This document shows, in pieces, positions 1-64,000 of a stretch of 64,000 bases of DNA. Origin of the DNA: Leucoraja ocellata. Lineage: Eukaryota. The position numbers and the translations under genes are program-made. The notes under the pieces were generated by a model, which saw nothing but the letters and a program-made list of their open reading frames with translations, was not told the DNA's origin and searched no databases. Where the stretch lies: NCBI GenBank assembly GCA_036785375.1, contig JAWMAR010000033.1, positions 3,286,001 to 3,350,000 on the forward strand. The letters run 5' to 3'. Position 1 is the first letter of the stretch. Every line of letters begins with the position of its first letter.

Positions 1-1064
1 CTTGATGCGTTTTCAACAATTTTCTTTCAGTCAAATCAATGTCTCACTCAACAGCCTTGAAAAGGAAGAAAACACATTCTTTTCTTGGCACATACAGTTG
101 GGGAGCGAATAAGGGAAGGAAAAGGTTGACGTGATTGAGGATGCCTTTCGAAGATCAGAACCATGAGAAACATGGCTAAGAGAATCAGAAAAATGAAGAA
201 ATGCATTGATGTTATATGTACAGTTGATACAGTCTTTTCACCTTGATGTATTGCCATATGTAAGATAGGCATTTTATCATTGAGTGGAGGGAAGATAAAG
301 CTGACAAGATCCAACTTGAAATATAAATTCTCTGACTGTTCATGGAATGTGATTTTAACTCCACTTTTTATTATTTTGATTTGACTCATCACTGAATTTT
401 GATGTGGGCAAAATTTTGGTTCAACACAAATGGATGTAACGAGTCTTTATGTTTTTGATTGTCTCAGTTTAAAACAATACACAAAAATAAAAATGGTTTA
501 TAATTTAAAAGAAATGATAGTAGGAGAAAATATGCCACTCGTATCTTGGTAACCAAAATAAAATTTAAATGTCCTTAATTGCAATAATTCATCTTCCTTT
601 GAACAGGGTTGGTAACGAGCATTGCACTGTTAATTTAAACCATTACATTTCTGAATCTGGAGTTGGCAAACACTACATATATCTCCATCTTCTTGGATAT
701 TCAAAGTGATTTTTCTTTTGGACGAGCTGATGGAAAGCAAGTTGTTGATCAAGAAGGCATACACATTCTTATGGGATATGGTGATGAGCTTATTATTGAT
801 TAGAATCACTACAAAGAAACATTCCTGGTGGTATTGCAATGTAAAAATATTCATTTGTTTTCATATTGGCTGACTGACTATGGGATTTACTCATTTAAAA
901 ATGCACTTGTTAGCTTCATAATATTAAGCCTCCATCTTTGGTAACTCATCCTATCGTGTTAGCTTTACAGTTTGAGACATGATTACAACTTAGTAATTGT
1001 TGGTACTGTTTGTTACAGAGCAGTTTGTTTTCATATATTTTCCCAATTATATATTTTTGAATAG

Positions 1065-1178
<114 letters not shown>

Positions 1179-1308
1179 TGAGGAGGGTGCTTTGAATTAA
1201 TTTCATTATTCCCTGGCAAATTTGATTTTATTCTTTTTTGATGTTTACAGCTAACTTGCTTGATTTTGTAGCTAAACTTCTAAATAGTAATTTTACATTC
1301 TAATCCTA

Positions 1309-1800
1309 GTGGCACAGGTAGTAGAGCAGCTGCCTCCGTTCCAGCGATTTGGGTTAAATCCTGACCTCTGGTGCTGTCTAGTGGTGTTTCCATTGAGGAC
1401 ATAGTTAGATCCTGACCTCAGGTGATGTCTGTATGGAGTTTGTACATAGAAACCTAGAGAAACATAGAAAATAGGTGCAGGAGGAGGCAATTCGGCCTTT
1501 TGAGCCATTCATTGTGATCATGGCTGATCGTCCCCTACCAATAACCTGTGCCTGCATTCTCCCCATATCCCTTCATTCAACTAGCCTCTATCTAACTCTC
1601 TCTTAAATCTACATTCTCCCTGCGACAGTGTGGGTTGTTTCTGTCTGCACTACTTTCCCCCCACACTCCAAAGATGTGCAGGTTTGTAGGTTAATTGGCT
1701 TCTGTAAATTGTAGATTGTTTGTATTATGTAGGATAGTGCTGATGTATGGGGTGATTGCTGGTTAGAGTTGACTCAGTGTGGAAAATGCCCTTCGGCCCA
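1309..1800 (+). mobile_element. tRNA-derived V-SINE (HE1-like) interrupted by a CR1 3' fragment
   Basis: Head gtggcacaggtagtagagcagctgcc...gggttaaatcctgacc. Core ggagtttgtacat//tctccc...cccacactccaaagatgtgcaggtttgtaggttaattggc is shared with other SINE copies in the window. Confidence 0.75.
1448..1608 (-). mobile_element. CR1/HER1-like LINE 3' end nested in a SINE
   Basis: agaaacatagaaaataggtgcaggaggaggc...gtgatcatggctgatc matches the reverse complement of the CR1 3' UTR at 27950-28040. Confidence 0.75.
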
Positions 1801-2749
1801 CCATCTCAAATCTAAAGTTCAAAGAGGAACGGGGAAGAGGAATCTATGATTGCATGAGTTCCTTCTGGGTGCTCTGGTTTTCTCCCGCATCCCAAAAACA
1901 TGCAGGTTTGTAAATAACTGGCCATTCCAAATTGCCATGGTGTACAGATAAATGGCAGGATCTGATGAGGTGAGGAGGTGATGGGTCTTAGGTTACAGGC
2001 AAAATTAGTGGAGGAATGGGGGTTTCTCAGAGCCTACATAACCTTGATGGGCCAAATAGGTTTCATCTGTCTAAAAAGAAATATGCAGCTTTCCAGGAAT
2101 TTTGTCATAATGTATGATGTATTTCCCTTGACTGTTACAGTGGTGATCTCTTTAATTGATACTGACGTATACTTGGGTATAATAAATATGAAAGATACAA
2201 TACTGTTAAAATTCTAGTCAAGTGACATCATTGATAGAGTGCTTTTAGTCCAAGAATGGAATGGGGTAGAACGATTTGATATTGAACTTATGACTTCTAT
2301 TCATAGAAACCTACTTATTTGATTCAAGAATGAAACAGCATTGGTAACCTGTGGATTCAATTCTTTGATGCCAATAATTGAATTGTATGAGTAAAATGCC
2401 ACAAAGTAAGCTGGTCAGAAAAGCTAAAGAACATAAACTGTGAATTTGAACTGAAAGAGGCAATAAGCTACAATTGACTTTGCTGCAAAATGTAGAGGAA
2501 GTAGTGATTAGACGTTTTTTTTTAGATTCATAAAAAGAATATGCTGCTGCTCACCTAGAGATCGCTCGGGCCAGGTTTATCAACATCACATCCTAACAAT
2601 GAGGGACAAATTATGGGCAAGTGAGCATGGCGTATTGGTTGCAGGGCCACAGCAATGGTACACTGTATAGCAGAGGTCCTGATATCAGAACAAATATAAT
2701 AGACTAAACTGTTGCCCTTTATTGTTGCCATTGTATGAAATGACATTCA

Positions 2750-2964
2750 TACCCCTGTCCCACTTAGGAAACCTGAACGGAAACCTCTGGAGACTTTGCG
2801 CCCCACCCAAGGTTTCCGTGCGGTTCCCGGAGGTTTTTGTCAGTCTCCCTACCTGCTTCCACTACCTGCAACCACCTGCAACCTCTGGGAACCGCACGGA
2901 AACCTTGGGTGGGGCGCAAAGTCTCCAGAGGTTTCCATTCATGTTTCCTAAGTGGGACGGGCAT
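2750..2964. mobile_element. MITE with ~85-bp TIRs (PIF/Harbinger-like ends)
   Basis: Left cccctgtcccacttaggaaacctgaacggaaacctctggagactttgcgccccacccaaggtttccgtgcggttccc pairs with right gggaaccgcacggaaaccttgggtggggcgcaaagtctccagaggtttcc...cctaagtgggac. Second copy at 38798-39022. Superfamily assignment is inferred. Confidence 0.8.
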
Positions 2965-4469
2965 AACTGAGAAAGGAAAGAATCCAACCAGTAAATTCCA
3001 AAGGGAAAACTGTAGCCTCCTCAAAGAAAAAACATATTTAAAAAAAATCAAAAAAAATCATCCTTTCCCTTTTAAAAAGCTAGACCAGAGGATAAATAAT
3101 TTCCAGTTCCATGAGTCAGGAACGAGAGACATTTCCACCCTCAAAAACTGTTTAGAGCATCAGCTTAATCTCAGATTATTTTAAGGTGATGTGACTGTGA
3201 CTAGTTGAAAGAATGAGGAAAGGATGATTGGTTGGAGTTAGGTGTTCAGTTATTGGTAGCTTGACTAGAAGGCAGAAAGTCATTACTGGTAATTCTGTTT
3301 ACTTCTTATATCAATCTACCACATGTATGAATATTATATTGGTGCCTTAATGGATGGATTAAGTGAATGGTAATAATACATTGGCAATAAGGATTCCCAG
3401 GACTATGATGTGGATGTCCATGCTAAAGCATCATGATAGCAGTGAGGGATTGGAGTTCTTCATGAAGATTGGGTTGAAAAGCAAACTGCAATAAGGGTTC
3501 AACATCATGAAGGCTGAGGACAGTGAATGAAAAAGCACTGTTTTTATTGACAAAACTGACAATATGATGTAGATGTAAGGTGCTCAACAAAAATAAACAA
3601 AATGCCATGAGATAAACATCATGCAATGATGGTGATGATCTGGAAATCACTCTGAAAGTCAGATAAAGCGGATGATATGGATTTCTGCAAGAAATTAGAT
3701 AGTACTAAAACAGATATAAAAATAACTAGGCTACAGAGTCAGTGCTCATTGATTTGCGAGAATGGTCTCAATCGGACAAATGAACTTCTGTGCAATAATA
3801 TTTTTATGATTTCTGAAAATATATTTTAATTAAAATGGATTAATCGTGTAGATCATTAATGTATTCCAAAAGGGAACATGTTGAGCATATGGACATACTT
3901 ATTCCTGTGAATATTTTCTCTAAAAGCTACTATAATATGATAATCATTTCATAGAAATATCCTGTGCATATTGTGTTTACAACACTATGAATGTCTGTTA
4001 CCACACACAGAACTTTGGCATGACTCACGGAATTAACATATAATGTTAGAGTTCTGGAACCAAAAATTAATAGACTTTGTGTTGGTATTATTTTGTTTAA
4101 GCAGAACAGGTAAGTCAATAAATAATGAGGCGATAATTCAGACTTTCAGCAGTTCATGGGAGCTGAGACAGATTAGAAGCACACCGTGTTTTAGAGGTAG
4201 AAATGCACAATTTAAATGTTGGAATAACTAAGTGGATGGAAGCAGCTGTTCAATGCTTTTTCATCAACAATGTTAAAATGGTCACTTCAATGCATTGGCA
4301 AGTGATCTTCCAGCACCTTAATGTCTGAAGTGGATTGTTTACTGATGATTGTACTATGTTTAATCCCACCTGCAACTCTTCATCTGCAGGATACACCAGG
4401 AGATGGTCAACCTTTGAACTTTAATATGTAGCAAGTTAAATGTGTACCACACAAACACTGAGTATACCC

Positions 4470-4830
4470 AATAGCTACTACCTGACATTCAACACCATTA
4501 TCTTTTACCATAGCCCCTGCAAGCACTTAAACACCTAACAATGTTCATCTAATATTGATCGGAAACTTAATGGCAGATCAGAAGTTTTTGTTTTTTAAAT
4601 GACTCAACATTCTATTCCTCAAAGCCTTTCTACTATCTACAAGATGTCAGGCGTGTGATGCCAAGTCTGCGCGCGTCTGGATGAGTGCAACTCCAACTTT
4701 AAAGATATTCGACACCGTTCAGGGTAAAACTTGTCATTAATTGGCACCCTATTCTTCCCTCTAACCATTCATTCCCTTCATCTCTGCACTTTTTGTCTTG
4801 GTGGGTACCAAAAGCAAGTTGTACTGCAAG
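4470..4830 (+). mobile_element. Old degenerate CR1-group LINE fragment
   Basis: ctttctactatctacaag...tctggatgagtgcaactccaac...cgacaccgttcagg...attggcacc resembles the post-RT region of old elasmobranch LINEs; similar words recur near 43700. No ORF. Confidence 0.45.
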
Positions 4831-5261
4831 GCTTCTTCACCTAAACCTCAAACTCTAATTGGAACGTCAGCCCTTGTAAGTTTCCATGCAAGGTAAACAT
4901 CATTTAAATTTGGAAATATACCAAAGTGTCTCAAAGTTGTAGAGCTCCCTGCCTGAGAGCACCAAGAAAACAGTGTTTTAAAAGTAACCCCATGACCATC
5001 TTCTCAAAGGAAATTAAAGATGTCCATTAAATTCTGGCCTTGCGAGTATCATTTTTTTGGTCAAGAGAAAAACGGATCAGATTTTACTGTTCCTATGCAG
5101 CTTTGCTTCTGACTAGCTAATTCTGCACATGCATTTATTCATTCTACCTCTTTGTTTTGTTAATTCCACCTGAATCTTCCCATCCCAAATGATTGCATTC
5201 ATATTTCTGATCGATTTCCTGTTGGTTTTCAACAAATATTGACCAGAGCCATTTTCTTTCT

Positions 5262-5762
5262 TGATTCCGCAAGAAAATTCTGCTTTCGTGCTCTTAAATA
5301 CACGTTCTTCTCCTCTGGCTGGCCACGGCACTGGGAACCCGCCCAGGGGACCTGAAGGATCAGCCAACCACAACAGTGGGAACCTACCCGGAGGACCCGA
5401 AAGCTTGGCGGACCACGATACCAAGAGGGAGCCACTGGAGACGTCGGACTCGAGGAGCAAGGAAGAGGATGCCACCAGCACCTTCAAGGTCGGCTGCAGA
5501 AGGCGGGCCCTAGGGACAAAAAGATGGTTGGGTGAGGAGAGGGATGTCGGTTCACAGGCAGACCTGGTCGAAGGCGATGGAGCAAGGCCTACTGGAGACT
5601 TGGTCTTACCTGGATTGGGAACCTGCTCCAGTAGTTCAGGTGGGCCAGACTTTGGAGATGGCACCAGAACATGTCGCCAAAACATGGCAGCGCCTGCATG
5701 TATAAACATGCAAAAAGAATTTGACTGTGCAGTTACACATGTGACAAATAAGGCACCATTGA
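5262..5762 (+). repeat. GC-rich non-autonomous interspersed repeat with a LINE-like gtgacaaataa tail
   Basis: The 3' ~130 bp (gggccagactttgg...atggc...gcatgt..aaa.atgcaaaaagaatt...gtgacaaataaggcaccattg) recurs at 49855-49950. Confidence 0.6.
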
Positions 5763-7639
5763 AACATCCTGCTCACTAAGTCTGCAGCTGGCAAATCACC
5801 ATCTGATAAGATGGTGGTAACACCACAGGAGCTTCAGTATCAGCTACTTGAATCAATGGAACTTAGCACCAGCTATCTTACTTGTTCATATCGATAACTC
5901 TTTGGTTCTCTGGAAGAAACAAGAATGACCTACTTAACACTTCTGGTATTAAATCAACTCTGTTTAACGAACAGTGTATTTACAATTTTCAATTTCAAAA
6001 TACTCAATGGATAAATATTGTTGTAAATGTACATGTTGTTTTGGGTGTGTCACTATATTCTTGAATGGTTGTTATCCATGTTTTAGTTAGAACTGTACTT
6101 TTAGAAAGAATATTCTGATAAACAGCTGTACAAACTAAGTGCAAGTCTTGCAACAACAAGGTACGCTTTAATGCATGGGTTATGTGTTGACCTTTCTCAA
6201 CCTTTTCATGTTTGAGTCCTGGTGGCAAGTAAATTCAAAAGGAAAAATTTGAAATTAATTCTGAACATTCTCCCGTAGCCAGCTTGACACCAGTATGAAT
6301 GCAATCGGAAGACTGTAAACACGCACCCTCATTTGAAACAGTTTTCTGTATCCAAGCAACAGAGATCACACTAGTAAAGTGACATCAAAGCTACTCTGTC
6401 ATTCTGTCAGTCTGCCTACAGATGTAACGCTGTATTTGGGAATCATAAACAATGTGCTTATACTGTGTGTGTATGCGCATATATAAGACCTGGAGTTGGA
6501 TGATGTGGAAACATGTAAGACAAAGATTTGCGACCATAATGTCCCCACACAATTAATTTTTTAATCTGTCTGACTCATTGGAATAGGTAATAAACAGAGG
6601 TTGGCGGTTCAGTTACAAAAAGGAGAGGGAATATCCTTTTTTGCAACAAAGCACCCAGTCATATAGCTCCTTTAAGTTAAATATATTTGGTTCTACTACA
6701 ATGGGATTCATGGTCACAGATATTGGAGGGATCAATTGAAACTGTGTATGAGGGCACAACTACAGAAATGTGGATGGCACGTGGAAACTAGTAGAGATAG
6801 TGAGAACTAGGCCACTGGAAAGATATTCAAAAATAAGATTGCAAAAATGTGTTTTTAAACTGAGAGTCAGCACAGGCAAAATAAAAAACCACGGGAAAGA
6901 AGTGACCAAAATCATAAGCAAATCAGGATGTGACAACACGTGTTCTAGAGAGGCAGATTGAAGGACAAAACATCAGTGGAACAGACGGGCCATAAATCAG
7001 GCTTTCAGGTAGCACATCACCTGAGGCAGGCCAAAAGCAAACAATGTTAGAAAAGTATGAATAAATAGTTTTAAATGTAAAAGAGAGACATGGATTAAAG
7101 CCTAGCTCAGTGTCACGATGCAAGATGGGTGAACATTTTAGCTCAGATTCAGACACGTTCCCAAGTTTGCAGTGATGGCTACAGAAAGATTAGTTTGCAA
7201 GGTTTTGTTGAATAATTGAGGAAGGCATGACTGTGCCAGCTTATAAAATGGGGAATAGTGTCCAAGGTGAGGGCTGTTAAAAAATATCAGCTAATATTAG
7301 GCTCATTTTGCTTTATGCTCTAGGTTGTCTCTTTCACCCTTGGAGAATTTAATTACGCAATATAATATACTTTAAACATACTGTGTACTTCAATGACCAT
7401 ACAGTTTTAATGTTAACTAATTTTAATATTAACTAAACATCTGCTTTCTGGTGCCCCTCTCTCATTGTCTAAATGTAATTCATTTCACAGTTGTCCCTTG
7501 AATGTTGCTCTTTAACTTTAAACATTGCTCATTCTCTAACTACAGTACATGTATTTTGAATGTAACATAAGTCAATTGAACACCACAATAGGCAATCAGT
7601 CCTTTTGGCAGCTTCTTGTATTCCCAAGTTTGCCATAGC

Positions 7640-7941
7640 GGGAGCGTTCTGTAGCCGGGGGTCGGCTTCAGGCGGGGCCTGTCGGGAGGGGGGGGGGGGG
7701 TGTGGGGTTGTGCGGGATGGGGGTGTTGAGAAGGGTTTTGTAACTTTTTAAATGTCATTAATTGGTGAAATATAACATTAATCTGAACAAAACGTGACAT
7801 AAACCACCACAGGACTGAGTAAGGTGGTGCAAAGTTTTAGTACCGTTTTGTCGTAGTTCTGGGTGCACATACGCATGCATAGATAGGTAGAGAGATAGAA
7901 ACAACCAAGATGAGAGTTTTAGTTATAGATATAGATTATAG
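7640..7941 (+). mobile_element. Helitron-like non-autonomous repeat, copy A (3' part)
   Basis: Shares aaatataacat.aatctgaacaaa...caccacaggact..gagtaaggtggtgcaaa and the end caagatg.ga.ttttagt.ata...tagat with adjacent copy B. No TIRs seen. Confidence 0.5.
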
Positions 7942-7949
7942 AGATAATA

Positions 7950-8558
7950 TACCAAACCAAGTGGGACGCGTTGGGTCACTGTCACACAGGAGGCCTGGTC
8001 CCCCAACGCAATATTCCACCACTCGCCCATAGCCCCCATGGGAGACCTGGTCCCCCAACGCAACCCGTTCCCCCACCAATATTTCACCACTCACCTGTTT
8101 CCCCCAATGCTACACGTTCCTCCAACACAATATTCTACCACTCAACCATAACCCCCAACTGCGCAGGGGCTGCTCGTTGTTTCCCGTTGTTCACCTTCCC
8201 TCATTTTAAACTTTAAAAAAAATGCAATTGCACTTGCTTGGGGTGGCAGAACTCAGTGTCCTGGGATAGCAACATTGTAACAAGCAGGGCTACAATCCCA
8301 TTATGACGTCATGGCTGTAAGTGCCAATGCAGATGGATGAATTTTTTCTCAAATTGGTGTTTCGTAAAAAATGTGAATAACTTTTAAAATATAACATCAA
8401 TCTGAACAAACCTTGATGCACAACACCACAGGACTATGGTGAGTAAGGTGGTGCAAAAATTGTAGCACTATCGTGTACCTTTTTGGCATAGTTCTCGTCA
8501 TGAAAAGCACGCAAACAATCACGGACAAGATGGGATTTAGTAATATAAAAATAGATGG
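7950..8558 (+). mobile_element. Helitron-like non-autonomous repeat, copy B, with internal minisatellite
   Basis: Imperfect 5' hairpin gggacgcgttgggtcac, internal repeats (cccccaacgcaa...aatattccaccactc), and 3' ttttagtaatataaaaatagat. Head-to-tail with copy A. Confidence 0.5.
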
Positions 8559-10377
8559 ATGTCGACTCTATAACACCACAGGTATTTGGAAAAGGACATA
8601 TCCAGCCTCTGCTTATAACGCCAGCCTCTTTAACGTTCCTTGTCAACTGATTGCTATCCCAGCTTCCGATGAGGAACCAAAGTTTGGTCTATTTTGATTT
8701 AATGTAAATGAAGAGTGCATTTGCTGAAGAATGGATTACTGGCTTGTAGTGAAAATACAATTAAGTAATCTTTTAGTAAAGTAGCCCGGGATTAGTTCTT
8801 ATATAAAGTTGATCACTGATAGTGCGTATACCTGTCCTGTTGGGCCTTCACGTGGTCCACCCTGTTTCGACGAATGCAATCAACCTGGCGTACACAAACA
8901 GAAGATCAAACCGAACAAGTTGTCTTACAACTTTAGGCTGTGCACGCCATATGCGATAATAAGAAGCCTGGCTTGTTGCCACGAGTGTTTGTTCTTTGGG
9001 AGAATGAGATGGCTGTGGGTTCCTCAACATTTTTCAAGTATAGAGCAGGATTTTGCTGATTATACTATCACTAGTAGTCAAGAACATTTTGAAAAGCAAA
9101 ATATGATATAATATTAGGTGTTGTAAAGCATTAAAGTCATTGCAAAATGGATTACTAAGTTTCATTTGCAAGCAATAAACATTGCTATGAAGTGATGCAG
9201 ATGTTCTTGTTTTTATTGCCATGAATAATTACAGGTCATGTAACAATGATTAGTATGAAAAGTCTGTTCAAAGTACTTAATGCACAGATGTTAATTTGAA
9301 CAGCTTTTAAAGCTCATTGAGCTCTGTAGATTTGCTGTGCAACAAAACACAAAATTTGCAGTTTCCTTCCATGAGCACCATACGTTCATATAAGCACCCT
9401 GCCAAGTCAAATCAGTAAGCACGTGCTAAAAATCCCAAAGGATAGATGCCAATCATTTGTGGAACCGTAGGTATTTTACTTATTCAAAATTGATGCACAA
9501 TCGAGACTTCAAATCATAAGGTAAGTGGGATGATGATATTGTAATTATTCATAGATGGCACCACATCTTACACACAAGGACAGCACAGAAATGAATCATT
9601 CGGACAAACAAGTTCATTACATTGTTCAAACTCTACAGATTTCCCTCTGGTCTTATTAATCATTAATCATAAAGGTAAAATTTTCCTTTCACGCACTTTT
9701 CTATCTTCATCTTAAATGCATCAGCCAGTTCTTTGGTGCCAAGTTTCCCATTTTTATCACTCACCAGATAAAAAGATATTTTGAATATCTTATTGGATTG
9801 AATAATTTCCTTGTTATATTCCAGTTGGACTGACTAGGCTAAGAACACTTCTTTTGTTAAATAGATATACAAAAATGGCATTGTGTAGGTATCCCACAAG
9901 CTGTTATCCCAGCAGTCGTGATGCCAGTTTTATTTGCACTTTTCACGTTTAAGAGCATGAATGCATTTTTCTGTGCATTGTTCTTCTAATAACTGCAACA
10001 AATGTTGGTTAGAAAAGCTATACCACGTATCTGTGAAACTAAAGCTCAATCCTTTCAAGAGCACCTGACCATAAAATAATGAGCTTCATTCTGAGTTTTC
10101 ATGTTAGATGTTCAGCTGGACAGCTGGTGAAGAGCCAACTTAAAAGATAAAATGATCTCCGTATCCTAGTTATTGAGGTCAGGAGGAGCAATAGGCTCCA
10201 TCTACTAGGGGAGTTTTTGAGGCCACTTTGAGCAAAAAGGAAGCAGCAATGACTGTAGATCCTGAGATGAGTGCTGGGACTGAGTTTACAAGGACCTCAG
10301 ACTAATGCTGGAATAAATGTCCTGCCCTTCCATACAGAACCTTTGAATGTTATAGAGATAACACTTTAGAAATTGTC

Positions 10378-10648
10378 TTTAGTTTAGTTGAGATATACAG
10401 CGTGGAAACAGGCCCTTCGGCCCATTGAGTGCGCATTGACAATGTACACCAGTTCTATCCTACCAACCAGGACAATTTACAGAAGCCAATTAAGCTCCAA
10501 ACATGCACATTTTTGGAGCGTGGGAGGAAACCGTTGGAAACCCACACAGTCTTAGGGAGAATGCGCAAACTATGCACAGCAGCAATGCGTAGTCAGAATC
10601 TAAACCGGGTTTCTGGCGCTGAGAGGCAGCAACTCTACCGCTGCGCCC
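10378..10648 (-). mobile_element. V-SINE (HE1-like)
   Basis: Reverse complement of a tRNA-like head (gggcgcagcggtagagttgctgcc...), V core, and (aaact)n tail with aggcccttcggccc. Confidence 0.8.
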
Positions 10649-11669
10649 TGCATCTGGGGAAACAACTGCAGAATGTTTCTCAATTTGAAAAAGGCACACA
10701 GTATCTGGTGAAGTAACCTGTTCCATATTTCAGCCAGCTTTTCAATGATTATTTATTTTGAAATGCTTGAGTCCCATTGATTATTTTGTGCTGAGTCTCA
10801 ACCTGCAAAACCCCATCGTCAGGATTTTATTGACCTTTTTCCATTTTCGGACTGGTAGGTTAATATACATTGAATTTTCCTGACAAGAGTTTTATTTGTC
10901 TGTACCTGATGTCTTTAACAATGGCACTGCATAAGATAATAACTTTGAAGAGGAGGGTAAGAGTATAAAGAGCAGCATTGATGAGTCATATTTCTACATA
11001 ACATTACATTACAAAACCCATTGTGGAAGATAACAAGGAAATTGAATAAAGAAACCATAATGAAGGGTTTAATATAACTGCCGGGAGTTAGGTTAATAGA
11101 TTTATTTTTTGATCTTACATTTTATTCAGCAAGTTACATTCGATAATTGCAGATAAACATTTGGTTCTGTTTCGGGCAATGACAAAATTAACGAGGGCCG
11201 TTCATTGACATAGTTAAGTTGCAGAGATAAGATATTAATTCCTCATAGAAGACAAATTAAGTCAATTTACAAATGTGCAGATCTATGTCTTTTCTGAGTT
11301 TCACCCCAGCTCAGTTCTGTCCATGGTTTGTCTGTTTTTAGTTGGATTTAATTTGAAAGAATTTATGCACTGGCTAAAGTGTAAATAATATGGGGCCTTA
11401 ACCTTGGCCTGGTCGATAGCTGGCCATGATTTTCCACACATTGGAAAGCAACATAGAGCTGGGTGTGCAGCTCAGGTAAGATTTTAAGATCCCATTGTCA
11501 TCAGCTTGCCCAGACAAATTATGTGCCTTAACGGTGGGTCGAGGGGAAAAATCCTGTAACGTTATGTTGAGTGCCATTTTATGATGTCAGAAATGCTCAA
11601 TATTAGAAGAATTCAATTGGGAAGGTTTAACTGCATTATTAGAGAATGTACAATTCTGAAGTCTATTTA

Positions 11670-12130
11670 CAGGAGGAAGAGTAGACCAATTGGCCCCTCA
11701 GGTCTATTTTTCCATTTAATAAAATTGTGGCTGATCTGATGATAACTTCAACTTGGGCAACCTTTTATTTATTTTAAAATCTATCTACTATCTTATAAAT
11801 ATTCAAAGACCGTTTTGACTGCCCTCTGAAGAAAATATTCCAGTCTTACGACTTGGTTCTAAAATAAAAATATTCTCTTCCCTGTCTTTAATGGGCTATC
11901 TCTTATTTTTAACTGGGGGCCACATGTTGCAGATTTACATACAATAGAAAACTTCCTCCCTGCATCCACTCTATCATGAACCTTCAAGACTTTCCATTAC
12001 AACCCCTCTCACTCTTCTGAATTGCAGAGGACACTCGTTTAGCGATCTTTTTAAGTCTACCAACTCATTTCAGGTATTAATCTAGCAAACCTTCTCTGAA
12101 CTCCTTCCAAAGCTTTAGCACCCTATAATA
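11670..12130 (-). mobile_element. Degenerate CR1 LINE 3' region
   Basis: ggaagagtagacc...ggccc...tggctgatctg and ccctctcactcttctgaattgcagagg...ttcaggtattaatctagcaaaccttctctgaac resemble the CR1 3' UTR/ORF2 end in reverse. Confidence 0.5.
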
Positions 12131-12734
12131 TGGAAAACAATGCTATACTTTCCATATTAAAGAATGTATCCCAAAATACTCAAAATAACTCCCTCTTTTT
12201 AGATCTCTGATCGCTGTGAATAAAAGACGATATTCTATTATATTTCCTGTTACTTGCTGGATCTACACAATAGTCTTTTGTGGACAGAAAGAGAAAGAAG
12301 TGTACTATTAATACATGATGTTTAAAGCAAATTAGACTTTGACTCATTCTTATACCTTGTGAGTTTGTTATGTGAAGTGAGATGGAAGTTGACAACTTGG
12401 AATTCATCTGTCCTATTTTGAAGGTTCACCAGCGACTTTGGAAATTGTGCAAAACAAATCTTAACATTAAAGCACCTGATTTCTAGAACTAAAGTGCTAA
12501 TTCTCTTAATTAGTATGTTCAGAAGGCATTTGATACTCTTTGAAAGGTACCTTAACATTAAAACTCAGCCCGATCACAGCCAATTCAAATCTGAACTCCA
12601 TTCAAGCATAAGTACTTTCTATTCAACCCCGCATACTGGCCTGGAGGCATGTGTAAAATATTGTTGCTAATCACTGACATTGAAGTGGAATTAATATCCA
12701 TACTGGAAAACTGATAGGGACTCTTAAACCATCA

Positions 12735-12828
12735 AAAATAGACATAACGTGCTGGATTAAGCAGGTCAGACAGCATCTCTGGAGAACATTGATAGATGAG
12801 GTTTTGGGTTGAGACACTTGCTCAGACC
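12735..12828 (-). repeat. Degenerate Penelope terminal fragment
   Basis: tagacataacgtgctgga...ggtcagacagcatctctggagaac...gttttgggttgagacacttgctcagac is the same module as 38460-38561. Confidence 0.6.
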
Positions 12829-13954
12829 CTTTCATTTTCATCTACACAATAAAATAAATGCTGTTGCTGTCACTAAAGTGGGGCATTGGTGTCAATTTTG
12901 CCAATGTTTCTTGCACATCCAGACCAAGTTGCTTTCTGCCTAACAGTAAATATTCAGGACACTTTCATGCATTTTCTACTTAAGAGAAAAAAGTTGTTTT
13001 AAGTGTCACTGTAAGTGGCATGATATATAACTCTATCTTTGTTTCCAAGTGACACAAATTGGTTCCTGATGTTATGTGTAAATGTACATGTTGTTCATTC
13101 CTCTAAAGTAACTTTTCTGGGTTCTTACATGTCAATTGGTTATTTCATTTGCCTAGAACACTAGTTATGTTTCAAAATGTAATCCATTGGCGGTGAAGCT
13201 CTTTTGAGTTGTTATGCTGGTTGTAAATAGCACATCATGTACAAATTCATTTATCTGCTTGTCACGCCAAAAGCAATTAATTACTTTTGAAATGATAAAT
13301 TGGGTTTGAGAAGTAAACAAGATAATTCTATTTCTTGCTAAATAATTTAATGCAGCTTGACAAAAATTCATCTTTGCAATTCTGACATTGGGGTCAATCT
13401 TTCCAGACTTCGGCAAGAAATAATAAAGTAATATACAAGTACATTGAAGTTCTGATTTTTCAAGACTTTTTTAGTAGGCTGGCATTGCAAAACTGGGTAC
13501 TTAGAAACTGCCCCACACTGCATTTTACGATATTTTCAAGAACAATTGAGGAAATGCAAGTCTTGTTTAAAGTGAATATTGGAAAAGATTGAAAAAGGTC
13601 GGAAGGGTGGGTACAACTAATCGAGTTATCGTGACAGATGTGTTAAAAACGAGGCACAACTCGGATCTTGCAGCTTTAGACCCCATCATAGATCCTTGCG
13701 TATATCAGAGAAAACCTATTACTGCTGCCACTTTTATATCACGAGAGAGATTGTCACAAAGGTGGTAATGCCATCTGGCGCAGTATTGGAACAGGCTGAT
13801 TACAATTGGAACAGCATAAACTCTCTTTATCGTTAGAGATTGTAATCATTGGATTTTTCAAATCACTACAGACAACTGCCATACAGCCATGTTAAGATAT
13901 TAAGCATGTACAGTAATATTTTTACATCATATTTGCAGGTCCTTGCTTTTTACT

Positions 13955-14102
13955 TTAAGGGGCATTTAAGAGGCTTTTAGTTATGCACGTGGATATGCAG
14001 GGAATGGTGGGATATGGATCACATGCAGGCAGAGGAGATTAGTTGGGCATCATGTTTTGCATTGATTTTGTGGGCTGATCCTGGGTTGTACTATTCTATG
14101 TA
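13955..14102 (+). mobile_element. CR1 3' UTR fragment
   Basis: ggggcatttaagaggcttttag...ggatatgcagggaatggtgggatatggatcacatgcaggcagagg...tattctatgt. Related copies at 28195-28360 and 53605-53876. Confidence 0.6.
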
Positions 14103-15339
14103 CATCCCTGTGAAACGAGTTAGAATGAGACTCAACAAGACGGCTTTGAAGCTAGTGCAATGACTTGGATGGAGAGGGGTTACTTGAAGTTCGAGAATTA
14201 TGCTCTGATGATATAGTCACCCACAAACTACAGTATATGAAATTTAAAGATGAAGTATTGTTGAAGATTGGGGTACATCTAGACGCACACCAGAACTAGC
14301 ATCCAAATGCATGAGTTCTGAATTTACTGAGAATATTTTGATTATGGCAACTTAGGCTGATACCTGACCTTTGTATTCTTTGGCTGTTGGCGTCATCTTT
14401 TTGTGCAGCTATTTTTTCCATAGCAAGTCATTTGCAGAAAGAGCAACAGCTATGTGAAGTACCTTTAAGTCTTGCTACTATATGATGTGGTTGTTTGCAA
14501 CAAGATTATTTGGGTGATGTATGGAAACAAGAGAACACTTATCTTTGCCTTTCTTTAGATTAAAATAAACTTGTACTTGGATTACAACCAGGTATGAGGG
14601 GCCTGGTTGATCTCCTTGATTTAGTCATAACCTTTTTTTGTGTAGTTTGTACTTTGTATTTTGCAATAGAGTGGACTTAATTCCCAAATCTTTCTTATAT
14701 CCAATGCAGTAGAACCACCAGCATTCAGAATCAAGGGTAAAATGTTCCTTTATGTTCAGCTTGAACTTATAATGACACAGCAAAGCTTTTCCATACCATT
14801 CCATTGTGTCCATTATGGCCCCCCTCTCCTTACATCACAGAATCGCTACAATCCACATCTGCCTACCAATTTCTATTTAATTTTTGTGATAAAGCTACAC
14901 TGAGACGTAATTTATAAAAAGTAAATTAACTGGCATTGAAATTCGGGAAGAATTAGGATTGCTTGGGGGAAACCAACATGGTCATGGGGTAAAGTGTTCA
15001 CATTTCACATGCACAGTACCCAAGATCAGGAATGAACATCGAGCCACAACTGAGTCACATTACTGGCTCAATCTTGTAAAAGCTGAATATCAACATTAAT
15101 CTCTCTCTCTGGAGCATAACTCTATTACAGAACATCAGTTGGGTTCTGATGGAAGGTCACCGATCTGTTCTCTTTTCATGATTGCTGCCTGATTGCCAGT
15201 ATTTTCTCTTTCGAAAGTGTATTTGTGAGTTTGGTTTGTTTTTATTTGTTTCAACAAAGATGATTATATTTTCTAGATTTAAGCAATAGTTTATAATTCC
15301 ATTGAAATTGCATATTCCAACTATTGTTGAAAGTGAAAA

Positions 15340-15725
15340 CTAACCCTCCCTCCCCCCCCCCCCCCCCCCCCCTTCACCTTTCTCCCGTGCCCCACTTGGA
15401 CTTGCACCAATGTCTCCCCTCCTCCACCCCATCCACCTACGTTGGTTTCTGTAGCGTTATAACTCTTCAATCCGCAACTCTTCAATCCTTTTATCTCACA
15501 CTTTCTGTCTTTTCATCTCTGGCCTTTGTCCAACCATCTCCCTATCAAATAACCCTCCTCATCTGTGTTGACCTATCACCTGCCAGGCTTTGTCATGCCC
15601 CTCCTTCTTCCTGTTTCTATTTTACCCCCACCACTACAATCAGTCTGAAAAAGGGTCCCAACCTGAAATGTCACCTATTCATGTTCTCTTGAGATGCTGC
15701 CTGACCCGCTGAGCCCCTCCACCAG
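15340..15725 (+). mobile_element. Penelope-like element 3' region with degenerate hammerhead-like motif
   Basis: Pyrimidine-rich tract then cagtctgaaaaagggtcccaacctgaaatgtcacc...gagatgctgcctgacccgctgag, the same tail as the GIY-YIG element at 56670-57695. Confidence 0.7.
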
Positions 15726-16507
15726 CGTTTACCTTTGTCTCGAGCTCTCTTTGGTTTTCCAGCCTGGACTATTCTATTGTTGGTAATTTTATACGTAATT
15801 TTTAATAAAGTTTTGTTTTGCTCTGTCAGTTCCATCTGGAGTTATCCTAGTCTACTTTTATGTCTTTATAACTTCTCTTCCCTAATTTACCTGGCAAATT
15901 GATCATGAGTCTCTTATTCAGTCTCTTAGCTGGTGTGGTTGTGGGTGCAAATTGGGCATTTTCAGGTTGACTAAAAGTTGTTTCCTTACCTTAGAGTCAT
16001 AGAGCAAAAACAACATTTTAAATACATTTAGACAGGTTTTTGCATAGGATAGGAATGTTTTGGAACGATACCATGCTGGCAAATGGAACTAGTTTAGATG
16101 GCATTTTGGGCAGCATAGATTAGTTGGATTATAGATCAGCTGTATTATTCTGTTTCATGCCATGCCGTCCTTTTTCTCGTCAAAATCGTTAATATAAATT
16201 GTGAATGGTTGATAGTCAGGACTGTTCTGTCAGGAACCTCAAGTAGCAGTCTGGGAAACTAAAGATTATCTGTTCATGCCCACTTCCTTAAATGTCTAAT
16301 TTTCTTTTAATGCAGCTATTTTCCCATCAACATAAATCAGGAGCTATGGGCCTTCTGGGTCTAGCTTTGGGCTGCATTTTCTCGGTATGATTCGCAGCCA
16401 TCTTGGATAGCTGAAATGTAGAAGCAACGGTGGAGTGGCAGGGTGGGGATTACAAATTCTGTTATCCTCAGACAGGAGACCAGATCCATTCTCCACAAAT
16501 ACATTGG

Positions 16508-16797
16508 AGTCGCACGGTGGCGCAGCGGTACAGTTGCTGCCTTACAGCGAATGAAGCGCCGGAGACCCGGGTTCGGTCCTGACTACAGGACCGAAGTTTG
16601 TACGTTCTCCCCGTGACCTACCTGGGTTTCTCCGAGATCTTCGGTTTCCTCCCACACTCCGAAGCCGTACAGGTATGTGGGTTAATTGGCTTGGTAAAGT
16701 GTAAAAAATTGTCCCTAGTGTGTATCAGATAGTGTTAATGTGCGAGGATCGCTGGTCAGCGCGCACCCGGTGGGTATGTCTCTAAATTAAACTAAAC
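16508..16797 (+). mobile_element. V-SINE (HE1-like), near full length
   Basis: Pol III A box (tggcgcagcgg) and B-box-like gggttcggtcc. V core gtttgtacgttctccccgtgacc...ggtttcctcccacactcc...ggttaattggc, tail tctctaaattaaactaaa. Confidence 0.85.
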
Positions 16798-16971
16798 CTA
16801 TCAATGGTACTACCCGAGTCATCCCTGTAATGTTGGAGGACGGATTACTTGAGTGCTGTGACATTCTTTAACCCCTTTGAACAGTTATATCCTGAACCTG
16901 ACTGTCAGACAAGAAGTGATTGTAGAATACAAGCTGAGATATCAATTATTAGGCACTATGATTATATCCTG

Positions 16972-17310
16972 CGGGAGTGGTGGCTCAGATGAACGTGCTC
17001 TTGCATCATGTTTCTAGTGACTTGGGTTCGATCCTACTCTCTGATGCTGTCTATGTGGAATATGCCCATTCTCCCTGTGACCCCACGGGTTTGCTCCGAA
17101 TACCCTGCTTTTCTCCCGCATCATGTAAACATATCGGATGATGGGTTAATTTGGCATATAATGTTGAGATGAGTTGTGGGATCCGGTTACAAAATGCAGA
17201 ATGGATGTGGTGGTGAGTTCATGAGTGTGGGGTGAATAAAGTGGGATTAGTAAAGGGTGTGCAAATGAGTGCTCAATGGTAGGTGTGGAATCAGTGTATC
17301 CATTGATTGA
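16972..17310 (+). mobile_element. Older V-SINE copy
   Basis: gtggtggctcag...tgggttcgatcct...tgctgtctatgtgga...ttctccctgtgacc...ctcccgcatc...gggttaatt. Confidence 0.6.
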
Positions 17311-20300
17311 GTTGGGGCCTCTGTTAGTCCTCCACCCATGTGGAGGAAGAAGACCCACCCCGATGAACATGAGTGAGACGACTCCTACACTGGTGCCCTC
17401 TTATTACTTACAGTCGAAACCTAAAATGGAGAAATGAATCATCAAGTCAAAGCAACTTTGGTAACAAAGATGTTTCAGCTTAATCATAGTGAGTAGGTAG
17501 GTGTGTGTGTGCGTATGCGGAGGGTTGGTATTGTGGGTAGGAGGGTATTTGGGAATGTGTTATAAGTAATAGGAATTAAATGGTACCATTTAAAAGTGTT
17601 TGTGTAGAATCAAACATTTTTGAAAGTTGAAATGCAAGTTAAGAAATAACCAATCCTTAGTTGCACAAAACGGAAGGAAAATCTGCCAAATCTCTGCAAT
17701 TCAACAACGAGACTACAGCCAGGTTAGTGTTCACTGTAACTGATCAATTAGGTTGTCAATTCTCATTTGTGCTTTCCCATGGCTTCTGCAGTTAAAACAA
17801 AAAAGCATATTCCCTTTAGACATAAGAATGACATGCAAATGCATTTGCTGGTTTAAAATATTTCACATTTCTAATTTGTGCCATGTTCAGCATGTTTATT
17901 GTCCACTCTGTGCAGTCATGATATTGAAGTCAGAACAAGATTTTGTGTATGTACTTTACTAGTCCAAATGTGTCGGGGTTTGCACATTGTGCTCATTTTT
18001 CAGTGCCGTTCAATATCTCCACATTTCTTGTGGTGAAGGGAATGCTATATTTAATTGATCCGTTACAACCTGCATTGTAATGATTTAGATCTTTGGCCTG
18101 GGATCTACTATGTGCCATGACCACATGGGCTGTGCTATTCTATTTTGCTCAGAAAAATGGCAACAACGTTGTCTGGACTCCATCCATAACATTCTCAAAG
18201 ATTTTCATTCTCCTATTGACTGAATGCTGCAGGCTGAAACAGTCGGGATGCAGAAATTGTTTTGTTTTAATTTAATACTTGCAAATGTGCCTGGTTAATG
18301 CAATGCTTGCATACATGCATTGCTTCTCTATTTCTTATTCCTAACAGCCACATTTAGTTAACTGAAAAGATTTATCGTTTCTTTAAACGCAATGTATTTT
18401 GTTAACAATTTATATATTTATACCTTCGGAATAACAGTGTGTTGAATTTAACACAATATCTGTTACATTCCAACACATTTTTGTTTATTCGGGGACCATA
18501 AAATGTGTTAAAAGTTTCACATTCAATATCTAGTTGAATTAACACACTTCCATGTGTTGACACATGACTGAGCAAAATAGACAGGATTCTGGTGTGCTGA
18601 ATTAGTTTTGTAGCCTTACTGACTGACCTGCAATTGAATAGCGATCTAATTAAACGTTACTTAAGGGTTAGCTAATTATTGTCAATATAATTAGGGTTAC
18701 AGAAAGCCAGAATGAGCAGGAAATAAATTTTTATACTCTACCACCATTTTCACTACTTATTCCAGTTTTAAATTGAATATTTTAAAAAAACATATGAGGC
18801 ATAGCAATTTTGTCTTCAGTATGTTAGTTATATTTCACTCATTTTTAATTCTAGTTTTCCATGTTCTTGGTGCTTTACAAGTCTGTTCTGAATAGCGACA
18901 AAAAGCCTGGCTGTGATCTTGGCTAAATATCACCAAGACTTGAGCATGTTACTGGCTCGTGTTAACAAAGAACACACTGCAGTTTCCTGATCTGTGATTT
19001 AAAAAAAAAATAATAATAATTTCTATAAATGCACTGGATTGAAAATGGATAATTATCTGTAACGATGAATTAGCACCATGATAAACCAGCACCAAATAGA
19101 AGTTGTTAGTTCTGTTGGGCTTCTATGCTCTTAACCCGAAAGCTCCAACTTACACATTGTTGCCCAGTTACATAGCAACAGAGCTGGTTTGACAGACTGT
19201 ATGCAAAATATGCCAGCTCAGACTATGATTATATGTTGGCAGGAACACATGTGTTCTGCGTGATTATGTCGCATTCCTTTGTAGTCTTGTTTTCCAATAA
19301 TATTTTGGTGTTAGACTTTGGTGGGGCCTAATTAATTTCTTGGTGAGAAAGTGAGTTACTGGTAAAAGTCAATGTATCAATGTGATGGTTGTGGACATTT
19401 TTCAAACTTGTGGTCGAAGTATTGTGAGAAATGTTAATTAGAGCTCCCCCTACTGTTAGTGCAGTGGAACCAATTAATTCTAAATGAAAGCTGAAACCAA
19501 ATTTTCCATTTTCTTGAATTGTCAGTTTTTTAATTACATTTCTTTTGTATTCTGTTCAAATTAAACCAGGTAGCTAACTGGGGGGGAATTCCAAGCACTC
19601 CTTGAGATTTTCACAAACATGCCTCAATAGTCATTCATATTATTATTGATATGATTTTTTTTTTACTGTCTATTCACTGGACATTGTGAATTCTTTTCTG
19701 CCATTGTGAATTTTAGGAATAACTTTGCACCCTATCTATATCAGCTAGCTATATAACGGGTGAATAGTCACTAATAATGAGCAGTGATCAATAGATATGT
19801 CTTAGATGTACTTGCTAGTCATCATGTCATTGTGTCATGGGAGTGCTCAATGCAAAGAGATGCCACTTGTGGTGAGACAGTATTATCACAGGAATGAAAG
19901 CTTCAGTGCTAATGTCAAAAAAGCTCCTTAGTACCAATTAGTGTCAACTAACTTACATCAGTGCAGCAAGATATCATTGTGTCATTGTTAAAGAACATAT
20001 TTCTTCGTGCATCTCTACATATAGAGTGGTCTAGTTTCAAGAGCTCTGATTTTGCAGTTCTCTTTGTTATGCTCTTTTCTGCAGAATAGGTTTCATGCTA
20101 AAATCCAGATCCTAATTTTTTTTATCCACAGGACCACTCTAAGCATTTCTCTACTGGTTTGTGTATTTTACCCAGGACTGCTTTCATACAGTGCAGATGG
20201 TATGTGTTCCTTTTAGTTTGGTTTATTATTATCACCTGTACCGAGGTTTTGTTGCATGCTATCCAGTCAGCGAAAAGATGATTACAATCAAATTGTCCAC

Positions 20301-21399
20301 TGTGTTCCAAAACAGGATAAACGGTATAACGTCTAGTGCAAGATTAAGTCCTATTACACCTCGTAATTGTTGTCAATGATATATGTTGTCAGTGGCATAT
20401 GGTAGTCTGAATTTGGATTTAGATGGTTGGATGTCTTCCCAGAGAGTAATACAAATGGTTGGGGATGCATCACATTGTTGGTCAAGGAAGAGACTTTTAA
20501 CTGTGTAGTTTAAAACTCTTCAGCTGATTTTGTAGCATGAAAATAGTGTAGCATGGCACATCAATAATACTTTCTAACATGACAGAATGGTTGTGATCTT
20601 CTCAGGCTACTTTTATTGCAAAGTGTTATTGGGTTTGACAGTCAAACATTGCAGTTTTCCTGGTTCAGCACACACATTGAATCATCTTTTGCGTTGCAGC
20701 TGATATCTTTGTGCCCATTACCATAAAGGAACTGCATCACACCATCTCCATTGCAGAGGCTTGCATAAAGGGATTCTATGTGGTAAATATTTGATAGAGA
20801 GAGAGGAGAGTGTGTTCATACAGTTTCATCAACAAAATCAGGAGATCAGTGCTCCCTAGGAGCTGGGGCCACAGCAATAGCCAGGGATTTTGTGGCAAGA
20901 ATTTGTTAGGAGTGAAACTCCCAAGTCTACGTCACCCATGAATTACTGTTTTGTAGGGAAGCTTGCAGTGCTCACTAATCCTCAAGTCTCGTGCTTAGAT
21001 TTTCACCCCTTGTATATAGAATTTGTTACCTCTATGTTGCAGCAGTGATTAACAAACTGATGTGGCATAAATTGGCTGCAAGGCCTGGAATAATCGTGAG
21101 GGAAAAGACCTGAGGGTGTCCATGCATTGGACTTCATTGTTACTTGAATTTATAGACCTCAGTGTCTTGGTAAAGCCTCATCTGCAGAAAAATTGAGGCA
21201 CAAGAGATTGCAAATGGTAATCTGCAGCAAAATGCAAGTTGCTGGAGGCATAAATTAGTAATAAAACCAATGAGCAACTCGGGAGAAATTAGTCAAATTC
21301 TTTAATGTGTATGTACCAAAAGTGTATAGAGCATCCGTGTTGGGGCTTAATTAATGTTTCATAATGTTCTATCTTGGCTTTGCTTTTCTTACAATTATT

Positions 21400-21970
21400 G
21401 GCTGAAGCACAGAATACATGTCTTCTCAAACATCTTCACTTATGGTCCTGTTATCTTCAAGGATTTATAGGCATTTCCAAGATCTCCATTTAGAATCCTT
21501 TCAGTTATTTTATATTATTTCCTTCTGCTGATTACTCTTCCCAAGTACATTAACTCACGATTCTGAAGATTTTATTTCATTTGCCCTTTTCGACACCTAA
21601 ACAGTCCATTCATATCTAACTGCAATTGAACTTTCTTCCTCATTACCGAACCTTTTAATTGTGGCGACTACCTCTTAAGCCCAACTCATCCAAGCATAAC
21701 ACCAAAACAAGGGACAGCGATAGAACACTGCCTTGTCCTCCCATCACAAAAATGTCTGTTGCCCTTTTGATTTATGCCTCTGACCCATTTTTTATTTAAT
21801 TTGCTAATTTCTCTTTGATCCTGTTAGCTTTTATGTTCTTGACCAAAATGCTTGTGGGACTTGAAGAGGAATGCTTTGCTAAAATCCATATATACTGCAT
21901 TGGCACTCCTCTTTAAACAATAATTCAATCAGATCCTTTAACAAACCCGTGCTGACTGTCCACAATTAAC
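21400..21970 (-). mobile_element. Degenerate CR1 RT fragment
   Basis: aatgctttgctaaaatccatata (reverse reads YMDFSKAF), cccgtgctgactgtc and atttcatttgcc. Confidence 0.55.
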
Positions 21971-22589
21971 ATGACTTTCCAACAGGTGAGTTGTGGTGTT
22001 CCTTAGATCTCGTATGTATCTCGTGTTGGAATTCCCTCCTTGCATTGCTCTACCACCCTAGCCCTTTCCTTCTTTAAGCTTCATTAACATGTAACTCCTT
22101 GATCAAGCATTTAATTTTTATTCCTCATGCAGAGCAGTTTAAAAAAATATGTTGACAGCACCACAGTAATCTGTCCTGGCAAGCAATACAAACATGGTGC
22201 ATGGTTGTGGCAATATTGGCTGTAGCTTTTTGTTTTGGGTTGCTTGATAGTGCTCTGGACCCATTTAGGATAAATAGGACAACATGGACAAAGATTCTAA
22301 TGCCTCAATATTCATTTCACTCCATTTTTGGAATGCAAAGTCATGGGCTGTGCTCTTGTTGATTTGATTCCCTCTAGAAAAAATTGTGATGTTGGTTTTC
22401 AATATCAATATTATTGCACAAATATGCATGACATTGAACATATCCTTTTATGACCACCACCACAAGTCACAACAGATGCACTCTGAATTTCATTCTGCTA
22501 TCAGCAGTTTGCTGTGCAGCAAGTACAACAGGGCTTCAGTCTTTAACATCATTGTCCCCATGGCAACCAGACATTAGCAACACACAAAA

Positions 22590-22837
22590 TGGCTGCTCTG
22601 AAGAACGGACAGAGTGCATGGAAAAGGGATGATTCTCCAGGAGGGATTTAAAGATTTTGATCAATGAGTTCAATGCTCGCCACGATGCACTCTCTGCAAA
22701 AATGCTTAAGGGACCAACTGAAAAGAGCCATTTGATGAAGAATTGGTTGCCCACATCCTCCAGGAGACTCGCCAAGCTGATAAAGGAACAATATTGGAAG
22801 AACTATCATGATCTTACCAGTTACATCAAGTTGAGCA
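22590..22837 (+). pseudogene. Myb/SANT-like DNA-binding domain remnant (Harbinger-associated type)
   Basis: One frame reads FSRRDLKILINEFNARHDAL...W...KEQYWKNYHDLTSYIK, resembling FSxxExxxLxxExxxRxxxL...QxxKxxxDL of Myb_DNA-bind_5/MSANTD proteins. An in-frame stop lies just upstream. Confidence 0.45.
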
Positions 22838-22997
22838 CTGATTGTACATTATACTGTGTCTTGAAATAAGAGCAGCAAGTGATAGAAATATTGAGTGAAC
22901 GAGGCAAATTCTGTGAGGTGTGCAACAGAGTTAAATTTTCAGATTATTGAGTTTTCATCATTCTAAAAAGTAATCAACTGAAATGTTAAATGGAGTC

Positions 22998-23300
22998 TCG
23001 AGGAACTGCAGATGCTTGAATCTAGAACAACAAACAATCCACTGTAGATACTCATTCAGTCGATCAGCAACCTTGAGTGGAAAAGAATGATTGAAGTTTT
23101 GGATTGAAACTCTGCATCAGAAGAGTGAGTGGAGAAGAGGGATAGCCAGTATAAAGGGGAGAGGGGGAATCATGAAACAGAAGCAAGAATGGTGGATGGA
23201 CCAAGGAAGGTGGAAGAATGACTGACATAACCTGGCTGTCAACTTGGTTTCATAGATGATGCCTGACCTGCTGATTATTTCCAATGCTGTGCGTTTTTAT
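22998..23300 (-). repeat. Old Penelope terminal fragments, partly inverted
   Basis: aggaactgcagatgcttgaatct...gttttggattgaaactctgcatcaga on the minus strand, followed by a plus-strand tail catagatgatgcctgacctgctga. Confidence 0.5.
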
Positions 23301-24869
23301 TTCTTATTTCAATCTAATTTTGGTTCATATTTCTTGATACTGACAATGTTTCACCTCATTCTAAGCAAAGATTGCAAAGAGACAATTGGAGGAAGACCCT
23401 CTCAAGCTCAATGCATCTCCAGGATGGAGGAGATGATCCTTCTGCACCTGGTTCTTGGTTTCTTGGTCCTCCAAAATATTCTCAATGGAATTTAAACTGG
23501 AGGTGGTGAAGGGAGGGATTAAGCTAGAAAGGGTTATGGGAAGAAAGAGCTACTTTAAATTTAGTTGCATCTGGTTGGGTAACTATAGTTGGGTAACTAT
23601 ACCCGACAACTGAAGACCACGAAGTAAGACATCGAGAAATCATAATGTGTGCATGTGAATTTGTGGCCTCAACACAAACTCTTCTATTTTATATGGATCA
23701 ATTGTGAACACATGTCAGCATGTTTGCTTCTCCATTCTTGCAATGGGGCCTGGTCGCTTGATATCTGTGCGTCTCTTGCTTGTTTTGTCTTTTCAGGGTG
23801 TAGGGAAAGGCCCACAATTTAGCAAGCTACTGCAGATGTTCATCGAGGTGGTTGGTAGATCTAAGGCCTGCCTGACTGAATGCAGCAGATGCTGAGGTAT
23901 TCGAGCAGTCCATGTTCCACCTCTCACAGGAAGTGCTTCACTTGCAACATGGAGATGAAACACACGTCTCTGCAAGGGGATGGTGACAGCCTTGTCCCGC
24001 AGTGACTCTGGGTTCAAATAGGAGTTGACATGGAGGAACTAGTGGAAGCCAACTGATGTCTTACTGTCTGTACAGTGTCATGAACACTGAAGAAGGAGTA
24101 GGTTGTTGGTCTTCTGGCTGGCAATTTTCCACTGCTCAGCAGCTTGCTGTCCTCGAGAAGCAGAGCGCTGCTGTGCATGGACCATGGTTACTCTCCATGG
24201 AAAGAGAGATCCCTGTTCTCCAGGAGAGAGATGTTCCACATGAGCAACTCACCCTGATGCAAAAACAGAGAGATAGCACCTCTGACCAGACTGCTTCCTA
24301 CATGAACAAATTAATCCCGTTTATGACCTCCTCTTTTCTCAAGAAGCTGAGAAATTTCCCAGATTAATGGAATTCTCTTTCTTTTAGTGAAGTGTTGATC
24401 ATGTTCAGCAGAGTTGATTCACAGGCGAAGATTAAAGAAGCTGGTAAAGTTTGTTAGGATCTGCCAGCATCATCTGGAGTTTAAAGTGATGGTAGTGCGG
24501 TCTTATTTGCAGCAGAAAAGGGAACCAATGACCAATGGTCCCCCATGAGATCGACTGGTGTAGAGGAATCAAATATCACTATCCCGCCTCAGGATATTAA
24601 TATTTCCTCTCTCCAACCAACTTCTCGGGCATATGTTCAGGCCTGTGCCCTACCACCATCACGCACAGAGGGTGGTAGACTGAAGCTATCCCATCAGGAG
24701 CGAGAGCTTTTCAAGAAACTGCACATATCTGTGGAGACTCTCAGAAAAGCTGGCTTCAGGAGGACAATGGATTGTGCAAGGCCTTCAAAGCCTAGCTGTG
24801 TAAGGCTTTTAATAATTGCTAGCACTGCACATGGTGGTTACATTACTGGTGAGGATTCTGAGGGATGAG

Positions 24870-25245
24870 ATAATCATACATTTGGATAGACAGAGATTGA
24901 ACTTGGGTAGTCAACATAGTTTTGTACTTGGAGATGGTTTCTCACTTTTTTGGAATAAGTATTCAAGAAAGTAGAGAAGGGCGAGGCCACACACATTGTC
25001 TATATAGACTTCAGCAAGGTGTTTAAGGTTCCATGTGGTTGGCTGCTCTGGAAGGTTAGCTTACATGGCAAACAGGGAAAGCTAGCTGCCTGGATACTGA
25101 ATTGGCTCCTGACTGAGATTTTTAGTTTGTTGTTGGCCAAGAGTGAAGTGTCAGATGACTGGAGGACAGAAAATATAGTACCATTTTTCGTGAAGGGCAT
25201 TAGAGCTAACCCAGGTACTTACATGCCTGTCAGTCAATGGTAGAG
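24870..25245 (+). mobile_element. CR1 RT fragments (rearranged)
   Basis: gtctatatagacttcagcaaggtgtttaagg (YxDFSK), followed out of order by DDWRTENIVPFFVKG..NPGTYMPVS, the CR1 pre-RT motif. Confidence 0.7.
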
Positions 25246-25759
25246 AAGTAAACGAGTTCGGTATTGCAACTGTGCATGCCTAGGTCATAGGTCACTGAAG
25301 ATAAACATTGGAGGGTGCGGATTGCTGTGTGTTATCTTTGGGCATCAGACCTTCGTTTCAGTGAGTGCTTTCTGCTTCATGCTGCTCCGTGGGGTCGGGA
25401 TCCATGGTCTGGTTCGGGCGTGGGTGTCCGGCGCCATGGGCTACGCCGAGCTGCTGCTGGGCCGTCCCCCCTGGGGCTGTGTATGAGGCGCGGGTTTGTG
25501 CGCGCTCTACCCAGTCTCCCACTGGCGTCTGCCCCCACTCTCTCGCTGTTACACCCGCTCTCCCCCTACCTCGAGCCTCATTCCTCAGATTAAATATATT
25601 TTTGCTCAATCATGAATAAAGATAAGAATTTACATACAGTTTATGCAGCCAGCACTTTGTTTGCTTTTTCTTTATAGCCAGTGACGTTTGACAAATCCCA
25701 TGATTCTCTGCATTTTTCAGAATACCGAACTCGCTTAATGTTGGCAAAATTCTGAGAGA

Positions 25760-26480
25760 CAATTATTCTGCACTTAGAAAAGCAGTTAATCCGGGGTTAA
25801 TCCGACATAGCAAGGCATTAAGGAGAGATCCGGTCTGACAAATTCAATTGCATTTTCCAAATGGGTAACTCATTAATTGATGAGGGCAGTGTAATTGATG
25901 TAGTTTGAATGCACTTCCAAGGCATGTGGCAAGGACGAGGAAGTCCATTTCAAATGATCCAGAGCTAGTTCAATCCAAAATTGGCTTGGGAATAGGAGGT
26001 ATCAAACAGCTGTTTTTCTGATTCCAGGGATCAATGCTGGGACTCTTGCTATTCGCCATGTACATTAATGATCTGAATATGAATGTTGGAGATGTAATTA
26101 ATAAGTTTGCATATATTGTAAAAATCAGTGGTGGGGTTGATATTGAGGAGGATAATAGGCTTGAGGATGGTGTAGATAAGTTGGTAAAGATGGGCACAGC
26201 AATTGGAAATAGAATGTAATCTTAAAGCGTGAGGTGATGCATTTTGGAAGGACTACTGAGGGGGAGGCCCTGCACAATGAAAAGGAGTATTGAGGTACAC
26301 TGGAACCTTGCTGCACAGCTCCAAGATCTCCTGTAGGTGGCAGCAGAGGTAGATAGGTGGTGAAGAAGGCATATGGGATAGTTACCTCCTTTGCTGGAGA
26401 ATAGAATACAAGGCCACAGCTGGAATACTATGTCCAGTTCTGGTCACCACACTTAAAAGGAGATGTTTGCTATGGAGAAA
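25760..26480 (+). mobile_element. Degenerate CR1 ORF2 (RT) fragment
   Basis: PQGS-like ttccagggatcaatgctggga, LFAMYINDL...INKFAY (FADD region), and LEYxVQFWSP-like ctggaatactatgtccagttctggtcacc. Confidence 0.75.
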
Positions 26481-26547
26481 GTGGATATGATGTATGAGAC
26501 AAACACAGTGTGACCATGACCATTCATATTTCACATTTTAGGTTAGT

Positions 26548-26848
26548 TTAGAGATACAGCACGGACAGGCCCTTCGGCCCACCGAGGCTCACCGAGTCTG
26601 CACCAACCTGTAATCCCCACACACTGACACTAGTCCTACACACACTGCGGACAATTTACATTCATACCAAGCTAATTAACATTGAAACCTGTACGTCTTT
26701 GGAGTGTGGGAGGAAACCGAAGAACTCGAAGAAAACCCACTCGGGTCACGGGGAATACATACAGACAGCACTAGTCGGAATCGAACCAAGGACCCGGGTT
26801 TCTGGCACTGTAAGACAGAAACTCTACCACTATGCCACCTTGCCGCCC
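26548..26848 (-). mobile_element. V-SINE (HE1-like)
   Basis: tttagagatacagcacggacaggcccttcggcccaccgag...ctttggagtgtgggaggaaaccg...atcgaacc...actctaccactatgccacc. Confidence 0.8.
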
Positions 26849-27449
26849 TTTCTTCATATGGTTTTTTTTTATAAAGTAAAGAATTGCATCACATTGCACC
26901 ACAGGTATATATGAAATAAAAGGTTTCATTGTTTTGTTCCGTCTTCCATACTCCGTGTTTGGCTTTTCATACTACTTTGCCACTATTCCCTGCTCTCTGA
27001 TTGTGTTTGCTAATACTAGCTGGTAGTTGGCTGTTCATCTTGCTTTCTTTGGACCCATCGAACAATTTTTCCTTCCCAACCCCATTCTCCCTTATCAACC
27101 GCATTCTCCTGCCTTCTTCCCATAACTTTTGACACTCAAAAACCTATTAATCTCCACTTTAAAAATACCCAAATGATCCTGAACCAGTTAGGAAATTGAT
27201 CCTGGTAATTAAGTCTGTACTGATTGGGAATTAGCTGGTTTGTCAATCTTGAGACTGAACCATAAGACATAAGGCACACAAACAGCCAATTGGTTCAATA
27301 CCAGCATTTATGCTCCACTAAAATCTTCTCCCATTTTGTCTCATTTGAATCTTTCATCTAAATATTATTTTTCATACGCTTATCTAGCCTCGCTTTAATG
27401 TATCCTTATTACTCTTCTCACACTCGTTGGTAAAATAATTGCCTCTGAA

Positions 27450-28043
27450 TTGAATATAGAAGCAAAGAGGCCCTTCTGCAGTTGTACAGAGCCCTAGAGA
27501 GACCACACCTGGAGTATTGTGCGCAGTTTTGGTCCCCTCATTTGAGGAAGGACATACTTGCTATTGAGGGATTGCAGCGTAGGTTTACAAGGTTAATTCC
27601 CGGGATGGCAGGACTGTCATATGCTGAGAGAATGGAGCAGCTGGGCTTGTACACTCTGAAGTTTAGAAGGATGAGAGGATATCTCATTGAAACATATAAT
27701 ATTGTTAAGGGTTTAGACACGCTAGAGGCAGGAAACATGTTCCTGTTGTTGGAGTTCAGAACCAGGGGCCACAGTTTAAGAATAAGGAGTAAGCCATTTA
27801 GAACGGAGATGAGGAAACACTTTTTCTCGCAGAGAATGGTGAGTCTCTGCCTCAGAGGGTGGTTCTCTGGATGTTTTCAAGAGAGAGCTGGATAGGGCTC
27901 TTAAAAATAGCAGAGTCAGGGGATATGGGGAGAAGGCAGGAACGGGTACTGATTGAGGATGATCAGCCATGATCACATTGAATGGCGGTGCTGGCTCGAA
28001 GGGCCGAATGGCCTACTCCTGCACCTATTGTCTATTGTCTATT
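27450..28043 (+). mobile_element. Young 5'-truncated CR1/HER1 LINE with (ctattgt)n tail
   Basis: ORF 27482-27895 YRALERPHLEYCAQFWSP...QRRFTRLIPG...RTRGHSL...FFSQR is the CR1 ORF2 C-terminus. The 3' UTR ends gaagggccgaatggcctactcctgcacctattgtctattgtctattg. Confidence 0.92.
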
Positions 28044-29600
28044 GAATTAATTGGCGATCATCTTATAATGGTCTTATATATTCACCTACTTGACATTTCA
28101 AGAACCAGCACATGAGGATATTATTACGTAGATCTGTTTGGGGGAGCATTGTGAAGACCAAGGATCCAAAAGGAAATAATGTGCTTCAAGAATATGACAG
28201 AGGCATTTAAGACACTTTTAGATAGGCACATGGATGTGAAGTGAATGGTAGATATGGGCCACGTTCAGGTGGAGATGATTAGTTTAACTTGGCATTATTT
28301 TTGGCATATATATTGTGGGAAGAAGGGTTTGTTCCTGTGTTCTATGTTTTATGTTCTACGAAGAGAATAATTAAATGAACATCATAAACTCATAAAGCTG
28401 CTTTGGCTGAACCAAAGCAGGAAAATTAATAGAATTTGTATTATGTTTACTGGGAAGGAATTTTGCCATATTGTAGAATGAACCCCAAACATGAAGTGTC
28501 AGAGGGTACGTGATAATTGTCTCTCTGTGACCATCAGGCAAGCTGCAGTAAGCATTCAGTTTAAGGCTTTCAGCCCAACGTACAGATGAATAATGCTGTG
28601 GGAGGTAACTAGGTTTATTTTAAGCATTTAGAACTTTCACAAACACAGTGTACTTGCTGCTTAGTCACAGTGTTCCCTTGTGTTAATTTTCGGATGATGA
28701 TTTCACAGCCTTAAAGTAAGCTGTTCTTGGGAGTATGTCAGTACTCAGGGAAGCCCTTTATCTTGTTCCCAAGGTGATGGCTAGTTAATTTATGCTCTAA
28801 TGATTTGTCACTGGGATGAGCCAGGAACTCCCTCCTCCACCCCACACAACTACTCCCACACAGACACATTGAAGCTGCATAACTAATTGGATTTCCTTCC
28901 ACCTACAAGGTATAGCCTTCTCCTTCTGTTCACTGCCTGACACCTCCTTGGCATTACTGTTTTAGAAATGTCACCATCCTGGAATCGGCCAACTCTTATT
29001 TTCTAAAGTTAACAAATATATTCTTGCATTTACCCTTTGAGAACCAAAGTACTTTAAAAAAAAAAAAAGTACTTAAAACTCTGACAGTACAGTTTCAATA
29101 TTTTAGATCATGAGACTAAAATACAGTGTTTGTGGGGGCGGTGTGATCAGATGTAACTGGCATTTCACAAATTAATACTGTGTATAGGATGTAAATCATA
29201 GCATTGATCTAACACTGGGAATTACAGAGAATTCCATTTTTGGAAATAACCCCTTTGAGAATTTCACATAATTTCAACATTTATGAAACATTTTGCAAGT
29301 AGGGGATAAATCTGTTTGCTATCCACCAGTAGGGATGGAAAAATATAATGCATTATTTTTCTACATTTTGCGGGTGTACGTGTTACAAGTAAAGCAAATA
29401 TTTATTGCCCCATTCCTAGTTGCCCTTGAGAAGATTATGTCAAGCCAACTTAGTCATAGTCATACAGCACCGAAACATGCCCTTCAGCTCAACACGTCTA
29501 TGCTGACCAAGATGTCAACCTACACTAGTCCCATTTGCCCACATTTGACCCATATCTCTCTAAACATTTTCTATCCACTTACCCATCCAAATGTATTTTA

Positions 29601-30045
29601 CAGTGCCCTCCATAATGTTTGAGACAAAGACCCATCATTTATTTATTTGGCTCTGTACCCCACAATTTGAGATTTGTAATAGATTTGTAATCACGTGTGG
29701 TCCAAGTGCACATTGTCAGATGTTATTAAAGGCCATTTTTATACATTTTGGTTTCACCATGTAGAAATTGCAGCTGTGTTTATACCTAGTGTCCCCCCCC
29801 CCCCCCTCCCCCTCCCCCTATTTCAGGGCTCCATAATGTTTGGGACACATGGCTTCACAGGCATTTGTAATTGCTTAGATGTGTTTAATTGCCTCCTTAA
29901 TGCAGGTATAAGAGAGCTCTCAGCACCTAGTCTTTCTTCCAGTCTTTCCATCACCTTTGGAAACTTTTATTGCTATGTATCAACATGAGGACTAAAGTTG
30001 TGCCATTGAAAGTCAAATAAGCCATTGTGAGACTGAGAAACAAGA
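29601..30045 (+). mobile_element. Tc1-family transposon left end (IR/DR type) with transposase start
   Basis: TA|CAGTGCCCTCCATAATGTTTG terminus; the inner direct repeat ctccataatgtttgggaca recurs near 29829. ATG at 29985 reads MRTKVVPLKVK*AIVRLRNK, then truncated. Confidence 0.75.
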
Positions 30046-30127
30046 TCGGAATCAATATCGGAAAGGTAATATATTTCCAAGTGAGGCCTATATGTGAATT
30101 GGAAGAGAACTTGCAAGTGACCATTCA

Positions 30128-30740
30128 TCAGTCAGAGTATTGAGTATCGAAGTTGGGAGGTCATGTTGCAGTTGTATAAGACGTTGGTGAGACCGCATTT
30201 AGAATATTGTGTTCCGTTCTGGGCACTATTATAGGAAAGATATTGTCAAGCTTGAAAGGATTCAGAAAAGATTTACAAGGATGTTGCCAGAGGGTGGGAG
30301 CTATAGGGAGAGGTTGAGTCGGCTGGGTCTCTATTCCATGGAGCGCAGGAGGATGAGGGGAGATCTTATAGAGGTATACTAAATCATGAGAGGAATAGAT
30401 CGGGTAGATGCACAGAGTCTTTTGTCCAGAGTAGGGGAATTGAGGACCATAGGTTCAAAGTGAAGGGTAAAAGATTTAATAGGAATCCGAGGGGTAACTT
30501 TTTCGCACAAAGGGTGGTGGGGAGATATGGAATAAGCTGCCAGAGGAGGTAGTTGAGGCTGGGACGATCCCATCCTTTAAGAAACAGTTATGCAGGTACA
30601 TGGATGGGACAGATTTGGAGGGATATAGACCAAGTGCAGGCAAGTGGGACTAGTATAGCTGGGACATTGTTGGCAGTGTGGGCGAGTTAGGCCAAAGGGC
30701 CTGTTTCCACACTGTTTCTCTCTATGATTCTATAACTATA
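30128..30740 (+). mobile_element. 5'-truncated CR1 LINE (second subfamily)
   Basis: ttgtataagacgttggtgagaccgcatttagaatattgtgtt (LYKTLVRPHLEYCV). The 3' UTR ends aagggcctgtttccacactg...ctctatgattctataactatag. Confidence 0.88.
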
Positions 30741-31089
30741 GACAAATTGATGAAAAGTTAATTATCTTGTCACTTCATTTTATATTTTTAAAAAACATGT
30801 CCTTGTTTTAAATCAGCCTATTCTAATTCACTGGCAGAGGACAGGGAATTATTTGCAAACTCACTTGCATGATTGGCAGGAAAATAATCTTGGTTTTCTG
30901 TTCAATAGAGATGTTGCCATGGGTTCAGGATGCAGTTATTGGGTGAACATAATGGGGACCACAAAGACAGATGGGAAACAAAATGGAAAGATAAAAAAAA
31001 TGAAGAGATGGAGTCTGGGCTAGGTTTGACTCAGCAACTGAAGACGTCCAAAGACCCCCCCCCCCCCCCCCCGCGAGTCCAGAACAACA

Positions 31090-31322
31090 GTCGATCACTT
31101 CTTCACACTAGTTCTATGTTATCCTACTTTCGCATCCACTCCCTGCACACCAGGGGCAATTTACAGAGGCCAGTTAACTCATAAACCTGCATGTCTTTGG
31201 GATGGAGAGGAAACCGGAGCTCCTGTAGGAACCCCATGTGGTTACAGGGAAAACGTACAGACTACATCACGCGAGGTCAGGATCAATTCCAGGTCTCTAG
31301 TACTGTGAGGCAGCAGTGCTAC
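31090..31322 (-). mobile_element. Degenerate V-SINE
   Basis: ggggcaatttacagaggcc...acctgcatgtctttgggatggagaggaaaccggagc...ggtcaggatc...ctgtgaggcagcagtgctacc. Confidence 0.65.
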
Positions 31323-31429
31323 CCAAATTTATTGTTGGGGTGTGAAAAAATGCATTTAAGGAGACTGTTTGTATTAGTTAGTTGGCATTCATCTATCTGC
31401 GAGAGATGATGGTGCAGCTTTGATGTTCT

Positions 31430-32432
31430 CCTGTTTGGCGAGGGGAATGTTTCATCAATGGTTGCTTTTCCTGTGGCTGACTAAGGCTATCCTTGACAGG
31501 CCGATCCTCCCACAGCTTTCGCAGGTGGCGTTGTCTCTGGACGTTGGTTTGGCATTGATCATTTTGTGGCATTAGCGCCTGGCCTCCAGCTTCTTAAACC
31601 GTATGCTGTTGGAGTGCTTTGTACCTACCTGGAGTTCCACCACCGCTCCTCAGTAGCTGCTTCCAGCTGTCAGTGCCAACATTAAAATGTGTCATATCTC
31701 TTTTAATCATATCTTTGCAGCAAAGTTTTGGTCTTTCTCTTGGTCTCTGCATTCGAACCTTCCCATTTAGCACGTCTTTGGGGATGCGTCCATTTACCAT
31801 CCTATGTACATGTCCAAGCCAGCGGGGACGCTTCTGCTTGAGGATCGCAGGGATGCTAGGCATGTTGGTCAGGGAGTGGACCAATTCATTGGTGAAACTG
31901 TCCTGTTAAGAAAATTCCTAGGATATTCATGAAGACAGCGGAAATTAAAATCATCAGTTATCATTCCTGATGTAGGTACATCGTCCAAGCTTCACTACTG
32001 TACAGTTACCTGCTCAACACGAATGCTTTGTAAACAGTTGTCTTGACTGTGAGTTTTCTGTTCTTCCATGACCACTTGGTTAGCCGCCCGAAGGTGGTTG
32101 CTGCCTTGCCTATACGTGTGTTGATTTCCTCATCCAGAGAGAAACTATCAGTCACCATAGATCGTAGGTAGGATGATTTCGAGAAGGGGGGGGGAAGGGG
32201 TAGGGGGGCGGAAATGGAGTGCCCTGACCCATGATAACAGTCTTAATGATGATTATCAGTCGGTTATCGTTGTAATCATGAGGCAGTCTGTCCATCAGCC
32301 TCTGAAGACCTTCCATTGGGGCAATGAGTGCAGCATCATCAGCACACAGGAGTTCCCTTCAAGCACAATTCTCACCTTCATCTTGGCTTTCAACCTTGCT
32401 AGATTGATGAGCTTCCCGTCGCTTCTAGCGTG
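31430..32432 (-). mobile_element. RTE-clade LINE fragment (end of RT and C-terminal region)
   Basis: ORF 31594-31884 contains SIPAILKQKRPRWLGHVHRMVNGRIPKDVLNG...RPRERPKL..KD..KRD, the RTE/BovB-type signature. Upstream on the minus strand are gctgatgatgctgcactc (ADDAAL) and RIGKAATTFGRL. Confidence 0.85.
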
Positions 32433-34875
32433 AAATGCATTTAAGGAGTTGGTTTACATTAGAAATAACAAATTTGTGATTATGATCTTGGAGTAATGTG
32501 CAGTTGTGGGATTAACACCAAATAATGCATTCAGTGGATCACCGCGTCATACATCATTAATGGTCACCTAACCTTTGCCAAACAAGTCTATGACCCTTGA
32601 CTTTGGAAGAACAAAAGCAGAGATTATTCCATGGATAAAGCTGAGATCATTGATTCATTGATCACCAGTGAAATGTTCACTGGTGATCAATGAAAAGCCA
32701 AGGCAAAGAAATTGTGTTTCCAAACAAGCATGCTCAACAAGCATGAAATGGCACTTTGATTGGTGGTAGGAGGAGCACCTCCTTGGAGGTAGCCACGTGT
32801 AGGAGAGACAGGAAGATTATAATGAAAAGAGGACAGTGAAAGTGATGGGAGCTGAGATTAAAATGTAAAATCAGTGAAGGTAAGTTGTTGCTTACGGCAG
32901 ACAGTAATGTTAAATTAAATGGCATATTTAAAATAATTTGCGGATCATTGGGACATTTTTGTTAGTTAAATTAGAAACACTGTTCCTTAAGTTAAAGCTC
33001 TGTATATTTCTGCACTCTGCTTTCAATGAGAAAGAAAGCAATGCTGTAGCTGCAGGTTATTTCACACAGGCAGCTCATGTCACTCAGTGGACTGTTCAAG
33101 CAGCAGTGCAGTATGCACCATATTCCAATACTGTATGTACTGTGCAAAATCTGTACATTCTCACCTGTCAAAACTGTTCAGCTGTGATTCCTTTTTTTTT
33201 ATTGTCATTAATGGCTATAGTTGGTTCTGAGTAAACAGCCTGAAGGTAAAAGCAAACTAAATTAGCTGCAATTTATTTGTGTGTTGGCAACGATGAAAAT
33301 TAAAAAGATATTTATAAATTTGCTGCAGTGGGTTATTAAATTATAATAATGGCCAATTTGTCATGAATCCAGTTACTAGAATATCAACTGGAGCTCCTAT
33401 TAAAAACATTTTAATCTAATTTGTATTCTATTTTTGATGTGTTTTCTTTAAAGAAGTCTATAGCTTGTTTAAAGTCTGGCACCTCTACTGATTGTTAAAG
33501 AGCTGCCACGAGAGCTGCCAAAGCTGGGATGCCACATTATTTCTCTGGGATGGCTCTAGGTATCCAAACGATAGTAACAAAAGTCTCTGGTTATTGTGTT
33601 CATTCAAATTTTCAAGAACAGATTCAGTGGATTTTAATTAAATGCATGAATCAAGGAATATGGAGCAAAACTGGGTGAATGGAGTTTGGGTCCAGAGAGG
33701 AATTATTTATTTGAATGAGGAAATGCACTCATGGGGCAAAATGGGGTAGGTTTTCTCTCGTCAAATACCCCCTGTGATTTGACTTTCACAACCACCTGAG
33801 GTACAGTACATCGGAGATTCTCCACCCCTGGTCAATGCCCGATAATGTGTTGCTCTCAATAGCTCTTGCATCCCCAAGTTTAGTGTTATCCACACCTTGG
33901 AAAGAAGAGGTTTGGTGGAAATTCTGGCAAAATGGGTTGAAGGCATGGTTGCTGCTGATGGTCAGAGTTGTGTAAAGCTACTATTGGTGAAATGGGTTCA
34001 AGTGTGATGAAGGATGAACCGTTTCAGGTTGGAACTGTGCATCATGCATCTATTTTATGGATGGCAAGTGCTGCAGGCACAGCACGCCCGTGGCAATGGA
34101 AATGCAGATGGTTTACAGGTTACTAATCAAGCCTATTGATTTGCCCTGAATAGCATCGAGTTTTATGAGAATAGGTGAGGCTTAATGAATTATGTACCAA
34201 GTTCAGGTGAATGCCATCAGTGACTTTGATATAAGAGATCTGTCTACTATAGTACTTTGCTTCATATAATTAACTTGCATCTACCTTCAGTATCACCATT
34301 GTATCTTTGTCCATTCATGTGTATTTGATTTCTTGCTTGTACAGGGTATCAGTATAAACACAAATATTGTAATATTGATTTTTGTTTGCTTTGGTACTTC
34401 TAAATCCATGAAATAATCTTCTCACTTGTTCGTTCTTGCATATTTGTGGACATCTAAACCACTACAAAAGTGATTTATTGTTTGCCTAATCTAGTTTTAG
34501 TGTTAAGTATAACTGTGTGTTGACTTTAGATTAAATCAACAAACCACTGATTCAAATTATGCATTGAGGCAACAAACTAGAAATACCAGAAATACCAGAA
34601 CCATTCTTGAATGTGGCAATCTGTAAGTGGATTGAAGATATGTTTCAGTATCTCATTCATGCTGGCTGACACCAGTATTCAAATGGTTAATTGAGTATTT
34701 CATCAATTAACAATCTAATTTGTTTGAAATGCTTAATTTGAAAAGCATCATTGTTTCTCAATTTATCATTTCAATATTAATGCTAATTACAATTAGAAAT
34801 AGTCAAAGCTCATTTAAACTGATTCCTGCGGAATGTTCTTTTAAATAACACCAAAAAAAAATCCCTCATATCTCT

Positions 34876-34978
34876 TACCTCAGTCTGAAGAAGAGTTTCG
34901 GCTCGAAACGTCACCCATTTCCTTCGCTCCATAGATGCTGCTGCACCCGCTGAGTTTCTCCAGCATTTTTGTGTACCT
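34876..34978 (+). mobile_element. ~100-bp Penelope-derived insertion carrying a minimal hammerhead-like motif
   Basis: cagtCTGAAGAa-GAG-tttcgg-CTC-GAAAcgtc plus PLE tail. Flanked by tccctcatatctct (34862-34875) and tccctcttatctct (34979-34992), a 14-bp TSD with 1 mismatch. Confidence 0.8.
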
Positions 34979-36269
34979 TCCCTCTTATCTCTGGTTGCTG
35001 GATAAACCTACATTATTTGTACCTTGTTAGCAATAATTATTTACTGCTGCATATATTCTAAATTGATTTGTGTTCACTGATTTCCATTTCTTTCATTTAG
35101 CTTTCTACATCTATTTCAAAGTAGCACATTGGAGTCACTTCTTCTGGACTGTTTAATACCTATGCAGTTAACTTGCACGTTTCTACAATTTAATGGCAAA
35201 ACATTTCTTATTTCATGGTTTATGCTGTTCACAATTGCAATTTGCCCTTTCACTGAGGATTCCATTGACAAAATATTATCAAGATGTTGAAGATGTTATT
35301 GACAGCATTTTGAAAAACATGAGGCTTTCAGTACTCACCTTTACAAAATGATAAAGTTTATCTCTGTATTTGTGCATTGGTTGGTGTCATTGTGGTATCG
35401 TTACATCACACACTCAAAGAAGACGGAATGGCCCATAGTATCAATAAAACAACATATAAGCCTTGGAATTTAAAGAATTTATCCAAATCCCTTTGTAAAT
35501 TATTATTGTATGATTACACTGTCCATTTTGCCAATGAATTTTCAATTATATCTTTCAATTTCTTTGATTCTCTAATTAATTATCTTAAAGACACTTTAAA
35601 TAACATTCTGTTCAATAATATGATTGCATTCTATCAATGTAACTTTTCATCAACTGCTATTCAATACAGAATTTTCCAGTATATATTCACCATTTCAATT
35701 ATTTTGCCAGCCCTCCTGTCCCTCTATTCCCACCCCCCCCCCCTCCCCCTCCTCTCTCCCTCCTCACCTCCCCACCTGCTCCTCCCTCTCCTTCCCTACC
35801 CCCTCCTCTCCCTCAATCCCCCAGTCTCCCTCCTCACCTCCCCACGACGGCGATGAAGTTGTACTTGAGGTGGGGGAGATGGGTTAAAGGGGGGTGGGGT
35901 GCGAGCGTCCTGGAGCCAGGGGAGGGCTTGAGGTGGGAGAGATGGGTTAAATGATTTCAAACCAAATGCAGTACAAGTCAGACACAGTGAAGGAGAACAG
36001 CTGTGTTCTGGTGCATTTAACACATCATGGTAGATATTGGTGTATGTTATGCTTGTTTTGCAGGTGTAAAACAGGCACTAAGAATACCAATTTAGTAGTG
36101 GGTTGATGTGTGCAGGTGCTAGTCGCACTTTTAATTTGAGACCGCCAATTTTATTTTCAAGGTGCATCCAAATGGGGTTTAAATTAATTCCGTGCGTTAA
36201 TGAAGAGTTTGTTTCCAAGTTGTGAGGCACGCATAATAAAAAAGTAACATAGTGAGAATAAGCACGATG

Positions 36270-36500
36270 AGGTGAAATTTCTTCATGAAGATAGTGGTGA
36301 ATGTTTGGAATTCTCAACCGCTAATGGCTCCAGAAGCTCAGTTATTGAGTTCATTTAAAGCAGAGATTGATAGATTTCTGAGCAACAAGAGATATGAGGA
36401 AAATGGCTGTGATAAAGAGGATCGTGGCCTTGATGAAAGAGGTGGAACAGGTTCAAGGCCAAACAGGTTAGCCTTTGCCGCCTCCTATTTCAGATGTTCT
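36270..36500 (+). mobile_element. Degenerate CR1 3' end
   Basis: gtggtgaatgtttggaattctc...tttaaagcagagattgatagatttctg...gagatatgagg...gcctcctattt. Confidence 0.55.
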
Positions 36501-36647
36501 TAAGATCCAAGATTCTCTTTTCCCTTCAGCAGAGAATATCACGGATCTGCAAAAATTGATGGAATCGTTCCAAATTGCATCCGGTGATTATATTGATCAT
36601 AACTGGACCATTTGGAGGCCATTAAAGTGTGCCAATAGTGTCTCGTT

Positions 36648-38205
36648 TATAGCGAGACACACGTTTGAGAACAAAGTGATCTTTATTGGCAGATGCAGGG
36701 TCAGACACTTGCGCGCTGAGAGTGAGCACTAGCGGAGTACTTGGAGTTGCAGTTGGGCACACCCGTGACTCATGACGTCATCTTCCCGGCAAACGCAGTC
36801 ACCTGCCCAATACAGTTCGATCTTTCACTGGCCTAACCACCAGATGGCGCCAAATGACCCTCTCCCACCCCCCCCAGAACCGGAGTAACGAAAATGAACA
36901 TGCAGACGAATGAGGTGCTGCCCTCTCACATTGACTAGCAGGGATTGAGCCAGGAGGAAATCGGCACCCAGTAATGGCTGGGAGACATCAGCAATGGTAA
37001 AAGTCCAAGTAAAATGGCAGGAGCTGAAGATGAGAGGGACCATGCGAACTCCATACGTCCGGATGGAGCTGCCATTAACCACGGCAACGGAAGGTCCCTG
37101 CTTACCAAAACCAGTGTCAAGTCCTGACGTGGGCAAAACGCTGACTTCTGCGCCCGTGTCGAAGAAGAGCTGCCCTGAATGACTGTCCCAGGCATAGAGG
37201 TGATGTTTCAGGCCGAACGCAGTAGCCACTACTGGCGGCCGGCCGAGGCGTTTCCCGAAAACGTGCAGGGTGGGCGGCATCGACGGGCCTCCGAACCCCA
37301 GCGCTGGTGATAGAAGCATCACGACTCCTTACCAGTGTTGCTCGCGTCCGGCTTCGCAGCCGAACCCCAGGTGGACACAGTAACTGGCTGCTGCGCCCAC
37401 TGAGGCACCGCCGTCACCCAGTCGATAGCAGCACCGCCCTGCTGTTTGGTCCGCCATAGGTCGTCCACCCGTTCAGTCAGTTGCAGGGGATCGTTGAAAT
37501 TCTCCATTGCAACGAGTAGTCGAATGTCCTCGGGCATCTGCTCCAGGAAAGCGTGCTGAAAAACGACTGATGGCCATCCATCAAAGTGAGCATCTCGCTC
37601 ATCAACACGGACGGCTTGCGATAACCGAGACTCCCCCCAACGTGCATGAGCCTTGCCGCCCGATCGCGGCGGCTGCGGCAAAGGTACGCAGGAGCTCCAT
37701 GTGGCCCTCGTACTTGTTGGCAGCTGCCGGCTGGCGCAGGAAATGTACGAGGTGACCGGCTGTACCCTGATCCAGCGTGCCGACCACATAATAATACTTT
37801 GTGTCGTCGGCCCTAATGTGTCGAACATGGAAAAGCCTGCTGGAACCTTACCTTTGGCTGTGATGTCTAGAACACCGGCAGCTTGAGAAATACTGCATTC
37901 TGTTGAGCCGGGATGTCGGCTGCTTCGGGTTGCTGAGGTAGGTTGTTGGCTGCATGCATTGTGAGAATCTAAAAGAACCGTTTTGGATCGTCGGGGTCAC
38001 CAATACAGCGTTTGAGAATGAAGTGATCTTTATTGGCAGATACAGGGTCCGACACTTGCACGCTGAGAGTGAACACTAACGAGTCCCTGCAGTTGAAGTT
38101 GGGCACACCCGTGACTCATGAGGTAAACTTCCCGTCAAATGCCTGATCCAGTTCTACTAACGAGGGTTTGATCTATCACTGGCCTAACCATCTGATGCCG
38201 CCACA
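36648..38205 (-). mobile_element. Internally deleted Ty3/Gypsy LTR retrotransposon (gag and protease only)
   Basis: Two ~200-bp direct repeats (36648-36853 and 38004-38205). Minus strand has a gag-like QNAVFLKLPVF*TSQP...FLEQMPEDIRLLV and an aspartic protease FFDTGAEVSVLP...NGSSIRTYG...ADVSQPLLGADFL. A polypurine tract (plus-strand ccctctcccacccccccc) abuts the 3' LTR. Confidence 0.88.
37989..38002 (-). promoter_or_regulatory. Primer-binding site complementary to the tRNA-Trp 3' end
   Basis: Minus strand TGGTGACCCCGACG lies just inside the 5' LTR and is complementary to ...CGUCGGGGUCACCA of eukaryotic tRNA-Trp. Confidence 0.8.
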
Positions 38206-38400
38206 AGTTTAGAAATACAACATGGATAAAGGCCCTTCAGCCCACGCCGACTATCTATCACGTGTTCACACTAGTTCTATGTTATTCCATGTTCTCATCA
38301 ACTCCCAACTGACATGGGGTAATTTGCAGACGCCAATTAATCGACCAAGCTACATGTCTTTGGGATGTGGGGGGAAAACACAGGAAACCCACTCGGACAA
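38206..38400 (-). mobile_element. V-SINE 3' half
   Basis: tttagaaatacaacatgga..aggcccttcagcccac...gccaattaa...catgtctttgggatgtggggggaaaac. Confidence 0.65.
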
Positions 38401-38459
38401 GGTCCTGTTTCTGAACCACTGGAATTTCCTGAGTGATGGTCAGAGTAAGCTAGAATATT

Positions 38460-38561
38460 AGGTCGACACTAAAATGCTGGAGTAACTCAGTGGGACAGGC
38501 CGCATCTCTGGAGAAGAGTAATGGGTGATGTTTCGGGTCAAGACCCTTCTTCAGACTGAAT
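38460..38561 (-). mobile_element. ~100-bp Penelope-derived insertion with hammerhead-like motif
   Basis: Reverse complement reads tcagtCTGAAGAa-GGGTC-tt-GACCC-GAAAcatcaccc plus PLE tail. Perfect 10-bp TSD ctagaatatt at 38450-38459 and 38562-38571. Confidence 0.8.
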
Positions 38562-38797
38562 CTAGAATATTCACTGCCATCGCCCTTGTGCTCCACCGTA
38601 TCATAAAAATGCTTTCTTGAAAAAGGAAGAGGTGAACCAAAACAGGAGAAGTCTTTAAATAGCTACAAAGAATTATCACTTCTAAATGTGCAGCGGGACC
38701 ATGCATCAGAATTCATGTGTCTTGTATCAGAATTTATGATTACTGGCAATTGTAACACTGTATTTATATGTTGGAATTCAAAGAGTCAAAACACTTA

Positions 38798-39022
38798 ATG
38801 CCCCTGTCCCACTTCGGAAACCTGAACGGAAACCTCTGGAGACTTTGCGCCCCACCCTAGGTTTCCGTGTGGTTCCCGGAGGTTGCAGGTAGTTGCCGGA
38901 GGTTGCAGGTGGTGGAAGCAGGTAGGGAGACTGACAAAAACCTCCGGGAACCGCACAAAACCTTGGGAGGGGCGCAAAGTCTGCAGAGGTTTCCGTTCAG
39001 GTTTCCTAAGTGGGACGGGCAT
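38798..39022. mobile_element. MITE, second copy of the 2750-2964 family
   Basis: Same TIRs; the central spacer is the reverse complement of that in copy 1. Flanked by ttaa on the left and taa on the right. Confidence 0.8.
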
Positions 39023-40051
39023 AATACACTAAACCTGACTTAATCAGTGAGGTTACGGAATATTTAATTTGGCGCTGCTCTTGGGTCCTCGGTCACTCCC
39101 ACTGGCACTCTGTACTCTCGCCATCTTCACCCAGTGCAGGCTGAAGATTGTGACAGTGCAGGTGTAGATGCAGCGGGTGCTCCCTTGGCACCCATTTTGA
39201 TCCACCTCAGAAGCTCATGGCGAAAACTTCCACTAGTACGGCGATTTAGTGGGTAGGTCCCCTTTAAGAGATGGAGCTATGATGCTAATTAGCACAAGGC
39301 AGGTGCATGGTACTGAATGATTAATAAGCACTTACTGCACAGTAACTAGACGAATAATAACACTTTTACACTATAAAGCAGCATCCCAATAGCAACCCCC
39401 ATCCCGAGTAAAGCTGTGTGTAACCCACACAGAGCAGGTTTTGCAGACTTACTCAGAGGCATAAGAATTTCTTGTCCATTGAATCTGCTCTGCTTGGGTT
39501 TTATCAGCAGCTATCAGGCAATTACTGAAAACAATTTTATATTCTGCTTTTTGAAAATCTCATCCTTTAGTGGTGTCGGCAGGAGCAGAATTTACACAAT
39601 AACCAAGATACAATAATAGGCAACACAGCACCTTGAGCATGTTCCACCATTCGATAAAATTTATCATTAACTCCCTTTTCTAGCATGTATCCAAACGCCT
39701 GATTCCTTTGGTGCCAGAAAATCTATCAATTAGTCTCAATCTTGAATGCATCTCAAGAATGAGCATCAACTAAACTATGGAGGACAGAACCCCAAAGATT
39801 TGCAGCCCACTTTATCTCCGTCTTAAACGCCTGATCATTATCCTGAGAGAATACCATCAATTGTGGAGTTTCTAGCCTCTGAACATCAACCAGTCAATCG
39901 CTGTTTCATGTGATTCAATTATATCCTTGCATTCTTCCAAACCTCACAATATCCTGCCATTCTTCTAAACCTGTTAATATGGGCCGATTGAAATTCATTA
40001 CTTCTCGGAAAATGTTCTACAGCAAGAGTTAATGAAGTCAGACTATATTCC

Positions 40052-40822
40052 TGATAATTGCTCGTTCTAAGCTTCCCCCCCCAGTCTAGTTTCAGTAAAA
40101 ACACTGAATCAAGCACTTGAACAACTAATCTTTATTTTAACAAAGTGCAATTACAGTTCAACTACTGTACCTATCCCACCGTGGGTTCGATCCTCGTATC
40201 TGCCTGATCAGGCCCTCTAGGCCTCGCTCAAACAGAGACCCTCCAGAAGGTCACGCAGTCCCAAGCACTCTCCCAGAAGATCGATGCTGGACCTCGTGGT
40301 AAAGACTTTTATATGTCCCGGAACTTTGAGGGGCCGATCTACATGGGTGTGGTCTCAATAATCCAATTACAGATATCGATTAACCCCATACATAACAGAC
40401 ATTTCCCTAACCCAATAATTCAGCAGCTCAATACATTGTATTCAACCAGGAATTCTCAAGGAAGCCGAGTTAGAAACAATTACCCTGATCTGCAAGAAAC
40501 CCAGACAAGGCTCAATACCTCATCCAATCAACACTTGGCAAAGTTGAACTCTGCAACATTATTTACAAGGTGTATGTCTGGTTTGGAGCCATCCAATCGA
40601 TTCTATGCATTTTGCACCTAATTGACAGGGGCTGCAGATGTTCTTATTCTTTTCTTGCAATTTGTATCTAGGCTCTAGACACACTGGCAGCACTCCACAG
40701 CTTGTCCCAGCTCTGCAGAGAGCAATTCCAAATTGACCAAATCTCCCAGTAGCCCTGAAGCTTTTACCCCATTTTAAAGTCCTGGACTCTCCAATTGGGC
40801 CACAATTAACAACATTCCAACA
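40052..40822 (-). mobile_element. Probable solo LTR (~770 bp, ERV/LTR-like)
   Basis: TG...CA ends (tgataattg...ttccaaca). On the minus strand a TATA-like atataaaag (~40306-40314) precedes AATAAA (~40131-40136) by ~175 nt, in U3-R-U5 order. TSD is ambiguous (tcc/tcct). Confidence 0.5.
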
Positions 40823-41289
40823 TCCTAAGTATATACTTCTGAGTGAATGAAATTGTACAAACTAGTCTAGACAGGGTCTCATCAGTTCTGCATAAATTCC
40901 AGGAAGATTTCCTTAAATTTGCACTCAAGAAAATTGAACACAACATTAGCCTTCTTAACTGCATACATGTTAACTCTCAGCTTGAGGACAAAGAAGCTCA
41001 AAAATCCTCAGCAATCAGTCATCGTGGTCTATTTTATGAGAACACTCAGGAATAAACAGCATTATTTAACCTTTTCCAAGGATACCTTTTGTGAAGGCAC
41101 CAGCAGCTTGCTTTTATGGATGATTTCCTGAAACCGGCTTGTCACATTTTGCGAGACCAACTTCTGTGTTAACTATTTAAATTCAAACTTAAATGGTAGC
41201 CACATGACAATAAAGATAAGCACTTGGATATAATCAATGCTGAAATATAGCATTAAGTGGGATAAAGTTGCTACGGGTCTTCAAAAGGT

Positions 41290-42210
41290 CATAAAAAGGC
41301 TGATAAAACAACCCTCTAATCCCAGGAAATAGTGGTGAATCTCCTTTATTATGCTCCAATGTCTCTACATCTGTTTTAAGTAATGGGACCAAATCTGTAT
41401 ATTCCAGGTCCGGTCTCACCAACACCCTGTCCAAATGTAACAAAACCTCCCTATCTTTAAACTCTAGCCCCTTTATATTGAAGGTCAAAATGTTGAAAGC
41501 CATCCTAATGACTTGTTGGATCTGCCCACCAGCTTCTTGGGATTTATGCACAAGAATACCTAGATTCCTCTGTACTTCACTCACTTGTACCTCTTCTACA
41601 TATAGATAATAATCTGCCTTTTGAACTCTCTCAGCAACGTGCATTAACTCACTCTTCCCCACGTTAAACTTGATTTGCCAGTGTTTTGCTTGCTCACTCA
41701 ACCTATCTATCTCATTGCAGGACCACAAAATTCTTATCATGACAATCCCTGACAAGTAATTTCAGATCGCTAGCAAATTTGGAAATCTTACAGACCGTTC
41801 CTTCTGCCAAGATATTCATGTAGGGAGTAAATGATTATGGGTCAAAAAATGATCCCTGTGCTAGTTCCATCCAACTTGAAAAGGACATAGTTATTACAAT
41901 TGTTTTTTATGAGACAGACCGTTTTCAATCCATTTGAACACACCCTCTGACACCATGGGGCTTTTAGCTTATGCACCAGCTTCCTAGGGAGCACCTTGTC
42001 AAATACCGTAGGGAAAGTCTATATACAGGTTCTCCTCGAGCAACTTTTCCTATTCCATCTTCAAAAAATTTGAGTCAATTTGTTAAACATGATTTACTTT
42101 TCATGAAACCATGTTGACTAGATTTAATTACAATCAACTTATTCCCTCTTTGATCTTTGTCTGTAACATCATGCCAATAACAGTTGTAAAACTGACTGAC
42201 CACTGGTTCC
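41290..42210 (-). mobile_element. Degenerate CR1 ORF2 fragment
   Basis: ORF 41234-41755 reads IDRLSEQAKHWQIKFNVGKSELMH...QRNLGILVHKS...RVLVRPDLEY. Upstream are KVLPRKLVHKLKAHG-like and qHGF-like remnants. Confidence 0.8.
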
Positions 42211-43199
42211 CTTGCTTCCCCCTTTCATCTTTCACCAAGGGATTCATATTGACTGTTCTCTATTCTTCTGTTCTCTAACCTCCCAAAGTTATTAAAAGTT
42301 TCAACCGCTGGTTCCTCTCTCTGTAGCCAGTTCCTTCAAAACCAGACACCTTTCAATGAACATACGCATAAAAGAGACAATAAGATAGAATGATGCTTTG
42401 AGGGGAAAAAATTGAAAGACTGTAGTCAATGGTGGTAAAATTCACACTTAATCACAAGAATTAAATGCACAATATAACAGTGGAAATACATTGAATTATA
42501 TTTCCAAACTTAGATTCCATTGAAAATGTAACATTTCAGAGGTAGACGACTTTATTATGTCTCTAGAGCATGCAGCAAAGAATGAACTTCTTTTATTCAT
42601 CTTCTGAATTGGATTTTATCTTCCATAAAGAAATCAAGTATACAGGATAATTAACAATCCTGTGGATTTGCATAATCTCATAGGTATATTTTGCTTCAGT
42701 TTCATTTACATTCATTCATCATCGTTGAAAACATTAGCGACGCAGTGGCGCTGGTTTCCAACGGGAACGGTGACACATTTCTGTCCTCCAGTTTCTGCGG
42801 ACTTCCGCCGCTGGAAGTATGCGATGTTGGTGTGTGTGCTTTATCATCATTCCTTACAATGCTATATACGACAGTGATCGCAACTTCTACTGAAGTGTGG
42901 ATGGCTGTTGGCTCGCTAGATGCTCATCCGCCCTTTGACAGGTCTTGGTTTTGGTCCTGCTGGGGGTCCACAGCCCCCCTCCTCACCTGGCAAAATTCTA
43001 CCATGCATGGATTGAATGAACAGAGGATGATGTACGATCCTCCTTTTATGATTATGATGATTTTACATTAAAAATTTATATTTTGATGACTTGCAAATAT
43101 TATAGTATAATTTGTATTATTGTAGCTCCCCTATGGGATGGGCAACAGAATGGTATGTGTGAGAAGCTTTGTTTAAAAGCTCTCTGATGCCCAATTTGA

Positions 43200-43430
43200 T
43201 TGTCATCAGGATTACTATGCTTAGATATCACCACAGCCAATCAAATGTGGACCATGATTTCATGTGATAGAGTGAGGGTGGTGTTCTATGATATAAAGGC
43301 AGCATTTGATCAAGAGTGACATCAAGATGCCCTGGTAAAACTGAAACCAGTGGGCATCAGAGGGAAAATACTGGTTTGAGCCATACTGCGGAAGATAGTT
43401 GTGGTTGTCATAGAACAATCATCCCTGTCC
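43200..43430 (+). mobile_element. Old CR1-group RT fragment (host of a PLE hairpin insertion)
   Basis: gatataaaggcagcatttgatc (DIKAAFD)...ctggtaaaactg...ggcatcagagggaaa. Same family as 63510-63990. Confidence 0.6.
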
Positions 43431-43600
43431 AAAGATAGACATAAAGTGCTGGAGTAACTCAGCTGGTCAGGCAGCATCGCTGGAGAGAAAGGTCACCCAT
43501 CCTTTTGATTTGATCCTGAAATGCTTCCTGACCAGCTGAGTCACTCCAGTACTTTGTGTCTATCTTCGGTATAAACCAACATCTGCAGCTCCCTTTTACA
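43431..43600. mobile_element. Penelope-derived inverted-terminus (hairpin) mini-element
   Basis: ~46-bp arms aagatagacataaagtgctggagtaactcagctggtcaggcagcat / atgcttcctgaccagctgagtcactccagtactttgtgtctatctt with 4 mismatches. Perfect 11-bp TSD catccctgtcc at 43420-43430 and 43601-43611. Confidence 0.8.
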
Positions 43601-44799
43601 CATCCCTGTCCCAACATGTCAATGGAAGAGCTAATTTCCTGACATAACATGAACTTGGCACCATCTAAAAGGCACAAGTCAGGAGTATGATAAAATAGTC
43701 ACAATTTGATTGGATAAATGCAGCGCCACTAGCTCTGAAGACACCTTAATTTCCTCCACTACTGATGCACGATGGCTGCTCTGCATTTACAAAATGCACT
43801 GCACTTGATCAGACTACTTTAACAGTAGCTCCAAACATTCACTGAGACTTAAGAGCATTCAAAACAGGAGCTTTCACTGCATCTTGGTACTTGTGACAAT
43901 AATAATAACCCAATACCAATACTTTCTTAATCAAACCAGCAGATAATACATTTCAGAGCGGCCTGTTCTAATATCAAACTACCCAAGTGATGGGATGGGA
44001 AATGACTGCACGAGCAGTAAAAGGGCATTATGAATTTTCATTGCTCCATGTGTGTTCTTTGTTATTCCCATTTATTCTCAATCTACACTGCCTGGAACGT
44101 TCATGATGAAGAAAAGTATGTGTTGAGATAACCAAAGCAGGGTTCAGCTGTAACCTGAAAACAAACCTGGTGAAGAATGGCCACCCACTGATGAGTACAA
44201 TTAAGTTAAACATTGACGATATAAAGTGACAGATGCAAGAATTTGCAAAGAATTCTAAAATAATCGGTTCCACCATTACTTGTTTATATGTACATTAATG
44301 TTACTGAATATTAATAGGTTTCTGCCAAGCTTTATGGTTTTAGACTGAGGAGGTGCAACAAAATTATTAACAGTTGTGCAAACCAGCTATTCTGAAACAT
44401 TTTTTTCATTTCTAGCACATTAAATCATTATCAAGCTATAAAACATTCTGGTTGAATACATTTTGAGTTTTGTACATTAACATCATGTTGTCACACTGAA
44501 CAAAGCCCAGATTATGCAATTAATTTTCTTCAGACAAGTTGAAAATTAATTGTTTATTTAATTATAGCATATTAATATTGTAATGGAAAGGCAAGGTTTG
44601 AAAGTAAACTGACAAATTCTAAATCTTGACCATGGTCTATTTATGAATTGCAATACCCATTGAAATTTTTCAGAACTCTGATTTTTCCCCCCGCATCTAA
44701 TGATAGTGCAATGTTCATTACATGACTTTAAAGAATGACCATAAAAATAAAACAGTTTCTGAGGTGTAAGCTTCCCCTTTCCCAATATTAATGTTACAG

Positions 44800-45615
44800 C
44801 AAGAACAGGAAGGCAGATGATTATCTGAATGGTGTCAGATTAGGAAATGGGGAGGTGCAATGAGACCTGGTGTGCTTGTACAGCAGACACTGAAAGTAAG
44901 CATGCAGACAGTGAAGAAAGCCAAGCTGGCCTTCATTGTGAGAGGATTTGAGTTTAGGAGCAAGGCGGTCCTACTGCAGTTGTACAGGGCCCTAGTGAGA
45001 CCACACCTGGAGTATTGTGTGCAATTTTGGTCTCCTAATTTGAAGATGGACATTATTGCTATTGAGGGAGTGTAGAGTTGGTTTACCAGGTTAATTCCTG
45101 GGATGGCGGTACTGACATAAGATGAAAGAATGGGTCGACTGGACTTGTATTCACTGGAATTTAGAAGGATGAGAGGGAGTCTTATAGAAACGTATAAAAT
45201 TCTTAAAGGATCAGCCATGATCACAGTGAATGGCGGTGCTGGCTCGAAGGGCTGAATGGCCTACTCCTGCACCTATTGTCTATTGATTGGACAGACAAGA
45301 TGCAGGAAAAATGTTCCCGATGTTGGGGGAGTCCAGAACCAGTGGTCACAGTTTAAGGTAATTTAGGACTGAGATGAGGAAAAACTTTGTCACCCAGAGA
45401 GTTGTGAATCTGTGGAATTCTCTGCCACAGAAGGCAGTGGGGGCCCATTCACTGGATGTTTTCAAGAGAGTTAGATTCAGCTCTTAGGGCTAAAGGAATC
45501 GAGGGATATGGGGAAAAAGCAGGAATGGGGTACTGATTTTAGATGATCTGCCATGATCATATTGAATGGCGGTGCTGGATCGAAGGGCCAAATGGCCTAC
45601 TCGTGCACCTATTTG
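44800..45615 (+). mobile_element. 5'-truncated CR1 LINE with a nested CR1 3' tail
   Basis: ORF 44860-45075 LAFIVRGFEFRSKAVLLQLYRALVRPHLEYCVQFWSP. 3' UTR at 45500-45615, plus an extra 3'-UTR piece at ~45211-45285. Confidence 0.9.
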
Positions 45616-45706
45616 TTAATTTTCCAATATTGATTGCTGTCAGATATATCCCATGAACGATCAATGTGGATGCCATTGTGAAAAGGAGATTTTAAGAATT
45701 CAAGTA

Positions 45707-46795
45707 CAGGTGCACAACCTTTTACCCGAAAGCCTTGGGACCAGACACTTGTCGGATTTCGGACATTTTCGGATTTACGAATGGAAGATTTTTAGCGTAG
45801 ATTAGGAAGGTAGCGCGGGCGGCTTGAAAAGTCTGTAGCGGCTGCCTCCTCCCCGGAGACCGGGGAATCATTGTAAATCATTGCATAAATGTTAGTCAGT
45901 TAGTTTGGAGGGATTTTATGTGGTGGTGGTGGCGGTGGGGGGGGGGGGGGGTAAAGGGGGAAACTTTGATTCTTAGTCCCCTACCTGGTCGGCGACTCCC
46001 AACATCGCGGAGTTGGGGGCTCCGTCCGGCCGCGGGCGGCGCCGGTTGGAGCTCCGACCCCGACAACTCTACCCCTGGCTGCGAGGCGCTCCAAATCCAG
46101 TGCCGCCCGCGGCCGGACGCCCGCAGCCCCAGCTCCGCGAATGTTGGGAGTCGGATGCCCACAGCCCCAGCTCCGCGAATGTTGTGTGTCAGCGGCCACA
46201 GCGCTCCGGAGCTTACCGCACGGCGACCCGGTAAGGCATTGCCCGCTCCCCGCGGGTATTCCAGCGCTGCGACGCCGCCGACTCCCAACATTCTGGGAGC
46301 TGGGGCTGCGGGCATCCGGCCACGGGCGGCGGTGGATTTGGAGCGCCTCGCAGCCAGGGGTAGAGTTGCCGGGGCCGGAGCTCCAACCGGCACCACCCGC
46401 GGCCAGACGCCCGCAGCCCCAGCTGGGAGTTGGCGGCCACAGCGCTGCGGAGCTTACTGCACGGCGACCCGGTAAGGCATTGACCGCTCCCCGCCTCTCC
46501 GACCAGGTAGGGGACTAAGAATTAAAGTTCACCCCTTCACCCCCCCTTCACATAAAAGCCCTCCAAACTAACTGACTAACATTTAAGCAATGATTTACAG
46601 ATGTTTTAATGTCTCCCCGGTCTCTGGGGAGGAGGCAGCCGCTACAGTAGTACAGACCTGGGTTGACCGTGGGTCGTTTCGGGTCAAGTTTGGCGCCAAA
46701 CGCGAGCTTTGGTGTGCAGACAACATCCTGGAAAAAATGGCCGGTTTTCGGAGTTTTTCGGTTTGCGGAACTCCGGATAAAAGGTTGTGCACCTG
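45707..46795. mobile_element. Non-autonomous Tc1/mariner-type DNA transposon (1.09 kb)
   Basis: TA|CAGGTGCACAACCTTTTA...TAAAAGGTTGTGCACCTG|TA: perfect 18-bp TIR with TA TSD. Has an internal ~160-bp inverted repeat and a GC-rich duplicated core. Confidence 0.9.
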
Positions 46796-49479
46796 TAATT
46801 ACAAATAGCTCTGAAACAAAATGGTTGCAATAGTGATGAGCCTGAAACTCGCAGATTTTAAACATCCATCTAGTTAATAAACGGAAACCTGTCATTCTTC
46901 AATGGACTGGTTAAGGTGCAACTGCAATCCTCCAAAATGCATAGCAAACCACTCAGTTCATCAGAGTAATTATGGATAAATAATAAATACTGGCCATGCC
47001 AATAATACTAATATCCCATGATATCCCATGATAGAGGGAATAATATCGTAGCCTTCCATCAATGTCCCTCTGCACATTTATTACCGGAACTGCATCATAG
47101 AGCGGGAGGTGGCATTTTTGTCGTAGAAATCTGATGTTAAGACCCGTCCAAATGATGTAAAATTCAAAATTTCATCCTCTGGTTAAGTCATGGCAGGTTT
47201 CAGCAAATATTTTTGTTGGTGTTCTGCCTACCCTTATTAATCCTCATGCTTCCATTACTGTTCTCTGTCCAGACTAAATGCCACTGCCTGCATTATGCAA
47301 ACTGTACTTTATCATTTACTTGGAGAGCTACAAGGAAGGAAAACAATGATTCATGCTCAGTGACTCGGGTGAACATAAAGCCGAAACAAATTTTACTCTT
47401 GAGATTTTATTTCTACATGTTTGCTTTCAATCCTGTACTTCCTGGTAAATAAGAAGCATATTACATAGTGCTTCACAGTCAAAGCAGTACTCTCTTGATT
47501 TGTTTCATTTTCGGGCCTTAAAATTACATTCACAACCTCGCGAAGGAATAATGTGCTCCACATTTCTTTTCACTGATTAGAAATATTTAGCCAAAATTCT
47601 CACAACACCAAAATTCAATTTTTTTTTTTTAAATAAATAAGTTTGATGAATTACATGGAGTTTTTAAAAAAATAACATGCCTTTGGGATCTTCATTTAAA
47701 AGTACATTTGCAAAAGGGGCGTAGTACATTTGTGGTCAAGTAATGACCAACAAAATAAATTCATTTAGATGTGGCAAAATTCACAGTTAATGGTTTCATT
47801 TTTTCCTGCTTCTTTCCTTTAAACATCATTGATTGACTGGTTAAGGAGTAAACTACCAAGTTTTATTTTCAATCATGAAATACTATCGCTTTGTAATTCT
47901 TTAAAATAGCCCGTGCTATTTTGCTTTTCCATTACTCGTTGTATTCTTTCAAATTGGATGAATGTTTCTGTGCTTGGGAGCAGTTTTTTTGTCACCTTTC
48001 TTTGGCTGTAGATCAGTACAATTAATGAGGAGCTTCTTTACACTCGTACACTGCATAATAAAGGGAAAGAAAATCCATGCAAGTTTGGGAAATTAAGTGC
48101 TTGAACTTGGTCCGTTCACACATACAGTATCAACAGATTTCTAAAAAATAATTTTTAAATGTGGATATCTCCATTTGCATTTCTCTAAATTATTTAATTC
48201 AGTGTTCTGGTGAGGGAAATTGCAAATATGTTATTCAGTTTCATTTTTGCTTTAGGTGCCTCAGGTTTACAAAAAATAATTCAATTCCCCATTGAGTCAC
48301 ATTTGAGCTTACTGTTGTTTACCTCCAAAAGAATAGTTCATGAGGAACATTTGTTCAAAAGTAATCTCTTCACAATATTATGTTGTCTTATTGCTGTCTG
48401 GCCAGGCTTATGCAATACAAGATTTAATTATTAAACACGGGGGTAGCAATTGCAAATTAGGAAGAGGGTCGGGAAATCCAGTTCCCTGTGGTTGTTGCAT
48501 GTTCAATAATATTGTCACTAATTTGTACCTCATTTATTTACTTTTGATTTGGATCCCTGAATAAGAAAATATTATTTACCTCAGTCTTGAAAGGTTCACT
48601 TAGCTGTTCATATTTGTGCTGCCCTCAAAAAGATTGTCTGTAGATATCATTCTGAATGATATCTTTCTAATTTTAAGACTCGCCTCCCTAGTTCATTGTG
48701 CTCCCACAAGCAGTAAACATTTTCTTGAAGTTATTTTGTGAAAAACATTTTATCATTTTAAACATTTACATTCAATCATTTATTGGATCTTCACTATTGA
48801 ATACAAATCAAATTTATCAACCATCCTCATAATTTATGCCTTTAATTCTGATCCCTGGACAGATTCTCTGGTCTTTTCTGCTTCTGCTTTCAATATGGCT
48901 GAATCCTTTAATAATTCCAAAATACTTCTGTCAACAAAGCAAACTCAATTATACTATTTAAACTTTGCTTCCTTCATAATTTATGCTATTGTGCTTCTTC
49001 CAATCTATGAGAAAATATTAACCGCTCTCCAATAGTTGAAGGAGTTATACAGGTATTACTGTTACCATCACATTAGAAAAGCTCAGATTTTGGATACTTT
49101 GCTCTTCAGACGGATGAAAATGGGAGCATAATCACTGGAAGGCACATATTGGCAAGGTCCTCTTGGCTGAATAGCTCCTTGCTTTCTTTCCTTGACTTCT
49201 TTACCCTTGGATATTTCAGCTCCTTGAGCCCACTGCCAAAGCTGCCATGGCAAGCGTCAAGAAAAGGCACATTTGAGCCCAAATGTTGTATGACATAACC
49301 AAAATGAGGTAATTCAATCCTTCTCAATAATGTCGGTTCAGGTACTATTCGGGTTGTCAAGGCAGAGCCCTGAATATTGAGTGTCAATTATTGTTCAATT
49401 ATTCAATTTTACAGCTGATTCCACTTTTCCCTGGACATTCATGTAATCAGTATAAGATGAATGTCACATAAAGGTTGAA

Positions 49480-49950
49480 TAGGGGCTCTAAGCTCGCAAC
49501 ACAACAGGCCAACGGCAGAGGCCTTCCCGAGGTTCCGTGGCCGCCATGCCCGCCTCAGAAGACCCGAAGGCTTGGTGATTGTCCAGACTCACCCGAACGT
49601 TTGTTGGTCGGTGGGACCCACCCAAATTCCCAGCGAGCCGTGGAATGCTCCTGACCAGTAACCTGCATGAAGGCTCGGCGAAAGGCGGGACTGGGAGGGA
49701 ACTGGAGACGTCAGATGCAAGGAGCAAGGACTGGTAGGAGGGTAAACCGGGTTAATGCCTCATTAACAGCTGCAGGAGGTGCCCCTGGGACACAGATGGC
49801 CGGACGAGGAGAAGGACATTGGTTTGCAGGAACTGCTCTGGTACATCCAGCGCGTGGGCCAACTGGACTTTGGAAATGGCGCCATGTTATGGCATGTGTA
49901 AAGATGCAAAAAGAATTCGCAATTGCACAAGTAACAAATAAAGCACCATT
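49480..49950 (+). repeat. GC-rich non-autonomous repeat related to 5262-5762
   Basis: Shared 3' end gtgggcc...ggactttggaaatggcgcc...gcatgtgtaaagatgcaaaaagaatt...gtaacaaataaagcaccattg. Confidence 0.6.
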
Positions 49951-51897
49951 GCGCAAGGAAATGTGCCAGTCAGCCCAAATTAACCAAGATGCCTATTCAT
50001 ACCAGTCCCATTTGTTCATGTTTGGCCCATGTCGATGGAAACAGCTCCTATCCATGTACCTCCCAAAATGTATTTTAAATAACCCCAACTACTTCCTCTG
50101 GTTGCATATGTTTCATATCTATGTGTTAAATTGCAGAGAAGCTGCCATGTAAAGATGACATTGTGCACTATGATCAGCATTGATTCTGAGATGAATGCTA
50201 TGATTAATAATACGCACAAAATCAATCGCGTGGCACTTAAAATAAACATAACATGCAATTGAAATTCTCAAATCAGCATTGGTATGCCAATGACAAGCAG
50301 GTGCTTGGGATAGGTGTGTTATTTATACTTTACTGGATAAATGGATGCAGCTTGGCTGTCACCAAAATCACTTACCAAAACACAGATATTTCCCTCATCA
50401 ACATAGCTTCTCCCATTTCAAACACATGGCGGTGACTGTCATGGCAGTCGTCCAATTAAGTTTGTCATTATGATCTGTGCTGTCATGGAAACAAGACATT
50501 GGGTGTGTATGTGTGAGCGCACATGCATGTGTGTGGATGGGGGGAGAGAGAGAAAGAGTTAACAGCTCAACCCTGAATTGACGCAAATCCAAAGTAAAGG
50601 GAATGATGGATTTTCTTTTGTGACTAATTTAAAAGCAATGAAAATTATTACTATTTGCTTTTACTTTGTAAAATTGCTGTATTGTTGAAATGCCTAAATT
50701 AGGTGTTTCGACATGATTTTTATTCTGATAACATATAGCAGTCTGATGGAAGTAATTATGCTAACTTCATAAGTCATGTCCTATTAGATAAAAATATGAA
50801 GTGTACAACTTATTAGTTGTCTCCATGAAATGCTGGTTATCTACTAATGATTCATTAATCTACATTATTTTACATCAGGTCAGTTGTGTTCAAATGCTTA
50901 GAAATAAAAAATGTCAAATAGTTCCATTGTAAGTAACAATGATCTGATTCTCATATATAATACCAGTAATTAACCAAAGGATGCGTATTTACCTAATTCC
51001 TGCACACAATGTCGTTTAGAGCCACATGGCTATACATAGCTTCTGCATTTCAGTGGAGGGGCACTGAGATCGCCAAAGGTTGTTGAACTCAAGGGATTAC
51101 GGAGCCATGGAAAATAAGAAAATGATTGAAACTTTAAAACTGGGCTGTTTTTTGTTTACTAGAGCCAATGCTGTTCTGCAAGGACAGGGGTGTACACTGG
51201 AAAAGGGGATGGGCACTCAAATTGTGACACAAGAGGCCAGCCAAAAGTGTCAGAATAACAGAATAGTCAAATCTAGAGGTAACAAAGCCATGAACTAAGG
51301 TTTCAGTAGCTGATGAGCTAAGGCAGTTGTGAAGACGGGTGATGTGATGGAAATCGGAAAATGAAGCATTATTGATGGTTTGGACACTTGTTCCTTAGAT
51401 CATCTCAGGGTCAAGCCGGGTACTAAGCGTTCAAAAAGTTCAGCTTGTGTTCGCATTGAGCCAGAGAAAGAAATGGAATCATTGGTCGAGAAACCATTTA
51501 TGCCGACAGCAATCTTCCCAATATTCAATTGAAGTAACAATCTGACCATTCAGTGCCATACGTTAGTCAGGCAGTTTGACAATTTAAAGTCAATGGAAAG
51601 GCAAAAGGAAAATGCAATGAAGAATAACTGAGTGTTCTCTGCGTTTGTGTGATACATTTTTCAGCTGTCACTTGACAAAAAAGAATGAGAAATAGAAGGT
51701 GAAAGTTAGATTGCTGGGTTATGACAAGGGGTAACAGTGAAGGTATGGGGAGGGTTGCTGGTGATACTCTGTCCACAACTCATTGTGTAAGAATAACTTT
51801 GCTGTACGGTAACTCAGCACTGGAGAAACATTGGAGGACATTGGAATGGTCATGTGAGTATACAAAATGGGAACATGAAGGAGTCCTCATAATGTGT

Positions 51898-52080
51898 TCA
51901 AGAAGGAACTGCAGATGCTGGAAGATCGAAGCTACACAAAATTGCTGGAGAAACTCAGCGGGTGCAGCAGCATCTATGGAGCGAAGGAAATAGGCGACGT
52001 TTCGGGCCGAAACGTCGCCTATTTCCTTCGCTCCATAGATGCTGCTGCACCCGCTGAGTTTCTCCAGCAATTTTGTGTAC
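51898..52080. mobile_element. Penelope-derived perfect palindrome (73-bp arms)
   Basis: 51933-52005 is the exact reverse complement of 52007-52079 (1-nt spacer). TSD cctcataatgtgt (51885-51897) / cctcatattgtgt (52081-52093). Confidence 0.88.
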
Positions 52081-53604
52081 CCTCATATTGTGTCGCCATT
52101 TAAGATGATCATAGAGCAGCTGTGGTTAAATTCGTGGAGTTGCTGCCTCAGCTCCTGTTCAACGAACTTAGCAATAACATCTGAAAATGGTGCCACATGA
52201 TCGCTATTTTCAAATCCATCGACTTAGGTTCCTTCCTGTCTGTGTACAGTTTGCAGGGTGTCTCTGCGACCGGGTGGCTTTCTTCAGGGCTTGGGTTTCC
52301 TTATACATAACAAAGATGGGTGGATTGGATTGGAAACTACATATTATAACTGTTTCACAAATCTCCGCTCCTACGAAGCTGAAAGCAGTACTAAAGGTTA
52401 CATGTTATATCATATTGCCGCAAATGCTTAATTGAAAAAGAGGGTCAATAGCTGTACTGCAAATAACTGAATATTTCCACGTAGAGGGAAATTCCCTGGA
52501 TTTGTACATAAATAGTTACACTAAGCATATTTAAACTTGAGGTATATTGGAGCAGCATAATCCAATTTCTCACTTCCTACATTAGCAGTTAAATATCTTT
52601 AAACATTTGTTTAGTCTGAAGTTTTATTTTTGACTTGTGGCTGGCAAATTAATGTATTAGATAACTGTTAATGGTTCAACAGTGATGTTTGAAAGTAGTT
52701 TCTTCACCACTGCGCAAAGGAATCACATCTTATTCTCCCTTTTACTCATATTTTCAGCTCTTGTCTTTTTGTGAACGTATTCATATCTTGCAAGATATTT
52801 GTAAGTTCAAGGGTCTTTTATTTTAATGGGTGTGTACAAAGTTTGAATGGCAACTAGCCTTCTGGTTGTATGAGGTGTCACTTGTGTTTCCATCCAACTG
52901 AGGTTATTGGTTATTGGATCCTGATGTTTAAGAAGGAACTGCAGATGCTGGAAAATTGAAGGTAGACGAAAATTAAAATCCTTGGATTTGCAAATTATTG
53001 CAAATAATAATGCAAAATATTGGATGCTGAAGTGGGTTTATTGGAGTCAATTAACAGCATTACAACTGGAGTTGTGGCTAAGATGCATCAACTCATCAAG
53101 AATTACTATATCATTCCAAAACTTAGTCATGTTGGCCATGAAATCTGACCACCAATATGAGCAACAACAAATGCCAGCCAATTTGCTATTTCATACTTCC
53201 TATCCCCCAAAGTTAATTTTCATCCCACAGTACATCATTCATAAACCATATAATTGAACCGGTGTACATATTCCACTAAACATGAATACCTTGTTGAAGA
53301 GGCCTGTGAATCATTTACAATTATTGCTGATAATGGAAGAGCTCTTGGACTGCAAATCTGAGGCCAAAGCACGGTTTATTTTCAATGGCAGATGTACAAA
53401 GTTCAAGATTGTCATGAAAACTCAAGACCGTCTTCTTCAATTATGAACCATCAACTGTTTTGGCCTTGTGTTACTGTAAAATATCACAGTCTGTACACTC
53501 TCTAAATACATAATTGTATGTATTTACAGAGTGGAAGTAACACTTTAAAATCAATTAGTTCCAGGGATTAGTATCAAGCGCTCCAATTTCAAACAAACCA
53601 ATGG

Positions 53605-53876
53605 GCATGGGTTTAAGGTGAGAGGGGCAAAGTTTGAAAGAGATGGGTGGGGCAAGTTTTTTTACAGAGGGTAATGAGTGCCTGCAATACACTGCTGGGG
53701 TTGGTGGTGGAGGCAGATACAATTGTGGCATTTAAGAGATCTTTGGATAGGCACGTGGGTATGTAGGGAATGGAGAAACATGGATTGTGCAGACAGATAA
53801 AAGGAGGTCTTAGCATAATATTCAGCACAGACATAGCGGGGCGAAGGACCTGTTCCTGTGCTGTACTATTCTATAT
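53605..53876 (+). mobile_element. CR1 3' end
   Basis: ggtttaaggtgagaggggcaaagttt...tttttacagagggt...ggcatttaagag...gaaggacctgttcctgtgctgtactattctat. Confidence 0.75.
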
Positions 53877-55389
53877 TTGATAAAGTTATTCGGCTGCTCT
53901 CTAACGATCAAAGTCCTGACATTCACAATCCTCCCACTAGAATACTGGTCTGACCCTCTCTACCAGTTTATCCTGAGCCTCTCTCAATCACAACCTCGCC
54001 CACCATTGTTTCCTGTGATCTGCAACTTTCTAGATATGCTCGGCCAACTCTGGTGTTGTGGAGCAGCAAGAAAAATTGCTTAATTGCGAGTTTCCTGATG
54101 CAAGGTCTTTTGTGTGCATGAGCAAATATTACTGTGCATGTAGGTTGCATAACATTGCTGCAGCAAACACAGCCTGACCTCAACTAAATAAAGTGACAAT
54201 TTAACAAGCCTTGTGGCGGAAGCTGAAGAATTTCTAGGCCCTGGTCTTTATAAAGTACACAACTCATTGATTGCTAGAGTATTGCATTGCCTTGTAGTAG
54301 TATGGTAATAAATTGTTTTAATTCTGTTCTGACTGTTGTAAAACAAGAAGAAACTAAACTGAGTAATGCCTCATATTATGAAGCATTTCATAATGAAATA
54401 CTATTGCAGTGAAGTTTGTCTTGGAGTTATCTTTCCTTTCACATTGTAAGTTGTTCAGCCGTATCTTATGAGTAAACGTTGTATATCAATCTCTAGGCAG
54501 CGCTGCATTTGGAGCATTGTGAGGGAAATTTAGACCACATTGTCACAGGAATGCCTTTTATAAGGCACTCGCATGATAAATAGGTTTGCATTGCTGTACT
54601 CTGGCAACACACCAATGTGAATCCCATTATCTTCTTCACGCTCCCCCTCTCCATAGGATCAACCAGTTTAAAGATTTCAACAACCCCCATTATCTCTCAT
54701 TGCACTTGAACTGAATATGTTTCTTACAGAGGGTGCCTGGAATGTACTGCCAGGGATGGGGTAGAGGCTAATATGATCGTGCCATTTAAGGCGTATCACT
54801 GTAGATCTGGAATTGCATACAGACCAGAGCAAGCAAAAATATTTATGAACACAGTGAATGATTATGGTTACCCTGTCTTTCCATCATCATCATTATTAAT
54901 AACTAATATCATATTTGAGATTGATAAAAATAATTAATTTTTAATTCTTCATCGATGTTATGGGATTTCACCTCGGGTCATGTACAGTGATTAACCACAG
55001 TGCCACTGTACCCAGATTTTCAGTATCTAAGAGTGAACGTGAAAACCTTAACCAATACAAGATAGGTAATTTATAATATAATCAGGGCGAGCAATTGTTT
55101 AAATTGCAGCTTCCATGAAAGCACATTTATCACCACAAATGATATGAAGATTGGCAGTCTGTTGCTGAAAGAAGATGACTGTCGTACGATATTTTGTCAG
55201 ATCATTACTGTGGTCTGTTGGCATTGGTGCCAACACTACAGGGATCACAACACCCTGAAAAAATTGCACAGTGTCAGTGTCATCTCTGGTGAGATGTCAT
55301 CTTAATTTTTGTCTTGTCATTGGAGGTCTATTGTCTTGGCAAATAGCAAAGGTTGTGTTGGGGAGGGTGGAAGGAAGAATATTGGGGAT

Positions 55390-55715
55390 ATGGAGGGTTG
55401 GCATCTAGACAGCCTGCTTAGTCCAGACTTGCCAAGCCGCTTGAGGACTTGTTTCACCCGACGCTGGATGTTCCATCTTCACGGCAAGAGGGCCCTGAAA
55501 ACATCGGACTGGCTGCAAGGACACAAATGGACCCCGACCTCGGGTGTTTCACAGAGGAAGAGGACTTAACTTTCTGGTGCCTTTCCCCACAGTGGAAATG
55601 TTTGAGTCTGCTGTGGGGGGACGTTTGTGTTGAACTCTATAATGTGTTGTGTCCATTTTCTTTATTTTTTTTTAACCTTTTTCTATGGTATGGAAACTTA
55701 TTATCTATTTCATGT
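55390..55715 (+). repeat. Unclassified interspersed repeat
   Basis: A GC-richer block (ggacttaactttctggtgcc...ctgctgtggggg...) grades into a T-rich retroposon-like tail that is cut by the CR1 at 55716. Only one copy in the window. Confidence 0.35.
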
Positions 55716-56045
55716 ATAACCATATAACCATATAACAATTACAGCACGGAAACAGGCCATCTCGGCCCTACAAGTCCATGCCGAACAAATATTTTTCCCC
55801 TTAGTCCCACCTGCCTGCACTCATACCATAACCCTCCATTCCCTTCTCATCCATATGCCTATCCAATTTATTTTTAAATGATACCAATGAACCTGCCTCC
55901 ACCACTTCCACTGGGAGCTCATTCCACACTGCTACCACTCTCTGCGTAAAGAAGTTCCCCCTCATATTACCCCTAAACTTCTGTCCCTTAATTCTGAAGT
56001 CATGTCCTCTTGTTTGAATCTTCCCTATTCTCAAAGGGAAAAGCA
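55716..56045 (-). mobile_element. Young CR1 3' end with (ataaccat)n tail
   Basis: ORF 55801-56046 LFPLRIGKIQTRGHDFRIKGQKFRGNMRGNFFTQRVVAVWNELP...FKNKLD, the CR1 ORF2 C-terminus. Confidence 0.9.
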
Positions 56046-56669
56046 AGTTAAATTGCAGGTGTCAATGCAAGTTAACTTAAAACGTGCTATATAAATAAAA
56101 CTTACTTACTAGTCACAAGCCCTCAAAAAACTATTATAACCTTGTCCTGTTGGGAATGGTCCCTGCCATTTGGTACTGCCCTAAATGCACAAGCAAACCC
56201 TATGTAGGGAATGTATGTTTGCCTCAATTTTGGAAGGCATCAAAAATGTTGGCTCAAAAAATATTAGTTTGAATTTCCTGCTTCCTGGCTCTAATTATTG
56301 TTTATTGGAATATTTGTACTTTGTTAATTGGACAAACTGAAAGACCATGAATTTCACATAACAGCATAATTGTTGGAGAACTACATTAATTGGGCATTGA
56401 TTTATTTTAGCCCTTGACAAAATTAAACTTTTGGGAACTTGATCACTAGATGAAATAATCTCCCAATTCTAATGGTTGGGAAAACGGACATCTAACTAAG
56501 GTAATAAAATGCACCTTTTCCTGTCAGGATGCCATTCCTAACTATATATTTCGTACTTATTAATGATGGGATCCTGTGGCAGGATATGAGCATAGACTTA
56601 GGAATTCTAACCTTCAGTGTACAAACCAATAACTGAGCGAAACACCATAGATGTGGAGAAAGGCCAAAG

Positions 56670-57695
56670 CTCTTCTTTTACCAGGTCATCGGAGATGTCT
56701 TCATTCTTTAGGAAACCGAGGTTCCCCTCTTCCATTATAGATGGGGCTCTCAATAGGGTCTCCTTGATATCCCGCAGCTCCGCACTTGCTCCCCCTCCCC
56801 CTAGTCATAACAAGGACCAAGTCCCCTTGTCCTCACCTTCCACCCCATCAGCTGCCACATACAGCATATAATCCTCCAACATTTTCGTCACCTCCAACGG
56901 GACCCCACTACTGGTCACATCTTCCCACCTCTTTCTGCTTTCTGCAGAGACCATTCCCTCTGCAACTCCCTGGTCAACTCGTCCCTTCCCACCCAAACCA
57001 ACCTCTTCCCAGGTACTTTCCCCAGCAATCGCAGGAGCTGCAACACCTGTCCCTTTACCTCACCTCCATCCAAGGACCCCAACAGTCTTTCCAGGTGAGC
57101 CAGAGGTTCACTTGCACCTCCTCCAACCTCATCTACTGTATCCGCTGTTCCAGGTGTCAACTCCCGCACATTGGCGAGACCAAGCGCAGGCTCGCTGATC
57201 GTTTTTTGCTCAACGCCTCTGCTCAGTCCACCTTAACCTATCTGATCTCCCGATTGCTCAGCACTTTAACTCCCCCTCCCATTCCCAATCAAAGGCCAAA
57301 GGACATTTATTGTCACATACACCAATTGGTGCAGTGAAATTTGAGTTGCCATTTGAGTTTTTAATTTGACCTTTCTGTCCTGGGCCTCCTCCATTTTCAG
57401 TGAGGCCCAGCGCAAATTGGAGGAACAGCACCTCATATTTCGCTTGGGTAGCTCACTTCTCAGCGGTATGAACATTGACTTCTCTAACTTCAAATAGCCC
57501 TTGCTTTCCCTCTCTCTGTTCTTTCCCCTTCCCAGTTCTCCCACCAGTCTTACTGTCTCTGACTACATTATATCTCTGTCCCGCCTACTACCCTGACATC
57601 AATCTGAAGAAATGTCTCGACCCGAAACGTCACCCATTCCTTCTCTCCAGAGTTGTTGCCTGTCCCGCTGAGTTATTCCAGCATTTTGTGTCCAC
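56670..57695 (+). mobile_element. 5'-truncated Penelope-like element (thumb/linker, GIY-YIG endonuclease, terminus)
   Basis: SEMSSFFRKPRFPSSIIDGAL, a CxxC-type linker, and FTCTSSNLIYCIRCSRCQLPHIGETKRRLADRF (GIY-YIG), with frameshifts. Ends in ctgaagaaatgtctcgacccgaaacgtcacc plus tail. Confidence 0.9.
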
Positions 57696-58899
57696 CTCTG
57701 AAATAATGACTGGGTGAGCAAAATATCAAGAAACTCGGCATTCACATTGGGAGAACCCAGCTCACAACCATTTAGCCTGGAGAAGCCAGGTCAAGGATTG
57801 GTGCAGTTATCGTGAAGAGCCATCAGAAACACTAAGTAGAGATTCAATGGTGAACCAGGATGCAGGGTCTGCTGCTGCATCTGCTGGCGCAGTGGGGATG
57901 TAGCCACCATCTCCCAAGGCAAGCAACATTGACTAACAGATAGACTCATGCCACTTCATTGATAGCATTAATATGCAGTGATTTAACGTGACAGTAGCAG
58001 CATTGATACTAAATGTTGGCTCAGGAACAAAACGCAGTGGTGATGGTGAATAGAGGGAATTATGTGATGGTTTTCCTTGGGGGTTTGAAACCACAACCTT
58101 GCATTTCAGTTGCGACTGCTATCATTGTGCCTTGGGTTACAAGGTTGGGCGATGTTACCCAGTCATGTATGTGAAGGGAATTTTGGAAAAAAGAGGAAGA
58201 GCAGTTGAACTAAAGGAAAATACTAACTGCACTTTGCACACTCTGTCAGAGGCTTCACTTCACAAACTTTAGCCTTGATTATTGACCAGTTCCAGGCTCA
58301 AACTGTACTGCACATTAGCTGGGGATCTATAGGATGGTTGGAATGATAAATAACACTGGTAAAATCTGCTTGGTTGATGCAGCACTTTATATATTTGCTG
58401 AGGGAAAATCAAATGGATATGATTAAAGCTATTCATCTTGACATTCTCTGGCTTTTAACTGTGCACTTTTATCCCTGTAAGCTTTTAAAGTACTGAGGTA
58501 CACTGTTAGAAGAAAGATTGGATGACTTGGGGGAAAAAAAATTCTGGGTGAAGCATACTCCATTTTACTGTGAGAGGTTTCATGGTACTTTAATTTTTCC
58601 ATTATCTCAGTTGAACTTGAACTCGGATGAAAAAATTAACAAGAGATATTTTTCAAAAGTAACATGCTTTTTTAATGTAGTTTGGTTTTACCCATGAATT
58701 CTGGCCAAAATCCTGATGGGAACAGTAAAAGAATATATCTGCAACTAAAAATCTCTAATCTAGTTGCAAAGTATAATTGAAGATGCTGCCAATTTACTGT
58801 AAGCCACATTTAATACGTTTGCTGGTATGATGGTGAATTTGGCAGGAAGCAGATTCACTGCTATTGCTACTGATGCTTGTCCTTGCATTCATGCATGTA

Positions 58900-59651
58900 T
58901 TGACTTGGGAATAACTACATACATCCGAGGACGTACACTCCATTGAGGATAAATGGGGATCCTGTGGATAGGGTGAACTGTTTTAAATATCTGGGAGTCC
59001 ACATCTCTGAGGATATGACATGGTCATCACACACCTCAGCACTTGTGAGTAAGGCAAGGCAGCGCTTTTACCACCTCAGGCAATTGAGGAAATTCAGAGT
59101 GTCTCCGAGGATCCTCCAGTGCTTCTACGCAGTGGCGGTGGAAAGTATCTTGTCCGGGAACATTACCATCTGGTTTGGGAATTGCTCTGCCAAGGACAAG
59201 AAGGCTCTGCAGAGAGTAGTGCGTTCGGCCGAACGCACTATGGGAACTTCACTTGCCCCCCTGCAGGAACTATACATCAGGAGGTGCAACTCCAGAGCCA
59301 ACAATATCATGAGAGACCCCTTCCACCCCTGCAACGGACTGTTCCAGCTGCTACGATCAGGCAAACGCCTCCGTTGCCATGCGGTGAGAACGGAGAGGTT
59401 GAGAAGGAGTTTCTTCCCAGAGGCCATTCGGACTGTAAATGCCTATCTCACCAGGGACTAACTCTACTGAACGTTTTATCTTCCATTATTTATTATGTAA
59501 AAGAATATGTGTGTTATGATTGTGTTTATAGTTTGTTTGGTTGTTTGGTTGTTTGTCTTTTGCACAAAAGTCCGCGAGCATTGCCACTTTCATTTCACTG
59601 CACATCTCGTATGTGTATGTGACAAATAAACTTGACTTGACTTGACTTGAC
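58900..59651 (+). mobile_element. Young 5'-truncated Rex1/Babar-clade LINE with (cttga)n tail
   Basis: Uninterrupted ORF 58943-59461 FKYLGVHISEDMTWS...KARQRFYHLRQLRKF...ESILSGNITIWFGN...LQRVVRSAE...DPFHP...LLRSGKR...RTERLRRSFFPEAIR. The 3' UTR ends atttcactgcac...gtgacaaataaacttgacttgacttgacttga. Confidence 0.9.
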
Positions 59652-59796
59652 ATCTGTCAACATGCAAGGAAAGTAGAGGAAATCTGAAGCAGGCCTAAAG
59701 AATATAAAGCCCTTGCATGAAGTGACAATTCTCTTTTGGTCACCTTGGATATTTTGCAGCTCAAGAAGTCGGGAATCTTGAGTTTAGCAATGATTC

Positions 59797-60045
59797 TAGT
59801 TTAATTTAGTTTAGAGATACAGTGCAGAAACAGACACTTCAGCCCATCGAGTTTGCGCCGACCGGCCATCCGCGTCCACTAACGCTATCCTACACACACG
59901 TGGGACAACTTACAATTTTACCAAGCCATTTAAGGAAACCGGAGCTCCTGAAAAATGTACAAACTCCATACAGACAGCACCCATAATCAGGATCGAACCT
60001 GGGTCTCTAGCGCTGTAAGGCAGCAACCCTTCCAATGCACCACCT
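59797..60045 (-). mobile_element. V-SINE with internal deletion
   Basis: tttagtttagagatacagtgcagaaacag...cagcccatcgag...gtacaaactccatacagacagcaccc...caggatcgaacctgggtctctagcgctgtaaggcagcaac. Confidence 0.78.
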
Positions 60046-60707
60046 TCTTATCTTAGGTTTTTTTTGTATATTTTGCTGTTTCTGGAATATAATATCTTCC
60101 ACCAGGAGCCAATATCAGCAAAATAAACTCTTAAAATGACTACATTTTAATGGATATATATGAGAAAATTATATTTATTCATTTGAACCTTTTTTTGATA
60201 ATCATTGATGCCTGTGTTTTGTTGGAGTGAAATTGCCATCCTTAAGGCAAAGAAATGTGGCATCACGGGAAGCCTTGCCATGAAAATAATGTACTAGTGC
60301 TCCACGACACATTAATCATCTTCAGAATATTTCTGCAACCATATTAAACTGATACGAAATATCAAATTGACAGATGTTTTTGATGTTCTCAGTGATATAA
60401 TGACTTGGGAAAAGACTTTTCTTGGTTAAATATACTCCACTTTATTGTGAGGTGTTACTCGATTTAACCATTACCCAGTAAATATTTCCTGAGCTGTTTC
60501 TTTTCAACAGTAAAATACAATGCTAATTTATACAGGATTGGCAAAAAATTATTTTACATCTCTAGATGATGAATTGTATGGGCAGTAGTTCTCAATGAAA
60601 TGTTTTCATGCCTTGGTCTTCAGCGTTGAACGCTGAGAAAGAGAAAAGGAATTTGGATTATTGCTTTCAACAAAGACTTGCATGGTAAAATGATTTATCA
60701 GTGAAAC

Positions 60708-61005
60708 AAAGAAACATAGGAAAAAGTTGCAGGAGTAGGCCATTCGGCCAGTGCAGCCATTCAATGTGATCATGGCTGATCATCCACAATCAGTACCCTG
60801 TTCCTGCCCTCTCCCCATATCCCTTGATTCCGCTCGCTCTAAGAGCTCTATCTAACTCTCTTTTGAATGCATCCTGTGAATCGGCCTCCACTGCCTTCTG
60901 AGGCAGGGAATTCTGCAAATTCACAACTCTCTGGGTGAAAACGTTTTTCCTCATCTCAGTTCTAAATGCCCTACCCCTTATTCTTAAACTGTGGCCCCTG
61001 GTTCT
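60708..61005 (-). mobile_element. CR1 3' end
   Basis: ORF 60790-61059 SRTRGHSLRIRGRAFRTEMRKNVFTQRVVNL..LPQKAVEA. Confidence 0.88.
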
Positions 61006-61893
61006 TGATATTGATCTCTGGCCAGGAGAAAAGGAGAGGCAGATGTATGGTGTAGGCAACTATAATCAAATGAATCTTTGAGGAACATAAAGCATTTTAA
61101 ATTCCCCTTGGTAAGAAATTGGGAGAGCAAAACAGGGACATGAGATACCTTTGGGAGATAAAGGTGAACTTCAAGAGATTCTTTAAGTCTATTAAGAGAA
61201 AATGTGTAACTAGGGATAGAATCGGTCCCCTATGTGTGGATGGCTGAGGTCTTAACTGAATCCTTAACTGCAAAAAAACTGCCATGCCTCCCTTACTTTC
61301 CAGAATGTCCTAGGATATAATTGGTCGAGCTCCAGGGGGTGTATGCCTTTATGCGCCTCAAGATTACCGATACTTCTCATAAAAGCGTACAGCATAGAAA
61401 CAGACCCTTCAGCCCAACTTGCCCACACTGACCAAGATGCACCATCATTGCTAGCCCAATGTTGGGGATGCCCAGTGCTACTATCTTCAGTCTGTGCACC
61501 ATTGCAATGCCCTCCTCTAATAGATGCGCTGAAAGTGGTACGAGGTGTATCCAGGGATGGAGCAATAGGCACATATCCTGTAAATATGCTTTCCATAAGA
61601 TGCTTATTGCTTTATTAGTAATCTATGTTCGATTTAGGCTCATGGTTGAGCCAGAGAAATGTGAGTTTTCTTCCATTGTTGTTCTCTATATCAAGAATGG
61701 TTAATGCTATCAAAGGATAACTAATGAAGCCTTTACTCCAGAAAGCTGATACATTTTGAATGAATGCAATGCTAAATTCGGGGGAAAGTCTAAATGTATA
61801 TAGGATATGTAATATTAGAAGCTGTATTCTTAATATGAAGTTCTAATTTATTTTTTTGCTATATCACTGTTCCTCTTTATTTCACCCTGACAG

Positions 61894-61939
61894 GGTAGAG
61901 AACTCCAGCTTGGAGAAGTTAGAGGCACAGTTCTCACAG
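61894..61939 (+). CDS. PEBP4: Next coding exon of the PEBP4-like gene (46 bp)
   Basis: Polypyrimidine tract ttcctctttatttcaccctgacAG| and donor |GTaagc. Reads in phase 0 from the 99-bp exon as GRELQLGEVRGTVLT+g, resembling the GxxLxxGxxxGxxL segment that follows HWLVTDI in PEBP4. The 99+46 bp exon sizes agree with my recollection of vertebrate PEBP4 structure. Confidence 0.85.
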
Positions 61940-62611
61940 GTAAGCAATGTTTGATCACCATCCCCTTAATGTGCCACCCACATCACAGACAATAACCCCT
62001 CCACAGCCACCTATAGCTAAGAAATACTGGGCTGGCACAATACTCCTCCACTCCTGTGACACAAGGATTGCTCAGTGATTTAGCCAGAAGTGGAGGTGTG
62101 CTTAATAATTCTCACAGAATAAGGAAAATAACTAAAGCTGTTTATGATAATCTTAAAGGTGTATTCTCCCACTGTTAGCTCTACCTCCCTCACCAGTTTC
62201 TAAATACCACCCCGAGCAGATGAATAAAAACGTAAAACACAAAGACTTCAGTGACTCATGAGTGTAATTGGAAAGGTGAAATTAAGGACATTGACATACC
62301 TTTTTCCAATGCAACAAAAACCCCACAGCACTCTGCTTATTTGTATTCGGGAACCAGCAATTTGAAGGTGACAAAGCATCCCAAGCCACTGAACAGAAAC
62401 ATTAACAGCCAAACTTTCTCTCCAGCCCACTAATAGAGAGTGTGTTGGTCAAAAGCAAAAACAACGTGCTGGAGGAACTGAGTGGGTCAGACAACATTTG
62501 TCTGCGGAATGGACAGATGATGTTTCAGGTTGGGAACCAACAGGTCAAAAATAAGATTTTAATCAGGAGAAAACTGAGGTAAAAGGCTGCGAGATTTGGC
62601 AACATAGTTGC

Positions 62612-62742
62612 TTAGAGTCATAGAGTCATACATTGTGTAAAGAGGCCCTTCGGCTCAAGTTGCCCATACCGACCGATATGCCCCATCTACACTAGTCCCA
62701 CCTGCCGGTGCTTGGCCCAAATCCCTTTAAACCTATCCTGTT
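62612..62742 (-). mobile_element. CR1 3' UTR fragment
   Basis: tagagtcatagagtcatac...aggcccttcggc...ccccatctacactagtcccacctgcc. Confidence 0.65.
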
Positions 62743-63355
62743 AATAGACAATAAACAATAGACAATAGGTGCAGGAGTAGGCCATCTGGCCCTTCGAGCC
62801 AGCACAGTCATTCAGCGTGATCATGGCTGATCATCCCCAATCAGTACCCCATTCTTGCCTTCTCCCCATTTCCCCTGACTCCGCTATCTTTAAGAACCCT
62901 ATCGAGCTCTCTCTTGAAAGCATCCAGAGAACCGGCCTCCACCGCCCCCTGAGGCAGAGTCACAATTCTCTGTGAGAAAAAGTGTTTCCTCGTCTCCGTT
63001 CTAAATGACTTACCCCTTATTCTTAAACTGTGGCCCCTGGTTCTGGACTCACCCAACATCGGGAACATGTTTCCTGCCTCTAGCGTGTCCAAACCATTAA
63101 CAATCTTTTATGTTTCAATAAGATTCCCTCTCATCCTTCTAAACTCCAGAGTGTATAAGCCCAGCCGCCCCATTCCCTCAGCATATGACAGACCCGCCAT
63201 CCCGGGAATTAACCTACGCTGCACTCCCTCAATAGCAAGAATGTCCTTCCTCAAATGAGGGGACCAAAACTGCACACAATACTACAGGTGTGGTCTCACT
63301 AGGTCTCTGTACAACTGCAGAAGGGCCTCTTTGCTCCTATACTCGACTCTTGTTA
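62743..63355 (-). mobile_element. Young 5'-truncated CR1 LINE (same subfamily as 27450-28043)
   Basis: (aatagac)n tail; ORF 62841-63092 EAGNMFPMLGESRTRGHSLRIRG. Closely similar to the 27450 copy in opposite orientation. Confidence 0.9.
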
Positions 63356-63398
63356 TGGACCAGTTAGTCTAACATCAGTAGTGGGGAAAATGCTAGAT

Positions 63399-63430
<32 letters not shown>

Positions 63431-63509
63431 GGGAAACGAGAGATATAGACGCTGATGTAGAGAGATGATTCAACGACCTTCCTGAGAGTCTTCCAAACAT
63501 GTAAACCAG

Positions 63510-63990
63510 TCTTCAGCCAACCCCAAGTGATAGCAATAAAACGTGTGGCAGCACTCAATATGGCAAAGGCTATGGGACTAAATGGTATCCCAGCCCAGTA
63601 ATGAATATGTGAGCTCCAGTATTGGCCATGCCTCTTCACAGCCTGGACCCACATATGGATGATAGAACTAAATTGCAGTCAGGAGGTGAGGCTGGCTGCT
63701 GTCGACCTGAAAAGCAGCTTTTGATTGAGTGTGGCATTGGACAACACCAATAAAACTAAAGTCAGTGTGTATCAAGGGGAAAGCACTTTAGTGGTTGGAG
63801 TCATACCTCGTATAAGAAGGAAGGTTGTGCCCATTGGAGGTCAATCATCCCAGGCCTTTAGTGTGAGTTCCTCAGGACACTGATCTTGACACATCCATCT
63901 TCAGCTGCTTCATTAACAATTTCATAAAGGGTGCGGACGTTCGCTGATGATTGAACACTGCTCAATGTCATCGTCCTTCCTCCGTAACTA
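63510..63990 (+). mobile_element. Old CR1-group RT fragment
   Basis: aaaggctatggga (KAMG), gtcgacctgaaaagcagcttttga (DxxxAFD), gttcctcagg (VPQ), cttcagctgcttcattaac and ttcgctgatgat (FADD). Confidence 0.7.
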
Positions 63991-64000
63991 GAGCAACTAT

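Follow-up and report, generated by a model that had tools for sequence, protein, structure and literature searches.

The insertion at 34876-34978

The window, that is, the whole stretch of 64,000 nucleotides of Leucoraja ocellata DNA that we analysed, holds an insert of 103 bp (34876-34978) between two 14-bp copies of a target-site duplication (TSD) that differ by one mismatch (Table 1). This duplication is the top-scoring repeat flanking the insert, and of 300 random window positions 1 gave an equally good score. From left to right, the insert consists of 4 junction bases, TCAGT, the hammerhead core CUGAAGA, an extra A, GAGU-UUCG-GCUC, GAAACGUC and a further 66 bases. Signed positions are counted from C3 of the hammerhead, window position 34885 being 0. 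Leaving the junction aside, 34894 and 34903 are the sole positions at which the insert departs from family copy L014. The junction bases and the next T are also the last five bases of the insert, and an identical 5-mer lies at +89 of the element; given this repeat, TACC is possibly template-switch filler. The TCAGT at the edge is Inr-like and likewise resembles a CAG acceptor. From its sequence, stem II is better read as a 4-bp helix, GAGU/GCUC, which would close a UUCG loop.

Table 1. Features of the insert and of related copies elsewhere in the window
Feature	Position	Strand	Basis or remark
TSD, left copy	34862..34875	+	repeat search; chance 1/300
Junction bases TACC	34876..34879	+	1/4 match copy L014; unlike family upstream sequence
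TCAGT, -5..-1, family 5' edge, 5' strand of 2-bp stem I	34880..34884	+	end mapping
Hammerhead core CUGAAGA (34885-91) and extra A (34892) between A9 and G10.1	34885..34892	+	sequence; PMC4209133
Stem II GAGU-UUCG-GCUC	34893..34904	+	private transitions against the family: G>A at 34894, C>T at 34903
GAAA and palindromic ACGU replacing stem III; predicted cleavage after C34912	34905..34912	+	sequence; PMC4209133
3' portion of pLTR up to inner RT start site A (+94); 36-nt tail absent	34913..34978	+	end mapping
TSD, right copy	34979..34992	+	repeat search
Copy of related, more diverged PLE family (first comparator for stem II)	38466-38559	-	80% identity; ACGU mutated to ACAU
Two-armed head-to-head copy, same family, centred on stem II palindrome	51922..52084	.	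tail on one arm, beyond coordinates
Further copy of related diverged PLE family	57593..57691	+	80% identity

Much of what a preliminary description had said about the locus stands. The TSD and the motif, including GAG/CUC and the GUC ending at 34912, are as it described them, and the origin from a Penelope-like element (PLE) is borne out by family identity and by a parent element with RT and GIY-YIG. It was right that the insert begins a few nucleotides before the core and measures about 100 bp, but not that it ends after the PLE tail: because its end, +94, is the inner of the two 3' ends of the family, the insert lacks the tail. Similarly, stem I is indeed only 2 bp, but the extra A, taken for a defect, is normal in PLE minimal hammerheads (PMC4209133). 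Finally, the GAG/CUC of the insert had been set against the GGG/CCC of a copy near 38460. This copy does carry GGG/CCC (stem and loop, GGGU-CUCG-ACCC) but belongs to another, more diverged family. This second, older PLE family, with stem II GGGU/ACCC, is represented in the window at 38466-38559, 57593-57691, 43432-43567 and 15640-15724, and several of its sampled copies appear by eye (they were not counted) to begin at the same edge despite different upstream sequence.

The parent family and its known relatives

A 29-mer from the 3' part of the insert has 23,448 exact matches in the 3.44-Gb genome, over which all exact-match counts were taken, and its reversed control has 0. Many contig C1 loci are 97-99% identical multi-kilobase pairs (L037/L041, L115/L117, L099/L101), that is, segmental or haplotype duplicates, and raw copy counts are inflated as a result. 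Upstream of long copies we found RT and GIY-YIG frames joined by a Cys-rich linker. In Pfam searches the long copy L136 scored just below the gathering cut-offs for both RVT_1 (E=5e-6, score 26.7 vs 29.6) and GIY-YIG (E=2e-4, score 22.2 vs 22.6). The order of the domains, RT and then a C-terminal GIY-YIG, is that of EN+ PLEs, and the Zn-finger-like Cys motif between RT and EN is that of Neptune. Such a linker is common to Neptune and Nematis (PMC8557442), and by its sequence the one found here would be of the Neptune/Nematis type.

Walking upstream led to the N-terminal region of the ORF, on which 30 further loci were picked. In 8 of these (two pairs being duplicates) the hammerhead and tail continue into the ORF start, and the insert therefore corresponds to the pLTR end of an autonomous PLE. 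The family shows the partial tandem arrangement pLTR-ORF-pLTR, the 3' pLTR being found in other copies and not in the same stretch, and an optional tail of 30-40 nt between two discrete 3' ends, at the inner of which the focal copy stops. Full-length elements of the family are also present in this genome. The focal insert is very probably an end-piece of this PLE and not a separate SINE, and as such it is ordinary, one of tens of thousands of short PLE end-pieces.

Most of the 30 ORF-start loci (L274-L303; for example L290, L293, L296 and L284) are miniature partial tandems, in which a first unit running to about +198..+290 is joined to a pLTR at about -165..+21 (in a few, +98) and followed by the end of the element. 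These junctions imply that the ORF was internally deleted, leaving units of 200-400 nt that resemble retrozyme precursors. The ORF-start 29-mer itself has 123 matches genome-wide and no more.

Metazoan PLE pLTRs carry minimal type I hammerheads, or min-HHR (Cervera and De la Pena 2014, PMC4209133). The family shares with them the conserved CUGANGA core, an unpaired base 9/10.1, the G10.1-C11.1 pair and a palindromic 15.2-16.2 in place of helix III, here ACGU, as well as the occurrence of thousands of dispersed single motifs, interpreted in that report as truncated PLEs. Its stem I of 2 bp is like that of D. virilis, compared with 4-5 bp in S. mansoni (PMC4209133). On the other hand, the copy number here (38,840 exact 25-mers) is far above the one reported for min-HHR, and the sharp 5' edge analysed below is not described in the text consulted from that paper. 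PAc, a Poseidon PLE of Anolis, is primed internally at two sites, with both strands cut and extended, and hammerhead cleavage is dispensable for its insertion in vitro (Frangieh et al. 2024, PMC11167929). As in PAc, two internal RT start sites define the tail of our family and the hammerhead lies just upstream of them. PAc differs from the family, with its Cys-rich linker, in being a Poseidon element, and the text consulted on PAc treats neither 5'-side cDNA ends nor arms that always use different start sites.

Insertions of EN+ PLEs (PMC8557442, PMC3846280) resemble those described here in their 5' truncation, partial tandems, head-to-head arms, TSDs and solo pLTRs, and an Inr-like word is recorded in a rotifer pLTR in the same sources. 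There, a tail of 30-40 bp is often found on one end, whereas here it is on one arm in 38/38 two-armed insertions; moreover, most copies here are short and edge-bounded, and the two arms agree in length. Non-LTR retrozymes (bioRxiv 10.64898/2026.07.22.740005) are, like the insert, non-coding, derived from PLE pLTRs and endowed with a type I hammerhead, but they are tandem units with at least two hammerheads. The insert has a single motif, no second cleavage site and no separate lineage, and it does not run from cut site to cut site. The motif, its link to PLEs, the dispersed single motifs, the tails, the inverted arms and the solo pLTRs are already in print (PMC4209133, PMC8557442, PMC3846280, PMC11167929, PMC6765202). 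Our literature search, which covered passages of main texts, retrieved no paper that describes a hammerhead-associated 5' edge or arms of matching length.

Ends and arms of the copies

Copy ends were mapped in 164 loci (0.92 Mb), using a query whose whole length lies downstream of the cut site. Of the 283 hits obtained, the family filter retained 214; sufficient flank was available for 212, and 190 of these were unique. The 3' ends group around +91-99 and around +123-133, in agreement with the pair of internal RT start sites in PMC11167929. For the 5' ends, the unbiased sample comprised 70 non-inverted copies, whose loci had been picked by the 3' 29-mer or at random. Among its 58 edge-reaching copies, 32 end at -9..0 (5.5% per nt), compared with 1/26 at -30..-10 and 5/25 at -179..-31 (0.13% per nt). 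These figures support the earlier statement that the insert is not a random truncation. When core-selected loci were added, 58/122 copies ended at -9..0 and 13/59 over the 149 nt from -31 to -179. The density at the edge is thus 30-40 times the upstream rate per base, and about half of the single-arm copies begin 0-9 bases before the core. Repeating the analysis on 60 loci from contigs C2-C17 gave 35/56 solo arms ending at -8..0 and 15 long ones. Over 188 solo arms, short copies outnumber long ones (101 edge, 67 long). A TSD was found in 37/64 edge copies but in only 5/186 mismatched controls, with a modal length of 14 bp. The breakpoints and TSD lengths in these samples, which the preliminary description proposed to plot for all genomic copies, show non-uniform 5' ends, two 3' clusters and a 14-bp TSD mode.

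At higher resolution, edge copies begin most often at G(-2), where 32 of 121 matches stop, rather than at the Inr A(-3). This count used edge copies only, since de-duplication had removed long and inverted ones, and a few of the 121 belong to the related diverged family. An extra G before G(-2) is weakly enriched (14/32, p=0.03, one of several such looks). The 5' junctions are ragged, with a filler peculiar to each, and edge copies have no common upstream word, the top 8-mer occurring in 5/121. Four of the 30 ORF-start loci, representing three independent cases, extend beyond the edge by 200 nt or more on the upstream side, and only about four start at the edge or slightly inside it. In RNA reads from organisms not shown to be this species, 88-97% of the reads continue into dissimilar sequence. 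In 2/3 RNA runs both strands cover the short unit to the same depth, the loose ends at -2, -3 and -5 repeat the pattern of the genomic copies, and no splice joint above threshold is found among the matches listed.

A second census, of two-armed insertions, covered 224 loci (1.2 Mb) with 289 arms, 264 of them unique. It contained 38 head-to-head pairs, 28 short/short and 10 long/long; none was mixed, where 14.7 were expected (p=8e-9). Furthermore, an end at site A was paired with an end at site B in all 38 (p=4e-12), so that exactly one arm bears the tail in every case. Excluding the 10 pairs that are symmetric on a palindrome, 0/28 were mixed against 12.9 expected. A looser earlier pass had listed a long arm beside a 43-nt inverted fragment (L145) and a borderline pair classed as mixed (L258). 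Since mixed pairs are missing although both start sites are used, it is likely the template, and not random stalling, that sets the length, and the pairing argues that both arms are copied from one template position. Mixed events could nevertheless escape notice if annealing of a short cDNA at the edge palindromes were followed by trimming of the long arm. At 51922-52084 in the window, a sub-threshold Rfam miRNA hit is spurious, arising from the hairpin of the two-armed copy.

Stem II, cleavage and the origin of short copies

The proper comparator for the focal stem II is its own family. Exact 25-mer counts genome-wide (39,634 in total) are 38,840 for GGG/CCC, 387 for GAG/CCC, 394 for GGG/CTC and 13 for GAG/CTC. 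Each single-change class is thus about 30 times commoner than the compensated double (together, 781 singles vs 13 doubles), and no compensated stem II pair was seen among 59 sampled copies. The covariation announced in the preliminary description is therefore not a feature of the family, and a covarying stem II, as looked for in a PLE minimal hammerhead, was not found beyond a mild excess of doubles. Under independence 3.9 doubles are expected, so that the 13 observed represent a roughly threefold excess (p=2e-4). The 13 copies fall at 11 independent loci on differing subfamily backgrounds, which rules out a single master. Age spread is insufficient as the whole cause, as it raises the expectation only to 5.3 (interval 0.89-1.91 fold) and leaves p=0.02 for the 11 loci. 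A non-partner control pair gave 4 observed vs 3.4 expected, and the comparison of partner with control gave p of about 0.05. The excess is small and borderline, in favour of the preliminary description, and could stem from hairpin-templated repair or weak selection. Core positions mutate like neighbouring DNA (9/589 vs 36/1710, p=0.49). In the focal copy, the double change is best explained as two post-insertion transitions.

These two changes weaken the predicted stem II of the focal copy (-3.0 vs -5.1 kcal/mol). A rival hairpin that would hide GAAA is predicted to be more stable (-4.8 kcal/mol) and is preferred in the monomer fold prediction (pair probability 0.79). Folding z-scores were unremarkable, and an Rfam scan of the window returned no hammerhead family at E<=1, minimal motifs not being expected to score. 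The insert starts about 30 nt upstream of the predicted cut site and, across the family, the edge does not lie at the cleavage site, where a ribozyme-released unit would end; a hammerhead-bounded unit is thus not supported. Only 3/70 copies start at the cut site (+28/+29); they account for 3 of the 7 ends that fall between +11 and +44 (post hoc test, p=0.006). These copies, L069, L083 and L084, begin as the predicted hammerhead cleavage product would. With a test chosen after viewing the data, this is a hint that a few templates were cleaved. In the focal copy, the hammerhead is likely a passenger and the copy itself is likely dead.

The best reading of the short copies, which we consider fairly probable, is that internally primed cDNA runs off the 5' end of the element RNA and integrates. 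The element's own enzyme would likely cut the target, reverse transcription would begin about 95 bases inside the RNA, and the cDNA would run off the RNA 5' end just before the hammerhead motif, at -2..-7. Priming in the 5' pLTR would leave about 100 or 135 nt to the RNA end and produce a short copy, and priming in the 3' pLTR would produce a long, randomly truncated one. The RNA end itself may be a transcription start at the Inr-like TCAGTC, a word that we take to resemble an initiator. The near-constant start base of the short pieces likely marks the RNA start of the element, and for this RNA-end step we hold a slight preference only. Several observations sit uneasily with run-off. A strict start site does not predict the ORF-start loci that pass the edge unless read-through RNAs exist, and the commonest first base is -2 instead of the Inr A(-3). 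Mixed two-armed events may be hidden by trimming, though their deficit holds without the symmetric cases, and the compensated double is about threefold over chance. In addition, transcription of D. virilis Penelope starts about 120 nt upstream, the hammerhead edge being a splice acceptor (PMC2377424, PMC4209133).

The edge might instead be a truncation hotspot on a long RNA, at which RT stalls or is displaced by the end of stem I, by the C-rich tract after it or by snap-back at the TCAG-T-CTGA palindrome. The edge does fall on a palindrome and on the 5' strand of stem I, a fold-back T at -6 is present in 14/39 copies with TCAG at -5..-2, and some ORF-start-bearing copies pass the edge. Yet independent stalls would have produced the mixed pairs that are missing from all 38 insertions, and the longer palindrome at +10..+24 has no comparable peak in single-arm copies, so that we regard this explanation as unlikely. 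Less likely still is that the edge is a 3' splice site (polypyrimidine tract and CAG), as in D. virilis Penelope, and that short copies come from spliced or splice-processed RNA. Here the sequence offers CAG at -4..-2, a pyrimidine tract and, at -93, the branch-like CCTTAAC, the base use of short copies at -4..-2 resembles exon-end base frequencies, and concordant arms would be explained too. The D. virilis intron also ends at helix I (PMC4209133). Contrary to this proposal, edge copies have no common exon-1 word (top 8-mer, 5/121), for the single donor examined (+161) the junction finds 0 matches in the genome, and there is no 5'-end peak at the branch-like site (1/13 long ends). A back-splice or ORF-skipping junction to this donor-like site, and an RT stop at the branch-like site, were rejected on the same counts, the former for this donor only.

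The preliminary description had proposed a discrete SINE-like unit bounded by hammerheads and mobilised in trans. In its full form this would be a non-autonomous unit that has master copies of its own and whose integrity selection maintains. Ends clustering within about 10 nt, two fixed 3' ends, TSDs and the predominance of short over long solo arms are what such a unit would display, the excess of compensated doubles over expectation and over the non-partner control points the same way, and non-autonomous PLEs exist (PMC8557442). What speaks against it is the lack of a lineage of its own, within an alignment of 96 columns and 117 rows whose power is limited. Indeed, none of 15 polymorphic sites separates short from long copies (smallest p = 0.013), and all 8 haplotypes with n>=5 contain both, in differing proportions (one has 12 long and 3 short). 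On a tree of the 117 copies the short/long label changes 31 times vs 33.4 +/- 2.5 when shuffled, 42/200 shuffles doing as well. Short and long copies also agree in divergence (2.7% vs 2.6%) and in their use of the two 3' ends (34:21 vs 32:21). No short-only subfamily is thus seen within this alignment, and a separate SINE lineage is not supported. Together with the ragged, individually filled 5' junctions, the lack of a common upstream word and the lack of purifying selection on the core, this makes such a unit quite improbable.

Returning to run-off of internally primed cDNA, a general form of it can be put forward tentatively, as somewhat less than an even call: PLEs may make 'strong-stop'-like cDNA, both cut strands being primed close to the 5' end of a single RNA, at two fixed sites, and extended to run-off at the hammerhead edge, most insertions here would be these 100-135-nt products, and long copies would come only from priming in the 3' pLTR. 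The stubs, tens of thousands in number, would therefore map the transcript start and record the replication cycle. Taken singly, the focal insert has little weight: it is genuine but ordinary, belongs to an element of a known kind and leaves a footprint that is useful for the mechanism. Statistics over the family matter for how PLEs make inverted arms, tails and solo pLTRs and for the purpose of the hammerhead, and they make testable the RNA start, the use of one template for both arms and any use of cleavage. That the motif stays uncut in most copies bears on whether cleavage is used at all. For annotation, such stubs should be filed as PLE ends, and neither as a new SINE nor as evidence for ribozyme selection.

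Two near-perfect palindromes of about 210-230 bp, MITE-like and mutually alike, lie in the window at 38794-39020 and 2754-2961, one of them giving a sub-threshold Rfam miRNA hit. On the minus strand, frames at 36825-37996 resemble gag and an aspartic protease, which we take to be the remnant of an LTR-type retroelement.
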